Of a stretch of DNA of 64,000 nt, positions 1 through 64,000 are shown one piece after another. The stretch comes from Neophaeotheca triangularis (lineage: Eukaryota). The position numbers were made by a program, and so were the translations under genes. The stretch lies in assembly GCA_054600435.1 (NCBI GenBank), contig BAAIJX010000019.1, positions 62,001 through 126,000 of the forward strand. Reading direction: 5' to 3'. Numbering within the stretch: position 1 is the stretch's first letter; every line of letters begins with the position of its first letter. The notes beneath the pieces are model-generated. The model worked only from the letters and a program-made list of their open reading frames with translations, was not told the origin of the DNA and made no database searches.

Positions 1-2
1 TC

Positions 3-143
3 CTTCCCAAGGCCGTCAAAGCCGCTCACGAAGCGCAAGTGGAGAAGCAAAAGACAAAGCCCAAGCGTGAAATCGATCCCATTAGGCTCAAGGATTGGAA
101 ACCGCCCGTTTTCACGGCGAGTAGCAGAACGTGGAATTGGTAA
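3..143 (+). CDS. Possible 3' end of a gene entering from the left edge ([46 protein letters not shown])
   Basis: Open frame from the window edge to TAA at 141-143 with protein-like composition; no family recognised. Confidence 0.3.
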
Positions 144-1284
144 GCGGGGGATGCAGTTTTCGTTGCCATGGGACGCGGGAAGGATCTGCGGTATGAAACT
201 CCTTTTTTTACGTAGGCGTTTCGCTTCAGGAAGCATTTGGCGTTGAGGTTGGAGAGTGATAGATACCCCTTACCGGGCCTAGCGGAGGGTGTCGCCCCCG
301 CGCCTGTTTATCAATTGGTCAAGCTACCGTTCCTCTCCCAAATGTCTCCAGGCTGTAGCCGAGAAGGATCACTACGGACTTCCCCTCTCCTCTACGGGAC
401 CAGTGGAGCCGTAAAACACTCGGGATCTACAGCAGCACGTGCGACTTGGAAACCTTCCCCCGTTGCTGACAGAGTATTGCCACACAACAAGCGAGCTCCC
501 GAACGTCAGGAAGCTCTCACCCCTCCCTGCTATTGGTCCAAGTAGTTTCGACAGGCGTCGCCGACTCCCGGCTGGCTCTCAATTCCATCGGTTCTATCCA
601 ACTAACAAGGTTAAAGTATCTCTCTGACTTGACTGACTCGAGCGAAGCGGACTCCACTCGACACTCGTCCCTCGACCGGCCTCGAACGAGGGACTTGGCT
701 TTGGAGGAACGCGGGACGAAGGTAGGGTCAAGCAAACGGACAAGGGCAGCTAGCCGGTAGCTAAGCCGTATAGCTAGTGGTCAAGGTAATAAGGCGCCCG
801 TACTTACTATACGTGGAAAATATAGGCCGGCTCGCTGCGACGGGACATGTTGGGCCGAGGGCACGGCTTGAGCTGGGTAGTGGGCCCTGGGCCCTAATGG
901 TACTATACGACTCGATGCTCTAGAAGGGTCCTAAAGGCCCTCTACTCGTGGTCTACTCGTGGTCCTCTCGCACGCTCGTGTCGACCCCGGGTTTTGACTG
1001 GGTCTCCGTTGTGGGATGGCATGTGGAGGAGGCGGGGAAGCTTAAATTTGGACTAGCAGGGCTGGTCACGGCTGGTGTCGAAGCCAATGGTCGGGCAATG
1101 ATGCCGGACGTACTACATACCTTGGTAGTATAGTACCTCACTAGCTACCTAAGTAGTGGTAGTACGCGACCACACCTGACGCCGCATCACTGCATCAAGC
1201 TTGAAACATCGGAGATGGCTATTGGAGACATATAACCTTGGAAGTTTGGCATGTCCGCTAAGCTCAATATGGTGCGGCGTGTAG

Positions 1285-1320
<36 letters not shown>
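1285..1320. repeat. (GTA)n microsatellite upstream of the sugar transporter
   Basis: About 12 perfect GTA units. Confidence 0.95.
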
Positions 1321-1321
<1 letters not shown>

Positions 1322-1331
1322 GAGGTAAAGA

Positions 1332-1337
1332 TATAAA
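1332..1337 (+). promoter_or_regulatory. Putative TATA box of the MFS transporter
   Basis: TATAAA about 130 bp upstream of ATG 1468, followed by a CT-rich leader. Confidence 0.5.
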
Positions 1338-1467
1338 TGCATATGCCCACCCCAGCCTCGCGCCCGCATACACCTCCCACTCGTCGCCCGCCTGGTGCTT
1401 CTTCGCATCGATTTCTCTATCCTCCCACCGCCATTGCTCGCCTGTACTCAGGTAGCCTTCCGTCACA

Positions 1468-3326
1468 ATGAGCCACGCCGGCGTCAACCCAGAGGTCAAG
1501 GCCCATGTCGACACCAACGAGCACACATACGATATCGACGAGAAGACCCGAGTGGCCGACATCAAGGCCGATGCCATCGAGGCTGAGAATGCTGAGCACA
1601 GACTCGGCGTGATCGATGCCGTCAAGGCCTACCCTATGGCCTCGCTCTGGGCCTTCATCATGTCCTGCACCATCGTAAGCTTTGGCTGTTCTTTGTGTCT
1701 TTGTGTCTCGTGTTGCTGACGAGCATCGATTCAGATCATGGAGTCGTACTGCGTCTTTTTAATGGGCGCTTTCGTCGCTCTTCCTGCCTTCGAGGATGAT
1801 TTCGGTATTTTCCACGAGGGCGACCAACGAATGGTCATCGAAACAAAATGGCAGTCTGCCCTCCAAATGGGCGGACCCGTCGGCGCAATCATAGGCGTCG
1901 TCCTGTCCGGACCGCTCACGAGTCGCATCGGATACCGATGGTCTGTCATTGTCGCTCTCATGGCCCTGAACGCCTTCATTTTTGTCTTTTACTTTGCCAA
2001 CTCACTGCCAGTTATGCTGGCATCTCAGCTCCTTGAGGGTATCCCGTGGGGTATCTTCATTGCAAACGCTCCCGCGTACTGCAGCGAGATTGTGCCAATC
2101 CCGTTGAGAGCCCCAGCCACTCAAATGTTGCAAATGTTCTGGGCCATTGGGGCCATCATCGTCGGCGGTGTCTGCTATTACTACGAGCCCTTCGATGACG
2201 AAACCGCATATAGGTATGTTCTAACGCGTCTTGTAGGAAGGAAGCTTGAAACTCTACTCACACATATGGACTAGGATCCCCATCGCACTCCAATGGATGT
2301 TTCCCACTCCTCTCGCTATCCTGATCTGGATGGCTCCCGAGTCACCCTGGTGGTTAGTGCGCAAAGGCAAGCTCGAGCGAGCCGCAAAAGCAGTCGGTCG
2401 GCTAGGACAAAAGCAAGCGGTCCAGGCTAATCTCGAGAGTGTTGCCATGATGCGCCGCACTATTGAGCTCGAAAAGGACATTAGGGAGCCTAATTTGCTG
2501 GAATTGTGGAAGGGTACCGATCGCTACCGCACGCTGATAGTGTGTGGTGTCTACGCGGCTCAGAACTTGACTGGTAATCTCATTGCCAACCAAGCCGTCT
2601 ACTTCTTCAGGCGTAAGTCATCTCCGTCCCATCCCCTCCGCCATGTCGCTCCAAGTGATCACTCACGCTGACTCGACCCGCGCAGAGGCTGGCATCGAAC
2701 CAAACCTCGCCTTCGCCCTTGGCCTCATCACTTCCGCCCTCCAGTGTGTCTTTGTCATGCTCTCCTGGATCCTTACCACGTACTTTGGCCGCCGCGACAT
2801 CTACGTATGGGGTTCCGCTGCAAACACCCTCCTGCTAGTATGTCTGGGCATTGCGGCCTCGTTCGGCGTATCGGATGCCGCCTCGCTAGCGCAAGCCTCT
2901 CTTGGTCTCATTGTCTCCGTCCTCTTCACCCTCGGCCCTGCCCCGGCTTCCTGGGTCATCATCGGCGAGACTTCCTCCATCCGCCTCAGGCCCTTGACCA
3001 CCGGCATCGGCCGTGGCTGCTACTACATCGTCAACATCCCCTGCATCTTCCTCGCGAGCTACATGCTCAACCCTACGGTGTGTCCCAAGCATTTCCCCTC
3101 GCTGTCTCTACCACACTGACTAAACAAATCTCCACAGGGCGGTAATCTTGGAGGCAAGAGCGGCTACGTCTGGGCCGGAACCGGCCTCTGCTGTCTCATC
3201 GCGGCCTTCATCTGGCTGCCGGAGATGAAAGGCCGTTCGTACCGCGAAATCGACATCATGTTCAAGCGCCGGATCCCCGCGCGCAAATGGAAGAAGACCG
3301 TCATCGACGTCCAAGACGACGAGTAG
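1468..3326 (+). CDS. MFS sugar porter, maltose/alpha-glucoside permease family; exons 1468-1674, 1735-2213, 2275-2612, 2686-3077, 3138-3326
   Basis: Four in-frame GT-AG introns; motifs AYCSEIVP, PESPWWLVRKG, GRR, GETSSIRLR and LPEMKGRSYREID typical of fungal MAL/AGT-like permeases. Confidence 0.92.
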
Positions 3327-4265
3327 GCCTCGAGTCTGGCAAGGCTGCTCAAGATTCCCGTGTATACCGTTCACCGCGAAGCACCAACCGAGCTAAGAGT
3401 ACGTTTGGACATTAGACCACGTAGCTCTTCAAAACCCAGTGCCGAAGAAATCTCGCCCCGCGTCATAACATCCAATAACGGAGCTATCGAAAGAAGCGCC
3501 CTTAGCCCGGCGACCGTCAACGCACGTTGAACGCAGCCTTCCAAGCGCACTTCTCACGATGTGCATCGAGATGATCTAGTAAAAGCCATCGATTCGTCGT
3601 CGTAGTAACACCTACCTAGCAAGCGTTATAGTACCACTCGGTCAGCTTCGACCTGTAGAACGAAACGCACCGTGTCGTGCCATTGAATCACTCCCAAGTT
3701 CAGAACCTACTCTATCATCTTTTTTACTAATGTGTTCTTGGCAGTACGTAGAATACCTGGGTTCTTGTAGCGCACTGGTAAGACGATGGAGTTATGATAT
3801 ACTTATGAATATAAATTAGTGAGGATATAGGACTAGGGTAACGAGCTGCTATTGAGATATTCAATACCTAAAGCAATTTTATGTTAGGTACACCCATGTT
3901 GGTTTTTACGCTGAGTAGCAGCTACTGAGCTAGGCTTCTAGTAGGTAGAAATCCGTACTATTTCTATAGACTGTGACTATCTTAGGGCACATAAAGCCAA
4001 AGTCATCTATAGTAACGTAGGTATTGAAAGGGTGACGTATAGCACAAAACGGCATATTTTAACTAATTACTACCCTAAACAAAAGTAAAACGTGCAAAAG
4101 CAGTGCAGCAAGACCGGGCAACGGACAGCGATGAGTGGCTCGAAATGAACGCATTTCACTCCTTCCCATCGCTGCCCGCCGCACTGGCTCGCAGATAACG
4201 CCGGAAAACCATTCCAATAGACGTAGCAAAATGCTAGTAACCGCTTTCGCGACAAGACGAGCTTC

Positions 4266-7200
4266 TTACAAGAAAAGCGCGGCGACAACCGGGGCGATCA
4301 ACAGACTGAAGTAGCCGTAAGCCGCCTTGTTGTTGCAAGCGGCTCCTTCAGTTGGCTGCTCTGTCTCCTGAGCTTGCGATCTGGTCGGCTTTTCCTTCTT
4401 TTCGGTAGAGCTTGCTTTGGTGCTCTCGCTGGCGGAAGCGCTGTCGACCTGGGTGGCAGGCGTCGTTTCGGGAGGAGAGACTGGCTTAGTGGCGCTGACC
4501 GTCGTGTTCAAGGTGAGCGAGGAGACCTCGGTGACTTGCTTGGTGAAAGTGGTATCCGTAGGGCTAGAATTAGACATGGTGTAAACGGAAGCCTCGGGCA
4601 TGCTCGGTGTCGCGGAAGGAACGCTCGTGAAGGGTGTGGCCGTTGACACGCTCTCTGGCTCGGAGAAAGAGGCTGTGTAGGTGGGAATCGACTCCGAGGA
4701 AGCGGTTGGGGTGGATGCGCTGCCCTTGACCGGTGTAGATTGCTCTGGAACGTCTTTGGTGACACTCTCTTGCTCGTACTGGGTAGTCGTCTGGCCAACC
4801 TTGATAGTCGATGTGGTAGTAGCAGCCGAGGCTGGAGCAGAAGTAGTGGGAACGCTCTCGACGGGCTTGCTCTCGATAGGCTTGCTCTTCACGGGCGTGC
4901 TCTCGACGGGCATGCTCTCGAGTGATGTACTCATCACGATTGTGCTCTCGACTGGCTTGCTTTCGATAGGTGTGCTCACCACGATAGTGCTTTCGACGGG
5001 CTTGCTCTCGATTGGCTTGCTTTCGACAGGCGTGTTTACCACTGGCGTGCTCTGGAATGGCTTGCTTTCGACAGGCTTGCTTTCGACAGGCGTGTTCACC
5101 ACTGGCGTGCTCTGGATTGGCTCGCTTTCGACAGGCGTGTTCACCACTGGCGTGCTCTGGAATGGCTTGCTTTCGACGGGCTTGCTTTCGACAGGCTTGC
5201 TTTCGACGGGCTTGCTTTCGACAGGCTTGCTTTCGACAGGCGTGTTCACCACTGGCGTGCTCTGGATTGGCTTGCTTTCGACGGGCTGGCTTTTGACAGG
5301 CTTGCTTTCGACAGGCGTGTTCATCACTGGCGTGCTCTGAATTGGCTTGCTTTCGACGGGCTGGCTTTTGACAGGCGTGCTCTGGGCTGGCGTGCTTTGG
5401 ACTGGCTTGCTTTCGCTTTGGACTGGCTTGCTTTGGACTGGCTGGCTTTCGACAGGCGTGCTTTCGACAGGCGTGCTTTCGACAGGCGTGCTCATTACCA
5501 TGGTGCTCTCAACTGGCTCGCTCACAGTAGGGTAGCTCTCGACAGGCTTGCTTTGGGCAGGCATACTCTCGATAGTCATACTTCCGACTGGCGTCGACTG
5601 CAACGGAACATCTCCAGTGGTCGTGGTTTCGTGGTATCTAGTCTCAGTAGTTTTCAAGGTAGTCTTGATGGTGGAAGTAGTCGCTCCATTGGAAGACCCT
5701 GGGGCCGAGTCGGTGGACTGCGAAGCGGTTTTCGTAGACTTGGTCATAGAGCCCATCATAGTAGCGCTAGTGATAGAAGACATGGAGCTGACAGGGATGG
5801 TGTAGGTATCGCAAGTCGTGCTCACGATGACCGAAGTTTGCGGCGAAGTGACGCAGACTGGGCAAGTGGTGTCCACGACAGTTGAGCTAACGGCCGAGGT
5901 GATGGTGATGTAGCTTGGCTGGTGGTTGGTGATGCTGTTACCAGGCATGGAATTAACGGGAGTGCTCTCCACAGGGACAGAGCTGATAACACCGCCGGAT
6001 GGCATAGAGGTGATGGGAATCGACTCCCCAGGTGCCGAAGTGATTGACAAGGAGTTGGTAGGAGTGAATTCCACGAGAGCAGAGGTAGTCGTGCTGTTCA
6101 CAGGTACGGAAGCAACAGGAGTGCTCCCGACCGACATGGAGCTCGCCAGAGTTGTGTGATCATCGCTGGGGCTGCTGACTGACGTCGATACTACAGGTTC
6201 GTGGACGACAGGTCCAGTGCTGGCCGGAATTGTGTATGTATCGCATGTCGTGCTGAGGAAGACTGAAGTTTGAGGCGCGGTCACGCAGACTTCGCAATCA
6301 GTGTCGACAATTGTAGAGCGGATCGTCGAAGTGATCGTCGTGAGTGCTGGGGGTACACTGATGTAGCTTGAAGTGATCGGGTGAACGATCGTCGATTCAA
6401 TGCTGCTGTAGTCTACGTAGGTTGTACGGGTCGTGGTTAAAGAAGTTACCAGCGTGATGGTTGTGGTAGGTCTGTTGCTGCTCTGGAAAGGCAAAGTCTG
6501 AGATCTCATGGGTTGGCTAGGTACGCTCTGTGTTGGAGTAACCAGAGAGGGCACGCTCTGCATTGGGATGCTCGGGCTACTGGTGTACGGGGTCATGGTG
6601 ATGTCGCACTCCGAATCCGTTGTCGCGCAATCATGAAAAGTGAAGCTCCTGTACACCGGAACGGAAGTCGTCTCGATGACCTCGGAGGAGCAGTAAGGCT
6701 GGTCGACTTCTTGGCTCGAGCAAGGCACCTCGGTGGAGTACGTGCTAGACGCCCAGTAGGTTGAGACGCTCATAGTTGGTGTGGACTGCGATTGGGTCGC
6801 CTCGGCAGAGGTGTATGGGTACATCGTCATGTCGCATTCGGTCTCTCCGTTTGAGCATCCGGTGAAGGTGAAAGTCTTCACAACAGGGACGGAGGTAGTC
6901 TCATAGGCCACCGAGCAGGACTCGGTCTCCTGAGTAGCGCAAGGCTCCGTCGAGGTATAGACAGTCGGCGTGTACTCAGTGCTCCAAATTTGAGTTGGAC
7001 GGGGGCTCTTAATACCTGGGCAACTGACCACTGGATAAGTGGAAACCTCAATTTGCTGAGTGGAAGTCTCAGAATCAGTCGAGCAGGGCACGTAAGAGGT
7101 GTAGCGACTTGACGTATACCGCGTGTTGCAATCGTTAGATTCGAAACAGTCAACAACCGGACGGCTAGTCGTGTGCACGTATGTGCTATACGTCTCCGAA

Positions 7201-10200
7201 TCGGTCGGGCATGGCGTTGAGGTTGTGTAGTAGTCCGAAGTGTAATGGGTCTTGCAGCTCTCAGAAGCAGTCTTGCTTGGCTCTTGGCAACTGATAATGG
7301 GGATGCTGCTGGTATAAACCTCGGTCGGGCATGCCTTCGCGTCTGTTGGGCAAGACAATGAAGCCGTGCTGTAACTTGGAACATAGGAAGTGAAGCAGCC
7401 ATCCGGAGAGTCAGAGGTGGGAGTAGGGAAGAAGATAGTAGTGGACGCAGATGCGGACGGGATCGTCCGTGATGCCGGAGCGGTAGACGTGGTATGGCTG
7501 ATAGCAGGCACGCTAGAGTTGCCAAGAGCAGCGGTTGGAACGGAAGCCTGTGTTTGGGAGTCTGAGGCCTGCGCGCTTGAGGTGACGTTAGCGAACGGAG
7601 CATTGGTCACAATGGTGTCACTGGCGCCAATGGAAGTCGAAAGTTCTTCGAGGGTCGTAGCGTTGGATGCTGGAGGAACAGAGGTGGCATTCCCGACGGG
7701 AAGTTCGGTGACGGTAGGGTCATTGGCCACCCTGGTCGTGGAATCTTGCATTGAAGCCGTGTTGGAAGCCGCTGGGATGGAGGTAGCGTTGCCAAACGGC
7801 GGCTCAGTCATGGTAGAATCACTGGGACCAGTGATGTTCGTAAAAGATGACGCAGAGGCCGTCTCAACAGCCGTAAGGCGGGTCGTGATGTTGAAATCAA
7901 CACTCGTAGGAACAGATGCCGTGCAGTTCAACACCGCCATAGTGGAGGTATATGTCTGCACCGACCAGCTACCAGAGCAAGTGGAGCACGGAACAGAGGT
8001 ATAATACACGGCAGAAGTGAACGAGGGTGTGCACTCTTGAGACAAAATTGGGGCCGTTGGCTGCATGCTCTCTTGCGTCGGTCCCGTCCCGGTGGAGTTT
8101 CCGAAAGACGGGCTCACAGACCCGATAGGCATACCAGATGGAGCGCCAGTGCCAGATGTAATGGAACTTGATGTTGCAGGATCCTCAATAGCGGACGTAG
8201 CGTTGGCAAAGGGAGGCTGAATTGGCGCCGTGACATTGCCGGGAGCAGGGTCCGCAGATGCAGTAGCATTGCCAAATGGAGGCCCGGTAACGTCAGTAGG
8301 AGCAGCTGTCGACTCCGTAGGGTCCATGACAATTGAATTATTGTTGCCAGAGGTAATTACAGTCGGTTCAGCTGTAGCCTCAGGTAGACTCTCCAAGGGA
8401 TTTGTAGCATTGGTGAAAGGAGGTTGGATCAGCCCCGTGGCGTTGATGAAACCAGTCGGCACACCAGAAGGTACGGGGAAAACAGTCGTCAGGGTTGTGG
8501 AATCACCAGGGATAACGACGGTCGCCTCGGTTGCGTTGCCGAAGGGAGGCTGAACAGGCGCAGTAGTATTGGTAAGTCCACCGGGCACATCAGATGGCAC
8601 AGTATCGGGTAAAGCGGTGGTAAATGTCGTGACGCCTGGAATCGGGACGGCAGTCGTGATATTTTCGAAAGAAGACTGAGCAGGTTCTGTGACGTTTCTT
8701 ATATCGGTCGGCGCGTCAGAAATTACAGGAACCGGCAAAGTGGTAGTCAGCGTGCTAGACGGGCCTGGGATTATAACAACTGCATCCGTAGTATTCTCGA
8801 AAGGTGGTTGGAAGGAGTCAGTCGCATTGGGAAAGCCAGTCGGTGCACCGGAAGGCACGGAGAATGTGAAAGTGGTTGTCTCAGTCGCAGAGATCTCTGG
8901 AATTACAACAGTCGCCACGGGCCCAGTGGCGTTCGTAAAGGGCGGTGGGATGCCATCTTCGTTTCCAAGAGGGCTTCCTGTTCCAACCATGACCGGCGAG
9001 GTCTCGCTAGGTCCCTCGCTCGTAGTCGCTGGGAGGGTAACATTCTCAAAGGGATTGAAAGTCGTATCTGAAGGTACAGGAATGATCGCTGTAATGTCTC
9101 CGAAAGTGGTGGTGATGAAAGAGGGCGCAACATCGCTGCTAGTGTCGTTGAGGGTGACGGTGGGGAGCGGAACCTGGGTCGAGGGGTCGTCCACGGTGAT
9201 AGTGACGGTAACGTTCTCGAATGGAACAATGGTCGCCGTAGTGACCGGTGTCGGCGCCGTCGAATTCGCCAAAGACGAGGAGACGTCGATGCTGGCATTA
9301 CGGGTTGGCTCCGCAAGTACGACAGTGGTAGTCAACGGCTCCTCGCTGGGATTGTCGATCAACGTTACTGTAACAGTCTCCTCGGGATCTGCAAGGGCGG
9401 TGCTAGACTCATCACTGAGTGCGATAGTGGTCGTGTTGACTACTGCGGTAACTGTCTGGTTCATGGGCGCGGCTTCAGTGGTCATCGAAGCTGATTCGCC
9501 AACACTGAGAGTTGTGGTGCGATTCGAGGACGCCGTCATGGTCTGATTAGCGGGTGCTGTCATAGTGGAACTAGACTCGCCAACGCTGATGGTGATCGTC
9601 TCGTTTGCACTGGCAGTCATTGTCTGGTTGAGCGTGGCAGAGCTAAGAACGGTGGGTAAAACGTCATCGTCGGCGGTCACGGTGCTCGTGGCAGTGGAAG
9701 ATGGCAGTTCGATGATAGTTTGATTAGAGACTGCAGGGGCAGTAGCGGTCGAGGATGTCTCGCCAACAGTCATGGTCAGCGTCTCTTCTGCACTAGCTGA
9801 AGCAGTCACTGTCTGGTTGGCAACTGGCGCAGTCTGGGGGCCGTCGTCTGCAGTCACGGTGCTCGTGACAGATGCCTGTTCTTCGCCCATCACCTTAAAC
9901 GCGGAATCGGCACCGGGGCTAGAGACGAGCTCGGTGACATTGCCGTACAGGGTGCAGCCGGTACTGTCGGTGGTGACAGCCATGCAATCCGCGTTTAGGT
10001 CGCACTGGGCGGTACATTGCGAAAGAGGCACGAGGGGATCATTTGACGCTTGTCTGCGTACGTTCACGCCGGCCTGTAGTGGCGAGCCGATAAAAGCTTG
10101 GCCACAGAACACGGTGTAAGTCGAGCCTGCCATATCTGTGAAGTTCCGCCCATTGGATGCCGGGCAGAGTGGCGCTTCTGCTGGAGGCGAGCTCTGCGGA

Positions 10201-12280
10201 GGGCTCTCGGTAATGGTTGGCTTGACGGTCTCTTCTGTGCTTGTCGTCATAGACTGGTTAACGGCGATGGAAGTCCCATTGAGCGCGCCAGGAATCGATT
10301 GGGTCGAAAAGGTCTCTTTCTCACCCGTCGTAGTGCTCGTTGGCTCGGTAGTAATGATCATAGTCTGATTATTGAAAGCAGGACCAGTGGAAGTCGAAGA
10401 GCTCTCACCGGTGGTGAGAGTTATGGTTTCCTCGGCGCTAGTAGTCACAGTCTGGTTAGCAGCCGCTGGTAGCGAGAAGGTTGGGGACATTTCGCTTTCA
10501 ATCTCGGTGGCCGTGGCATCGCTCGTGGTCAAAACCACAGTTTCCTCGGCACCTGAGGTTTCAGTCTGGTTGTTAGCCCCTGGGAGCGAAAGGGTCGGGA
10601 ACACGTCGCTGCCGCTCTCAGTAGCTGTTGTTTCGCCCGTGGTGAGGGTGACAGCCTCAGAATTGGCAACTCCAGTCTGGTTGCTGGCACCCGGGAGCGG
10701 CAGAGTCGGGAACACGTTACCCTCGGTCATTGTGATGGGTTGACCAGCGGGTTCTGTGGTCATTGACTCGCCCGTCGTAAGGGTGATGGGGTCCTCCGCA
10801 CTCGCAGTTGCCGTCCTGTTGATTGCAGTAGATGTCTGGTTGAGCGACATGGTCGGGAAGACGTCGCTGTCGCCAGCAGTCACAGTCACAGTCGTATCAG
10901 CATCTCCCGTCGAAGTTCCATTGCTTACATCTGCCGACTTCGAAGCCGTCGAGGCGTTTTCGTCATCAAGCGCAGTTGTGGTGGCTTCAGCGCTTTGCGA
11001 AGTCATGGTCTTATTAAAGACTGTTGGGTCAGAAGCAGTCGAGGAAGGCTGCCCCTCGGTCACGGTGACGGTCATGTCGCCTTTTTGCGTAGCAGTCGAT
11101 GCCGTGGAAGAAGTTTCGGCATCAACTGCAGTTGTGGTGGCTTCAGCGCTTTGCGAAGTCATGGTCTCATTAAAGACTGTTGGGTCAGAAGCAGTCGAGG
11201 AAGGCTGCCCCTCGGTCACGGTGACGGTCATGTCGCCTTCCTGCGTAGCAGTCGATGCCGTGGAAGAAGTTTCGGCTTCAAGAGTGGTCCCATTGGCGAA
11301 CGGGATGTCCGTTGATCCACTCTTAGTCGCAGTCAGGTTGGCGTATGGGGCAATACTGGCTGTGAAAGAAGCTGAGGTGGTCGCTGCGCCCTCGGTCACA
11401 GTCACAGTGGCATCGGCTTCTTGGGTTCCGGTGGGCTCCTGAGCAGTCTGGGTGCTAGTGGCTTCGTCTTCGGTAGTGAACTCCTCGGCGCTTTGGGTAG
11501 AAGTGGCTTCGATCGACGCAGTCGAGGGGGAAGCAGTTTCGCCCAAAGTCGTGGTCACAGTTGCGTCAAAAGACTGAGTGGCCTTCGGCTCGTCGGAAGC
11601 AACCGAGGTAGCCTCAGCATCGGCCGTGGTTTCGTCGGCGTTTTGGCTGGTGGCCTCAACCGAAGCGGTCGAGGAAGCATCCGTTGAAGCAGTGTTCGCA
11701 GAGGATAGAGTAGCCTCGCTGGCTTCGGTACTGGCAGCATCGCTCCCAGAAGCAGTCTTGGTGCTAGAAGCAGGCTCCGAGCTGGAAAAAGCGTCACTAG
11801 AATCGGTGCTAGCTGCATCGCCTGGAGTTATAGTCTCAATGATGGAGGTCGAGGACATGTCTACAGTGGCGGAATCGACCTGTGAAGTCTCTTCGTCGGA
11901 AGTCGTTGCAGGGACGGCATCGGTAGTCTCCACGGATTCCGAGCTCGTGATTGCGGTGATCTCCGCGTCCGAGGAGGTGGTCGAAAGTGCATTGCTGGAA
12001 ACGTCGGACTCTGTCGCCGATGCCGTAGTATTGCCAGTGTTGGGGGTGAAAATGATGGCGCCAGCGGTAGGAGCGGGTGTCGAAGTAGTATCAATGGATT
12101 CTGCAACAGTCGTGGTCGTGGTGTCCTCCTCGGCCTGGCGAGGCAAGATCGGCCACCATGCTGCTGCCTTGTTAGTCCTCGAGCTTTTGGTTTTGTAGCG
12201 CCGGGAGGACACTTACGTCGTGCTGCTACGCCGTTGACGGCGGAAGCGAGAGCCGTGAAGGCGACGAGAGAGGCCTTCAT
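4266..12280 (-). CDS. Giant (~2650 aa) Ser/Thr/Pro-rich mucin/adhesin-like cell-surface protein, probably GPI-anchored; exons 12280-12217 and 12163-4266
   Basis: Signal peptide MKASLVAFTALASAVNG joined in frame by a 53-nt intron (GTAAGT...CTAAC...CAG) to a 7.9-kb ORF; many N-X-T/S sequons; internal repeats; hydrophobic C-terminal tail (YGYFSLLIAPVVAALFL*). Confidence 0.85.
4850..5560 (-). repeat. Coding minisatellite with a 15-bp unit encoding PVESK/PVQST/PVVNT pentapeptides
   Basis: Many copies of GGCTTGCTTTCGACA-like units on the + strand. Confidence 0.9.
10973..11280 (-). repeat. 156-bp (52-aa) tandem duplication inside the surface-protein gene
   Basis: CAGTTGTGGTGGCTTCAGCGCTTTGCGAAGTCATGGTC recurs at 10973 and 11129; the peptide ...ATQ(E/K)GDMTVTVTEGQPSSTASDPTVFN(E/K)TMTSQSAEATTTA occurs twice. 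Confidence 0.9.
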
Positions 12281-13287
12281 GCTCTATGAATGCTTGAAAA
12301 CGCGGTAACAGACCACAGCGTACTATGTTCAGCTTAATAACGAATGTGAGAGAAAAGCAAGCGCGACTGCAAATGAAAGAGAGCAGAAAAGGAAGGGGAT
12401 GCAGACAACATAGTGAGAAATATCAGATACCGTGCGTGCGTGGACAACGGTGCGTTGAGGCAGCCGAAGTTCCCAATGCCAGAAAATGAGCGTGGTCAGC
12501 CGAAATACAACGGTAGTGCTCCCCAAGTAACAACCGAAAAGAGCATTAATTGTTACCGTTCTCGCGGGAAGTGCCTTGAGAGCGAGACCGCAGATATGAG
12601 ACCAAGGGTCATGAAGCTTTGGGTAAGCATGATCTCCTCAATATCTCAGCCGATCCAGGTCTACACGTTAAGGAAAACCCAAGTTAGGACAGGCTTGTGC
12701 TGAGAGTCATAGTCAAAGGTGATTGCGACCAGGTACAGCGAATTGTACGGGACCCGATGCCTATCGCATTGGGAATTTCATGTGACCATTGTTGATAGTC
12801 GAGAGGATTGAATGGTGTCGCGAGATCTTCTTCTTCCAGAGTCAGGGACAGACACTGTATCGACACCGTCGCTCGCAAAGAAGCTCGACATGGTATAGGG
12901 TCTCGCCCATTGCGCTAGTGTAGTTGAGGGCCCAGTTTTCCTAGGGAAAGTGGCAAAACACCCACTCTCAGCGCCATATAGGGACAAGGCTTGAGGTATA
13001 TTGGATAATTCTGTGTGTGCTGGACATGGTGGTAAGCAGATTGCAATGTGTGTCCAAGGGCGTGAAGTCGACCAGACAAAAGGTAAATCTGCTAGCGCCA
13101 TATTTATTCTGGCCAATCGGCCAATGTCTTTACCCCACTAGGATGTATCGCATCGACGACCTTCCGTCTCCATTCCCCCCGCCCCGCCACCTTCAGCTCA
13201 CCACGTGGAGCGTCATATCGGCGAGAACACAACAGACGGGGACCTCCAGCAACATCACACCCATCCCATGCAGACATCGTCCAAGAT

Positions 13288-14240
13288 ATGACCGGACTCA
13301 ATGGCCCTGCCAGCAACCCAGCTAAACAAGATATCGCACAGATAATTGCAGCCGAGCCAGCACTCGAACTCCCCGCCCTTTGCGCCCAAATCCACGCCCG
13401 CCTCAATGCCTTTCTGGAAACCGAGCCGGCAACAGACAGGATACGCAGTGTGCAAGACCAGAGCCGCACCTCGCTGAAAGTCATAGAAGAAGCTCTCTCG
13501 CAATACAGGTACGCCTCACCCCCCAAAGACTTCCCACACGCATACACAACAACAAGACCCAAGATCAGTGCCAGCTGACAGCTAACAACGCCAGCCTAGA
13601 TGAGCTGTCCCTCTCCTACAATGGCGGCAAAGACTGCCTGGTCCTCCTAATCCTCTACCTCAGCGCCCTGCACTCGCACTTCAGCAAAACCCAATCGATA
13701 CCAACCCCACAGCCCACCACCACCGGCGAGGGCGCTCACACATATGCGCCGACTCTGCCCTCGGCGCTGCAGTCGGTTTACATCGAGTCTCCCGACCCGT
13801 TCCCAGCACTCACTGCTTTCGTAGACGAGTCGCACAGAACTTACCACCTCGACCTCCACCACTACCCTTCCCCCATGCGTCTGGCGTTCTCGAACTACCT
13901 CGCCGAGCACTCCCACGTCAAAGCCATCTTCGTCGGTACCCGCCGGACCGACCCTCACGGTTCCGCGTTGAAACACTTCGACCCGACGGATAGAGGCTGG
14001 CCGGATTTCATGCGCATACATCCGGTCATCGACTGGCGATATGCAGACGTTTGGTGTTTCCTGAGGGAGCTGGGGGTGGGGTATTGCGGATTGTATGATG
14101 AGGGCTACACAAGCTTGGGGGGTGTCGGGGATACGTGGCCAAATCCGAGGTTGAAGATTGAGGGGGAGGAAAGATGGAGGCCGGCTTTTGAGCTCGTGAA
14201 GGATGAGGAAGAGAGATTGGGTCGGGCGACCGGGCGGTGA
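13288..14240 (+). CDS. FAD1: FAD synthetase (FMN adenylyltransferase, PAPS-reductase fold); exons 13288-13508, 13595-14240
   Basis: Motifs SYNGGKDC, GTRRTDP, PTDRGWP, YDEGYTSLG and ERLGR; intron GTACGC...CTAAC...CAG restores frame. Confidence 0.93.
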
Positions 14241-14602
14241 CGTACGCGGGCGGTGTGGTTTTCATGCATAGCGAGGTTCATGTGATCATGAGAGATTTGA
14301 ACGTTGAATACGCGAGGTAGAAAGTACAAAAGCTCTGCCGTAGCAGTGAAGCACTTTGGTTTCTGCGACTGTGATGTCGGCTTGTTCAGCCTGTGTGAGA
14401 AGCGGTCGAGCTCGAAACCCCTTGGTGGCTTCGATCATTTGGCGGTAGCCTCTTTGGGCCCGTTGTAGCCTCAAGACTGGCGGTAGAGCTCCCCCTTATG
14501 CCTGACGGCCAAGCCGCCCTTTCTATCACAGTGGTTGGTTAGTACGCCTTGTTCGCCTTGTTCGCCAAAACTCCTCGCTCATGTCTGCGTCAAGGGATGC
14601 AA

Positions 14603-15803
14603 TCAATAATACCCTCTGCCCCTCCTCCCACCCCTACCTCGGCCCCCACCTTGCTGCCCGGGCGCCATCAGCTGGATTTGCTGCTGGCTGAAACCCTGAG
14701 CCATGAGAGCTTGCGGGTCAAAGCCGCCACCACCTCCACCCGGCCCAGCAGGCGGTTGGAAACCCTGCCCCTGCTGCGGCATAGGGGAAGCGCCCTGCCC
14801 AGCGCCGCCACCCATCCCACGCCCCATCCCACCACCCCCGCGACCCATACCGCTTGGTCCCCCGGGCCCACCTTGCATGAACTGGTTGAACTGGCCCATG
14901 TCCATCTGACTGGGATCCATGCCACCCTGCCCCATCATCTGCATCATCTGCTGCATCATCTCCGGCGGCATATCCGGCATCCCACCCGGCCCAGCAGGAG
15001 GTCCAGAAGGCATGCCACCCATTGGGCCCGGACCCGCTCCTCCTCCGCCCAGCATAGCCTTCAGCCCCTCGTCCTGCCGCTTTTGCTCCGCAATCCCCTG
15101 CGCCATAGTTTGCTGTCGGATACAATACTGCGTCCAGGTATACTCGTCGAAACCGTAATTGAAGAAATCCGTCTGATCCGTTCCGGGCAAACGCCAGGGT
15201 TTGCTGTGCTCGGCAAGATCGGCATCGACGTCGATTTCGGTGATGTGTTTCTGCGTGCCGGGCCAGATGGGGTTGGCGTTGATGTCGACTTTGGAGGTGC
15301 GCACTTCCGGGTAGGCGGAGCCGGGTTTGTCGTTGTGGGTGAGGGTGGCTTTGGCGGGTTGGGGGGATGTGGAGGCAGAGGTGCGTGGGGGCACGGTGGA
15401 AGAAGTACGGCGGGCGACAGACTCCGGTTTTGTACTGCTGGGTTGTGGTTTGGCGGATTGAGAGCCTGCGCGCTCGTTGCCGGCGGGAGTGCGTGAGGGT
15501 GCTTTCGCGAAGGAAGTGGTGCGCTTGTTGGGCGGCTCGGCTTTGGTGCCGTCGGGTTTCTCGAGAGTGATTTCGATTTCCTGTTGAGCGGGGGAGATAA
15601 TGTCAGTGCTCACTGCATCAGAATAGGGAAACATGTGTGCTTACGTCGTCGCTATCGTCCGACTCGTCCTCTTGAGGCTCCCCAGTCTCCATCTTCACGT
15701 CCTCGCTTTGCGCCGGTGCGTTTGTGTCGTTGGCGCCGTCCATGGTAGTAGCGGTAGCACCATTGTTGGCACCGCCGTAGAGATCATCGTCGCCGTCGTC
15801 CAT
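14603..15803 (-). CDS. FIP1: Pre-mRNA 3'-end processing factor Fip1; exons 15803-15645, 15580-14603
   Basis: Fip1 motif KPWRLPGTDQTDFFNYGFDEYTWTQYC; acidic N-terminus; Gly/Met-rich tail; in-frame intron. Confidence 0.93.
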
Positions 15804-15996
15804 TTTGAGCAAATTTCAGGGGGCTGCTACAAAAGTGCTGTTTGCGACAGAGAAGAAATCCATATCCGCGATTGAAGTTGAAGCTCGAAGAGCACTGCAC
15901 GGACCACCTTGACTTCGCGTTCCAGGAACAACGCAGTCGGTCGTACCTGAATCATTCACCACTGCACTATAAAAGTTGAAGCTCACTAGCAACACA

Positions 15997-16446
15997 ATGG
16001 CATTCGGTCGCGCCAATTCTTTAACCATCAATACCGGCGCAACAAACTCACTCTTGTAAGTTTACGACGAAGTCGACGAACGGCACATCTACAGCTTCAC
16101 GGCGCGCGTGCGACTTACACACTTCAGCGCATCGCAGCAGAACAACAACAACAACACCACTCAGCAGCAAGGCGGCAACAGCGGCAACATGTTCGGTAGC
16201 ACGCAGCAAAACAACACAGCAGGCTCGTCCCTCTTCGGCGGCAGCAATACACAGCAGAATCAATCAGGTGGGAGCTCGCTCTTCGGCGGAGGGGGCGCGC
16301 AGCAGTCTCAGCCATCCGGTGGTCTGTTCGGGAGCAAACCTCAACAGTCTTCAGGTGGTGGAGGGGGGCTCTTTGGGAGCAGCACACAGCAATCCTCGCA
16401 GCCGCAGCAAAGTAGTGGATTCGGAGGCAGTTTATTCGGCGGACAG

Positions 16447-16479
<33 letters not shown>

Positions 16480-17715
16480 CAACAAGGCCAACAACCACAA
16501 TCAGGCGGCTTGTTTGGGGGTGGCAGCAGTCTATTTGGTGGACAGCAAAACCAGAACCAGAATCAAAACCAGCAACAAGGCCAACAGCCGCAGACAGGTG
16601 GACTCTTCGGAGGTGCAGGCGGTGGCGGTGGAAGCAGTCTCTTTGGAGGGGGCCAGCAGAACCAAAATCAACAGCAGCAGCAACAGCAACAGCAGAAGCC
16701 GGGAGGACTATTTGGAGGCAGCCTCTTTGGGGGGAGCACCACCCAGACCAATCAAGCCAACACAGGCAACATGAACAACACAAGCACCTTCGGCAACAGC
16801 TTGCTCAACAATTCCCAACAACAGCCACAACAAAATGGCCAACAGCAGCCCCCTTCTCTCCTCAACGCCTCCCGCTACAATCACGCCCAATACGTACCCT
16901 TTGCAGGAAGCCTGCGTATGGGTCAAAACGGCGCCGGCTCAACAACCAACGCCTCGAACCCTTCAGGCACCGTTTCGGGCGTGAAAGTAAGCTGGAGCGA
17001 AATCCGACCCACCACGCGCTTCGCCGACCTCATCGACCCCGTAAAAGAAGAACTCGAGAAAATCGATCGCATGATTCAGCAGCAAGAATCGCACTGCGCG
17101 CAGATCCAAGCGCTGATGCCGCGCAACGAGTCGGAAATCGCGAGCTTGTCACCAGACGTCGAGATCATCAAGGACAAGGCTGATGCTGTTGAGACGGTTT
17201 TGAGCCAGGATGCGCAAGCGGTCAAGGGGAATGCGAATGTTGTGCAGGGGGACCGCAGGGATTTTGAACGGTGCGAGAGGGTCGTGAGGGAGCTGCAGTT
17301 GCCTCGAGGATATCAACCGCAGCCAGGTGGTGAGAGGGGATACGGGGCTTCGCAGGTCGCGGAGGTCGGTGCAGAGGATTACGATACCAATCTCGTAGGC
17401 AACTACTTTATGCCGCTGGCAAAGGATGTGGATAGCATGTTGAAGCGGTATGAAGAGAACTTGGCCGAGATCGAGGGACACATGCGCACTATTGAGGGGA
17501 ATGCGGTTCACCAGGCGCAGGGTTTGGCCGCCAGGCGAGCTGGTCTCGGAGGTGCTGGGGCCGTGGGTGGCGATGACAATGTTAGGGAGCTGGCGGACAC
17601 GCTTAGGGGGTTTGAGAAGAGTATCCTCAGTGCTGCTGCTATGGTCGGTGAATGTAGGGATGGCGTTAATGGGCTGACTATGGGGTCTTTTGGGCGGAGA
17701 AGTGGCAGGTATTGA
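15997..17715 (+). CDS. NUP49: GLFG/SLFG-repeat nucleoporin, Nup49/Nsp49-like; exons 15997-16055, 16128-17715
   Basis: N-terminus MAFGRANSLTINTGATNSLF; many GLFG/SLFG repeats with Q/N spacers; IRPTTRF motif followed by a coiled-coil C-terminus. Confidence 0.82.
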
Positions 17716-18191
17716 GAGTGAGTGACCAGTGTGGCGTTTGGAGCATAAGGCGAGAATAGACCGGAATATTCAACAGGCGGTTTATCTCAAGGGGCGTCAT
17801 GAAAACCAGACATCTGGGCTCGGATGGGTTTGGCTCGAACTTGTACATTAATAGCTGGGCACATTTGATTTGGGCCGAAAGAGTAAAGACGTGCAAGCAT
17901 CCTGAGTGATCTGTACACGAGGGTATCAATCTACTTTGGACAAGTTGCCTTCCTACATTGTACGCTTGCTCCTCGGAAATGGTGAATCGGCAATCTAAGG
18001 TGGTTTTAGAATTGGTGTTGATACGGCGGATTCAGCCATGCACTAGCGTGAAACAGATCCGACCAATCAGAGCGTATACAGGTGGCCGGCTCGATCTTGA
18101 TCTCGCCTGCTCACCTCACGTTGTTGAACTGCACCTCCAGCTCCGTTTTACATCTCACATCTCATATTCAACCTTGACATGGCTCGGTAGG

Positions 18192-21100
18192 ATGGCGTTG
18201 ACATCCGTATGTAACTCCAATGGTGCTACCTCAGTATTCGATGATCATCTGCTAACTAGACCAGTGGAAAGCGTTTCGCTTCTTCGATGTCTCCCAAGTT
18301 CGTGTGCCAGAAGGCGACGGGGCGGTGGATTTAGACGTATGTTGGAACATGATGCTGTCAAATCGGCCAGTACGAAGTTGACATCGTAATAGCAAAGCAA
18401 TGTGAGCTCCGTCTCAGCCGGAACCAGCAACGTCCTTCTAGGAACGCCCGACGGCACAGTCCACTTGCTCGATCACACTTTCAAGTCCAGCCGGTCGTGG
18501 AAAGCTCACGATGCCGGCAATATCTCCCACATCACCCAAATACCGGAGTCCAGCTACCTGATAAGCCTTGCCGAAGACCTTTCGCACGAACCCGAGCTTA
18601 AAGTCTGGGATTTGAAGTCGCAAGACCGCAAGAGCGGGCACCCCAAATGCCTCTGCACCATCACCGTCCAAAACGGTCGCAAGCAATTCCCAGTCACCGC
18701 TTTCACCGTCACCCATGATCTGGCGCAAGTAGCCGTAGGCTTCGGTAATGGCGCTGTGACAGTCGTCAGAGGCGACTTCATCCACGACCGCGGGACGAAG
18801 CAGCGAACCGTGTTTGAAAGCCAGGAACCCATCACGGGCCTCGAGTTCCGCGAAGCAAGCACCACAGCTCTGTACATCGCCACCACAGGACGCATTGCCG
18901 CTCTCGCCATCTCGGGCAAGAACTCCGGCTCGCCTGCGCGCACACTCGATGAAAACGGCTGTGCAGTCGGGTGTATGACGCTGGACCCGCAAAGCAACGA
19001 GATCGTAGTGGCGCGCGATGATGCCATTTACACCTATGGCCCTCGTGGCAAGGCGGCTAGCTATGCGTACGAAGGCGCGAAGAAGCTTGTAAACGTGAGC
19101 AAAGACTATGTCTTACTCGTCTCACCGCCGAACGACAAGCTCATGCGCTCGGCACCTTTGCGTGCATTTGGAGGCGCTGCTTCTGACATCCTCAACACTA
19201 CTACTTTCACCATCCTAAACACTGACCTGAAATTCATTGCGCATTCCGAGTCGCTTCACAGCCAGGTCAATGCCGTGTTCGCGATCTGGGGATCCGTATA
19301 TCTGCTCACGGTGGATGGCAAGCTGCATCGATACCATGAGAAGACTTTCCAGCAGAAACTGGATATCCTCTACCAGAAGAGCATGTACCCTATGGCCATC
19401 TTTTTGGCCCAGAGGTACAAGGTCGATCCTGTTCAGCAGAATGTAATCTTCAGAAGATATGGCGACTACCTCTATCAGAGGGGGGACTACGATACCGCTA
19501 TGCAACAGTATCTACGCGCGATTGACAACACGGAGCCGAGTCAGATTATCAGGAAGTTCCTCGACAACCAGCGGATACGCAATCTGATAGAGTATTTGGA
19601 GGAATTGCATGAACACCACAAGGCGACGTCGGATCACACGACTCTACTCCTCAACTGCTATGCGAAATTGAAAGATGTGGAGAAGCTTCAAGAGTTCATA
19701 AATTCGCCTGGAGACTTGAAGTTCGATCTCGATACTGCTATCGTAATGTGCAGACAAGGGGGCTACTATGACCAAGCTGCCATTCTCGCAAGACGACACG
19801 ATGAGCACGGTCTTGTCGTGGACATCTTGATCGAAGATTTGAAGAAGTACGCGGAAGCGCTCGCGTACATCTGGCGGCTTGAGCCTAAAGAGGCCTACCG
19901 CAATTTCATGAAGTACGGCACCGTGTTGCTGGAGCATTGCTCAAATGACGCTACCAAATTGTTCATTGATTACTTCACAGGCAGTTTCAGGCCGAAGAAA
20001 GATGCAGTGATTGTGCAGGAAACATCGACTTCCCAAGAAGGAGGCGGATTTGGGACGATGGCTACGTCGGCTGTCCAGAACCTGGCTGCTTTGCTACCAT
20101 TGCCTTACATGAGCAACAGTACGGTACAAACCCCCGCAGGTAAAGACGGCGAGAAGGGTACGGTGAGCCAAGCAAAGGTAGTCGAGACTGAAGATACATC
20201 GGAGCCAATCCAATACGACGTCCCAAAGCCTCGAGAAGCGTTCTCGTCCTTTGTCGATCATCCGGACGACTTCATCGTGTTCCTCGAAGCCTGCATCGAT
20301 AGCTCGGACGTCAAGGAAGAAAACAAGACAGATCTCTACACCACCCTCTTTGAGATCTACCTCCACAAAGCTAGCAACACAACAGCAGAAGAAAAGACCG
20401 AGTACGAGCGCAAAGCGAAAAAGCTCATCGAGTCCAGCTCCATTCCCATTGACACCTCCAACGTCCTTCTCCTCTCTGACCTCGAAAAGTTCCGTGACGG
20501 CACCATCCTCGTCAGCGAAAAGCAAGGCCTCCGCTTCGACGTCTTTCGCTCCTACACAGCAGCCAAAGACACCCGCGGCGCCATCCGCGCCCTCCACAAA
20601 TATGGTCCGGAAGACCCCCAACTGTACCCAGCAGCGCTAGCCTACTTCACCAGCTCAACGCAAGTCCTCGAAGAAGCCGGCGAAGAAGTAGACGCCGTAC
20701 TCCGCAAAATCGACGCCGACGGACTAATGGCACCCCTCCAAGTCATTCAAACCCTCAGCACCAACGCCGTCGCCACCATGGGTCTAGTCAAAAAGTACCT
20801 CTCCGCAAGCGTCGAACGCGAACGCTCCGAAATCGCCGCCAACCGCGCCGCCATCTCCAGCTACCGCTCAGACACCTCAGCCAAGAACAAAGAACTCTCG
20901 AACCTCGAGTCGCAACCCGAGACTTTCAACAACACGCGCTGCTCTAGCTGCGGCGGGAGTCTAGATTTGCCGACGGTGCACTTCATGTGCAAGCACAGTT
21001 TCCATCAGAGGTGTTTGAATGTGGGAGAGCAGCTGATGGATGAGGAGGTGGAGTGTCCGCTTTGCGCGAGGAGGAATGCCACGGTTAGGGCTGTGAGGAG

Positions 21101-21230
21101 AGCGCAAGAGGAGAGCAAGGGGAAGCATGAGCTTTTTGGGGATGCGTTGAAGAGAAGTGGGAGTGGGGAGAGGTTTAGGACCGTTGGGGAGTGGTTTGGC
21201 AGGGGGGTTTTGGATGTGCCTGTTGAGTAG
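18192..21230 (+). CDS. VPS11: Vacuolar protein sorting 11 (HOPS/CORVET subunit Pep5); exons 18192-18206, 18265-18336, 18393-21230
   Basis: Spliced start MALTSWKAFRFFDV; clathrin-repeat region (YGDYLY...HTTLLLNCYAKLKD); C-terminal RING CSSCGGSLDLPTVHFMCKHSFHQRC...CPLC. Confidence 0.95.
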
Positions 21231-21615
21231 GATGGGTTGGGGTGACTGAGGAGTGAGTTGGAAGCGGGTTTGAGATGGGTTTGAAAGGTTGATGGGTGAG
21301 TGGATGACTTGTTGTGTGGTGCTGGGGAGCATCTTGAGGTCTGGAACCTAATAGATGGGTGCTTTGCAAGGGATTGCATATCAGCTCGGTGAGGCTATAT
21401 TCATCTCACAGCACGGGGTCTCTTGCAAACACTTCTCGAGCCACACGTTACATCCGCGCCTATACGGCGTGAAACCGAAGTCCGAAGCAAAACTCGTCGA
21501 ATCATAATGGGAAAGATACTACCTACAAGCCCACCCAAAACATCGCGGGAAAAAAGGGGTATAATGCACTCTCCCAACCCACCAAATCCACCAAGCCCTC
21601 GGCAACTTCGACCAA

Positions 21616-24330
21616 CTAACCCCCAAGCGCCTCCCTTCTCTTCACAGCCCTCATGCCCATAACAGTGCCCTCCCTCCCCCTCCCCCTGCCGGTCTCCTGC
21701 ACAATCAAGCGCACAAAATCCCGCAAAACCCAATAACTACTGTGCGCCCCCAACATAGTCAAGTACTGAATTTCCAAAGGTCCACCGCCATACCGTAAGA
21801 AGAAATCGATTTGACCGTTATCGTTGAGCGCGAACATACGTTTCTCGGCGACTTCTTCGCGGGTGAAATTGTGGGTTTCGAGCTCCACGTTGCTGGGTAA
21901 GCGCGGCAGAGGCGGGGCGGTGAAGGAGTTGGTTGTGCTGTTGTTATTGGCGTTGTTGCTGCCGGTGAACCAGGCTGTCCAGCTGGCGGTGGAGGAGGGC
22001 ACCCACGCTTGTTTGAGCGAGGCGCTGTAGGTGGCGTCGACAGCGGCGTTGAGGCGGTATGAGACGGGGTCGTAGGGGTTGAGGACGTTGTAGATGTTTT
22101 CCACCGGGATTGACCCGTATTGGTCCCGGTCGCCGCAGACTTGGGGCGTGTTGGTGCTCGGGTCCGCGGTGACGGAGGGGTTATCGAGGCGCGGGAGTAA
22201 GGCGGCTTTTTTTAGGAGCAGGAAGAAGCCGGCGGGTGAGCCGCAGAGGTAGAGGTTGTGGGTTTGGAACAGAAGGTGGTCGAGGTTTGTGGCTTTGGAG
22301 GTGGACAGGGTTGTGGGATCGGAGAGCTCTGGGGGTATGGTCGTGGGCTGCCTCGAGAGGATATCGATGGCCATCACGCTGCCAAGAGAGTGCGCTATTA
22401 TGTGCACCCGACCGTGTGTTGCGAAGCCGGGATTGTTCTTGCACCAGAGCTGATATACTCGGTTCAATTCACTGGTTACTGCCCGAATCATTCGCGGCTG
22501 ATGGTGACTCAAGTAATAGGGGATATCCAGCATTACGTCAGAGACGATGTTTCGCACCGATGGCAGCGTTTCAGGCGTGATGTCGTTCAAGTTGAAGTGA
22601 TTGGCGTTCTCGTCTTCAGAAGATCCATCGCGGTATCCACCTTCCTCAAAGGACAGGCTATGTCTCCAATTGCAAGGCAATACCATGATCCCGCCCATGT
22701 CCTTGCGCAAGCTGGGCTTCATCTCTCTACTAGCAAGCTCCACATTTACTTCCCTACGAAATGCGTTGATTGCGTGCGTAAAGTGAAAACTCTCCATTCG
22801 CTCGCTCAATTTCTGCCCAATGCCGTGAATCACCAAGACCAAGTCAGTGACATTGGGTCGCTCAGAATGAGCAAGCTCAGGGTCAGTCTTGCGCCTCGCA
22901 TTTGGCGGTACTCCAGAAGCCGAGGAAGATTGTCCTTCTTCAGCAGCCCTTTTCTTCGGCCCGGTCTTCGACGGATGCAATTTCTCCCACGCCTGCTGAT
23001 CGAATCCACGCACAACTGGAATGCCAAGCTTGTACCCCTTGCGGATGTAGTTCGCCAACGGCCGTCTGCCGTAGTATGAAGAAGGTTGTAAACTCGGCTT
23101 CAATATGTGGGCCTCGCGAGAGTTCGCATAGACGACACCGCAAGAGGCGTACATCCTCAGTGGGCCTTGCCTCCCCCAACTCGATATGCCGGAGGCCTTG
23201 TTGTCCGCGCCTCCTGGTCCGGTAGATATATCGATCAAATCACAAGCAGTCTCGACGGCTTTGGTCCTCTGTTCCTCAGGAGTTTCAGGCTCCCGATTGA
23301 CTTGATTGGTCATAACTTTGTTTAAGGCATCCTCTCTGGCAGAAGATGTACTAGGTCTACTGCTACGAGGCGTTGCCTTCTCGGGCCAAAGCATGTGCAG
23401 AATCTTCATCTCTCCTATAGCACCTACCTCGACGGCACTGTCGAGCTCGTCAGTCCAAGTCTCAGTCCAGACTTGAAGATCAACGTAGCCAGACTCCAGC
23501 ATATTGGCTACTGGTGTCTCTACTGGCAGCATGGTATCTTGGTAGAACCAAGTCGCGCGAACGACCTGCGCAGTATCGTGCACTGGCGCCCAGTAGATCG
23601 GGGTCATAACCAATTCCGGCATTTCTATTTGGTGTAGTCTCGATGCTCCAACCGCCACTTTCTGCGTGGGACCCAGCTCTTCTGGCGCCTTGTCTACCTC
23701 CCGCTGCACATCCTCCGCCAAGTGTGAGGCATCGTCCCATTGGTAGGTATCTAGGGCGTGCGGTTTCGGTCTCGCCGGCTGATTCTTGCTTTTACTCGAC
23801 GGGTGAGTGTTGAGCTTTTGTCGCGAGGGAGCTCTGATGAAGGGTGTCCCAGTCGTATCAGGCAGAGAAGAAGGCTCAGCGCCCAAAGAAGGCCCGTCCA
23901 AGCCATCGATTGATGTTGGCAGGTTCGGCGACCGTCCTTCGACCCTGCTAAGACTGGATGCAGCAGGTCTTGTAGCCTTAGACTTGAGCTCCACCGGCCT
24001 GGAGCGTGTTGGCTGCTTCCCATCTCGAATATTGGCGGAATCCGCTCGGCTTCTGCTGCCTTCGTTCGAGCTGCTCTTCTCGCCTCTTTCCTCCTTGTAT
24101 TTGAATATACTCTGTCTTAACTCCAACCATGCTCTGTCTAGTGCCGCGTTATCGTACTCGGAAAAGGGTTTCGGCGGTTGTCGACTCGCAGCAGTAGCGG
24201 CAGTCATAGGAGGTGGCAATGATGACAGCGGATCATCAATGGGGATTGTGGAAGTGTAGAAGAAACGGACTTCGATGGTCGGAGGAGCCTCCTTGTGGTG
24301 CAAGACCTGGCGGGCATACTGGTTCGCCAT
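21616..24330 (-). CDS. DDHD-domain phospholipase A1 (PA-PLA1/Ddl1-like); start codon uncertain
   Basis: LVLVIHGIGQKL, DIPYY, lipase elbow AHSLGS, CGSP, NVLNPYDPVSYRL and AHSSYW motifs. Confidence 0.88.
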   Translation of the reverse strand: MANQYARQVLHHKEAPPTIEVRFFYTSTIPIDDPLSSLPPPMTAATAASRQPPKPFSEYDNAALDRAWLELRQSIFKYKEERGEKSSSNEGSRSRADSANIRDGKQPTRSRPVELKSKATRPAASSLSRVEGRSPNLPTSIDGLDGPSLGAEPSSLPDTTGTPFIRAPSRQKLNTHPSSKSKNQPARPKPHALDTYQWDDASHLAEDVQREVDKAPEELGPTQKVAVGASRLHQIEMPELVMTPIYWAPVHDTAQVVRATWFYQDTMLPVETPVANMLESGYVDLQVWTETWTDELDSAVEVGAIGEMKILHMLWPEKATPRSSRPSTSSAREDALNKVMTNQVNREPETPEEQRTKAVETACDLIDISTGPGGADNKASGISSWGRQGPLRMYASCGVVYANSREAHILKPSLQPSSYYGRRPLANYIRKGYKLGIPVVRGFDQQAWEKLHPSKTGPKKRAAEEGQSSSASGVPPNARRKTDPELAHSERPNVTDLVLVIHGIGQKLSERMESFHFTHAINAFRREVNVELASREMKPSLRKDMGGIMVLPCNWRHSLSFEEGGYRDGSSEDENANHFNLNDITPETLPSVRNIVSDVMLDIPYYLSHHQPRMIRAVTSELNRVYQLWCKNNPGFATHGRVHIIAHSLGSVMAIDILSRQPTTIPPELSDPTTLSTSKATNLDHLLFQTHNLYLCGSPAGFFLLLKKAALLPRLDNPSVTADPSTNTPQVCGDRDQYGSIPVENIYNVLNPYDPVSYRLNAAVDATYSASLKQAWVPSSTASWTAWFTGSNNANNNSTTNSFTAPPLPRLPSNVELETHNFTREEVAEKRMFALNDNGQIDFFLRYGGGPLEIQYLTMLGAHSSYWVLRDFVRLIVQETGRGRGREGTVMGMRAVKRREALGG

Positions 24331-25033
24331 GGTAATCCCGTCTTGCTCGTGCTCTTCCGGGCAGTGTTTCGAAGCGTCTCGAGTCACACACTGGGGGACG
24401 AGAGTGTCTCGGACTACCTAGGAGCCTAGGTACCTAGGAAATGCAAATAGAAATGCGGATGCCTGCTCTTGCGCTATTCATGCCTGACGTGGCGAAGGAG
24501 GAGCTTCTGGGGTCACCTGCCGTTGCGCAAGATCAACGCAGAAGGTTTCTTCGTCGCAGGCTCGAGCAAAACCAAAGAAGTCTCTCGTGCCAGATCCATA
24601 ACTTTTCCTTTTGGTAGTCGTCCCGATATAGCAAGATGAAAACACGCTACCTATCAAACCGCGTTGCATGTGACGCGCCTTTCAGCAGGAATGACGTTGA
24701 GTCAAGCTGGTTGACAAGGGTAAGGGTTTGGGCTCGAGGATATCCTCTGGCCCCCAGTCGGAAGCACGAACGCATGATTGTACTGGTCCGTAGAGGTGTT
24801 CCATAAAGCTTGAAGGGTTGTGTTGTGGTACCGCTTACTTGAATACTCATTATGCAGGTGGACGTTGGTTCGGGACGGAGATTGAAAGCCCTTGAAATTA
24901 CATTGTGATAAGACACGTCCCAGGAGAGTGACTTGTATTTCCCAGAAAGACATTTCAATTTTTTGTCGTTCTTAAATACAACTCTACGTGTCTTGGAAAA
25001 GGGGAAGGAGCGGCTCAAGCTGCAGCAAACCCT

Positions 25034-26152
25034 TCAACCCCTATTGATTGTGTTCCCACTCCCTTTCGGGTTTGCCTCAACGTATTCGTCCCACTCTCTA
25101 GCCTTCATAGTCTCCCGATCCGCCAACTCGTAATCGTCCTCATCCACTTGCGGTTTAATACCACTCTGCTCGCCACCTCCCTCGATCATCCCGCCCCTCC
25201 GCCTCTCCTCTTCAAGATAATCGTCAATACTCATAGTAGGCAAGTTATGGCTAGGCCTGAAGACCCCTTCCCCGAATTCCTGTCGCTTGTTCCCGCCGAG
25301 CAATGTAAACGGGCGCAGGGGCTTGCCTTTGGGGTCCAGCAGGGGCCCAGTATTCTTTAGCCCGGGAGCGCCTGCTGCGGAGTCGAGACGGTCCGAGAAC
25401 GATTCTACCACCTTGCCCAAACCATTGCGACTGCGTTCACGGCTGTCTCCTCCCTGTATCAATTCGGGGTTGAACTCCGGAGGTGGCGAAGGTGGCGCCA
25501 ACGCGAGGATCTGTAGCTCTTGCGCTATGCTCTCGAGCGAGGCGAAAGTCTGGTGTGTAGCGTAGCCGATCTCGGTAAGCTGCAAGTCGCGCGCTACTGT
25601 CTCATCGTTTGCGAGGACTGAAGGGTTGGCTCGCAAATGCGCCAGTTTCTGTTTCAGGGCCTTTTCTTCCTTGAAGCGTGCGATCTTCTTGTCGCGACGG
25701 GCTGCGGCGTCGGCCGAGCTTGCTGTGGTGGTGGTGAAAGTTGCCGGTGACTCTTGATAGCTTTCCAGAAGACCGCGATCACTACGCGAGAGGATGTCGT
25801 AGGTATCTAGGCGCTTGAGGTAACTCTCGTAGTTTTGGGAGGCACGTCGTAGGTTGTTCTTGCGGGAAGCGGTTGCGTTTCTCGTGGTGGTGATGCGGAG
25901 TATAAGTTCGGCAAGGTGGTAGTCCAGCACGAGGAATTGTAGATCAGAAGTGGAGATGTCTTCGAGCGATTCGTTCGGACTGAAGAGGGAGAGACGGTCT
26001 GCTAGCTCAAGGCATTGGGTGTAGAGATTGATTGCTTTGGTGAGGGTCTCTTGGAAGACGTCGCTATTGCTCGAGGGAAAGGTCGAGAGCGTGTTGCGGT
26101 TCTGCTCGGCTTCTGTATGGATAGACCGAAGCGATCGCGACTCTTCAGCCAT
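25034..26152 (-). CDS. TAP42: TAP42/alpha4 family PP2A-type phosphatase regulator
   Basis: LFSPNESLEDIST, RRDKKIARFK, PLRPFTL, LPTMSIDDYL, WDEYVEANPKGSGNTINRG*. Confidence 0.95.
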   Translation of the reverse strand: MAEESRSLRSIHTEAEQNRNTLSTFPSSNSDVFQETLTKAINLYTQCLELADRLSLFSPNESLEDISTSDLQFLVLDYHLAELILRITTTRNATASRKNNLRRASQNYESYLKRLDTYDILSRSDRGLLESYQESPATFTTTTASSADAAARRDKKIARFKEEKALKQKLAHLRANPSVLANDETVARDLQLTEIGYATHQTFASLESIAQELQILALAPPSPPPEFNPELIQGGDSRERSRNGLGKVVESFSDRLDSAAGAPGLKNTGPLLDPKGKPLRPFTLLGGNKRQEFGEGVFRPSHNLPTMSIDDYLEEERRRGGMIEGGGEQSGIKPQVDEDDYELADRETMKAREWDEYVEANPKGSGNTINRG

Positions 26153-26455
26153 TGCGGGAATGTTTCGTGCGGATGCGGAAAAATGTCACGGAACGTGGTC
26201 GACGGGGTGGAGCTTGAGGTAGCATCTGCTGCTGCTGATGCTCTCGGGATGGCTTCAGCATGTGAAAACGACGCACGTGCCACCTTGAACTGAACTCGCT
26301 CGGGTTCCATAAATCCACTTCCCGAGCAGCCTTCAACCTTCAACCTCACGTCTCCTCCTACCGTATTTTAAAAACCAAATTGCTACCCCTGACTAGGCGT
26401 AGGCGTAGCCGTAGCCCTTTGAACTGAAGATCAAGTCAACATCTATCACCATTCA

Positions 26456-29400
26456 ATGGACAAAAATCGGTAGGCCACAAAAGCCGCAGCCTTTTGTATG
26501 CAAGGCAACGGCTACCCACAGCAAAGGAGATCGTCTCGGCAAACGATTTACCTTTGCATGAGCAAGCGTCTAGCTTCAACACTGACGATTTGCTGCTCTT
26601 CCTCCCAACTGACGCCCCCCTACTGTGTCTAGCGACGAGATCGACTAACATCGAGAAAAGGCCAGCTGGAATCTTCTTGAAAGCCCAGGGAATACGCAGG
26701 ATGACGCTTGAGGAAACCCTCCCCCCGGAGGCGGAGCCAGAGTCGAAACCGTTTGACGGCGACGACGATGGGGACGGCGAGTTCGGTCTACCAATCAGCT
26801 CACATGCCGGCATCGAGCAGAGACGTAACCAAAAAGCACTCTTCGACGAATGGCTTATGGACGATGCTGCGCAAGAAGCAGCAAAACCCAGGTCCAAGGA
26901 CGGCACGGTCAAGGAGGCCGCAGATGAAGTCATGTCGATACGCTCTCTCATGTCTAGGCAAACACCTGACAAAATCGTCAAGAACCCACGTGAATATCAG
27001 ATCGAGCTATTTGAGCGCGCCAAGCAACAGAACACGATTGCAGTCCTCGACACTGGATCTGGCAAGACCTTGATAGCTGTCCTCTTGCTTCGCCATACGA
27101 TTGACCAAGAACTCGAGAACCGTGCTGCTGGCATGCCTCCTCGGATATCATTTTTCCTCGTCGATTCAGTCACGCTGGTGTTTCAGCAATTTTCTGTTCT
27201 TGAACACAATCTCGATCACAAAGTGGCCCGGTTTTGTGGCGCAATGGGAGCTGATCTCTGGCATCCTCAAATCTGGAAGCAACACTTCTCCGAAAACAAA
27301 GTCATCGTGTGCACGGCGGATGTGCTGCTACAATGTCTGATGCACAGCTTCATCAGAATCCGGCAGATCAATCTGCTCATCTTCGATGAGGCTCATCACG
27401 CGAAAAAGAACCACTCCTACGCGAGAGTCATCAAAGACTACTATTTGGACGAGCCCGAGAAATCTCTGCGGCCGAGAGTCTTCGGCATGACAGCCAGTCC
27501 AGTCGATGCGAAGACAGATGCGGTGCAGGCGGCACACGAACTGGAGACGTTGCTTCATTCGCGGATTGCCACAACCACTGGTTTAAGTTTCCAAGAAGCG
27601 GTCAAGAGACCGAGCGAGGCAGTCTTGCGCTACGCACCATTGAAAGCACCCTTTGAAACGTCCTTCCTCCGGGACGTCAAGACACGTTGGCCAAACGTCA
27701 TCATATACAAAGATCTCTACGAGCGTTGCGAGTCCATCGCGTCTCATCTCGGCCGCTGGTGTGCTGATCAGTATCTTCTCCGCGCGCTGTCTGAACAGAA
27801 GCTTAGGAAGTTCGTGTCCAGAACGGAGAGGGCCTTCAACTCGCGCAAGATTGCTCGGCCCATCGGAGAGTTGGATGATGCGGTGGCAGAGCTGCAAGAA
27901 GCGTCAAAGTACGTCGAGCAGCAGAGTCAAGAGCGGAGCTTTCAAATGGAGGAGAGTGATTTGAGCTCAAAGGTACAAGAGCTTCGCACTTGGCTGAAAT
28001 GGCAATTTGAACGCCCATCAAACCACAGATGCATCATCTTCGTGGAGAGGAGGCATACTGCCCATCTCCTGAATAAGCTGTTCAACAAGATTGGCACGCA
28101 GCACATGCGATGCGATGCTCTCATCGGTGCCAATCAAGCGGACCTCGACTCGGACAACTTCAGCTTTCGGCAGCAAGTCATGACTTTGATCAAGTTCCGC
28201 AAAGGAGAGACCAACGTTCTTTTCTCGACGTCTGTGGCTGAAGAAGGTCTTGACGTTCCCGACTGCAATCTTGTCGTCCGGTTCGACATGTACAGGACCA
28301 TGATTCAATATGTACAGTCGCGGGGTCGAGCTCGGCACCAGAACAGCAAATTCATCCACATGATTGAGAACGGCAACCCGGTTCATACCGCGCTGTTGCA
28401 CGATGTCCGATTCCAGGAGGCTACCATGCGGCGCTTTTGTCAAGCCTTGCCGGATGACCGCAGGCTTATCGGTAACGAGGACAGTCTCGACGAGCTACTG
28501 ACGAAGGAGAAGAACATGCGGGTCTATATCGAGAAAAGTACAGGCGCCAAGCTTACATACGGTAACTCTCTGGCTTACCTAGCAAACTTTGTCAGCGCGA
28601 TCCCTACGCCTAGTGAAGAAGAGCCAATGCATCCTACCTACGTCGTTTCGTATCAAGGAGCCAAGTATATCGCGGAGGTTATCTTGCCATCTAGCGCGCC
28701 CATCAGATCTGCGATTGGTCGAGTCTGTCAGAAAAAAGCGTTGGCCAAGCGATCCGCAGCTTTCGAGGCCTGCATCGAGTTGCGAAAGGCACAGTATCTC
28801 GACGAGAACCTGATGCCCACTTATCAGAAACGGCTGCCCGCGCTTCGAAACGCTATGCTTGCTGTTGATGACAAGAAGAATACCCAGTATACAATGCGGA
28901 CGAAGCCGAAAATTTGGGCAGAGGGTAGAGCGGGCGAGCAGTCTTTACCGACAAGACTATTCGTCACGGTCATCGATTTCCCAGAGGGTCTCGAGAGGAA
29001 GCACCAGCCGCTCGCACTTCTGACAAGGGACAGGATGCCGGACTATCCTACCTTCTCCCTCTTGCTGAATGATGGTCGTGCCACCGCCGTCTCGACTACA
29101 ACTTTCGAAAAGCCGATTCAGGTCACTGAGGTGCTTCTGAAACAAGTCACCGAGTTCACCTACAGGGTCTATCAGGACGTTTTCAGCAAAAAATACGCGA
29201 AAGAGCCGACCCACGTATCATACTGGATCGCCCCGGCCGTCGCGGCGACAGACGGCAAGGCAAGTGCTCCACACGAAGTGCTCGATCACACCCTAATGGA
29301 GGAGGTCTTGCGGCTGGAAGAATACAAGTGGACCGCCGAAACACCGGAGGAAGACCTAATCAACAAATTCCTGGTTGACAAGTGGGATGGGGCGCGAAAA

Positions 29401-31302
29401 TTCTACAGCACAGGCATAGATCCTAAGCTGACCCAACGGAGCCCCATTCCGGAAGGCGTCGCGAAATCCAAATGGAGCGGTACCATCCTTGACTACAGCG
29501 TCAGCCTGTTCAAGGAGTCGAGAAAGAAAGCGACCTGGGCCGACAACCAGCCGGTGATGATTGCGGAGAAAGTCTTGTTTCGCCGCAACATGCTTGCTCC
29601 ACCGGAAGCAAAGGAAGTAAACCAGCGGACCAAGGCATACCTATGTCCTGACCCGCTGCTCATCTCTGTTCTGCCGCCTGCAGTTGCGGTGAGCTGCTTT
29701 ACCTTCCCGGCCATCATCTACAGACTCGAATCGTACATGATTGCGCAAGAAGCATGCAGCCTCGTTGGCGTCCATTGTATGACCGATGTTGCGCTCGAGG
29801 CGGTCACTCAGGACTCCCAAAACAGCGGAGATCACGGCACCATCGAGCGCATCAACTTTCAACATGGTATGGGCAAGAACTATGAGCGGCTCGAGTTTAT
29901 GGGCGACTGCTTCCTGAAGACGGCCACAACAATCGCCGTTTTCGTGCAAAACCCGGAAGATGACGAGTTTGCATACCATTGTTCCCGCATGGCTATGTTG
30001 TGCAATAAGAACCTCTTCGAGAACGCTTTGGAGATCAAGCTGTACGAATACATCCGGACGATGGCCTTCTCTCGACGCCTGTGGTACCCTGAGGGCCTGA
30101 TGCTGCTCGAGGGCAAAGGCGTCAAACTGAAGGAGGAGCCCAAACTCACTAGCAGTGAGGTAGTGAAGCATCCTCTAGGTCAGAAGACCATTGCCGATGT
30201 GTGCGAGGCCTTGATTGGGGCCGCGTACATTGCGCACAACAACCAAGAAAAGTGGACGCCAGAAACAATGAACGAAGCCGTGCGCGTTGTTACCAAGCTC
30301 GTCAATAACCCCGACCATACTTTCCAGAAGTGGTCCGATTACCGTGCGGCCTACACACTACCAACTTACCAGACTGGCGACGTCTCCGCCTCGCAGCGCG
30401 ATATGGCCGAGAAAGTGGAACTTGAGCATGGCTACAAGTTCAACTACCCCCGCCTCCTGCGCTCCGCCTTTGTGCACCCCTCGCAACCTTTCATTTGGGA
30501 AAAGGTCCCCTCATACCAGCGTCTGGAATTCCTCGGAGATGCTCTGCTCGACATGGCTAGCATCTCCTACCTATTCTACCGCTTTCCGGATAAGGACCCA
30601 CAATGGCTCACAGAGCACAAAATGGCCATGGTCTCGAACAAGTTCCTCGGCTGCGTCTGCGTGACCCTCGGCTTCCACCGTCACCTCCGCTATTCCTCGT
30701 CAATCCTCGAGCACCAAATCCGCGAATATGCCTCCGAACTGCTAGAAGCTAAACGCACAGCGGGCGAAGACGCTCGGGATTACTGGACCACGGTGTCAGA
30801 CCCTCCGAAATGCCTCCCCGACATCGTCGAAGCCTACGCGGGCGCCATCTTCATCGACTCGGACTTTGACTACGGCGTCGTCCAGGACTTCTTCAACCAG
30901 CACATCGTCTACTTCTTCGAGGACATGAGTCTATACGATGCCTTCGCCAACAACCACCCTTGCACACATTTGCACAATTTGCTGCAAACCACCTACGCGT
31001 GCCAGCAGTACCGGCTTTTGGCGAAGGAAATCCCTGCAGACGACCCGGTCAATGGGAAGAGCCTGGTTGTCGCAGCGGTCATGGTCCATAAGACTATCGT
31101 GGCCAGTTCGCGAGGGAAAAGTGGAAGGTATGCGAGACTCAGGGCCGCGCAGCAGGCGAATGAGATGATTGAGGGCTTGGCGCCTTTTGAGTTTCGTGCG
31201 AAGTTTGGATGTGATTGCTCGGGCGAGGGGGCGGTGGATGGGGAGGTGGAGAAAGCGGCCAAGGGACTGGCTGAGGGTATGAGTGTTCTCGGATTGGGGT
31301 AA
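26456..31302 (+). CDS. DCL1: Dicer-like protein 1 (DExH helicase, dimerisation domain, PAZ-like region, two RNase III domains, dsRBD); proposed exons 26456-26469 and 26661-31302, alternative start ATG 26701
   Basis: PREYQ, LDTGSGKT, LIFDEAHH, TSVAEEGLDVPDCN, QSRGRAR; RNase III signatures ERLEFMGDCFL and QRLEFLGDALL. Confidence 0.93.
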
Positions 31303-31889
31303 GCGTTGCTTGAGCATGATGGCAGAATGGCTGTTTGCTCGCGACATGAAGGAAATGATGGGCGAGATTACGATTGACGAACCAACGAAGAAAAGCTGCT
31401 GTCTCGCGATAACGGTAGCTGTCAAAATGCGTTCTGCTTAGCTCGGGAGATAGACGACAAAACTTTGAACACCGCCCTTTCCCTAGCACGCAAGTAATCA
31501 CCTATCATCAGGATGGCATGTCCGAGACCTGTCAGGCGTCAAGGCGCTTGAAGAGGCACCACGCCGCCATGCGTTAGGCTATTCCCGTACAAAAATCTTT
31601 CTTGTTACCTCGGCATTGAACTGCCTCGTTACCTAGATACCAACGTTGCTCGTGTATATAACGTTTTGCAGAGGGGTACTATACTTTTCTCGCAAGAAGC
31701 CAATGAAACGTGAGAATCCACTGGATGTTCAAATCAAAGGGTTTCGAGAAGTGAGGTTGGTTGAAGTCGGCTCCCGGGCGGTCGTTTCGGCAATCAGCTA
31801 GTTAATGTCCACGTGATGTCGTGGCTGTGACGCGTGTCTTACTAAGCGCGTCACCTGCCTCAGGTCTCTACATTACCTCCTTACCTACT

Positions 31890-34376
31890 AGTAAACCTCC
31901 ACCATCCTCTCATCTTAGCATAACATCAACATCCCCGAGTAGCTTAGCTATTCAAGCGCCTTTTATCACGCTTCTACTCTTTACCATACCAGCAGACATC
32001 TACACCTACACACTCACTAAACCACCACCAAACGTCGCGTAACTGGAACCACCACGAAACCAACAAGCCCACAACCCACGCGTCCTTTCAACATCCACCA
32101 CAAGCATATACCCTCCCCACAGTCACGAGACCGCCATCATTCGACTAGCCTCGCGCCGGTTGGATTCAGACCACCTGGTCTCGCTCCCGCGTGCAGCAAC
32201 AGTCGCCAACCTACTGCGTCAGCGCCGAGCGACGATTCTCACCAGCCTACGCATACGGGAAACGCGCTGTCGCACAACAAATGCACGCCGGGGGGATGGC
32301 ACTCGGAACTTAACCCTAAGAAGTTTCCTCGGTCTCCTTTTGCTACAAAACAGCAAAAGACGAAAGCCTCGCGGTGCTCTACTTTTCCCAATGAGAGCAA
32401 GCCACCGGCTCCGTGATGAGCTTCCCCAATTCTGACGTGTGGACGCTGGAGCTTGAAAAGGCCCTGGTGAATGCTCTGATGTAGGAGGGGAAGGGAAAGC
32501 GGGGCTGGTTCTGGTCCGGTGCCTATTCAATGGGCAGTAATACAGCGGCCTCATGCGTCGGTTTGGTAAGACCTCTCAGAGAGGCGCGCGTCGAGTGCCG
32601 CTGGCTGGACTTGTGCTTCTGATCATCGAGGGACAGCTTTAGCGGTAGTGGTGTTGGACGTGAGACGGGAGAGAGGGGGTGAGGGGTGTCGGGCAGACCT
32701 AGTTCGGGTCTTGCTCTTAGGGTCTTCAACAAGCTGGTCGGCGGGCGGGGAAGGTGAGGTTGATGCTTTGGAGGTTGCCATGCTGGGTCTCGCGCGTGTT
32801 GGAGCTGAGTATGCGTCGACTTCTGCATCAGCACCTTAAGTGGTGTCTGTTGAGTACCGGCGACCTTGACTTGGTTGCTGGATTGAGAAAACTACAGGCA
32901 GAGCACGACATTATCAGCAATGATCTTGGCCTACAAACAGGCTGCGCGGGTCGGGTTGCTTCATCTCTGGCCTTGAATGCCACACCTGCCAGCACGATGC
33001 ACAGCATCTAGCGGGGTGGTCAAGTCTACCCACAGAAGCAACCCATTCGTGCGGTCGAACAGGCATGTCGTACGCTCCAGCCACCTGTCGTCTCTCTTGT
33101 CCGACGGCTTTGTCACTGGCTACCGGTGCTCGCAGGTGTAGCAAGTCGCCGTAGATCCTCTCATCCCAACCATGGCGCGCGAACCCAGAGCGAACAACAG
33201 CTTCCTCAGCGTCGCCTACCCGACAAACCCGACCTTGTCCCCAGCGAAGACGTCCTGTACACCTCTTTAACCCGCGTATCGGCAGCACGTACGCCAACCA
33301 CTCTCCAACCCATCCACCACTCCAACGGCCCACCATGAAGCCCGCGCTACAGCACCAGCTACCAGCGCGGTTGCAGTCCGCTGCATTGTCCGATCAGCCG
33401 CGTCAATCATCTCCTCATGCTGCAGAGAATGGGTCGATCCGATGAGCGCCGAAATATCCAACAACGCCCAGCCGCCGTCGACTCTTCGTTGACTCAGCAG
33501 CATGGACCCCACGAGCAATTCAGTGGGAAGCAAGCGGTTTTTGCAGATGTGCTTTGTCCGTTTGAAACTGCCTCTCGGAGTTCACATCTCGCTCGCGGCG
33601 CCTTCCGGGCGTCGTGGCTTGGGGTAAGAACGAAGAGATGGAATCAAAGACTGTCTCTGAGGTGGAGTGCTTTCTGCACAAGGAGAGGCGATCTTCCTGC
33701 TCAGCAGGGCTTGGGATGTGGGAGCTTTTGTTGGTGGAGTGGTGCGTACCAAGGAAACGACTGGGTGGTTTAAGTGGTGCTGCGTTAGGTTGTAGGTGGA
33801 AGACGCTAGGTTGCTAAGATTGAGTGCTGGATGAGAGGCGGGATGGAGATGCTGTGTTTACTGTGGCTCTTCGGAAACTCGAGATTGGGCTTGTTGCCTT
33901 TCTAGCGTGTTGAAGTGGTGCTTGAGGGTCTACGGAAGGCATGTTATCGGATTTGACGGGACGTCTTGAGTGGCTTGGACGAGTGGACTCTCAATTCGGC
34001 TGCTTTGGCGGCCGCAGGCCGACGGGCAGTGCCTCGGGGACTCTGGGTAAACAGCTGCAAAGCGCGGGACCTCTCTCGCGTGAGGATCAAAGCTTTGGCT
34101 TGTCTGCGCTGCGCATTTGCCAGTTGATCTGGAGTACTGCTCAGACGCCTGCGGATCCAAGCCAACCTATGAAGAGAACGTGTCCTACTCGCAAGGACGA
34201 GGCGCATCTGCTCTGAATCTGGTGCTGGAAGTGGGCCCAAAAGCTACACAGACGCCGCCGGTGAATTGCAAGCTTGATCGAAAGGGGAAGAGGGATCGCA
34301 TTGAGCGCCAGGGCGCTTTCGCCGCCTTCTCGAATCCTGCAAAGGGGCCGGGTTGGCGGCTATTTTACTTTTTTCT
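31890..34376 (+). ncRNA. TER: Putative telomerase RNA (TER), ~2.5 kb; 5' end approximate
   Basis: No credible ORF; template TAACCCTAA at 32311-32319; nested long-range helices; terminal GCCGCC/GGCGGC stem; U-rich tract, then ATAAGT (34377), GCTAAC (34416) and CAG (34430-34432), matching the 3'-end architecture known for Pezizomycotina telomerase RNAs. Confidence 0.88.
32311..32319 (+). other. Telomerase template UAACCCUAA (specifies TTAGGG)
   Basis: 1.5 copies of the complement of TTAGGG inside the structured non-coding locus. Confidence 0.85.
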
Positions 34377-34432
34377 ATAAGTCTCCCACTCCTCCCAAAA
34401 TGTGGGAAAGCCTCTGCTAACTACCACCGCAG
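34377..34432 (+). other. Terminal non-canonical intron (AUAAGU 5' splice site) defining the TER 3' end
   Basis: ATAAGT...GCTAAC...CAG, 56 nt, similar in size to the short introns of this window. Confidence 0.85.
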
Positions 34433-34459
34433 GACCGCACCCAGCTTTCAGTCACGCAC

Positions 34460-34921
34460 TCAGGCCATTTCCACAGCGGCCCTCCAGCACATTCTCGTAC
34501 ACAGTCCCACGCCCACGAAGTAGGCCGCGCTCCTCAAGAAGCTCCAAGTCTTACTCTCCGTCACAATATAATTGGCAACATACACAAGCCTACTGGCCAT
34601 CCATGCCGCAGCAAAAGTCTGCACCCCCAGGTCGCGTCCAGTCTGCTTTTCCGCCAGCAAACCCGCAATCACGGAGACGTAGAAGAAAGGCATGTTCTCC
34701 ATGCAGTTGCGGTGGCAGGCCTCGGCGCGCTCATACTTGGCGAAGGCGGAGGGCGAAAGGGTTGATTTTGTTCGGCTGGCAGCGCTGCTGCCGTGTGGGT
34801 TCGAATTGTCGAGTTTGGAGATGTCGCCGTTGGTTGCGATGGTCGCGGCGTAGGAGTGGGGGAGCACGGAGAGGATGTAGTAGGCGGGGAGCGAGAGGAG
34901 GGCGTAATTGTAGGACGACAT
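34460..34921 (-). CDS. MAPEG-family small membrane protein
   Basis: 153 aa with several hydrophobic helices; DNSNP, RAEACHRNCMENMP, SRLVY and RSAAYF motifs. Confidence 0.82.
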   Translation of the reverse strand: MSSYNYALLSLPAYYILSVLPHSYAATIATNGDISKLDNSNPHGSSAASRTKSTLSPSAFAKYERAEACHRNCMENMPFFYVSVIAGLLAEKQTGRDLGVQTFAAAWMASRLVYVANYIVTESKTWSFLRSAAYFVGVGLCTRMCWRAAVEMA

Positions 34922-35318
34922 TGTGGGTTTGAGTTGGGTGGGTTGGGGTTCTGGGGGATTGTATCGGGTCGTGTTTGGTTTTGGGAGGTTGTTTGAATAA
35001 GAATAGGAGGTGGGACTTGCACGGTAGTTAGTTAACTATCTATCGCTCTGGGAATTGGAAGTCGCTAACAACGTTGGGTGACGTTGGTCCTCGGCAAAGG
35101 TCCAAATTGGAAGCTTTGGATCGAGCTTGAAACTTTGATTGCCCTCGTTCTTCTCTTCTCTTCTCTTCTCCAATGATAATGGCGAAATCCTGTCAAAATG
35201 AGATAGTCGGAGTCTCTCATCTCTCACCTATCAAGTTTGCTTGGCCCAGCAGGTCTTGTCCAATGATGATCTCCACTCCTTATCCATGAGGTGCAGGTGG
35301 TCAGTCATGTCATGCTGC

Positions 35319-35503
35319 AGCCACAGCCACAGCCACAGCCACAGCCACAGCCGTGCCCCTCCACTCCCTCCACCCCCTCCCCTCATCCCCGCCATTTGCG
35401 AGCTCTACCAAGTCACTACCTCCTACCTACCTCCTACCTACCTACCAAGCCTACCTACCTACCTACCTACCTACCTACTAGTAGGTACGGTACGGTACGG
35501 TAC
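35319..35503. repeat. Microsatellite cluster (CCACAG)n, (ACCT)n, (GGTAC)n in the divergent promoter
   Basis: Direct tandem units at ~35319-35352, ~35423-35480 and ~35484-35503. Confidence 0.85.
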
Positions 35504-35821
35504 TTACTAGCCTTCTATACCGCTTCGAGCAAGGTTACGCCCCCCTCTCTCACCCTACAATAATATTAATATCTGCAGGCCGGCAATCATTAGACGTGCA
35601 GCCAGTACTAATAGCTTACCTTATGTACCTCCCTCACCTAGGCTGCCTCATCAGTCATCATCCCCAAGCTCCCGTAGGTCTTTGCACTTTCTCTTCCTCC
35701 GAGGTCCACGTCTAGCCTTGTCGGAGAGTTCCACTTTGTGCTACCTCGCGGCCTCGTCCTACTTCGAGAGCAACCTCATCACCGGAGCCCGACGACAACC
35801 TTCTCATCCACCTCCGCCAAC

Positions 35822-37714
35822 ATGCTCGCCCTTTTCGTAGCCCTCCTCGCTTCCGTTCTGTTGACCCCCGAGGCTTCTGCGCAAGACGCTGACGAGACCA
35901 TTTGGGCCTCTGTCATCTTTTCACGTACGGGCGAGCGCACGCCATTGACCTTGGGGACCGTCACGACCCAGCTCACATCGCTGGGAGCGCAGCAGCAATA
36001 CCAGACGGGCGATTTCTTTCGCCAACGCTACTTTAGAAGAAGCAGCGACGAGGGTGGTGAAGGCAATGCCTCCGCAGTCGCTCCTTTCTACGGCTTGAAC
36101 GAGGATAAATACGATCCCCTACAATCTTATATCCTGGCGGTCGACAAGACCTATACTGTCAGCAGCGCTCAGGCGTTTATGCAGGCCTTTTATCCACCCC
36201 ATACGCTCGATGAATCACTGGCGGCTGCGCTTGATCCAACAAGTGTGCTGGCTAACGGGACATATATTCCAAATCCTTTGGATGGATACCAATACCCTCA
36301 CATCCAAGCGGTAGATAGTCTGTCTCCAGAATATGTTTACTTGGAGGGCTGGCTTCACTGCACCAATTGGTACTCGGCAGCGTCCCAGTACCTCCGGACC
36401 AATGACTTCTCGCGCATAGAGAATAGCAGCAAATACCTATACGACGCCGTCGGTCCCCCACTCCTCGAACATGTTCTCTCCGAAAACAGCACCTGGAGCT
36501 ACGGCAACGCGTACCAAATCTACGACTACCTCAACTACCAAAACATGCACAACGACACAGTCGAATCCATGTTCGAGTCCAACGACTTCGACACCGACGA
36601 CGAACCAGGCGTCCTGTCCCAACTCCGCTGGCTCGCAGACCTGCACCAAGACAACCTGTTTGCCAAAAACAACGACTCCCTGGTCAACGCCAACGCCGCC
36701 GTCCGCTCCATGTCCACAATAGCAGGAAACACTCTCGCGGCCAAAATGCTCAACCAACTCCAACTCTCCATCAGCTCGCGCGGAACCCAATACAAACTCT
36801 CCCTCCTAACCGGCGAGCACGAACCCCTAATCTCCCTCTTCGCGCTCCTCGACCTCCCCCGCTTAAACTCCGACTTCCGCGGCCTGCCCTCCTTCGCCTC
36901 CGCCGCCGTCTTTGAACTCTACTCCCCAGGCGCTCCCCCCAACAACGCCTCCTCTTCCCCCGCCGACCTCTTCCCAGAGCAAGACGACTTGTGGGTCCGT
37001 TTCCTTTTCCGCAACGGCTCGCAAGGCTCTTTACAAGCTTTCCCCATTTTCGGGCGGGGGCCGAGCCAGACGGAAATGCGATGGTCGGATTTCGAAAAAG
37101 AAATGGCGGCCATTATGCTCGATGAGGTGGGCGAGTGGTGCAGGCTTTGCGGCGGGAGCGAGAGGCAGGTTTTCTGCCCCGGGCTCGATTCCAGCGGGGG
37201 GAGTAGTCGGTTTGGCGGCGGGAGCGGGCGGTTCGGCAGTGGGGATGGGGATGGGAATGGTAGTGGCGGTGGAGGAGGTCTGAGCCCGGCTGTCGGAGGT
37301 GTCGTGGGCGCGATTGTGGCTTTGCTCATTGCCGGCTTGGTCTTCGCGGGCTTGTGGCTGATTGGCGGCTTTAGATTTCGGAGGACGGAGGAGGCACGGG
37401 GGAGACGGGAGCCTGGTGGCGGCGGGTCTACTATCGCTGGTGGTGGTTTCAAAGGCAGTGCCAAGTTGGCTTCGGACCCGGATTTGGTGCGTGCGGGCAA
37501 GGGCGGCGCGGGCGCCAGTGTCGTCCGCGGTGCCGCCAATGGAGAGGTTTCGGAGCACGAGAGGATTAATAGCTGGGAGTTGAAGAAGGATGTTGCTGGT
37601 GTGGAGAGGCCTGGGCAGGCTGCGGCGCGCAGGCCGAGCTGGGACGAGGAGGATGATGGTGATGATCGCATTGATCCTTTTAGGGATCCGACTAGGCCTG
37701 ATGAGAGGGTTTGA
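35822..37714 (+). CDS. Histidine-phosphatase (clade 2, acid-phosphatase-like) type I membrane protein, probably lacking the catalytic His
   Basis: Signal peptide; RTGERTP where RHGxRxP is expected; LTSLGAQQ; Cys pair near the domain end; TM helix VGGVVGAIVALLIAGLVFAGLWLIG; cytoplasmic tail with GGFKGSAKLASDPD. Confidence 0.8.
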   Translation: MLALFVALLASVLLTPEASAQDADETIWASVIFSRTGERTPLTLGTVTTQLTSLGAQQQYQTGDFFRQRYFRRSSDEGGEGNASAVAPFYGLNEDKYDPLQSYILAVDKTYTVSSAQAFMQAFYPPHTLDESLAAALDPTSVLANGTYIPNPLDGYQYPHIQAVDSLSPEYVYLEGWLHCTNWYSAASQYLRTNDFSRIENSSKYLYDAVGPPLLEHVLSENSTWSYGNAYQIYDYLNYQNMHNDTVESMFESNDFDTDDEPGVLSQLRWLADLHQDNLFAKNNDSLVNANAAVRSMSTIAGNTLAAKMLNQLQLSISSRGTQYKLSLLTGEHEPLISLFALLDLPRLNSDFRGLPSFASAAVFELYSPGAPPNNASSSPADLFPEQDDLWVRFLFRNGSQGSLQAFPIFGRGPSQTEMRWSDFEKEMAAIMLDEVGEWCRLCGGSERQVFCPGLDSSGGSSRFGGGSGRFGSGDGDGNGSGGGGGLSPAVGGVVGAIVALLIAGLVFAGLWLIGGFRFRRTEEARGRREPGGGGSTIAGGGFKGSAKLASDPDLVRAGKGGAGASVVRGAANGEVSEHERINSWELKKDVAGVERPGQAAARRPSWDEEDDGDDRIDPFRDPTRPDERV

Positions 37715-38755
37715 GTGGGCATGACGCTATGCTAAAGGGGACTCGGGCGTTTTGGGTCGGTGTAAGAGGCTTCCTTGGGCATCGCCCTGCAATGTGCTGT
37801 ATGTATACGAGATTATGAACGATACCCCGATCCCCGTGGAACCGCTCTAGCTAGCAAAACCCGGGGAACCAGGTGTCCACGAAATCCCAAGCTCACAAAG
37901 ACCACCAGTCCCGTCACCGCTTCTAGGTAGTACCTAGCAACCCGGTGATAGCGATTAGCCCTTACCCTGATAAATCCCCCATGGGGCCCCTACCTAACAA
38001 ACCCCAGTCACCAATCCCCAAGAAACCAGCACGACACCCCGGCAACGCCTAGCGGACAGCTCCCACCACCCCGCGGCAAGCTCTCTCTCCTCCCTCCAAC
38101 CCCGACCGCAACAAAGCGAGCAAGAACACGCGCGTGCTCCTCGGACAAACCACGCTTGGAAATTGAGGAACGCGGTGCATCGAAAAAAAAAAAAAAAAAA
38201 AAAGGAGCCGACGCACTTCCACGCTTCCACCTCATCTCGAAGCCGCCGGCCGACGGGGGGTTGAAAACGAGCCGACACGAGAGCCGTCTGACGACAGAGC
38301 TGTGGAGACCGCGGCGTCTTTGGCTCCTCGGGGCTGCTCTGCTCTTGGAGAGTGGGGGCTACGGTATGGGGTTGGGGGGTTTGCTCGTCTTAGCGCCCCG
38401 GGGGGTTCTTGATGTTGTTGGCGTTCGTCGTCGAGCTTTTTCTTCTCTCTCTTGACGGGGGAGGTAGTGCTGAATGGGGAGCGGTTTTGCTGGAGTACAG
38501 CCCGTCGGACGAGGGGATGCTGGTGTTGCTGCTGCTAGAGCAGGTGGGAGTCGCGTGGGGAAGCGTTGTTGCGGCAGTAAGGTGTGGTTGCGAGATGGAG
38601 AGGCGGGACGAGGAGGTGCTAGGATAAGAACGAGCGGATGATTTTCCTTTGGAAGACTTTCGCGCACGTCCGAGAACTGTTCAGAGGGGGGTGTTTTTGT
38701 TGTTGATAGTGCATTGGTTGGAAGCTCAGCTCTGCGACTACTTATGATTGAAACG

Positions 38756-41227
38756 TCAACCCAACAACCTCGCAGCCTCGGCCTCCAAATCCCCAAACGT
38801 CTCCAACTCCCTGCCACCTTCCTCGGGCTCCTTCGAAGGGATATCGCGCTGAAACCACTTCTTCTGCTTCTTGGCCGGCCTCTCCTCGCGGCCCTCACTA
38901 TCCCCATCCTCACCCTCATCCTCACTAGCACTCCCAGCATCCCTGATAAAATCCGCCAACGCATCGCCTCCCACCCCTTCAACCCCACCCTCACCCCCAT
39001 CCTCGCTCTCAACCTCCTCCTCCTCCTCCTCCCGCTCCCTCTGCTTCCGCTTCTCCCTCTTCTCCCTCTTCTTCCCCTTAGCAACCTCCTTATCCTTAAC
39101 ATCCTGCTCCCGGACCCTCTCCTGCTCTTCCGCCAAAAACTTCCGTCTCTGCTCCTCCGCCGCGCCGCGAGCTTTGAAATCGTCTTCGTCTTCCAATTCG
39201 TAGAGTTGATGGGGCAGACCTTCGTCGTCGAAGACGAGTTTTTGCCCGGGGTTTTTGAGCGAGAGGAGTTTCTTTTTCGATTTGAGTAACTTTTCGCGCC
39301 GCTTGGAGTCGAGAACGAGGGGCTCTTTTGCGCCGGGGAGGTTGACGGTGCGGGCGGTGTTGGTTGGGGCGGAGGTGTTTGTTTCGGCAGGTAATGGTTC
39401 CGGGGAGGAGGAGGCGGGGATGCGGCGTTTGATGTCGAAGAGATCGTCGTTATCCGCTGCGGCTGCGCGGTCGGCTTGGTCGCCGGTGAAAGCGTTGGCA
39501 TCGGCGGGTGGGTTGTCTTTGTCGTCGTTGAAGTCGTCGCCGCGGATCATCTTCGCGTAGTGGTCGGCGAGGACGTCTTGGTTCTGACGCTCGAACATAC
39601 GGTCGTACTTTGTGCGGACACCATCCTTTTTCGGCTTGGACTTTGCATCTTCACCCTCGTCAGAACCGCCGGACTCTTCTTCTGAATCGGAGACGGCTTG
39701 TCTGGGCGCGTTCTTCCGTCGCTTGGCTTCTTCGGCGTCTGCTTTGAGGAATTTGATGCGTGGTGCGCCGGGGAGACCGAGCGCGGCCGCAAAGCCTTCG
39801 AGGTCGTACTTGTCGAGTTGGAAGATTTCCTTGTCCTTCTGAACATGCAAGCTTCGCACGTAACTTGCAAATGCTTTTTGACCGAGATACTTTAATTGTG
39901 GGTCTTGAAAGCACATGCTTTGGAGTTGGTTCTTGATGGATGTTTGCTTCTTTTGTCTCACATTGATGCGTTCGATTGGTACCTTTTTCTGTTCCAGCCG
40001 CTTGAGCATGCCTTCTTCTTCGGTAGGATCGAGGAAGAGCACGGCTTTGCCATCTCGTTCGTAGCGCGCTGTTCGACCGACCCGGTGGATGTAAGTGTCT
40101 GCATCTTCCGGGCAGTCAACCTGCACCACCCAGTCTACGGCTGGGAAGTCGAGACCTCGCGCTACCACGTCAGTAGCAAAGAGACAGGAATGCTTTGCTG
40201 AAGCGAAGCGAGTCGTAATGTCCAGACGCGCGGTTTGCTTCTGTCGGCCGTGAAGATGAAGCAATGGGATACCCGGCTGCATGTGTCGGAAAGCTTCATA
40301 AACGAAGCGTACCTGTTTGCCGGAGGAGAGAAAGACGAGTATCTTGGACTTTTTGGTAGATTGCAGAAAAGACCAGAGCGTGTCTAACTTTTCAGGTAGC
40401 GGAGAGACGACATAGTTTTGTTGAAGGGACTTGGGCGTTGCAGAGGTAGCAGTTTCATGTACCGCTATGTACTCTGGATTGCGTAGAGAGAGGCGTGCTA
40501 GATCCGAGACCTTTTTCGTTTGCGTCGCGCTGAAGAGAAGAGTCTGCCTGTCTGGGGGAAGGTACTCGATGATAGCATCGACGTCCTTTTTAAACCCCAT
40601 GTCCAAGATTCGGTCCGCCTCGTCCAGCACCAGCATACTGAGGGTGTCCACGTTGAATGCAGAGGTCTGAGACAGATGCTGTAGAATTCGCCCCGGTGTG
40701 CATACCACAATGTTCATCCTAGCCAGAGCACCCTGCTCCTCTTTCAAACTCTTACCTCCGATGATCAAGCCGGCGGCGAAGAGATGTCCCTTTCGTCCAA
40801 CGTTGCGCAAAACCTCGAAGATCTGGATTGCGAGTTCTCTCGTCGGGGAGATGATCATGGCACCCAGTCCTGCGTCGCCACCTATACATTGTGCCCTGTA
40901 GAGATTCTCCAGCACGGGGATCAAGAAAGCCAACGTCTTGCCGCTGCCAGTCCTCGCAGCGCCCAAGATATCCGATCCTTTCAGTGCGAGCGGCAAGGCT
41001 TTGGCTTGAATGTCGGTAAGGCTACTGAAATGCGATGCTTTGAGACCGGCTTTGGTGGCTTCCGACAGAGGCAAATCGGCAAAGTCCTTGTACGTCGCTT
41101 TGGGGTCGAGTTGTGAAACGGCTTCCTCAAGCTCACCGGCGTCGACATCGTTGCGCTTTCTCTTTTGGATGCCTGCGTTCTTCTTGGGTTTGGTCGGCTT
41201 CGTTCGACCCGAGATCCCAGGCGCCAT
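38756..41227 (-). CDS. DBP4: ATP-dependent DEAD-box RNA helicase Dbp4 (DDX10)
   Basis: [62 protein letters not shown]. Confidence 0.96.
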
Positions 41228-41469
41228 GTCGATTCGATTCTGTCCTTTTCACAACAAACCTCGTGACAAAGTATCGAATGCGACCATCCTGGGGTCTTCT
41301 CTCGAATAGCAACTTCTACAAAAGTTCCTTAGCTCAATACTAGTGCGCTAGGATTTCGGCTTAGTCAGCGTTTGAGAAGATTCACATGCATCTCCAACCT
41401 CGTGCCTCCCACACTTCACTACCCTACCTCTTCACACAACCACTGGCTGCATACTGTCAAGCCGACACA

Positions 41470-42449
41470 ATGGCAGACAACTCCGCTGAAAAGGTGACAA
41501 CCGCCACCACAAAGCCTGAGCAAAGCGCTCAGCCGGCTCAGGCTGACATATCCTCAGAAGAAGCGACTGCAAACGCAGCCGCGTCAGCCATGGCCAACGA
41601 GCCCGAGATGACCCCCGAGCTCGCGGCCAAATACGCCAAAGATGCAAAAGAAATCGACGAGTTCTTCGCGGCCGAAAGCAAAACCGCCAGTCAGGTAAGC
41701 ATCCAAATAAACCCCTCTCTTCCATGCCCCCGACAACAATAGTACAAGCCCACTAATGCCCCCCCTCTCTCCTCCAGGACGAAGAGATCGCGCGCATCAA
41801 AGCCGCCTTTAAAGCCAACGCCTACGACATACTCGACCTCCAACCTGGCGCGCCCGAATCCGACATCAAAAAGCAATACCGCAAAAAATCACTGCTAATT
41901 CATCCGGACAAGAACGCGCACAACCCCAACGCGGCCGACGCCTTTGACCGGCTAGCATACGGTTATAAAATTCTACTCGATGAGAAGGAACGCCAAAAGC
42001 TCGACGAAGCGTACGACGACGGCCGGTACATTCTCATGAAAGAGCGGAAATTGACGGCCGATAGCGAGGAGGTCAAAGATCCGGATACCGAGTTTATGAA
42101 GGCGTGGAAGGAGAAGGTGATTTTTGTGCTGCTGGATAATGAGACTACGAAGCAGAGGAGACTGCAGGCGCAGATGCGGGAGGAGGGGAGGGAGCAGAGG
42201 AAGATGGAGGCTGAGGCGGAGGAGCGCAAGAGGAAGCGTGAGGCGCAGAGTGAGTGGGATGCTGGGCAGGAAGATCGGGTTAGTGATTGGAGGGCTTTTC
42301 AAGCTAAAGGGGGTGGCAGGTCGGGTGTCAAGAAGGTTAAGAAGGCGGATAAGGGGGATGGCGCCGTGGGAGTTGGGGAGGATGGGGTTGATGGGGAGAA
42401 GAAGCCGAAGAAGGAAAAGAAGCCGAAGAAATTGAAGGTTTTGGGTTGA
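41470..42449 (+). CDS. J-domain protein, Spf31/DNAJC8-like; exons 41470-41694, 41778-42449
   Basis: NAYDILDL...YRKKSLLIHPDK J-domain; QEDRVSDWR; C-terminus KKLKVLG*. Confidence 0.88.
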
Positions 42450-43179
42450 GACGCGGGCTTTAAGCTGAGCAAGAGGAATTTGAGCGTGAGAATGGGCAGG
42501 GTTCGAGCATGCTACCCGCCGCGACGCGATTACGAAAGAGAAAAACGACTGCAAGGCGTCCACGGCGTATTCCTTCTATACAGCGACATTCAGTCAGCGA
42601 GTGCCAGCTCTTTCTGCAAAAGGGGCGATGGGCGATACCCACAAGGGCGTTTCGTGTTTTACAATAGTTGCAATAGGCCAAAATCACATCCAACTCACAT
42701 CCACATCCATGACCGTATCCATAAGCACATCTCAACAACTAACACCCAACCAACCCAAACCTAAGCCCAAGACAAGAACTAACCAAACCCAACCAAACCC
42801 ACAACCACTAGCCCCTACTAACCGACCTCCACGCAACCTCATAACCCTAAGAAAACAGCAGACAACCTACCCCCTAAGCCCGGAAAAAAACTACTTTACA
42901 TACATACAGGAATACAAAAATATATAAAAACACACACTAAAATCACATATACACGTCCCATCACATCACGCTACGCCAACTCCACGGCCCGAGCGACTCT
43001 GTCTAAACAAGCTAAGCCAAGGTAGCTACTAAACACCCACCGCCACCATGACTCCTAGGGGCGAGCTGCGTCGAGGCCAGCAGCGCCCGGGATGGGGAGA
43101 AGCGGTGTTGTATATAGTGGGCAAGGAAGCCTGCGATGCGAGCGCCGGGAGAGAGCGGTGATGGCGGGGAGGTTTTTGG

Positions 43180-43515
43180 AAGGGGGGAGGGAGGGGGAGA
43201 AGGGGGAGGAGGAGAAGGGGAAGGAGGGGGAGGAGAAGGGGAAGGAGACGGAGGAGGAGAAGGAGGAGGAGAAGGAGGAGAAGGAGGAGGAGAAGGAGGA
43301 GGAGGAAAAGGAGAAGAAGGAGACGGAGACGGAGAAGGAGGAGGAGGAGGAGGAGGAGAAGGAGAAGGAGGAGGAGGAGAAGGAGGAGGGGAAGGAGAAG
43401 GAGGAGGAGAAGGAGGAGGAGGAAAAGGAGAAGGAGGAAAAGGAGAAGAAGGAGACGGAGACGGAGGAGGAGGAGAAGAAGGAGGAGGAAAAGGAGAAGG
43501 AGAAGGAGAAGGAGT
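43180..43515. repeat. Polypurine (GGA/GAA)n low-complexity tract
   Basis: About 335 bp of almost pure G/A on the + strand. Confidence 0.95.
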
Positions 43516-43569
43516 GAGTTGACTGGGGTAGGGAGTTGACTGAGTACGGCGTTGATTGGCTTACCTGCC

Positions 43570-43644
43570 ATTACTACTACTCACTACTATTACTACTGCT
43601 GCTATTACTACTACTCACTTTTATTACCACTACTACTGCTACTA

Positions 43645-43687
<43 letters not shown>

Positions 43688-43780
43688 CACTACTACCACT
43701 ACTACCACTACTACCGCTATTACCACTACCACTATTACCACTACTACCACTACCACCACTACTACTACTCAACACTACTA
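43570..43780. repeat. (CTA/CCA/TTA)n trinucleotide tract
   Basis: About 210 bp of imperfect ACT/ACC repeats. Confidence 0.95.
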
Positions 43781-43800
43781 AGCCCCCCTTACCCCCTCCT

Positions 43801-43985
43801 GAAGAAAAAAAAAAAAAGAAAAAAAAATTATAAAACCCCTAACAGCCCTAAACAAACCCCATCCACTTCCGCTAGCTCAAGACAACTAGCACGCCAAATA
43901 AAAAAAAAAGAAAAAGAAAAAAGAAGGAGCAAAAAAGAAAAGAAAAAAGAAGGGGAAAGAAAAAAAAAAGGAGAAAAGAAAGAAA
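43801..43985. repeat. Poly(A) and A-rich purine tracts
   Basis: Long A runs at ~43803-43827 and ~43896-43985. Confidence 0.9.
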
Positions 43986-44403
43986 GCAGTCCATCAACAA
44001 AGGACAGCGAGCTCGACCCCTCCCATCCACTCCTTCCCTCCCATTCATTCCCTCCCGGGCTCTTCTAATTCAGCCTCAAGAACGCAGCGCCCGGCGGCAT
44101 AGGAACGGGCAGACGGCCAGAGACAGCGGCGACGGCGGTAGCGGAGGAATAGTCGCAACGGTTGGAAAGCCACTTGGAGCCGCCGGGGGCGAAAGCTCGA
44201 GGGGCAAGAGGGGGAGCAAGGTGGTGGTGGGGGGGAACATGGTCATCACCAGCAGTTTTGTGAGAAGATCTATCGAGAAACCAAAGGAAGTCATTATTAG
44301 CAAAATTTGAAAAGAGAAATCATCATACACGACCATTCGCCTCTCCCCCGCCTCCTACAAGCCCCAGGTACTGGCGCCATCGCACATTCGCAATTGTGAT
44401 ATC

Positions 44404-46582
44404 TTACTTCCCGCCAGCTTGCTTGGCATCGACCTCGACTCTACCCTCATGACCAGGCGCGCCCTTACCCATCTCAGGAAGGAGGTAGGTGATATCATCC
44501 CACGGATGCCTGTACAGCCCAGTCCTGAGACGCTTCTGATCCAGGAAATGCGCAATCAGACCAATACTCCTACCGAGTACGAACAGTCCGTTGAGGACGC
44601 CCATTTTGAGGTAGTCTTCGGCTTCCTCGGCGGAGAAGGCGCCGCAGTTGCGGAGCAGGTCGACGAAACAGACGGCGACGCAACCGTCGACGTTGAGGAT
44701 GAGGTTGTCCTTTTTGGACGTTGTGACGGATTCAACGGCGATGGCGTAGTCGAGGAGGGTGGTGGAGGGGAAGTTGGCTTGGCAGAATTCTTTGACGAGA
44801 GAGACGCGGAGGTCGGGGTTGTTGCGGGATTTGACGCGGTGGCCGATACCGGGAACTGGAAGGTGTTAGTCGGGGAGATTTTTTGGGTGTGGGAGGGAAT
44901 GGTACGTACTCAGCTTGTTCTCCTTGCGCATGGTGTCGACAAAGTCACGGGGTGAGAGGCCCTTGTCGTGGGCACGGGTGAATTCCTCGGCCGCACCGTC
45001 GAGGGCACCACCGAAGCGGGAACCGATGGTGAGAAGACCGGAGACGAGAGCGGAGATCAAGTCCTTGCCGGCACGCGTGGTGATGATGGTGTTCATGGCA
45101 CCAGACACGGCGGGACCGTGGTCGGCTGTAAGCATGAGGACCATTTCCAAAAACTTGCTGGCGTAGGTTGGGAGACGGCGACGGAACCAGAGCAGAGACA
45201 TGACACCACCGATGCCAATGTCCTCTCTGAAGACGTCCGAGATGGGGAGACCGGCGTAAAGGAGTTCTTGACCACGGTCGTCGGAGATTGTGGAGATGAA
45301 GGCAGCGGGCTTACGGATGAGACCAAGTTCTTGGGCCCAGGAGTAGTCGATTGGGATCTTGGGAACGGCGGGCTCACCGGCGGGCTTGATGGTGCCCTTG
45401 CTGGTGAGGTCCTTGTAGACTTCGGCGAGCACGGCTGGGAGGTCCTCGAAGGTGTCGGGAACGTGGATGCCGGCCTGCTTCATGCTGGAGTTCTTCATGT
45501 TGGCGGTTTCGAGTTGAGAGTTGGCGAAAGAGCCTGCGTGACCGAATTGGACTTCAGTCTTGAGCATGCCCGCGACTGTGCCGATGGCCCAAGCAACGAC
45601 TGGCTTGGTGATTGTTCCGTTCTTGACAGCCTCGATAACGCGGTACTCTTCAACACCACCAACCTCACCGAGAAGCACAAGGATCTTGCACTCTGGGTCG
45701 GCTTGGTAGCGGAGCATGTGGTCGATAAAGGTGGTTCCGGGGTATCTGTCACCACCGATAGCAACACCCTCGTAGACACCGTCGGTCGTGTTGGCGATGA
45801 TGTTGTTGAGCTCGTTGGACATACCTCCAGACTTGGAGACGTAGCCGACAGAACCCTTGCGGTAGAGCTTGGAAGCGACAATGTTGTCCATCATACCACC
45901 AGTGTTACCAATCTTGTACGCGCCAGGCTTGATACCTCCGACAGTCGCCGGACCGATGATTGTGATGCCCTTCTTCTTAGCGACGTGGAGAATCTCACGC
46001 GCGCGCCTTTCCGGTACACCCTCTGCAATGATAGCAATCGACTTGATTTGCGGGTATTCCATGAGCTCCATGGTGGATTGGTAGACGGATCGGGAAGAGG
46101 CGAAGTTGACGACGGTGTCGACATCGCTGTGCTTGGAGATGGCCTTGTCGGTGGATTGGTAGACGGGAAGGAGAGTCTCAGAGGTACCCCAGTACCTTAG
46201 GGAGGAGTTAGTGTTTGTTTTGCAAATTGTAGGTCGATTGATCAACTTACATCTTGCTGACGAACTGGCCGCCGAAGGTGTAGATGATACCGGCGACGGA
46301 AGGAGTCTTGCGCTTGCAGATGAAGTCAAAGTCAAGCATGCCTTGCACAGCTCTGGGTTGGAGGCCGCTGGGAGGAATTGTTAGCTGGATTGTTCTGGAT
46401 TTGGAGGGATTCAAGGCTAGGACTTACTAGACGAAACATCTTGTCTTTGGGTGATAGAGAGTGTGTGCGGGAGTAGGGCTCATGGACCTGCTGGGAGCGA
46501 CAAAACGCTTGATGTTGTCGTTTGCAGAGCCGCTGTCGGTGGAGGGACCAACCCCAGGGGTTGAGCCATTGGGCATAGCCAT
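44404..46582 (-). CDS. ACL1: ATP-citrate lyase subunit 1 (CoA-binding plus citrate-synthase-like part); exons 46582-46428, 46367-46251, 46195-44910, 44855-44404
   Basis: [29 protein letters not shown], phospho-His motif [30 protein letters not shown]; all three introns are frame-consistent. Confidence 0.97.
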
Positions 46583-48567
46583 TGTTATTGGTGTGATTTG
46601 TAGAGGAGGATTCAATGGGTTGCGGTGGTGGTGATGGGTGGTTTTGCAGAGGACTGTCTGGAGTGGGGAGGAAATGTCAGTTCAGATGGTGAATGGTGGA
46701 TGGTGGTGAGAAAGGTGAGGTAAGGTAGGTTAGGTAGGGAGGTAGGTAGAGGTGAAGATGTTGCTTTGGGGATCCGACTTTCGCGTGTTGCAGGGATGCT
46801 GCTTCTGCTAACTTTGGAGCTCTGGGGGACCTCGGGAGCTTGCGAAAAAAAAGGTCCGATGATGATTTGCAGAATTGGGTATGTGTTTGTTGGGGGATTC
46901 TTACTGGAGGCGAAGGGGGGTTGTTGTGGTGGTATGGAGTGTGTCAAGGTGAAGAGAAGTGAGGTGAAGTAAGGTGAGGGTTGGTATGGTATGGCGAGAA
47001 TGGGTGGTGGGTGGTAAGGTAGTAGAAGAATGGGTCGAGGGATTTCTCAATGCGGTTGGAATTGGATCGACTGCGGTTGAGCTGTGATGAGCCGACCCTG
47101 GTTCTGGTTTTGGCTGCACAGACTGCAGGGGAGGGAGGGAGGGGTCAGTCAACGTTCCGGAGCCCGGCCGGCGGTACTCTGAGTCTGTTACCTACTAGTA
47201 GTGACTGTGTCTACCTACTCTACTTACTCTACCTTCCCCGTCCATTACTTCCATCATATCATCGACGCCATCATCACACACCCGACACTTTCCATTTCCA
47301 TTTCCATTTGCGACGAGAGGAGACCCGTTCCCCGTTCCCTCAACTCTCCATTGCTATACCTACCTACATACCTCATTAGTTTTTTTTTATCTCTTGATTA
47401 CCTGAGAGCTGGCGTGGTAGCAGTAAGTTACAAGCTGCGACTTGATACTGTCATGACTACTACATGAAACGTAGTAGGAAGGATAGTTTAGGTAGTTTTA
47501 GGTGCGACTGATGCTATAATAAGTTTGAAAGGTGCAGGTGGTTTTGTCGTCAGTAGTACAGTACTACTGGTAAGGTTGAATGGAAACATTGTCATGTCCA
47601 TACTATCATCGTCTCGTCTACTACTGTACTGTACTACTGTACTGTAGAGTACTACTATCATATATGTCTGTTGTCTGTTCTTGATCGGCTTCCACTGTTC
47701 TTCGGGGAAATGCAGGCGGGAGGCTCGGCGGCGCTAGTCGGCCCAGGGACCGCTTCAACAAGATCTACTACTAATACTAATACTAGTACTAGTAGGTAGT
47801 ACTAGTACTGCTACTGTATGTAGAAGCCATTGAACATTCCCAACTCAATCATCCGGCAATCAACACTTACCTTACTTGCACTTCCTGCTTCATTATTGAC
47901 ACGACATACACACCACTCACTACTCACTCCCCACTACTCACTACTCACTACTCACTACTCACTACCCGCCACTCACCACTCTTCACATCCAACCTCTTCC
48001 TTCATCAAGCCTTTAATCTTCCTTCACCTGAATCAGCCAACCAACACAAGTAAGCTTTTCCCCAGCTGTGCCGACCGTGTACCAGCTTTTTTTTATCTTC
48101 TACCCGACCGACCCTTCCAAACGGACCCCCGAATCCGTGCACCTTCGGACTAGGAGTCTAGGTGTTATTCAAGGCCCCATCCATTGCCCTACACATCCCC
48201 ATAATAGTACTACTATCTACTGTTAAGTGCGCCGGAAGAGTCAAGACTCAAGACTCAAGAGGGTAGAGGGAAAAAAAAAACCGTACGATACCTCCCGAAA
48301 TAGGAGTCCACCCTCATCCGCCATTCGCAGCCCCAATCCCACCTCAATCTCATCAATCCCACTCAATCAATCCCAGTCCCCCTCCGACACAGCTCCCCCT
48401 CTCTAGCTTGACCGCTTCACCACCACCTCCTCCTCCTCCTCCTCCTCCCATCATCTACCATACACCACTCAGCTCACCTCAACCCCAATCTTTGACACCG
48501 TACCAATCGCTTACACCACCAGCTCGCTCACTACCACTGAAGACACAACCCTACCACAACCCTCAAC

Positions 48568-50171
48568 ATGTCCGCAAAGTCCATCCTCGAGGCCGACGGC
48601 AAGGCCATTCTCAACTACCACCTCACCCGCGCCCCCGTCATCAAGCCAACTCCCCTCCCCGCCCAAGCTTCCCACAACCCTCCCGCCAGACTCGCCACCA
48701 TCAACTTCCCCGAAGGCGCCGACGTCAAGGGCGTGCTCGACCAGGCCGAAACCACCTACCCATTCCTCCTCCAGAAAGATGCAAAGTTCGTTGCCAAACC
48801 AGACATGCTCATCAAGCGACGAGGAAAGTCTGGTCTCCTCAAGCTGAACGCTACATGGCCAGAGGCGAGAGCGTGGATTGAAGAGCGTGCCGCAAAGGTG
48901 CAAAAGGTCGAGACTGTTGAGGGTGTGCTGAGGAACTTCCTCGTTGAGCCCTTTGTGCCTCACCCTCAAGACACCGAATACTACATCAACATCAACTCCG
49001 TCCGTGAGGTAGGTAGATAGACAGCAACGCGCCGCAACCAAAATACCCCCATCACTAACACAATCCCACCCCAGGGCGACTGGATCCTCTTCACCCACGA
49101 GGGTGGTGTGGACGTTGGTGATGTCGACGAGAAGGCTGAGAAGATCTTGATCCCCGTCGACCTCAGCGAATACCCAACCAACGAGCAAATTGCCTCCACA
49201 CTTCTTTCAAAGGTCCCCAAGGGCGTACACAACGTTCTCGTTGACTTCATCTCCCGCCTGTACGCCGTCTACGTCGACTGCCAATTCACCTACCTCGAAA
49301 TCAACCCCTTGGTCGTCATCCCCAACGCCGATGCCACCTCCGCCGACGTTCACTTCCTCGACCTGGCAGCCAAGCTCGACCAAACCGCCGAGTTCGAATG
49401 CGGTGTCAAGTGGGCCGTCGCCCGCGCGCCCCGCGAATTGGGCATCCCCACCCCTCCCACTGCTGTTTCCGGCGGCAAAATCAGCATCGACGCCGGCCCC
49501 CCAATGGAATTTCCCGCCCCCTTTGGCCGCGAAATGAGCAAAGAGGAAGCCTACATTTCCGAAATGGACGCCAAGACGGGCGCATCCCTCAAGCTCACCA
49601 TCCTCAACAGCCAGGGCCGCGTTTGGACTCTGGTTGCCGGTGGTGGTGCTTCGGTCGTCTACGCCGACGCCATTGCCAGCGCCGGTTTCGCTTCCGAGCT
49701 TGCAAACTACGGCGAGTACTCGGGCGCTCCTACCGAGACGCAGACTTTCCACTACGCTCGCACCGTCTTTGACCTCATGTTGCGCGCGCCCCAGCACCCA
49801 GAGGGCAAGGTCCTGTTCATTGGCGGCGGTATCGCCAACTTTACCAACGTGAGTTGCGTTCCCTAATTCCCCCACCCAACAGAATCACCCCTCAACTAAC
49901 CCCCCTTCTCCTTTAGGTCGCCTCAACCTTCAAAGGCGTCATCCGCGCCCTTCGCGAAGTCGCGCCGCTTCTCATCGAGCACAAGGTGCAAATCTGGGTC
50001 CGTCGCGCCGGCCCCAACTACCAAGAGGGCCTCAAAAACATTAAAGCTGTCGGTTCCGAACTGGGCCTGGATATGCACGTTTTTGGGCCTGAAATGCACG
50101 TCAGTGGTATCGTTCCTCTCGCGCTCGTGCCAGGCAAGTACCATGCTGGCATTCGGGAGTTTGAGGGGTAG
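48568..50171 (+). CDS. ACL2: ATP-citrate lyase subunit 2 (ATP-grasp/citrate-binding part); exons 48568-49008, 49075-49848, 49917-50171
   Basis: [64 protein letters not shown]. Confidence 0.97.
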
Positions 50172-50467
50172 ATGTGTTGAGTGAGGAGGTGTGTGTGTGT
50201 GGGTTTGAGGAAAGATGGGAGTGGGCTAGTGTTTGTGTCGTAGGTTTGTAGGGTGTGTCAGTGTGTTGTTGTAAGAGGACTTGGGTCGTAGCTGTAGCCG
50301 TCTGCACGAGGATGAAGATTGCCATGATTTTCTGTTTTCCTTTTTTGGTCGCTTCTATAGATGAATAATCCTTTATTTCTTAACTACAATTCCCTCTTAT
50401 ATCTCCTCTCCTTCCCTTCTTCCTTACCTTACCCTCTCCTCATAGTCTTTGCTCCCTACTTTACTAA

Positions 50468-51080
50468 TTCCCTAATAAAAGTACCTCTACCTATCTACTA
50501 ACCTATCTAGCTTAACTATGTGTCTAACCTACTAACCTATCCTACGCCCTACCTACCTATATATCTAACTACCTACCTACCTACATACCTACCTACTTAC
50601 CTACCTACCTACCTATCTACCTACCTACATATAACTATAGTATCCGTCGAAATTCCCTAATAAAAGTACCTACCTCTACCTATCTACTAACCTATCTAGC
50701 TTAACTATAAGTCTAACTTACTAACCTATCCTACGCCTTACCTACCTACCTACCTACCTACCTATAACTACTATCTCCGTCGAAATTACCTAACAAAAAT
50801 ACCTACCTCTACCTATATACTAACCTATCTAGCTTAACTATAAGTCTAACTTACTAACCTAACCTACTAACCTAACCTATGCCTTACCTACCTACCTATT
50901 ACGACTATATCTGTCGAACTTCCCTAACAAAAGTACTTCTACCTATCTACTAACTATCTAGCTTAACTATAAGTCTAACCTACTAATCTATCCTACGCCT
51001 TACCTACCTATATATCTACCTACCTACCTATCTACCTACCTATCTACCTACCTAGCTATAACTACCGTCTCCGTCGAAAT
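50468..51080. repeat. Four-unit minisatellite (units ~185, 133, 134 and ~160 bp) with internal (ACCT)n length variation
   Basis: Unit starts TT(C/A)CCTAA(T/C)AAAA at 50468, 50653, 50786 and 50920; shared core CTATCTAGCTTAACTAT..GTCTAAC; each unit ends in (C/T)GTCGAA. Confidence 0.9.
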
Positions 51081-51269
51081 AACTACCGACCGCGCGAGAC
51101 TATGGATATATTACTTACAGACTTCCTTGCTTACTTAACTACTTATCTAGACACTCCTAAGGTCTACCCGCCCGTCCCCTACGACCGACCTCGTTTGTTC
51201 GTCCGTTCGCTTCTTTCTCCCCTCGCGCTTCCTCCCCTCCCTGTCCTTTCGTTTAGTTTCCTTCATTTT

Positions 51270-51326
51270 CCTTCCCTTCCCTTCCCTTCCCTTCCCTTCC
51301 CTCCCCTTCCCTTCCCTTCCCTTCCT
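51270..51326. repeat. (CTTCC)n pentanucleotide microsatellite
   Basis: About 11 units. Confidence 0.9.
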
Positions 51327-52441
51327 TAGAGGTACAGGTAAAGGCAGAGTGCGCACGCCGTCTTATCGCGTACTACGGGGCCGTGTACTGTGCTTTTATG
51401 CGCTGAGCTGACATTGGAGCATGGCTGGCTAGCTGGCTGGCTGGCTGGCTGCGGTTCGCTGTAGCGTGGTGTAGTGTGTTATTCTATCCTAAGTACTACT
51501 AATTAAGCTACGACTCGCACCGCTCGCACCGCTCGCACCCGAGCGAACGAGCGAACGAGCGAACTAACGTCCGAGCGAAGCGTGCAGGTGCCGTTGTCTC
51601 CTCTCCTTGATTGAGCTCGCGTTGGCGGTCTTCCGCGGCTGTTTTAATCGTTAGAAAGGCGGGTAGAGGGGGTTGGAAACTCCTACCCGCTTGTTGCGAG
51701 GGCTACTTACAGTACTTACTTACTTACCTTACTACCCACTTGCCATAGTACTGGCTGGCTGGCTGGTTGGCCGACGCCGCAGAGAAAAAGGGGCAGGCAG
51801 GTCTTGCGTCTGAGCCGTGCTTCCACGGTCCAGGTTGGTGCGACCCGTCAGTTGCAAGAGTGGCGAGGGTTTGGGCTGAGCTAGCGGTCAGAGCTTGGCG
51901 GAACTCGACTACCTTGACCTAACCGCGCGAGGAAGGTCGAATGGGGTGCACGGGTTTTTGGGGCGATTGGCTTTAGAGCGGACGCGAGGGTTTGGGATGA
52001 GGTCTTGGAGCAGTGTGTATCCGCCAGCTGGGTTCGGTGAAGTTGATTTTCTTCGTTTTTACTTGCCTGTTGTCGCTGGAGGGTGGACGCCGGAAATATG
52101 GGCGGCGGGATGTGGACGTGGGGGGGCCGGTCGGGTGGAGACTGGGTTGGTTGGTTAGGTCTGTAGTTTGTATTGGTATAGGGAGAACGGGCGGCTATCG
52201 CTCTGTGGACATGGTCTTTTTGCCTGCTTTCGACCGCAAACACCAAATCACCGTTTGGCAAGCTAATGTAGACCGCCGTTGCGACATTGCTAGAGAGAAA
52301 ACATCGCAACGTCGTTTGTGCCCCCAACCAAGACCTATGACAGCTGCAACTCCCGTCACCAACAACTCTATCGATTCTTCCGTTTCCGATTGCCAAAACT
52401 ATCCGCCTACCAAATATATATCCAAATAAACTACCGCAATC

Positions 52442-54167
52442 CTACGCAACTACATACGCCCCCTCTCCGTCCCCAAACAGCACCCCCGGCATGCGTTCAG
52501 CCAAATCCAAAACCGTCTGTGCAAAAACTGAATTCGCCCAAGCGAACCAACTTCGCGTGTAAACCGCCACTCTCTGCACATTCACACTCTCATGGATCAA
52601 ACCCAACGGGCTGGCTTTCTTGACTTTTTCCAACAGCATGCTCACCTCGGCCTCGTCGGTGGAAGTCATGGCTTGCACGAGGAGAGACATGGGCCAAGCG
52701 TTCTGGAGTCCGATGTGCGGTCCGCCAATTCCGGAGAAGGAGTGACCGGTCAGGTAGTATGGGTTTGTTTGCGAGGAGAGCACGAGGGTGCGAGTGTTTT
52801 GGTAGGTTGGGTCCGAGACGGGGAGGAAGCCTAAGAGGGGCAGGGAGAGGAGCGAGGGGAGGTTGGCGTCGTCCATGAGGATCGCGCTGCCGTAGCCGTC
52901 GACTTCGAAGGCGAAGACGGGGCCGTGGGTCTTGTGCGTTACCACGCCGTGTTCCCAGATTCCCGCTGTGATTTTTTCGGACCGCGTGAGCAGGTTTTGC
53001 GCGAGTTTGGTGCGCGAAGTGGTGCTGGAGAGGAGGTTGGCTGTGCGTTGCAGTTCGACTGCCATCATGGCGTTGCCCGGGATGAAGAAGCCGAGGATTG
53101 TTGCGTCGTCGCTGGGCCGGAAGGCGGAGCGGATTAGTCCCGTGCCGTGGTTGAGCGGGTTGCCTTGGCCGTTGAGGTTGAGGGTTTCGGTGCCGGCGTC
53201 GGTGCGGCGGCGGAAGGTATAGGTTTGGCCTTCGAAGGCGCCGGTTTTGGCGTTGAAGGTTGGACGGCTTTGCTCGTCGAGGACTTGGAGGAGCGTCTCG
53301 AGGGCCGTGTACCAGCGGGGGTTTAGGAAATTTGTGCTGCCAGTGTGGTTGTGGAAGTCGTTTGTGAGTTTGAGGAAGTGCGCGAGGCTGTCCACTTCGT
53401 ATTTGCATTCGAACACTCGGCTGGGTTCGTAGGCTGGGTGGACGGTGTCGCCTTGCCCGTTGTCGCTGGGTTTGAGTTTTGAAGGGGGAGGGGGTTGGAA
53501 GGCGTTGCAATAGGGGGATTCAATGACGAATTCGGCTTGCGTGTTGATGGCGCCGAGGATTAGGTTTTCTATCTTGCTGTCTTTCTTCGCCAGCCGTTGG
53601 TATTGCGCTAGCTGGTTGGTGCTGTCTCGTAGCCATTCTGCATTGATATCTCCCGTCACTATGAAGCTCTGAGGTCCTTGCCATGCATCCTCTGAGGCGT
53701 GTCTGCTGCCATGGAAACGCTGCTTCTTTTCCGTCTCCGTCCCATCTACGTGCCATCGTACGGTCGTGTCCAGCGTATTGGGGAAGGCATTCTCGAATAT
53801 GCGCGCCAGGTCTTGATCCACCATCCTCTCATTCATATCCTGTATTGTCTTCTCCACAAGAGGCGAATCGAATGTCCGGCATTGTTTCGCGGGTCTTTGA
53901 AAGGGTAGCGCCATGTCCCCCGAGCTATAAGGTGTGCTATGCGCCTGTTAGCTGCCTGTTGAGCTGTGTCTTGCCTTGTTGTTCGACGCACTGGGGGTAT
54001 TTGGCATAGTGCTCGTATGCTGGACATGCTGCTAAATATTTCGCCTTTGTCTTTGGGTCCATCAAGGGATCTTGATTCCCATCACCCTTGCTGTCGCCCA
54101 GGCAGTATGTATAATCGAAGCATAGCCCCGCCAGCACTATCAGTGCCGCAGTCGAAGGCGCCTTCAT
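52442..54167 (-). CDS. Secreted GH125/DUF1237 (Mug157-like) glycoside hydrolase, putative exo-alpha-1,6-mannosidase; exons 54167-53992, 53936-52442
   Basis: Signal peptide; FENAFPNTLDTT, TGDINAEWLRDS, FECKYEVDSL, SAFRPSDDA, MDDANLPSLL, WFAWANSVF. Confidence 0.9.
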
Positions 54168-54916
54168 AGTGATGTGGGGCGTTCGATTCTACGGATCGTT
54201 TGAGTACAACCAGTTTCTTGCCAGTTGTCAAATTGAAGAACCAGCCAGTGGCAGTCGTTGGAATGTAGTCATGAGTAGTAGTTGATGGAGCAAGGACGAG
54301 GTGAAGTTGCAAGCCGACCCGATTGGGAAAGTGGAGCCTGCTTGCTTGACTTCTACAGATACTTTGGTTGGAGTTGTTCGGCACCTCATACAGACAGGCC
54401 TGTCATTTTATACGAAGGTGGAACTAAACATACATGATACAGAGGGAAGCTCCAAGTGGCACAGGTACTGTAAATAGCTAGGTCCATTGAATACATCAAC
54501 TCTAATGTTCAGTTGATTTTACAGGCTTCTTCTTGTAAACCATTATCGTTACAATGCTAAAGTACCTCGTACTGTAAGACTCACTTAAGCAACCCATTGA
54601 CAGGACCACGCCCCACGCCTTTAATTTCCACGGAATACGCAAAACACAAAAGAAATTCCTAATGGAGGATAAACCCCAGCCCAGATATACTAAGGGATTC
54701 AGACGGCAGGGTTGGAGTTGGAGTAGCACATTAAATAGGGGAAAGAAAACGCGGTAACTACGAAATCCAGAAGCAGCAACCTCTCCTCGAAGCCAAGAAA
54801 GTAGGTAGCTGAAGAATAAGGAACGCGACCCTCAGACCAGTGATTCGGCGCATGACGAGACCAAAGCAAGACCACAACCCGAAGCATCCCCTCGGCCCAC
54901 ACGCGCGGAAATGTTC

Positions 54917-56986
54917 TCACCAACGACGCCTACTCCGAAAAAGTCAGCAACCACCCTCTCAAAATCGAAATTCAGGAGGAGAAAAGGAGCTTATCCTTAC
55001 CCATAAGCAGCATGAATCTTTGGCTGCCGACGAAACTGCATCTTCGATGGCGGCGTTGGCGCAGTCTCAACACTCTGCTTCACATCGCCACCACCACCAC
55101 CACCACCACCAGCCATTGATCCATCCAACCCCAACTGCTCTTCTTCGATCTCCTCTAGTGCGCGTTTCCGGCTCTCAAAGTGCTCGTCACCCTGCTGCTG
55201 ATTCTTTGCGCGCGGCGTGGCTTCCAGGTCTAGTTGCGCGGGTTCAAAATCGGAGCCTGCGGCTGTGTGCTGGGATTGCGAAGAGTGCGGGCGGGATTGG
55301 GCGTAGCCGTTGACGCGCCAGGGGTCGAGGGGGGAAGGCGAGCGGTTGGTCTGTTCGGGCGGCGGGGGTGGGGGCGGGAAGCGCGCGTTGTAGCCGTGGA
55401 AGACCGAGTGGACGGAGTTGCTGCGGCTGTTGTTGTGGGTGCTGTTGTGGTTGTTCTCCGGAGCGGCGGAGTTTTCGCGGCTGGCAGAGGGGCGTGCGGG
55501 GTCCGGGGTCGGGTAGAGGGTTTGGGGGGAACCGGTGACGCCAAGCGCCGCGAGGATGTCTTCTTGCGCTTGGTCGCGGTCTTTGAGGGCTGGGAGAATT
55601 TGGGGCCGCGAGTACTTGCTTGGGGAGCCTGGGGCTTGGGAGCTTGTGCGGGAGTGGCTGCGGGCGTGGGATGAGGCGCTAGCGTGGCTATTGCGTCGGC
55701 TATAATGCAGGGAGTGATCGAGATGGTTTAGCATATCGGTTTGTGCTTGAGGACGGCCATAGTGGTTGTTAGTTTTGCCGGGCTGTCTGGGTGTAACATC
55801 ATCGTCCAGTTCCATGTCCCTTCTATCTGCGCCGGCAGCAGCTTGAGAGGAGGGAGTGGCACTCCTAGAAGATGCTGCAGACATGCTCGGAGTAGAGGAT
55901 TGCTCTCGCGCGTACCAGCCCGGGTCATGGCGGTACCTGTAGGTAGCAAGAAGTTCGGGCATGCGGACGATGTTGGTGGACACTGCTGGGAAGGTAGTAA
56001 ACATTAGATCATTCTTGGCTTCGGACCATCGTCCTGTCTGCCTAACATTCTGCAAATTTTCGTCGAGCTTCGCCTTGGTGAAGTAGTCCGAGACGCACTC
56101 GTCGTCTAGTGGGTGTGGCACTCGCGGCGCCACTACCTCCACTTCAGCTTCCTTCCACGTCGACGGCAAGGCGCGTTTGACCGGCTCAGCGTAATGCGCC
56201 TCAATCATGCCAAGGCTTAGTGAGCCATCGATCAAGTCAGGATGACGCGAAAAGTAACACTCCGCAGTGAACTCGTTCGTATCTTCGTCTTCAACGTCTT
56301 CAGGTGGCATGTCGTCTCCGTTCCCATCCAACAAAGGTCCCGGGGTGACAGAAGCATGTCTGTGATGTTGCGAAGGTACTGAGTTGTGTCGACTGTGCTG
56401 ATGCTGATGGTTTACTGTCGAACCTGATGGCGGCGCAGGAGTGGATGAAGGAGGGACAGAAGGTGGCGCTTGCCAAGCAACAGGTGGCTGCGGTGTTTCA
56501 GAATAGACAGGTTGACCTGCTGGAGTGGGATACTGGTAGCCATACTGAGGATGTTGCGGAGGATATCCAGGGTATTGTGGAGGTGGGTAGGTTTGAGGAT
56601 ATTGCGGAGGATAGCCTGGGTGACTGTATTGGCCATACGGATGCGGTTGTGAGCCATAAGGAGCCGGTGGCCAGCCAGGCGGAGATTGGTGAGCCGGGGG
56701 TTGATTAGGCGGCTGAGCTTGGCCTTTGTATCCAGGAGGTGGTGCGTAGCGCGTGATTACCATACCTCCGCCGGTTTTCGCCTTTTTAGCAGGTGGTTGC
56801 CTAGCGTGAGTGTCAGAAAACGTCGATTTTCAAGTGGAAGGTACCTGGCCCGCTGTAGGACAGTTCAGACACTAACCCGTAAGGCTGCTGATTTTGGTAA
56901 AATCCATTGTGGGCGTGTTGCTGCTGCTGCTGCTGACCGTATTGTTGCGTCTGATATGCGGCATGTGCCTGGGCGTATGGATCCAT
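54917..56986 (-). CDS. Pro/Gln/Tyr-rich hypothetical protein of a conserved fungal type; exons 56986-56877, 56800-55001, 54929-54917
   Basis: Two frame-consistent introns; N-terminal PPAKKAK...VITRYAPPPGY; QEDILAALGVTG; spliced C-terminus RRQPKIHAAYGRRW*. Confidence 0.75.
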
Positions 56987-57918
56987 GATTGTCTTTCAGT
57001 CTTGACAAATAGAAGATGCCTCTAGAAAGGGACAGTTTGACGAGAAAGAAATCAGTGCAGCATGAATGCCTTACTGCGGAAAAGTCGAAGTGGGAGATGA
57101 TGTGATTCTTTTGCAGCAAGAAGAGAGGTCTCGAGAAATTGCAACTCGACGAGAAGGAGATAGATTGAGCGTTGCTTGTCTTTTCTTCTTGCGGCCTTGC
57201 CGAATTTGAAAGGGCTGCAGGTTAGGATGAAGATAGTGTCTGTCACCTATTTGGCGGTGTTGGTGAAGTAGGCAGAGGCAGAGGCAGAGGTAGACGTAGT
57301 GGTAGTGGTAGTGGTAGTAATAGTACTACGTGAGGTTGCTGTGCGGAAGTAGCCGGACATTCGCAAAGGGATGCAGCTGATGGTGCGAATCACTCAAAAA
57401 GCGCAGTCCCCGCCGGCGTGCGTGTTGGTAGAGGAAGCATGCGGTAGTCAATGATTGACTGCCTGTATGCTCATCATCTTGGTGTATCGCAAAGAGGCTA
57501 TTAGGTCGGCGAGGCTGAAGTCAATACTACTGCAAAAAAGTAAGAAGAAGAAGTAGCACAACAAACAAGCCGGCCGACATATGCATGTCTACCGTCGTTG
57601 TCTCATCAGGAGAGCTTCGGTCGGACATGGATGCTGCCTTCGCGTAAATCATGTATTGCTGCCTCAGATTTCAGGCCACTTCAGCTCTACCTCGACTTCA
57701 CTACCTTCACCAGACGACTTCACGCTATCAAGCAGAGCATACATGGGTTGTACTTGTATGCGTTTTGGCCACGACATGTCTTGAATCCACTCCTTTTCTA
57801 CCTCTTCTCGACGATGCTGCCGTACATCCTCATCCACTCCTTGGTCTCCACTAGGAACCGCAACCGCATACCCTAGACACTCCCCCTTAGCCGACACCCG
57901 CTGAACTTTGGGCCAGAA

Positions 57919-59032
57919 ATGCCCGGCCTGCCGAGTGAGTTCACCTGTATAGGGAGTGTAGCCGCTAAAATCGAGCTAACACGCCTCCCAGCCAGCGTCG
58001 ACCTGGACGAATGCATAGCCCGACTCTACAAGAAGGAGCTGCTCGCCGAAAGTGTCATCGAAGCAATATGCGCCAAGACGAAAGAGCTGCTGATGAAAGA
58101 GAGCAATGTCGTACACATAGAAGCCCCCGTCACAGTGGTAGGCGACATACACGGCCAGTTCTTTGACATGATAGAGATATTCAAAATCGGCGGCTACTGT
58201 CCAGACACCAACTACCTCTTCCTAGGTACGTAAACCCTCAGTCACACAAGCACGTGCCGAAGACCATCCAAGTCCTGATCAGAACAAGACTAACACCCTA
58301 CCCAAATCTCCAGGTGACTATGTCGACCGCGGCCTCTTCTCCATCGAAACAATCTCCCTTCTCATCTGCCTCAAACTCCGCTACCCCTCGCGTGTACACT
58401 TAATCCGCGGTAACCACGAATCCCGCGGCGTAACCCAATCTTACGGCTTCTACACTGAATGCAGCCGCAAATACGGCAACGCAGCAGTCTGGCACCATTT
58501 TACGGACATGTTCGACTACCTCTCCCTCTCCTGCGTCATCGACGACCGCATCTTCTGCGTCCACGGCGGCTTATCTCCCTCCATCCACTCCATCGACCAA
58601 ATCAAAATCATAGACCGCTTCCGCGAAATCCCCCACGAGGGACCCATGGCGGATCTCGTTTGGAGCGACCCGGACGGCGAGCGCGATGAATTCTCCCTCA
58701 GCCCGCGCGGCGCTGGTTACACTTTTGGCGCGCAGGTGGTCAAGAAGTTCTTGGAAGTCAACGGCATGAACCACATACTACGCGCACACCAACTGTGCAA
58801 TGAGGGATACATGGTCATGTTTGATGATCGGCTGTCCACGGTCTGGTCAGCCCCCAACTATTGTTATAGGTGCGGCAACTTGGCTAGTGTGCTCGAGGTC
58901 GGGCCCGGTGGGGAGCGCAAGTGGAACGTTTTTGATGCTGCGCCTGAGAATGAGACGCATCGACTTGAGCAGCAGCAGCAGCAGCAGCAGCAACATGCTG
59001 GGAATGATCCTGTTAGGGATTACTTTCTTTGA
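57919..59032 (+). CDS. PPG1: PP2A-like Ser/Thr protein phosphatase Ppg1; exons 57919-57934, 57992-58225, 58314-59032
   Basis: GDIHGQ, GDYVDRG, RGNHE, CVHGGLSP, SPRGAGY, WSAPNYCYRCGN, C-terminal DYFL; N-terminus SVDLDECIARLYKKELL is Ppg1-type. Confidence 0.9.
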
Positions 59033-59401
59033 GGTCGCGGTGGGTGTGTGGATGGTGGCAGTATTAAGAGACGCTATGCATACGAACAAAACCAAGGGAA
59101 GGGGAGGCGTTCAGAGGCGCCAAGGGACATTTGTACCGGGGGCTCGATGTGCTTTAACTGTTTTGCAAATGAGATACCACTACGCGATGCAATGCATTCA
59201 GCGGTGCGGGGGTTTTCGCAGCTTCTGGTGGCTTCGCATGCGCATGGATGCCGAGCGTGAGCTTTGAATGGCATGAAGGGGTATATAGACGCATGCGTAT
59301 TGGCTTTGCGTCGTGTTTGCAGCATGTCTACAGTGCTTTTGAGATGGATGTGGGAGCTTGTTCTGGATTTTATTTGAGCAGTCTAGTCCGAAGCACCCAC
59401 A

Positions 59402-60166
59402 TCAAGCTAACATCTCCCTATCTCCCTCTGGCAAGCTGACAAACTTACACCACCTTCCAACAACCCTACTAACCGCCACCGTCCTCCCTACCCACCCCCT
59501 CTCCCCTGCCCCAAAACTCCTCGTAGTCACATTCAGAATCGAAACCTCCTCATCCCACACACTCCTCCTTTTCCCGTCCTCGGCTTCAAACCCTCTCTCA
59601 CCCTCACCCTCTCCAGTCCTGGCCACACCATCAACCTCCTCCCCTTCCCTCTCAGCTTCCACCGCCAACTCCCCAACCACAAGCCTCGCCCCCACCCTCC
59701 TAGCAGCCTCCACCGCTGTCGCAAAAGTGCGATTCAGACCCTGCGCGGAAAAAGCCGAAGTCGGTTTATGCTGGGCCAGTGGGTTGAGAATCGCTAAAAC
59801 CGGGACTCTGGCCGTGGTTTCGGGTTGGGGGCCGGGTTTTGTGCCATGGCCGTGGACAGAGAGGTAGGCGCGTAGGTGCGTGATGTCTGGGCAGAAGGCT
59901 AGGGTGAGGGTGCGGGTTGTGGAGAGGAAGCGGAGGGAGGGGGGATGGAGAAGAGGGGTTTTGGTGGGGTTTGAGTCGTTTGGGAGAATTGTAGCTGGGT
60001 TATGTTCGTTGGGGGCTTGTTGGAGCTTGGTTTGGAGTTGGGCCTGGAATTCTTCTTTGGTGCTGCAGATGATCAGGGTTGAGTTTGGAGCGTGGGTGGC
60101 TAGGATGTGTTGGATGAAGGCTTGAATGGAGATCGGGTCCAAAACCATGGGGGTGAGGTCTGGCAT
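59402..60166 (-). CDS. Conserved fungal hypothetical protein, possibly a degenerate RecA/Rad51-paralogue-like alpha/beta fold
   Basis: Single ~250-aa ORF with blocks TLIICSTKEEF, LAFCPDITHLRAYLS, TSAFSAQGLNRT, WDEEVSILN and WVGRTV...RWCKF. Confidence 0.7.
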   Translation of the reverse strand: MPDLTPMVLDPISIQAFIQHILATHAPNSTLIICSTKEEFQAQLQTKLQQAPNEHNPATILPNDSNPTKTPLLHPPSLRFLSTTRTLTLAFCPDITHLRAYLSVHGHGTKPGPQPETTARVPVLAILNPLAQHKPTSAFSAQGLNRTFATAVEAARRVGARLVVGELAVEAEREGEEVDGVARTGEGEGERGFEAEDGKRRSVWDEEVSILNVTTRSFGAGERGWVGRTVAVSRVVGRWCKFVSLPEGDREMLA

Positions 60167-60561
60167 CCTTCGTTGGGCAGGGCCTTGGTGCCGCGCCGTA
60201 TGCACTTTAGTGAGTTAATCTTGAGTACCCAGGTAGATGTTCACTCGTTCATGGTGGCCGGTGGCGGATATTCGGCTGCCCAGGTATTATGTCAGGTAGT
60301 TCTGGCATGACGAGTCCGAGAGCCCTTTTCCGAACTGTTTACTTATCTCCGAGCATCTACTGCAGCGAGGATGGTGTGGAGGTATGAGGTGAAGTGAAGT
60401 GAGGTCGAAGAGACGCCCAACGACATGGCTTGGCGGGGCCCCCACTTCACTTCATCTAGAGTGCACATACCACCAGCGGTGCACCTCGAAGCTACTTAGC
60501 TGGTCCCCTTCAAACAACCAATCGCTCTTGCTGTCAGCACGGCAGACGGCGAACAGCGAAC

Positions 60562-63044
60562 ATGGAGTCAGTCTCCCGCATCAGCTCGATGCTAGAAACG
60601 GGTAAGTAGAAAACGATCAACCTCACACACGACATCCGCCTGGCTTCAAGCTGCACCATGCCATGCCCTTTCCAGTACTGACTCCGAACATTGCAGCCAG
60701 AGACTTGACCCTCGAAGCCGCTCGCGATGCTGGACCACGAAGATCTGCAAAACCTCTCCCGGCCGCGCAAATCAAAAAGCTTCTCGATTCTCGCAACGAG
60801 CGCGAAGTACTGGACGGCCTACGCAGGGTCATTGCCATGCAATATGCCTCCCCGCCGCAACCTACTCTCCCCTTCTTCGCCGCCGTGCTTAAGACGCTCT
60901 CGAACCCATACCCCTCGACGAGGCCCTTGGTTTACACCTATCTTCTCCACCATGCGGAAGAGGACCCGGACACCGCTTTGCTCAGCATAAACACCATTCA
61001 GAAGAGTCTAAGCGACAGCAACCCCAGAGTACGGGCGATGGCGCTAAAGACAATGGCTGGGATCAAAGTGCCGGTGATTGGACAGATTGTCAACCTCGCG
61101 ATCAAAAAGGGAACCGGCGACATGAGTCCGATTGTGCGGAAAGCGGCTGCGCTGGCATGCGTCAAGTGCGTGAGGCTAGATTCTACAACAAGACCGCAGG
61201 TGGAAGAGTACATTGCGACACTGTTGCAGGATAAGCAGTACTATGTAGCTGGGGCTGCCGTGCAGGCGTTTATGGAGGTTTGTCCGGAGAGGCTGGACCT
61301 GATACATCCGAATTACAGGACGCTGTGCAAGCAGATGGTCGACATGGACGAATGGGGTCAGCTGGCTTTGCTTCGATTGATGACGACGTACGCTCGACGA
61401 TGTTTCCCACGACGAACGAAACGGGTGCGCAAGGCCCAGACGCGGACTGCAGAGGCCAAAGCTACAGATTTCTACGAGGATTTGGAGCCCCAAAACGAGC
61501 CAGATGAGGCGGACTTTGAAGAGGTTGAGGAGCTCGACCCCGACCTGTCGCTTCTTCTCAACTCTAGCCAGCCTCTGTTGTCTTCTCGCAATTCGGCAGT
61601 GATCATGTCAGCCGCACGGCTTTACCTATATCTATCGCCAAAAACCCATCTGCCATTGACAGTCGGCCCCCTAATAGCACTGCTGCGATCCCCACAAGAA
61701 GTTATTCAAGTCGCCTTGTCCAATATTGTCCACATTACCCTTACAGACCCGCAGCTCTTCGCTCCTCACTATCGACACTTCCTAATCCGCTCGACTGAAT
61801 CGCCACACATCTGGCAGCTCAAACTGGAGATGCTCACCCTCATTTTCCCAAACGTCTCGAAGGACATACAAAGCCTCATATTAGCCGAACTCGAACACTT
61901 CAGCCGCAGTCACGACAGCCAACTCGTTCGTGAAAGCGTTCGCGCGATAGGCCGGTGCGCCCAAACCTCGGACGCCCGTACCTCGCACCGTTGCCTCTCC
62001 CTCCTGCTCAAACAAGTCCACAGCCCCGACCAAAATCTTGTAGGCGAAGCCATTGAAGTAGTCCGCCACCTAATCCAACGCTCACCCGACGAGCACCAAA
62101 AGACCGTAACACGGCTCGCCAAGAACCTCGACTCTCTCACTTCCCCAACAGCCCGCGCCAGCATCATCTGGCTCGTAGGCGAATTTTCCGGCCCTGAAGG
62201 CTCCGAAGGCATAGCTCCAGATGTCCTGCGAATCCTGATAAAAAGCTACGTCGATGAGAGCGAAGAGGTCAAGGGCCAAATTATCCTCTTAGCAGCGAAA
62301 CTCTACCTCCACCACCTCAACGCCCACAATTCGAAACAAAAAGCCCTCGACAATCTCAACAGCAACGACAACGACCCCTCTGACCCGCCCTCCCCATCCC
62401 CCAACGACCCTGACACCTCTCCCCTCCCCGAAAATCACCCCGTCGCCCACCTTTACACCCATGTCCTGCTCCTCGCCCGCTACACCCCCTCTTACCCCCT
62501 CCGCGACCGCGCCCGCTTCCTCCGGAACCTACTATCCACACCCAGCAGCACGGACCTCGCTTCCCTGCTCCTGCTAGCCCCAAAACCCATCCCACAAGCT
62601 CCTTCACCCTCGGAAAGCCGGCGCGGCTATGCTCTCGGTTCGGCTAGTCTCGTTCTGGGCCCTGATCTCGTCGGTCTGGGGGGCGCGAGGGGGTATGAGG
62701 GGGTTGCGGAGTGGGTTACCGAAGGCGAGGAGCCGGATGCGCGGTTGAGGAATGTTGCGGGCGGGGGTGGCGGGGAGAAGTCTGGTGGCGTCGGGGGTCA
62801 GGTTGAGAAGGGGAGTGCGAGTAGGGCGTTGGATGAGGTTTTGGCTGGGGAGGAGAGGGGGGTTGCTAGTGTTGGTGGTGGGGTAAAGGGCAAGGGAGCA
62901 AAGACGCTGGATGATTGGCTGGATGAGAGTGGGAGTGAGGAGGGGAGCGAGTATGAGACTGAGAGTGAGTACGAGGAGGAAAGTGAGGAGAGTGAGAGCG
63001 AGAGCGAGAGTGAGGAGGATGAGAAGGCTGGGTTGGTCAAGTAA
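60562..63044 (+). CDS. APL6: AP-3 adaptor complex beta subunit; exons 60562-60601, 60697-63044
   Basis: MESVSRISSMLETARDLTLEAA, DPDTALLSINTIQKSLSD, DMDEWGQ, ILWLVGE-like IIWLVGE, LRDRARF and an acidic tail. Confidence 0.93.
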
Positions 63045-63245
63045 TGAGTGTGTACAGGAAGAGTATCGTGCTCATGACGAGTCTTGCGTACTGCCAATTA
63101 CAATGTTACCGATCGCGGGACACTCAAATTAAAGCAGCCTAAACGCCTCTGACCGACCGACCGGGTATCGCTTCAAATATCGTCGTTGCGTTCAAGCATT
63201 TGCCTTTCCAAAACGCCAAAGGACATCCTGAGCAGAGCATGGAGC

Positions 63246-64000
63246 CTAGATGTTCTGTTCCATCTCGGTGATGTAGAGCTTGATATGGCTCTCCATCTTC
63301 ATGTACTCCTCCCTGGCACTCTGCACCTCCTGCTCGATATTCTCTTTCAAATCCGCCATCTAATCGCAAAGTCAGCAAACCCGCACTAAAAACCAATTTC
63401 GATTCGCCAAACGATGAAGAAACTCACCTTCTTCTCCGTCTGCTCAATCCGCATTCTCCTCCTCTCAACCTCATCCCCCCTCTCCCTCCTCTCATCACTT
63501 AACTCGGCATGCACGCGTCGCAAACCCTCCATCTTCTCCCGCGCACCCTGCGCCTTACTCTCCGCCTGCGTGCGCAACTTCTCCGTCCGCTCCTGCCACT
63601 GCTCCAGCTGCTTCCTCAGCATACGCTCCTGTCGCTCCACCTCCCGAACGTTGTTAACTTTCTCGGCAAGAGTCTCGCGGTTGCGCGACGCCGTTTGCGC
63701 TTCGTCTTCTTCGCGGTTGAGCTCGGTTTGCAATTCCGTGAGAATGCGCGTCAGGGAGCCAATGTCGCTGCACAGGAGGGTGAAGGTGTCGTGGCTGGTT
63801 TGAAGCGCTCTGGCGCGGCGGTCTAGACGGTCAATCTCGCTCTTGTCGTTGTTGAGGGAGGTGCTGAGGGAGTGGAGAGAGGATTCGAGAGCAGCGGGGG
63901 ACTGCTCGGTGTAGGGGCGGAGTTTGGCTGCTTCGGCGCGGACGTTGATGGCGACGGCTGTGCGGTCTTCTAGAACGGCTTTGAAGCGGTTTTGTTCGCT
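63246..64000 (-). CDS. NUF2: Kinetochore protein Nuf2, 3' part only; exons >64000-63428 and 63359-63246
   Basis: Coiled coil [12 protein letters not shown]...RARALQTS; spliced C-terminus [44 protein letters not shown]. Confidence 0.88.

Follow-up and report, generated by a model that had tools for sequence, protein, structure and literature searches.

From the combined evidence it was concluded, with a probability of roughly 0.93, that the gap between the Dicer-like and MAPEG genes is the telomerase RNA (TER) gene of a filamentous ascomycete (Pezizomycotina), located on the + strand of the 64-kb stretch of DNA analysed here (the window). The established facts are the motifs, their order and spacing, the homology to relatives, the covariation of P5, P6, the pseudoknot helices and the terminal hairpin, and the strand-specific foldability. 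The TER of filamentous ascomycetes is a well-known kind of RNA that tends to escape routine annotation. With high confidence, the locus was assigned to this known RNA family; the find is an ordinary one, and the understanding of telomerase RNA function is left unchanged by it. The Pezizomycotina TER family has been reported in 73 species since 2012 (PMC3592445), and it is also represented by an Rfam model, RF02462 (Telomerase_Asco).

An earlier note on this DNA had read the gap as the TER of this organism, and that reading was upheld by the collinear + strand hallmarks and by matches of profiles made from relatives only. The features on which it drew were recovered as well: TAACCCTAA was found on the + strand at the template-like 9-mer (32311-32319), the self-complementarity is indeed extensive, and all parts of the 3′ cassette (stem, U-rich tract, ATAAGT, GCTAAC and CAG) were located within 34321-34432. 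The features are collected in Table 1.

Table 1. Coordinates of the predicted TER, its elements and the neighbouring genes (positions in the window).
Feature	Position	Strand	Basis and remarks
Upstream neighbour, Dicer-like protein	26701-31302	+	ORF
Predicted mature TER	31890-34376	+	~2.49 kb; 3′ end from the AUAAGU site, 5′ end structure-inferred; collinear family modules
C/A-rich 5′ leader (ladder 5′ strand)	31897-32073	+	Predicted to pair with 33717-33848; minimum-energy fold of the full RNA
Candidate template boundary helix, 3′ strand	32282-32300	+	Minimum-energy fold; UGCACG-CCGGGGG-GAUGGC
Template 5′-UAACCCUAA-3′	32311-32319	+	Exact 9-mer, profile match, flanks common to relatives
Stretch separating template and pseudoknot	32400-33340	+	Strand-specific fold; variable in a relative
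Pseudoknot-domain core	33534-33655	+	Rfam local match, profile, pair counts
Pseudoknot U-tract	33538-33542	+	
Pseudoknot outer helix	33546-33557 with 33644-33655	+	CUUUG/CAAAG; 82% paired
Pseudoknot inner helix	33571-33576 with 33635-33641	+	92.6% paired
G-rich 3′ strand of proposed core-enclosing ladder	33717-33848	+	Minimum-energy fold, interaction energy
Three-way junction, CR4/5-like	34061-34110	+	Rfam local match, alignment, pair counts, minimum-energy fold
P5	34061-34065 with 34106-34110	+	
P6	34068-34073 with 34082-34088	+	A34086 bulged
Junction base A	34089	+	
P6.1	34090-34093 with 34098-34101	+	Loop UUUG
3′ terminal hairpin	34321-34360	+	GCCGCC...GGCGGC (34321-34326 paired with 34355-34360); loop with CUGCAAAGG
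U-rich tract UAUUUUACUUUUUUCU	34361-34376	+	Sm-site-like; ends at the predicted mature 3′ end
Intron-like 3′ processing cassette, 56 nt	34377-34432	+	Motifs, profile match
5′ splice site AUAAGU	34377-34382	+	
Branch site GCUAACU	34416-34422	+	GCTAAC at 34416-34421
3′ splice site CAG	34430-34432	+	
Downstream convergent neighbour, MAPEG-family protein	34460-34921	-	ORF; stop at 34460

Coding Potential and Neighbouring Genes

The upstream Dicer-like protein contains a helicase, a Dicer dimerisation domain, two RNase III domains and a dsRNA-binding domain. At the other side of the gap, the MAPEG stop codon lies 27 nt past the TER 3′ splice site. The convergent order of TER and MAPEG was kept in the loci of 12 relatives, whose MAPEG proteins were just 38-52% identical.

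The gap had been described in the earlier note as having no credible ORF, which was borne out between the end of the Dicer-like ORF (31302) and the MAPEG stop codon (34460): Pfam matched 0 of the 12 gap ORFs of at least 50 aa (E up to 0.1). ORFs of up to 140 aa are present on both strands of the gap, the longest ATG ORF between the two genes being 140 aa, and they would leave room for an intron-bearing protein-coding gene overlooked by the ORF listing. Such a gene was judged hardly conceivable, as the ORFs are without Pfam matches, single-base indels between strains fall at 32637 and 33903, and the conservation consists of short islands matching RNA helices, not reading frames.

Related Loci and Covariance Models

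A pattern of the junction occurred once in the window and in 0 of 100 shuffles, and it retrieved 116 metagenome loci, which cannot be counted as independent: the 107 junction segments comprise 80 unique ones. Of the 38 loci extending 2000 nt or more upstream, 37 had TAACCCTAA, located -1063 to -1869 relative to the junction; of the 50 extending 500 nt or more downstream, 46 had ATAAGT at +188 to +428 and 45 had the full cassette. The corresponding offsets in the window are -1755 for the template, -531 for the U-tract and +311 for ATAAGT. In the - strand control, 3 copies of TAACCCTAA were counted in 348 kb.

The loci, with the window left out, were used to build profiles of the pseudoknot, the template and the 3′ cassette regions. 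Each of the three gave a single match in the 64-kb window, on the + strand and in the family order: the template profile at 32283-32408 (E 1.6e-8), the pseudoknot profile at 33248-33879 (E 8.8e-57) and the cassette profile at 34321-34434 (E 8.9e-10).

These matches bear on the proposal that the gap holds some other long non-coding RNA, or nothing but intergenic DNA, with telomerase-like motifs arisen by chance. In its favour, a further chance copy of TAACCCTAA is present at 42842, and the transcript is a predicted one. The proposal was nevertheless regarded as extremely improbable, since the three profiles are independent and each has a single match in the expected order and strand, the helices covary, the spacing is within the family range, and 11 of the 18 related loci scanned are TER by Rfam. 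The window held 2 copies of TAACCCTAA against 0.17 expected, a number reached by 0 of 100 shuffles; the copy at 42842 lies within a C/A-rich tract and was matched by none of the family profiles.

The 11 loci reached the Rfam gathering score, one of them aligning to the entire model with 1212.7 bits, whereas the other 7 of the 18 stayed below it, and all of these have a GACCUC-type P6 like that of the window. A covariance-model search of the kind suggested in the earlier note succeeded in part: the RF02462 matches were collinear on the + strand, but their scores were below the gathering score of 30 bits, at which the whole window gave 0 matches and no full-length alignment. The gathering score is a detection threshold and not a biological feature. 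The local matches were 33534-33655 (model 1285-1381; 21.1 bits, E 0.001) and 34038-34101 (model 1627-1690; 21.9 bits, E 5.8e-4). When 33250-34450 was scanned, the pseudoknot was matched with 15.5 bits (E 0.016) and the junction match was absent, and the scan of 32150-32700 gave no RF02462 match to the template region. On the latter segment an archaeal C/D-box model, sR35 (17.7 bits vs 60), and an lncRNA model gave weak matches only and were rejected.

Scores below the threshold, and a search for copies confined to the 64-kb window, would suit a decayed or redundant TER copy, either a pseudogene or a paralogue, with the working TER elsewhere in the genome. This was considered very unlikely. Every conserved module is intact and collinear, and the convergent MAPEG neighbour is the same as in the 12 relatives. 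The gene is kept at ~97-98% identity both in another strain and in a contig from an air metagenome, and the indels within it are all of a single base. The low Rfam scores reflect the model and not decay, because they are common to 7 of 18 relatives with the same junction type. The reading of the locus as the TER gene of this organism was retained.

A 56-kb contig of a relative was collinear with the window in islands at 31993-32380, 32488-32626, 33338-33454, 33523-33563 and 33634-34124, and the arms between the islands were replaced by unalignable sequence; in place of 32626-33338 this sequence was of similar length. Contigs of one metatranscriptome covered 32327-32474, 32478-32657 and 33484-33737, with strand and ends not indicated and DNA possibly contained. 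The 3′ end of the Dicer gene, 31303-32326, 32658-33483 and 33738-34751 were without RNA-library cover, which is uninformative either way.

Template Region

The template UAACCCUAA would specify TTAGGG repeats, and its flanks (CGGAACT / G..TCGGT) are common to relatives. In Pezizomycotina TERs the template is short and corresponds to the complement of 1.5 TTAGGG repeats (PMC3592445; PMC3603654). In the minimum-energy fold, a candidate boundary helix stops 10 nt 5′ of the template. Its predicted partners are 32133-32138 and 32184-32195, and its sequence is similar to ...GGGGAGGATGG... of relatives. A 7-bp hairpin around the template (32305-32311 with 32321-32327) appeared in the minimum-energy fold as well and was rejected, as it received no support from the sequences of relatives.

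Pseudoknot Domain and Three-Way Junction

In Pezizomycotina TERs, a pseudoknot domain that includes a U-tract and conserved helices lies 3′ of the template (PMC3592445; PMC3603654). Both pseudoknot helices of the window covary across relatives. Among 63 sequences the inner helix was 92.6% paired, compared with 43-58% when slid, and the outer helix was 82% paired.

The junction was 88.8% paired; sliding the 3′ partners lowered this to 27-44%. Each of the 8 P5 pairs, as well as 2 pairs of P6, had changes in both partners. Since the fetching pattern was in part derived from the window, it imposes some of the invariance of P6 and P6.1. A 4-nt P6.1 loop was present in 32 of the 67 aligned sequences, all of one P6 type. 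The Pezizomycotina junction has been described as P5, a short P6 and a 4-bp P6.1 with a conserved loop U and G (PMC3592445; PMC3603654).

Predicted 3′ End and Processing Cassette

When 53 sequences were folded to a consensus, compensatory changes were found in each of the 8 pairs predicted for the terminal hairpin. For the combined cassette pattern, 0.03 occurrences were expected in 64 kb and one was found. The published order of the Pezizomycotina TER 3′ cassette is a U-rich tract followed by AUA(A/C)GU, GCUAACU and the 3′ splice site (PMC3592445; PMC3603654).

Folding and the Predicted 5′ End

The interaction energy of the leader ladder was -88.1 kcal/mol, while shuffles gave -54.3 +/- 5.7 kcal/mol (z -5.9, 0/100). 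The ladder was also predicted in 3 of the 3 relatives folded. A template boundary element and helices enclosing the core belong to the known Pezizomycotina TER architecture (PMC3592445; PMC3603654); in the window both are predictions from energy-based folds, and the leaders of the relatives could not be aligned. The stretch 32400-33340 folded in a strand-specific manner: the + strand reached -417 kcal/mol (z -5.56), matched by 0 of 20 shuffles, and the - strand -335 kcal/mol (z +0.61), matched by 15 of 20.

Dense indels between strains stop at 31872, and this was used together with the helix ladder for the 5′ limit. A 5′ end near 31890, and hence a length of ~2.49 kb, is a purely structural estimate. 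The RNAduplex scan of the upstream region did not discriminate between scanned segments and gave no placement of the 5′ end. The ends proposed in the earlier note would fit this model, 31890 agreeing with the structure-based 5′ limit and 34376 with the position just before AUAAGU.

Proposed Mechanism and Implications

How the RNA is transcribed, where it begins and ends, its cleavage by the spliceosome, its binding to TERT and its use as a template are proposed here by analogy with the biology of the family. RNA polymerase II would make a precursor from near 31890. The spliceosome would recognise AUAAGU (34377), GCUAACU and CAG and carry out the first splicing step only, because the second would be blocked by the A that opens the intron. 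Cleavage would release a mature RNA of ~2.49 kb with its 3′ end in the U-rich tract at 34376, behind the terminal hairpin. The ladder of the leader (31897-32073) with 33717-33848 may enclose the catalytic core, made up of the single-stranded template (32311-32319) and the pseudoknot (33534-33655) with a presumably dispensable arm of ~900 nt between them. The P6/P6.1 junction (34061-34110) would serve as a second TERT-binding site, and TERT would copy the template repeatedly, adding TTAGGG to the chromosome ends.

The coordinates of the template, the pseudoknot, the CR4/5-like junction and the 3′ processing site are now available for an essential RNA missed by gene callers and by the Rfam threshold, and they open this organism to telomerase studies by, for example, template marking, knock-down and RNP purification. 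The curated model has a blind spot: the window, as well as 7 of the 18 related loci scanned, scores under the gathering threshold, and all of them have a GACCUC-type P6; the 116 metagenome loci could serve to rebuild a more sensitive covariance model.

We put forward tentatively, as a rather unlikely proposition, that a large and deep ascomycete clade, to which the window belongs, carries a TER departing from the consensus (a 4-nt P6.1 loop, swapped P6 pairs, an RNA of ~2.49 kb and failure of the curated Rfam model on the clade). In this clade the TER 3′ signals would abut the convergent MAPEG stop codon, so that an antisense overlap of the TER precursor with the MAPEG mRNA would be unavoidable and could couple the termination or expression of the two genes. 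If the 5′ end is right, ~2.49 kb would exceed every fungal TER on record.

Comparison with Known Telomerase RNAs

The window is similar in its arrangement to the Neurospora crassa TER (NcrTER), as described in PMC3592445. The 9-nt templates are identical; that of N. crassa has been marked experimentally with one extra C. In each RNA the template-pseudoknot domain is distinct from the P5/P6/P6.1 junction, the template and the pseudoknot are set apart by a long arm, dispensable in NcrTER and presumably so in the window, and a canonical Sm site is absent. The core of NcrTER is closed by 5′ sequence located a long way ahead of the template, as the predicted ladder would do in the window. The length of NcrTER is 2049 nt (PMC3592445), compared with ~2.49 kb predicted for the window. 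Two distal P6 pairs are swapped in a compensatory manner, GACCUC/GAGG.UC in the window and GACCCA/UGG.GUC in NcrTER, and the P6.1 loop has 4 nt (UUUG) in the window in contrast to the published 5-nt NUNGN (PMC3592445). Before the 5′ splice site the window has a plain U-tract, whereas the loci with GACCCA-type P6 have a small CCUCC...GGAGG hairpin.

Pezizomycotina TER transcripts have been reported as stable, non-coding RNAs of ~1.6-2.4 kb (PMC3592445; PMC3603654). The largest in PMC3592445 is that of Mycosphaerella graminicola (2425 nt), to which the RNA predicted for the window is similar in its very large size.

The TERs of Aspergillus share with the window a GC-rich element, a U-rich tract, AUAAGU, GCUAACU and a 3′ splice site (PMC3603654; PMC4299874), and the counterpart of the hairpin end and U-tract of the window in Aspergilli is CGGC3-5U7-12 (PMC3603654). 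In A. niger, A at intron position 1 was reported to block the second splicing step, so that cleavage yields the mature 3′ end (PMC4299874); changing this A to G reportedly turned the product of the A. niger cassette from cleaved into spliced RNA and reduced telomerase activity. Aspergillus TERs are ~1.6-2.1 kb long, compared with ~2.49 kb predicted for the window, where the cleavage is likewise a prediction.

Schizosaccharomyces pombe TER1 differs from the window in its template and size, in its canonical GU 5′ splice site and in another way of stalling the second step. It resembles the predicted 3′ end of the window in the use of the first splicing step with a U-rich Sm-type site adjacent (PMC4299874).

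Identification of a telomerase RNA gene

The locus at 31890..34376 (+) was very probably correctly identified in the earlier note as a telomerase RNA (TER) gene (probability of about 0.93), as a family template, a pseudoknot, a CR4/5-like three-way junction (P5, P6, P6.1) and a 3' processing cassette are collinear on the + strand. In sequence and structure the locus agrees with telomerase RNAs of the Pezizomycotina apart from three clade-specific differences, and it falls short only of the Rfam score cut-off, as in related loci. In the 3.16-kb gap between the Dicer-like and MAPEG genes, described earlier as lacking a credible open reading frame, the longest ATG ORF encodes 140 aa, and none of the 12 ORFs of at least 50 aa gave a Pfam match (E up to 0.1).

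Features of the predicted TER gene and of its neighbours in the window
Feature	Position	Strand	Basis or remark
Dicer-like ORF	26701-31302	+	Pfam: helicase, Dicer dimerisation, two RNase III, dsRNA-binding domain
Template TAACCCTAA	32311-32319	+	sequence
Pseudoknot domain core	33534-33655	+	
Pseudoknot inner helix	33571-33576 with 33635-33641	+	
CUUUG/CAAAG helix	33546-33557 with 33644-33655	+	
Three-way junction	34061-34110	+	reference point for offsets
Terminal hairpin	34321-34360	+	sequence
U-tract	34361-34376	+	sequence
ATAAGT	34377-34382	+	sequence
GCTAACT	34416-34422	+	sequence
CAG	34430-34432	+	sequence
MAPEG ORF	34460-34921	-	Pfam
Histidine phosphatase (branch 2) domain ORF, 630 aa	35822-37714	+	downstream of the MAPEG gene

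Relatives and the Rfam model

Relatives were fetched from metagenome contigs with a 30-nt pattern over P6 and P6.1, in which the positions where the window departs from the Rfam consensus were left free. The pattern occurred once in the window, in 0 of 100 shuffles and in at least 116 metagenome loci, which are not independent (the 107 fully covered loci yield 80 unique junction segments). Three HMMs were built from unique locus sequences without the window, and each gave exactly one match in the 64 kb, on the + strand and in the correct order: the template region at 32283-32408 (40 sequences, E 1.6e-8), the pseudoknot region at 33248-33879 (62 sequences, E 8.8e-57, 185.6 bits) and the 3' cassette at 34321-34434 (50 sequences, E 8.9e-10).

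The 56-kb contig of one relative aligned in collinear + strand islands (31993-32380, 32488-32626, 33338-33454, 33523-33563 and 33634-34124) and then MAPEG; 32626-33338 and 34124-34650 are replaced by sequence that is similarly long but does not align. Such a conserved core with free arms is what is expected of a telomerase RNA. Contigs of one metatranscriptome matched 32327-32474, 32478-32657 and 33484-33737 at 95% identity or more; strand and ends are not readable from them, and transcription is uncertain from these contigs.

The covariance-model search advised earlier gave sub-threshold local matches only. Neither RF02462 (Telomerase_Asco) nor any other Rfam model matched the window at the gathering threshold. 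With permissive filters, RF02462 gave two collinear + strand local matches in 31000-35000, at 33534-33655 to model positions 1285-1381 (21.1 bits, E 0.001) and at 34038-34101 to 1627-1690 (21.9 bits, E 5.8e-4). Only the former recurred when 33250-34450 was rerun (15.5 bits, E 0.016), and the template region had no telomerase match in Rfam. Since the local matches are unstable and the template region is unmatched, Rfam alone does not settle family membership. Among 18 longer loci scanned, 11 reached the RF02462 gathering score of 30 bits, two of them matching the full model (1212.7 and 760.9 bits). The seven that fell below it (L001, L035, L043, L053, L064, L066 and L073) all have a P6 of the window's type, GACCUC/GAGG.UC. 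Hence, the fetched loci are TER genes and RF02462 is weak on the window's clade, which looks like a clade-wide blind spot for TER genes with a GACCUC-type P6.

Template

The template site claimed earlier was confirmed as an exact TAACCCTAA on the + strand lying within the match of the family template profile. Of the 38 loci with 2000 nt or more upstream, 37 have TAACCCTAA, located -1063 to -1869 from the junction, a range that includes the window's offset of -1755. All 38 contain AACCCTAA, and the lone locus without TAACCCTAA has AAACCCTAA. Across the - strands of the full set of loci, used as a control, TAACCCTAA occurred 3 times in 348 kb. The flanks CGGAACT[TAACCCTAA]G...TCGGT are common to the window and most relatives. 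The N. crassa template is the same and directs TTAGGG synthesis there in vivo and in vitro (PMC3592445); by analogy, the window's template would do likewise.

The window contains two copies of TAACCCTAA against 0.17 expected. The second, at 42842-42850, lies within a G-poor, C/A-rich tract and was taken as a chance occurrence because no family profile matches there. A weak match to sR35, an archaeal C/D-box snoRNA model, was recorded at 32387-32437 (+) (17.7 bits, gathering score 60), where a 13-nt spacing separates UGAUGA and CUGA boxes; the match is probably due to chance, since the relative's contig does not conserve this stretch.

3' processing cassette

The stem, U-rich tract, ATAAGT, GCTAAC and CAG noted earlier were recovered as a combined pattern occurring once in the window against 0.03 expected. 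The design of hairpin, U-rich tract, ATAAGTCTCCC...GCTAACTAC...CAG is common to the window and its relatives. Among the 50 loci having at least 500 nt downstream, ATAAGT was present in 46 (+188 to +428 from the junction) and the whole cassette in 45. The window's ATAAGT, at +311, falls within this range. The U-tract of the window's pseudoknot domain (33538-33542) has an offset of -531.

Splicing of the A. niger cassette is stalled after the first step by an A as the first intron nucleotide, so that cleavage at this step forms the mature 3' end; changing this A to G yields spliced RNA and little activity (PMC4299874). A review describes all known filamentous fungal telomerase RNAs as processed in this way (PMC4993307). 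By analogy, the 3' end of the window's TER would be formed by cleavage at AUAAGU with splicing stalled after the first step. Canonical GTAAGT replaces ATAAGT at about +224 in two near-identical loci (L003 and L023), and L027 carries ATACGT at +209, as in A. nidulans; therefore, the block on the second step may differ between lineages. In L042, the last of the four loci that lack ATAAGT, no such site was found downstream of the junction.

Folding and covariation

The extensive nested self-complementarity reported earlier was found to be strand-specific. The + strand of 32400-33340 folded at -417.4 kcal/mol (z -5.56, 0 of 20 shuffles as good) vs -335.3 kcal/mol for the - strand (z +0.61, 15 of 20). 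The GC skew along the gap alternates (C-rich, G-rich, C-rich, G-rich), which is what paired arms would give.

The junction alignment comprised the window and 66 of the 80 unique loci, 14 near-duplicates having been removed by eye (L025, L034, L039, L043, L052, L055, L060, L061, L065, L083, L084, L088, L108 and L114). In P5, P6 and P6.1 combined, 88.8% of cells were paired vs 27-44% with the 3' partners slid. Both-sided changes occurred in all eight P5 pairs and in two P6 pairs (UA 41/CG 26 and CG 40/AU 26), and the covariation score was reached by 0 of 500 shuffles. Because the 5' strand of P6.1 and some of P6 were fixed by the search pattern, their invariance is little proof; the P6.1 3' strand, which was free, pairs in at least 66 of 67 rows at each position.

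In 63 sequences, the pseudoknot inner helix was paired in 92.6% of cells vs 43-58% slid; three positions show C:G to U:A swaps. The CUUUG/CAAAG helix was paired in 82%, with one covarying position and its three outermost pairs poorly aligned. The consensus fold of 53 sequences showed compensatory changes in 8 of 8 predicted pairs of the terminal hairpin.

Predicted 5' end

Three indirect lines of evidence agree on a 5' end at about 31880-31900. Firstly, in the minimum-energy fold of 31890-34377 a C/A-rich leader (31897-32073) forms an ordered ladder with 33717-33848, at -88.1 kcal/mol vs -54.3 +/- 5.7 when the leader is dinucleotide-shuffled (z -5.9, 0 of 100). Secondly, the ladder's start stays at -421 from the template if the folded sequence includes 650 nt upstream of it, and in all three relatives folded (L001, L043 and L027) the ladder recurs with a start at -350 to -410, even though their leaders cannot be aligned to that of the window. 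Such an upstream ladder is in keeping with N. crassa, whose minimal core includes nt 225-255, some 200 nt ahead of the template (PMC3592445). Thirdly, a second strain has dense indels across 31654-31872 and, among the indels listed, two single-base insertions (32637 and 33903) in 31872-34376. The start may also lie further downstream, as far as about 32100, because alignment with the relative's contig begins only at 31993.

Possible promoter elements precede the predicted 5' end by about 40-80 nt: a CACGTG box (31810-31815) and an inverted repeat of 8 nt that contains ACGCGT, GTGACGCG (31827-31834) with CGCGTCAC (31847-31854).

Neighbouring genes

TER and MAPEG are arranged tail to tail, with 27 nt between the TER 3' splice site (34432) and the MAPEG stop codon (34460). 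The convergent pair recurs in 12 loci (L001, L005, L011, L013, L017, L027, L038, L039, L043, L057, L072 and L078), with MAPEG proteins 38-52% identical to the window's. Hence, the MAPEG mRNA and the predicted TER precursor would have to overlap in antisense. In the relative's 56-kb contig, the Dicer-like gene (compare window 30506-31217) is oppositely oriented and is found on the other side of the TER-MAPEG pair. The rearrangement is local: TER-MAPEG synteny is conserved, whereas Dicer-TER synteny is not.

Comparison with known telomerase RNAs

The Pezizomycotina telomerase RNA family has been known since 2012 (PMC3592445), and the window's gene may already be on record. The later literature found on TER in Pezizomycotina or Dothideomycetes consisted of reviews and of yeast or basidiomycete studies, none of which alters the picture. 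The value of the locus is practical, namely annotation coordinates and evidence of a model blind spot, and no conceptual advance is involved.

As in Aspergillus telomerase RNAs, where AUA(A/C)GU and the branch and 3' sites follow a U-rich tract (PMC3603654), the window has a U-rich tract and then AUAAGU, branch and 3' sites. It differs from Pezizomycotina telomerase RNA by three clade-specific features: a P6.1 loop of 4 nt, found in 32 of the 67 sequences in the alignment, each with a P6 of GACCUC or GACCUU type; compensatory swaps in P6; and a predicted size of about 2.49 kb, slightly above the reported maximum of 2425 nt (PMC3592445).

Follow-up and report, generated by a model that had tools for sequence, protein, structure and literature searches.

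Analysis of a 64,000-nt stretch of the Neophaeotheca triangularis genome (contig BAAIJX010000019.1, positions 62,001 to 126,000; hereafter the window) points to a telomerase RNA in which two arms, one located upstream of the template, the other downstream of the pseudoknot, probably form a long, imperfect helix that would act as a scaffold-like terminal arm. The arms are more complementary than their composition accounts for, they have defined positions relative to conserved elements, and in two related clades the helix found in the corresponding place carries compensatory changes. Pairing in the cell, the exact registers and the function are what we infer from these observations.

Judging by its sequence elements, the forward strand from ~31850 to 34376 is a Pezizomycotina-type telomerase RNA locus, as defined in Qi et al. 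(2013); the coordinates of its elements are collected in Table 1. The putative template and its flanks are unchanged in all eight aligned sequences (this locus and its seven nearest relatives), and the template sequence of N. crassa is reported in PMC3592445. A local template boundary helix, ending one base before the template, consists of seven Watson-Crick pairs (32121-32123 and 32126-32129 with 32302-32305 and 32308-32310) and matches the pattern '<<<---<<<<' / '>>>>->>>' of the Rfam family RF02462 (Telomerase_Asco). The locus has no match to this family at the 30-bit gathering threshold, which the seven nearest relatives miss as well; the eight loci of a further clade, C1, are all full-length matches, with scores of 760-1229 bits. 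Two sub-threshold local matches to RF02462 are collinear and both on the forward strand. One covers the pseudoknot region (21.1 bits, E 8e-4, model positions 1285-1381) and matches in sequence and hairpin alone; the other covers a CR4/5-like pair of stem-loops, P6 and P6.1 (21.9 bits, E 5e-4, model positions 1627-1690). The P6.1 stem has 4 bp (AAGC/GCUU; ensemble probability 0.94), and its UUUG loop, one base short of the 5-nt NUNGN consensus, is identical in the seven nearest relatives. None of the 10 open reading frames of at least 80 amino acids inside the locus has a Pfam match. Three short contigs from a marine metatranscriptome run (X1), 95-99+% alike, match 32327-32474, 32478-32657 and 33484-33737, all outside the 5' arm; being contigs, they are silent on ends, strand and level.

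Table 1. Elements of the putative telomerase RNA locus and of the helices discussed in the text (positions in the window)
Feature	Positions	Strand	Remarks
Predicted outer helix, 5' strand	31850-31882	+	Pairs with 34282-34316 in the minimum free energy (MFE) fold
Predicted long core-enclosing arm, 5' strand	31885-32081	+	C/A-rich; segments 1-5 at 31902-31914, 31913-31920, 32003-32010, 32015-32026, 32059-32073
Putative core-enclosing helix 1 (CEH1) equivalent, 5' strand	32102-32107	+	AAGCAU; aligns with RF02462 '((((((' gcGCAC
Putative template boundary helix, 5' strand	32121-32129	+	AGU..CGAG
Putative template boundary helix, 3' strand	32302-32310	+	Adjoins template
Putative template	32311-32319	+	UAACCCUAA; would specify TTAGGG repeats
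Putative pseudoknot region	33534-33655	+	Includes CGGUUUUUG; RF02462 local match
Putative CEH1 equivalent, 3' strand	33667-33672	+	GUGCUU; aligns with RF02462 '))))))' GUGCgc
Predicted long core-enclosing arm, 3' strand	33709-33866	+	G/U-rich; segments 1-5 at 33830-33846, 33812-33819, 33791-33798, 33764-33776, 33717-33735
CR4/5-like P6 and P6.1 stem-loops, putative three-way junction	34038-34101	+	RF02462 local match
Predicted outer helix, 3' strand	34282-34316	+	MFE partner of 31850-31882
U-rich Sm-like run, then putative non-canonical 5' splice site	34362-34382	+	AUAAGU at 34377-34382

A sequence-only reading of the window had claimed that, around the template domain, five segments pair in strict antiparallel order with five others, spanning ~1.9 kb. 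All five pairs lie where that reading placed them, are complementary and keep the order claimed, with duplex energies of -17.4, -9.2, -10.7, -14.7 and -18.1 kcal/mol for pairs 1 to 5. Segments 1 and 2 are both present but cannot both form fully, since 31913-31914 are common to the two, and the bulge in segment 1, given in that reading as cg, is 4 nt long (GGCG) provided that CCATCC/GGATGG forms together with TCTCATC/GATGAGA. When 31850-34378 is folded, the MFE structure joins the arms, over their full extents in Table 1, in one continuous helix of 120 pairs, interrupted at bulges and at a single large internal loop; in the ensemble, 79 inter-arm pairs have a probability above 0.9. The 5' strand of this predicted helix lies 230-426 nt upstream of the template, the 3' strand begins 54 nt past the end of the pseudoknot match, and the three-way junction with P6 and P6.1 is distal to the 3' strand. 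When 31880-32420 and 33640-34040 were scanned against Rfam, the arms had no telomerase match, and the sole rows were snoRNA and lncRNA ones at chance level.

The pairing might be a by-product of composition, the arms being C/A-rich and G/U-rich for other reasons (for example, as single-stranded protein-binding tracts) with no such helix in the cell. Indeed, composition explains much of the pairing, since arms shuffled in place (n=12) are still joined in the MFE fold by 52-105 pairs (mean ~70), and shuffled arms share a mean of 1.9 exact complementary 8-mers. Two further comparisons also leave room for this explanation, although we judged both to be uninformative: there is no excess of G-U-type over A-C-type mismatches (4 vs 3 at this locus, 99 vs 108 in 13 relatives), and the two strands do not differ, since the arms pair equally well as reverse complements (interaction energy -86.2 vs -88.7 kcal/mol). 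A crude complementarity test in fixed windows, which probably miss the arms in some clades, gave a weak result for this locus (z 2.8, 1/200); among 33 sequences, z was at least 2 in 21 and lower in 12, including four of one clade with z from -1.7 to -3.8. Against this explanation, when 31895-32080 was cofolded with 33710-33850 and both arms were dinucleotide-shuffled, the native energy was -134.5 kcal/mol against -95.3 +/- 5.9 for the shuffles (z -6.7), and none of the 300 shuffles reached it; the lowest was at -118.4 kcal/mol, leaving the native arms ahead by at least 16 kcal/mol. The native fold was likewise 19-36 kcal/mol more stable than all 12 in-place shuffles, none of which reached 120 pairs, and exact complementary words of at least 8 nt, when chained collinearly, sum to 34 nt at best, as compared with 10.7 +/- 6.7 nt in shuffles, 1 of 500 of which reached 34. 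Together with compensatory changes that exceed both shuffled and slid controls in two clades (below), these differences make it unlikely that composition alone accounts for the complementarity.

A pattern derived from P6 and P6.1 retrieved 107 metagenome stretches. Fifteen relatives were chosen for single-sequence folding and 13 were folded (L012 and L053 were left out); in all 13, sequence upstream of the template forms a helix of 83-172 pairs with sequence following the pseudoknot. In blastn comparisons of the locus with the 107 relative loci, similarity was confined to conserved islands and never fell in either arm. Identity within the arms in MAFFT alignments is only 45-54%, and the consensus fold of an eight-sequence alignment that includes this locus (A2) puts its arms in unreliable registers. 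Covariation was therefore counted in two clades of metagenome contigs (clades C3 and C4 were left out), with RNAalifold used for consensus folding; the sets are small, and the shuffle control ignores phylogeny. In the nearest alignable clade (5 sequences, 107 pairs), 26 pairs changed on both sides, as against 13.4 +/- 2.5 in shuffles (0/500) and 5-11 when the partner strand was slid. With a structure taken from a single sequence instead, the count was 30, compared with 14.1 in shuffles (0/500) and 8-13 after sliding. The second clade, C1 (8 sequences), gave 36 both-side changes vs 19.3 shuffled (0/500) and 7-18 slid, or 38 vs 24.7 (0/500) and 14-24 with a single-sequence structure. The two innermost helices recovered in C1 are exactly CEH1 and CEH2 of Rfam, which anchors the outward extension.

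A different arrangement, in which the arms pair with one another or with nearby sequence but in a manner materially unlike the five segments, seems very unlikely. One candidate is a run of 11 perfect pairs between 32061-32071 and 33886-33896 that could replace segment 5; however, its probability in the full-length ensemble is ~0, whereas that of segment 5 is 0.97-0.98. The claimed registers themselves fared unevenly. TCTCATC/GATGAGA and segments 4 and 5 have probabilities of 0.86-0.998, but three others (CCATCC/GGATGG, TCTTAGCA/TGCTAAGA and CACCTACA/TGTAGGTG) are at ~0, with the ensemble favouring neighbouring registers; for segment 3, a tandem CAYCUACA motif at 31997-32010 makes two registers possible. 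These shifted registers stay inside one helix and so leave the overall reading of a single long arm unaltered. Lastly, a DNA-level inverted repeat with no role in RNA, whether a relic of an inverted duplication or the terminus of a mobile element, would fit pairing that is nearly all Watson-Crick and equal on both strands, and arms that, when aligned as DNA, are 82% identical (145 aligned and 65 gap columns), but is extremely improbable given the same-position helices in 13/13 folded relatives despite no detectable arm similarity to the locus, the compensatory changes that maintain pairing within clades, and perfect stretches of at most 9 nt, which are too short to make gene conversion likely.

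How does the long helix relate to known elements of telomerase RNA? The sequence-only reading had described it as an extended P1-like stem. It does enclose the template-pseudoknot domain, but it is the outward extension of the conserved core-enclosing helix rather than that helix itself. The CEH1 equivalent is paired without mismatch in six of the eight aligned sequences, including this locus, and has an ensemble probability of ~0.001 in the nearest-neighbour model; the long arm begins outside it, at a distance of 20 nt on the 5' side and 36 nt on the 3' side. No clear counterpart of CEH2 could be made out at this locus. Vertebrate P1, as portrayed in a review (PMC4993307), is likewise a long-range helix around the template-pseudoknot domain. 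P1 sets the template boundary through a short linker, whereas the long arm here ends 230 nt upstream of the template; given that a local boundary helix adjoins the template, the long helix cannot have the boundary role of vertebrate P1. The core-enclosing helix described for Pezizomycotina (Qi et al., 2013, PMC3592445) shares its topology, with one strand upstream of the boundary-element arm and the other just past the pseudoknot. CEH1 and CEH2 in the Rfam consensus have 6 and 3 pairs, respectively, and the long arm has ~120. The RF02462 consensus contains no pairs 5' of CEH1 (~210 model positions) or between the 3' strand of CEH1 and P6, and PMC3592445 describes the regions outside the two core domains as too variable for analysis. 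It is precisely there that the long helix falls, as an extension of a known element that is unannotated in current family models.

We take the long arm, by analogy, to be the counterpart of the terminal arm of yeasts and to be a structural spacer, evolving fast, that would separate the catalytic core from the CR4/5 junction. The terminal arm of Schizosaccharomyces pombe TER1 (P1-P3), as presented in PMC13058752, is mostly helical and built by long-range 5'/3' pairing over hundreds of nucleotides, as the arm here would be, and the long arm can also be likened to the terminal arm of Saccharomyces cerevisiae TLC1, described as a flexible scaffold. Yeast terminal arms are reported to emerge from the core-enclosing helix with a three-way junction on the 3' side, an arrangement that recurs here, and to combine fast sequence evolution with phylogenetically supported pairing. 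The part between CEH1 and the junction at this locus alone covers ~200 nt on the 5' strand and ~160 nt on the 3' strand. The lineage differs from the yeasts, its telomerase being vertebrate-like (TTAGGG template, P6/P6.1). In our model, the helix would stack directly outside CEH1 and close a loop of ~1.6 kb containing the boundary-element arm, the template, a long central arm and the pseudoknot. Outwards, it would lead to a junction with the CR4/5-like three-way-junction arm (~33883-34279) and a 5'/3' terminal region with the Sm-like site. Such a spacer would keep the catalytic core shut while tethering P6/P6.1 and the protein site at the 3' end to the core, and selection would act on pairing rather than on sequence.

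We regard it as an even question whether a yeast-style terminal arm of at least 100 pairs just outside CEH1 is general, yet unannotated, in the telomerase RNAs of filamentous ascomycetes. If it is, the arm evolves so fast that similarity between clades vanishes while pairing and complementary strand composition persist; it would fix the distance between the catalytic core and CR4/5 in an otherwise vertebrate-like telomerase, and the RNA of the lineage missed by the Rfam model would, at ~2.5 kb or longer, be among the largest known. Published core models of filamentous-fungal telomerase RNA end at short core-enclosing helices, and about half of the sequence of these RNAs of 2 kb and more is without an assigned structure. 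A covariation-supported arm past CEH1 would tie the vertebrate-like RNAs of Pezizomycotina to the flexible-scaffold architecture of yeasts, and would offer a defined element that minimal-RNA experiments could shorten, lengthen or replace. The current Rfam model misses an entire lineage of telomerase RNAs, which is also relevant to the annotation of fungal genomes.

The ends of the RNA can be placed provisionally. If the long helix is real, it follows that the 5' end would lie at or before ~31900; in agreement with this, the start of the Rfam model in clade C1 precedes the first arm pair by ~45 alignment columns. At the other end, the sequence carries apparent signals for spliceosomal cleavage of the Pezizomycotina type, with a 5' splice site that starts with A, a candidate branch site (UGCUAAC, 34415-34421) and an AG at 34431-34432. 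For Aspergillus TER, PMC4299874 reports a role of the A at intron position 1. The position of AUAAGU predicts a mature 3' end at ~34376, and the arrangement of a U-run followed by AUAAGU also occurs in two relatives (L001 and L045) and in clade C1. Finally, the predicted outer helix, in which six pairs from 31863/34297 have an ensemble probability of 0.96, would seal the arm junction on the far side of the three-way-junction arm.

All five antiparallel segment pairs that the sequence-only reading had placed between 31902 and 33846, as a closing stem around the template domain of a candidate telomerase RNA, are present in the sequence and complementary. They lie within two arms, a C/A-rich 5' strand and a G/U-rich 3' strand, which form a continuous 120-pair helix (31885-32081 x 33709-33866) when 31850-34378 is folded as a single molecule; the partition function assigns P > 0.9 to 79 inter-arm pairs. 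The details held in part. Segments 1 (31902-31914 x 33830-33846) and 2 (31913-31920 x 33812-33819) share two bases on the 5' side, and the bulge in segment 1 comprises four bases if both halves form, unlike the bulge first described. The ensemble retains TCTCATC/GATGAGA, segment 4 (32015-32026 x 33764-33776) and segment 5 (32059-32073 x 33717-33735), with P 0.86-0.998, whereas neighbouring registers are favoured over CCATCC/GGATGG, TCTTAGCA/TGCTAAGA and CACCTACA/TGTAGGTG (P ~0). An 11-bp perfect match (32061-32071 x 33886-33896) that could compete with segment 5 likewise has an ensemble P of ~0.

It had been proposed that pairing no better than that of dinucleotide-shuffled sequence would count against the helix; the pairing withstood this test. 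Cofolding of 31895-32080 with 33710-33850 gave -134.5 kcal/mol, versus -95.3 +/- 5.9 for 300 shuffles, the best of which reached -118.4 kcal/mol; when exact complementary words of at least 8 are chained collinearly, they reach 34 nt, versus 10.7 +/- 6.7 in shuffles (1/500). The accompanying caution about composition was nonetheless justified: arms shuffled in place are still joined by 52-105 pairs (mean ~70), with none of 12 such shuffles reaching 120 pairs and all being 19-36 kcal/mol less stable than the native arms. In a fixed-window complementarity test the window itself scored weakly (z 2.8) and 12 of the 33 sequences failed, four sequences of one clade of relatives, C3, being clearly negative. 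There is no strand asymmetry, reverse-complement arms pairing equally well, and mismatches of the G-U type are no more frequent than those of the A-C type. The window alone shows no sign of RNA-level selection.

As judged from sequence, the + strand of this eukaryotic region has the features typical of telomerase RNA in filamentous ascomycetes: a template, a pseudoknot, P6/P6.1 and 3'-end signals. No long ORF occurs in the ~4 kb separating the two flanking genes, and none of the 10 ORFs of at least 80 aa in 32160-34380 has a Pfam match. The pseudoknot and P6/P6.1 matches to the Rfam Telomerase_Asco model (RF02462) are collinear, each under the 30-bit gathering score. In P6.1 (34090-34101) the loop between AAGC and GCUU is the 4-nt UUUG, as it is in all seven nearest relatives; the 5-nt NUNGN consensus is one base longer. 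For Aspergillus telomerase RNA, an A at intron position 1 is reported to limit the spliceosome to the first step (PMC4299874). A hairpin and a TATATAA box suggest an RNA 5' end at ~31700-31850 and hence a length of ~2.5-2.7 kb; such an RNA would be longer than that of M. graminicola (2425 nt), termed the largest in 2012 (PMC3592445).

Features of the putative telomerase RNA locus and its flanks (window coordinates)
Feature	Position	Strand	Remarks
Dicer-like gene	26494-31302		just upstream of locus; single 1602-aa ORF with helicase, Dicer-dimerisation, two RNase III and dsRNA-binding domains
TATATAA box	31655-31661		~170 nt upstream of 8-bp hairpin
Perfect 8-bp hairpin	31827-31854		GUGACGCG ... 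CGCGUCAC; 12-nt loop; just upstream of arm
CEH1 equivalent	32102-32107 x 33667-33672		AAGCAU x GUGCUU
Boundary helix	32121-32129 x 32302-32310
Template	32311-32319	+	UAACCCUAA
Pseudoknot	33534-33655	+	local RF02462 match, 21.1 bits, E 8e-4
P6/P6.1	34038-34101	+	local RF02462 match, 21.9 bits, E 5e-4
AUAAGU, preceded by U-rich run	34377	+
UGCUAAC branch site	34415	+
AG after branch site	34431-34432	+
Histidine phosphatase gene (branch-2)	35738-37714		downstream flank of locus

The sole RNA data for the locus are three short, low-depth contigs from a marine metatranscriptome run, at 32327-32657 and 33484-33737, none of which touches the 5' arm. Their 95-99+% identity to these stretches places a near relative, or else another strain, in the marine sample; as the matches are to assembled contigs, they do not demonstrate transcription of the locus.

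On a full-length member, the RF02462 consensus has no pairs at model positions 1 to ~210. The first core-enclosing helix, CEH1 (gcGCAC/GUGCgc), comes next, followed by the second, CEH2 (GCC/GGC), and a boundary helix (AGU..CCGA/UCGG.ACU) that abuts the template; from the CEH1 3' strand no pairs occur until P6. In the window, CEH1 and the boundary helix have equivalents, but CEH2 has no clear counterpart. The window's long helix starts outside CEH1, by 20 nt on the 5' side and 36 nt on the 3' side. Qi et al. report leaving out the regions outside the two core domains as too variable (PMC3592445), and full-text searches, covering the text of the primary papers but neither figures nor supplements, turned up no account of a terminal arm or of a helix extending past CEH1 in filamentous-fungal telomerase RNA.

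A degenerate P6/P6.1 pattern retrieved 107 stretches from metagenome contigs, none of them closely related to the window; in 49, UAACCCUAA lies upstream of the P6/P6.1 motif with at least 300 nt on its own upstream side. Similarity detected by blastn was absent from both arms and confined to conserved islands, namely the template, the pseudoknot, the three-way junction, and the stretches 32503-32640, 33303-33455 and 33627-33692. Single-sequence folding was applied to 13 relatives in the clusters closest to the window (15 chosen, two omitted); each gave an 83-172-pair helix in the same place as the window's, between sequence 73-492 nt upstream of the template and sequence lying 62-606 nt 5' of the P6 motif. 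Because in-place arm shuffles still pair, part of these helices reflects complementary composition, itself kept.

The window's arms cannot be aligned to those of any relative (identity 45-54%), so covariation of the same-position helix was measured within clades, after removal of near-identical duplicates, with the 3' letters shuffled (500 times) or the partner slid by 1-3 columns as controls. Few sequences make up each set, and shuffling takes no account of phylogeny; in the tool's own trials, the pair-count measure gave 0-1% false positives. For C2, the nearest alignable clade (n = 5), the RNAalifold consensus contains 107 long-range pairs, of which 26 changed on both sides, versus 13.4 +/- 2.5 in shuffles (0/500 reaching 26) and 5-11 when slid; 86% of cells were paired, versus 36-44% when slid. 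For clade C1 (n = 8), 36 of 116 pairs changed on both sides, versus 19.3 +/- 2.7 (0/500) and 7-18, respectively. Because RNAalifold rewards covariation, the counts were redone with the MFE structure of a single member, giving 30 versus 14.1 in shuffles (0/500) and 8-13 when slid for C2 (L001 structure), and 38 versus 24.7 (0/500) and 14-24 for C1 (L026 structure). The two innermost helices recovered in C1 are exactly CEH1 and CEH2, and the other nine run outward into regions unannotated in RF02462.

Our reading is that the window's helix forms the section of a yeast-type terminal arm nearest the core, because it matches the terminal arm of yeast telomerase RNAs in both topology and mode of evolution. 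In the account of S. pombe TER1 in PMC13058752, the core gives rise to two mostly helical ~400-nt arms; the terminal arm leads from the core-enclosing helix (P3) through P2 to P1 and bears the three-way junction, and a helix immediately beyond the core is required in vivo. PMC7685517 characterises TLC1 as a flexible scaffold. The long helix would keep the template-pseudoknot loop closed and join the core to a junction, which would give off both the P5/P6/P6.1 arm (~33883-34279, MFE) and an outer stem, predicted at 31850-31882 x 34282-34316 (part at P 0.96), toward the Sm-like site. Given the local boundary helix, the long helix is not a vertebrate-type P1 boundary element of the kind reviewed in PMC4993307. 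The terminal arm is a kind of element that is already known.

Coverage of the filamentous ascomycetes by RF02462 seems to be partial. Neither the window nor any of its seven nearest relatives (L001, L011, L045, L062, L079, L028 and L003) reaches the gathering score; all eight C1 loci match at full length, with 760-1229 bits. Apart from the template, pseudoknot and P6/P6.1, the best-conserved stretch is 32503-32640, which is 78-87% identical to relatives and whose long invariant runs across eight sequences include CAUGCGUCGG.UUGGUAAGAC and GGCGCGCGUCG.

Follow-up and report, generated by a model that had tools for sequence, protein, structure and literature searches.

A candidate telomerase RNA gene with a predicted spliceosomal 3'-end cleavage cassette in Neophaeotheca triangularis

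Analysis of a 64,000-nucleotide stretch of Neophaeotheca triangularis DNA (the window) indicates that the plus strand between ~31.95 and 34.38 kb most probably constitutes a filamentous-ascomycete telomerase RNA (TER) gene, with positions 34303-34432 forming a 3'-end maturation cassette of the Aspergillus/Neurospora type; we place the probability of this combined reading at about 0.88. The assignment to a filamentous ascomycete draws on the TER architecture, the RF02462 matches and the presence of short introns with a CTAAC branch. The anatomy of the region, its TER context, its homology to other loci, the conservation of the cassette elements and the covariation of two hairpins were established in this analysis. 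A first-pass annotation had proposed a spliceosomal 3'-end cleavage cassette here from a GCCGCC/GGCGGC stem, a U tract, ATAAGT, a CCCAC/GTGGG pairing, GCTAAC and CAG; every one of these motifs lies exactly where it had been placed, and the proposal itself is supported both by the TER 3'-end context and by element-by-element agreement with the published description of Aspergillus. The features on which the argument rests are as follows:

31950-34376, plus strand: TER gene body, ~2.4 kb; the 5' end is projected only, and the 3' end is the predicted cleavage site
32311-32319, plus strand: template TAACCCTAA, 1.5 repeats, specifying TTAGGG
32490-32645, plus strand: conserved TER block downstream of the template (blastn, 75-87% identity to many loci, collinear)
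33515-33692, plus strand: pseudoknot region with CGGTTTTTG and the TTTGTCCGT strand (local match to Rfam RF02462, blastn blocks)
34038-34132, plus strand: three-way junction P6/P6.1 (CR4/5-like), with P6.1 as AAGC-UUUG-GCUU (RF02462 local match, blastn up to 95% identity)
34303-34318, plus strand: small penultimate hairpin GAGCGC-CAGG-GCGCUU (folds; alignment to helix 1 of covariance model R1)
34321-34360, plus strand: terminal hairpin, 14 bp, interrupted, with a GCAA tetraloop (fold; alignment to R1 helices 2 and 3)
34321-34326 with 34355-34360, plus strand: GCCGCC/GGCGGC, base of the terminal hairpin (letters checked)
34361-34376, plus strand: U-rich tract TATTTTACTTTTTTCT (letters checked), read as a single-stranded tail UAUUUUACUUUUUUCU, a candidate Sm-like/Lsm-like site and the predicted zone of the mature 3' end
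Between 34376 and 34377, plus strand: predicted first-step cleavage
34377-34382, plus strand: non-canonical 5' splice site AUAAGU (ATAAGT), with A at intron position 1
34384-34389 with 34402-34407, plus strand: intron-internal hairpin UCCCAC/GUGGGA, 6 bp (fold)
34385-34389 and 34402-34406, plus strand: CCCAC and GTGGG within that hairpin (letters checked)
34416-34422, plus strand: branch site GCUAACU (GCTAACT), branch A at 34420; GCTAAC is 34416-34421
34430-34432, plus strand: 3' splice site CAG, 12 nt past the branch A

Telomerase RNA context of the cassette

The cassette lies ~2.06 kb downstream of the template TAACCCTAA on the same strand. This 9-mer occurs twice in the window against an expectation of 0.17, a count that none of 100 shuffles reached, and the template sits 1224 nt upstream of an anchor within the pseudoknot. 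A metagenome scan with that pseudoknot-derived anchor pattern, which is independent of the cassette, returned 69 loci. Collinear blastn blocks are shared with the window by 52 of the 69, and 35 of the 69 carry the template 9-mer 809-1272 nt upstream of the anchor; among the 36 loci that have at least 1300 nt upstream, the 9-mer is present in 32. The 5' end of the gene was projected, by inference, from six related short contigs that start 335-367 nt upstream of their template.

The ~3.1 kb between the end of a Dicer-like ORF (31302) and the stop codon of a MAPEG gene (34460) contains no long ORF. Contigs from RNA libraries, 95-99% alike to the window, cover 32327-32657, 32720-32947 and 33484-33737. 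These contigs derive from two metatranscriptome runs of one study (with shares of 0.11 and 0.06 of sampled words, or 6-11%); they also cover part of the MAPEG gene, they bear on neither the 3' end nor strand nor expression level, and the gap at 33738-34554 counts neither way.

A scan of the whole window against Rfam at the gathering threshold gave no match. Two local matches to RF02462 (Telomerase_Asco) lie below its gathering score of 30; they are collinear and both upstream of the cassette, one at 33534-33655 (21.1 bits, E 8.9e-4, model positions 1285-1381) and the other at 34038-34101 (21.9 bits, E 5.1e-4, model positions 1627-1690). With permissive thresholds RF02462 gave no match on 34130-34400, and the curated model therefore provides no direct read of the 3' end in the window. 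Two relatives, L024 (1212.7 bits) and L004 (676.8 bits), match the family over its full length, and in both the last model position is the base directly before ATAAGT. The clade of L001 and L017 falls below the gathering threshold, as the window does, and the model appears to be tuned to Aspergillus-like sequences.

Conservation and covariation of the cassette elements

A search of both strands of the window for ATAAGT-N15-45-CTAAC-N5-30-YAG gives a single occurrence, where 0.16 occurrences are expected from shuffles, and the bare string is not significant alone because 13 of 100 window shuffles yield at least one match. A chance co-occurrence of splice-like motifs in a GC-rich intergenic region would account for such a match, and the shuffle rate speaks for it; against it stand the position of the string at the expected distance from the TER core, its conservation in all relatives and a covariance-model search. 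This model (R1) was built from the cassettes of eight relatives, with the window left out of training, and in 64 kb it finds a single match, full-length, at 34297-34438 (39.4 bits), the best full-length one outside the training clade; its E-value of 6.9e-07 (about 7e-7) is rough, because the calibration was shortened and the training set is one narrow clade (effective sequence number 1.54). The R1 match and the conservation among relatives led us to reject chance co-occurrence, whose probability we regard as close to nil. Considered in its TER context, and with this single match in 64 kb at E 6.9e-07, the motif string is real. Among the 17 distinct relatives described below, 13 carry the strict pattern at the expected place; elsewhere it was found once in the 127 kb scanned, as a second ATAAGT within the cassette of L068 itself.

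For comparison of the cassette, we used the 21 metagenome loci with at least 1000 nt downstream of the anchor, 17 of which are distinct. All 21 present, in the same order, two hairpins, a U-rich tail, an A-first 5' splice site, a CTAAC-like branch site and a near AG. The A-first hexamer lies +540 to +818 from the anchor in every one of the 21 and reads ATAAGT in 19, ATACGT in one and ATGAGT in one. The branch is CTAAC in 15 of the 17 distinct related cassettes (CTAAA and CTAAT in the remaining two), the branch A is followed by AG at 9-13 nt in all 18 sequences, and introns are 45-58 nt long. The tails of the relatives are 8-17 nt of pyrimidine that end in U4-10 directly before the 5' splice site. 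Across the 21 loci, the A-first 5' splice site, the branch and the AG are strictly maintained, and the stretches that separate them drift freely. Throughout one large clade, a MAPEG gene converges on TER and runs antisense to its 3' exon, the MAPEG stop codon lying ~20-30 nt past the intron.

The hairpins that precede the tail were examined by folding and by covariation. Folded singly, the terminal hairpin (34321-34360) reaches -23.9 kcal/mol (z -3.4), and none of 500 mononucleotide shuffles is as stable; the fold of the whole region 34270-34440 is uninformative (z -0.45), and the hairpins stand out only when folded singly. The GCCGCC/GGCGGC stem recognized in the first-pass annotation is real, and is refined here to the basal part of this interrupted 14-bp hairpin. 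The GGCGGC of the 3' arm is the counterpart of 'CGGC' in the Aspergillus 3' motif and directly precedes the tail (34361-34376), which is unpaired in the folds. A MAFFT alignment of 18 cassettes (A1) was dropped for covariation because it misaligned the 5' arms of the hairpins between clades, and a second alignment (A4) was used in its place. In A4, which was fitted to the model structure and leans towards it, 98.1% of hairpin cells are paired and both partners change in 11 of 18 pairs, a result matched by none of 500 shuffles; in slid controls the paired share is 31-57%. Among relatives, pairing in helix 1 reaches 97.8%, the penultimate hairpin of the window (34303-34318) aligns to this helix without any non-standard pair, and in helices 2 and 3 both sides change in 10 of 13 pairs.

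The CCCAC/GTGGG hairpin, which had been taken as part of the cassette, did not hold up. In the window, the intron-internal hairpin (34384-34407) has a z-score of -2.87, with 2 of 200 shuffles folding equally well, and the intron interior is comparably stable in only 2 of 17 relatives (L058 and L045). This hairpin is either lineage-specific or a product of chance, and lies outside the conserved cassette. In the comparison of relatives, the features under selection are the A-first 5' splice site, the branch, the short branch-to-AG distance, the U tail and the two covarying hairpins; the intron interior and the CCCAC/GTGGG hairpin of the window are not among them.

The proximity of a convergent gene raises a different interpretation, in which the motifs are the 3' UTR or polyadenylation signal of the minus-strand MAPEG gene. 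The U tract and ATAAGT are A-rich in reverse complement, the MAPEG stop codon (34460-34462) is only 27 nt past the CAG, and 12 loci retain a convergent MAPEG neighbour. However, the cassette is still present in six distinct loci that have no downstream MAPEG match (L002, L004=L055, L022, L024=L062, L040 and L068), as well as in L007, where the MAPEG gene is more distant and on the opposite strand. Since the cassette persists in loci without a convergent MAPEG, it travels with TER; we rejected a MAPEG 3' UTR origin of the motifs, and consider it extremely unlikely.

The conserved splice signals could also belong to an ordinary, fully spliced intron, the TER then having two exons and a more distal end, such as a poly(A) site. 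The full set of three splice signals is there, and the intron resembles a genuine neighbour in the window (35016-35069, minus strand) both in length, at 56 nt from 34377 to the CAG against 54 nt, and in its branch-to-AG distance, which is 12 nt in each. What distinguishes the cassette is the first base of its intron, an A in 21 of 21 loci. The second splicing step is blocked by a G-to-A change at position 1 in introns of yeast and human, and likewise in the TER cassette of A. niger (PMC4299874). Moreover, the curated Rfam family stops exactly before ATAAGT in L024 and L004, and the sequence past the AG is the antisense of MAPEG coding region. We judge a fully spliced intron highly unlikely and retain the cleavage cassette as our interpretation. 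The first-pass annotation had contrasted the A-first site with the protein-gene introns modelled in the window, all said to begin with GT; this is confirmed for the neighbour at 35016-35069, which a spliced RNA contig shows to be GT..AG, and for the other modelled introns it stands as a regular-expression count, with 17 GTNNGT...CTAAC...YAG candidates and a single AT[AG]AGT candidate, the cassette at 34377.

Predicted maturation of the TER 3' end

Three parts of this proposal extend published work in other species to the window: a reaction limited to the first step, the exact position of the mature end and the identity of the bound proteins. RNA polymerase II would read through into the short 56-nt intron, and the spliceosome would assemble on AUAAGU (34377), GCUAACU (A 34420) and CAG (34432) and carry out the first transesterification. 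This step would cut between 34376 and 34377 and free the upstream RNA with a 3' OH; the A at intron position 1 would prevent the second step, so that the exons would not be joined and the lariat with the 3' exon would be discarded. The released TER would carry its U-rich single-stranded tail (34361-34376) behind the stable, GNRA-capped hairpin (34321-34360). The tail would probably lose a few bases to trimming before an Sm or Lsm2-8-type ring binds it, and ring and hairpin would together protect the end. The mature end, first placed at ~34376, may thus not lie exactly there but be trimmed back from the predicted cleavage at 34376/34377 into the U tract.

The AUAAGU cassette of A. niger, placed in S. 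pombe, gives mainly the first-step product (PMC4299874). When A1 of this cassette is changed to G, spliced RNA is made, the cleaved form drops more than 10-fold and telomeres are short. The view that A1 allows the first step and blocks the second is thereby documented for the A. niger cassette in S. pombe, where A1G restores splicing.

A ring of Sm and/or Lsm2-8 proteins at the U tract is putative. Compared with the yeast consensus AU5-6GR, the tail lacks the closing G/R of a canonical Sm site, and the departure from the Sm consensus noted at the outset is correct; it is also typical of the family, in which longer U tracts are broken by A and C (Kuprys et al., PMC3603654).

A further possibility is that the cassette is real and serves as a backstop, with most 3' ends made by Nrd1/Nab3-type termination or by exonuclease trimming to the terminal hairpin, and spliceosomal cleavage handling read-through transcripts only. 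Termination by Nrd1-Nab3-Sen1 is used for S. cerevisiae TLC1 (PMC4993307, PMC10003056), and three short related contigs (L009, L016 and L061) end 12-14 nt short of the expected 5' splice site, L016 on the last base of the terminal hairpin and L009 three bases beyond it. Yet contig ends poorly reflect RNA ends, and all 21 loci strictly preserve the A-first site, branch and AG amid freely drifting intervening sequence. In addition, the A1G change that lowers the cleaved form of the A. niger cassette more than 10-fold also cripples telomerase (PMC4299874). A backstop role is, on this evidence, very unlikely. Projected onto a long relative, 19 of 33 short contigs stop 12-74 nt before the expected 5' splice site, as would be expected if many were assembled from mature RNA; this is a weak hint, as RNA-derived contigs are indistinguishable in this comparison, and the lack of short contigs spanning that site holds by construction, because crossing contigs were classed as long.

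We also considered a unit larger than the published combination of an Sm-like tract and an AUAAGU intron, an extension that we regard as doubtful. Under this proposal, the small hairpin, the GNRA-capped terminal hairpin and an oligo-U tail ending in U-OH after cleavage would form a fixed module, and this module would be a dedicated platform for an Lsm2-8/La-type 3'-end complex instead of a classical Sm site. Because a convergent MAPEG gene invariably lies opposite the TER 3' exon in one large clade, TER read-through or termination and MAPEG 3'-end formation might, in addition, be mechanically coupled.

Papers of 2013 and 2015 already describe the mechanism, and the cassette is therefore an ordinary further example that will not surprise a specialist. 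The present analysis annotates a TER gene and its 3'-end signals where a standard Rfam scan is silent at the gathering threshold, and adds 17 distinct environmental TER 3' ends that point to the features under selection. Its practical value lies in annotation and in better covariance models for TERs of Pezizomycotina outside Aspergillus.

Comparison with known telomerase RNAs

The 5' splice site of S. pombe TER1 is canonical, with G first. Cleavage of the S. pombe type was considered for the window and set aside: its site is A-first, the branch-to-AG distance of 12 nt is that of the normal neighbouring intron, and there is no Sm site overlapping the 5' splice site. In S. pombe TER1, the branch site is strong, the distance from branch to 3' splice site is long, and the Sm site and the 5' splice site have one nucleotide in common. 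The general layout is comparable, since first-step-only splicing there makes the 3' end beside a U-rich ring-binding site (Box et al., 2008; described in PMC4299874).

The resemblance to N. crassa extends to the RNA core. The window has the same 9-nt template as N. crassa, 3'-AAUCCCAAU-5', and the projected size of ~2.4 kb compares with 2049 nt for the N. crassa TER (Qi et al., 2012; PMC3592445). A vertebrate-like pseudoknot and P6/6.1 are common to both. AUAAGU alone reportedly blocks the second step in N. crassa, and this 5' splice site is said to be conserved across Pezizomycotina and early Taphrinomycotina.

The metagenome loci L024 and L004, which match RF02462 over its full length, share the layout of the window, whereas the TER core of the window is too diverged to reach the gathering score. 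The distance from the anchor to the 5' splice site is 842 nt in the window and 540-560 nt in the L004/L024 clade, and the tail of that clade, CUUUU(U)GGAGG, is more Sm-like than that of the window. Relative to the Aspergillus type, the window has two extra bases (CU) between its U6 run and AUAAGU. In the aspergilli, the motif is given as CGGC3-5U7-12, with a pyrimidine-rich Sm-like tract, followed by an AUA(A/C)GU 5' splice site and a GCUAACU branch (PMC3603654, PMC4299874). The window is built alike, with CGGC, a long pyrimidine/U tract broken by A and C and a near AG at a TER 3' end, and its AUAAGU and GCUAACU are identical to those described for Aspergillus in these sources (Kuprys et al., 2013; Kannan et al., 2015).

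The cassette and the gene that it ends

A first-pass annotation had proposed a spliceosomal 3'-end cleavage cassette with an AUAAGU 5' splice site at 34321-34432; a direct reading of 32000-35200 found all of its motifs where it had placed them, confirming the observation.

Cassette features, by sequence reading
34321-34326 / 34355-34360, +, hairpin-base stem GCCGCC / GGCGGC
34361-34376, +, tract TATTTTACTTTTTTCT
34377-34382, +, 5' splice site ATAAGT
34385-34389 / 34402-34406, +, CCCAC / GTGGG
34416-34421, +, branch GCTAAC (GCTAACT to 34422)
34430-34432, +, CAG

The predicted intron spans 56 nt, with 12 nt between branch A and AG. GCCGCC/GGCGGC forms the bottom of a longer hairpin (34321-34360), 14 bp with interruptions and capped by a GCAA tetraloop (-23.9 kcal/mol, z -3.4, equally good shuffles 0/500), upstream of which lies a smaller hairpin at 34303-34318. 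The splice-signal string occurs once in the window against 0.16 expected and is matched in 13 of 100 shuffles; by itself, it is within reach of chance. The intron hairpin CCCAC/GTGGG, which had been counted as a cassette part, reaches z -2.87 in the window; because comparable structure is seen in only 2 of 17 relatives, we place it outside the conserved cassette.

The cassette ends a 3.1-kb stretch without a long ORF, flanked by a Dicer-like ORF ending at 31302 (+) and by a 153-aa MAPEG-family gene at 34460-34921 (-) (stop 34460-34462; PF01124, 59 bits). A candidate telomerase RNA (TER) template, TAACCCTAA, lies at 32311-32319 (+), 2.06 kb upstream of the cassette, and matches twice in the window against 0.17 expected; the N. 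crassa TER template, 3'-AAUCCCAAU-5' (PMC3592445), equals this 9-nt template. The second exact copy (42842-42850, +) falls within a 145-codon stop-to-stop frame at 42490-42927 and probably reflects either chance or a coding sequence. Coverage by RNA-library contigs, 95-99% alike, takes in 32327-32657, 32720-32947, 33484-33737 and the MAPEG gene; these contigs leave a gap at 33738-34554 and, as contigs, are uninformative on the RNA end.

The Dicer-like protein's helicase, Dicer dimerisation, two RNase III and dsRBD domains are all encoded in a single 1624-codon open frame (26428-31302, +) just upstream of TER. In its 5' UTR, before the start codon, the MAPEG gene has a 54-nt GT..AG intron (35016-35069, -); the branch, ACTAAC, sits 12 nt from the AG, and a spliced RNA contig (run X2) confirms the splicing.

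Recurrence of the cassette in metagenome relatives

Scanning metagenome contigs with a pseudoknot-strand pattern that fits the window and the Rfam consensus, with the cassette not selected for, returned 69 loci (L001-L069). In 35 of them the template 9-mer precedes this anchor by 809-1272 nt; of the 36 with at least 1300 nt upstream, 32 have it; three of the remaining four carry a one-mismatch template at a like distance, and L032 none. Collinear blastn blocks with the window (~32490-32645, 33515-33692 and 34043-34132) were found in 52/69.

One series of elements recurs at +540 to +818 in all 21 long loci, which reach at least 1000 nt beyond the anchor: terminal hairpin, pyrimidine/U tail, A-first 5' splice site (ATAAGT in 19, ATACGT in L023, ATGAGT in L020), CTAAC-like branch and, always 9-13 nt beyond the branch A, an AG. 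Collapsing identical cassettes (L001=L049, L004=L055, L045=L057, L024=L062) leaves 17 distinct, among which the branch is CTAAC in 15 (CTAAA in L007, CTAAT in L022) and the 3' splice site YAG in 16 (AAG in L020). A strict pattern matches at the expected place in 13/17; over both strands of these loci, 127 kb in all, its one other match is a second ATAAGT 24 nt upstream, still within the L068 cassette. Sequence between the motifs varies freely. In the Aspergillus-like clade (L004, L022, L024, L040), a more Sm-like tail, CCCCUCUUUU(U)GGAGG, with a U-run and then GG, directly precedes AUAAGU, and a small hairpin is predicted with the U-run in its loop.

A covariance model, R1 (132 positions, 18 base pairs across two hairpins), was trained on eight cassettes of one clade, with the window left out. 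On both strands of the window it gave one match, full length and with no non-standard pair, at 34297-34438 (+) (39.4 bits; E 6.9e-07, rough calibration). Over all 70 sources R1 made 24 matches, the window being the top full-length match outside the training clade, ahead of L023 (37.9 bits), L007 (20.2) and L058 (16.5). In the model-fitted alignment 98.1% of cells are paired and both sides change in 11 of 18 pairs, values reached by 0/500 shuffles, with slid controls at 31-57% of cells paired; since this alignment leans towards the model's structure, the covariation is supportive, short of independent proof.

Among the 48 cassette-less loci, nine have <300 nt downstream, six lack a projectable relative and 33 could be projected. 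Nineteen of these 33 fall 12-74 nt short of the expected 5' splice site (L009, L015, L016, L019, L021, L028, L034, L035, L041-L043, L048, L052, L056, L061, L063, L064, L067, L069), and the other 14 stop 157-539 nt before it; that no short contig crosses the site is by construction. The 19 measure 1-2.5 kb, and several start 335-367 nt upstream of the template, as would assemblies of mature TER RNA of ~2.3-2.5 kb. The pile-up weakly hints that some contigs come from RNA and stop close to its mature 3' end, RNA and DNA sources being indistinguishable here.

Gene boundary and predicted splicing outcome

Rfam found no match in the window at the gathering score (30); a permissive search gave two collinear local matches to RF02462 (Telomerase_Asco), both below it.

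Local RF02462 matches
33534-33655, +, pseudoknot strand (model 1285-1381, 21.1 bits)
34038-34101, +, P6/P6.1 (model 1627-1690, 21.9 bits)

Of ten distinct long loci also scanned (10/17), the Aspergillus-like L024 and L004 matched full length (1-1858; 1212.7 and 676.8 bits), L002 only locally (46.4 bits), L017 and L001 below threshold as the window does, and five gave nothing at E 0.01. Since the window and the L001/L017 clade yield only sub-threshold fragments, standard annotation misses this lineage's TER genes. The last model position falls at L024:1972 and L004:716 and the first base of ATAAGT at 1971 and 715, which places the 3' end of the curated family at the base that immediately precedes the A-first 5' splice site.

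The MAPEG gene converges on TER, its stop codon 27 nt past the intron's CAG, so that any TER 3' exon would be antisense to it. This layout is kept in 12 loci (L001, L008, L010, L017, L020, L023, L030, L036, L045, L049, L057, L058), yet the MAPEG proteins are only 36-52% identical. Six distinct cassette-bearing loci gave no MAPEG match, and in L007 MAPEG lies on the TER strand; the motifs were accordingly rejected as a MAPEG 3' UTR.

These observations bear on whether the element is an ordinary, fully spliced intron, which is improbable given an invariant A at position 1, an RF02462 family that stops short of ATAAGT, and a '3' exon' lying antisense to a coding region. Also improbable, though compatible with the sequence, is that the cassette acts as a backstop beside another termination pathway. 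TER context, 21/21 relatives, the R1 match and published motifs agree in supporting a TER 3' spliceosomal cleavage cassette.

Comparison with published cassettes

In N. crassa, AUAAGU alone reportedly blocks the second splicing step and is conserved in Pezizomycotina (Qi et al. 2015). The cassette's value is that of good annotation plus some comparative detail, the added detail being the covariation of the two hairpins, their GNRA loop, and a convergent MAPEG neighbour that is conserved. The N. crassa 3'-end mechanism is cited in PMC4993307, PMC10003056 and PMC9564094. Kuprys et al. (PMC3603654) describe CGGC3-5U7-12, then AUAAGU, then GCUAACU in 13 Aspergilli, with AUACGU as the A. nidulans 5' splice site. 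In Kannan et al. (PMC4299874), the A. niger cassette placed in S. pombe TER1 gives a dominant first-step product, with RNAs ending inside the Sm-like tract; an A-to-G change at intron position 1 yields spliced RNA, lowers the cleaved form >10-fold, and leaves telomerase activity barely detectable and telomeres shorter. By analogy, this first-step chemistry, exact RNA end and bound ring would extend to the window, where every sequence feature matches the published cassette, supporting its assignment to a known type.
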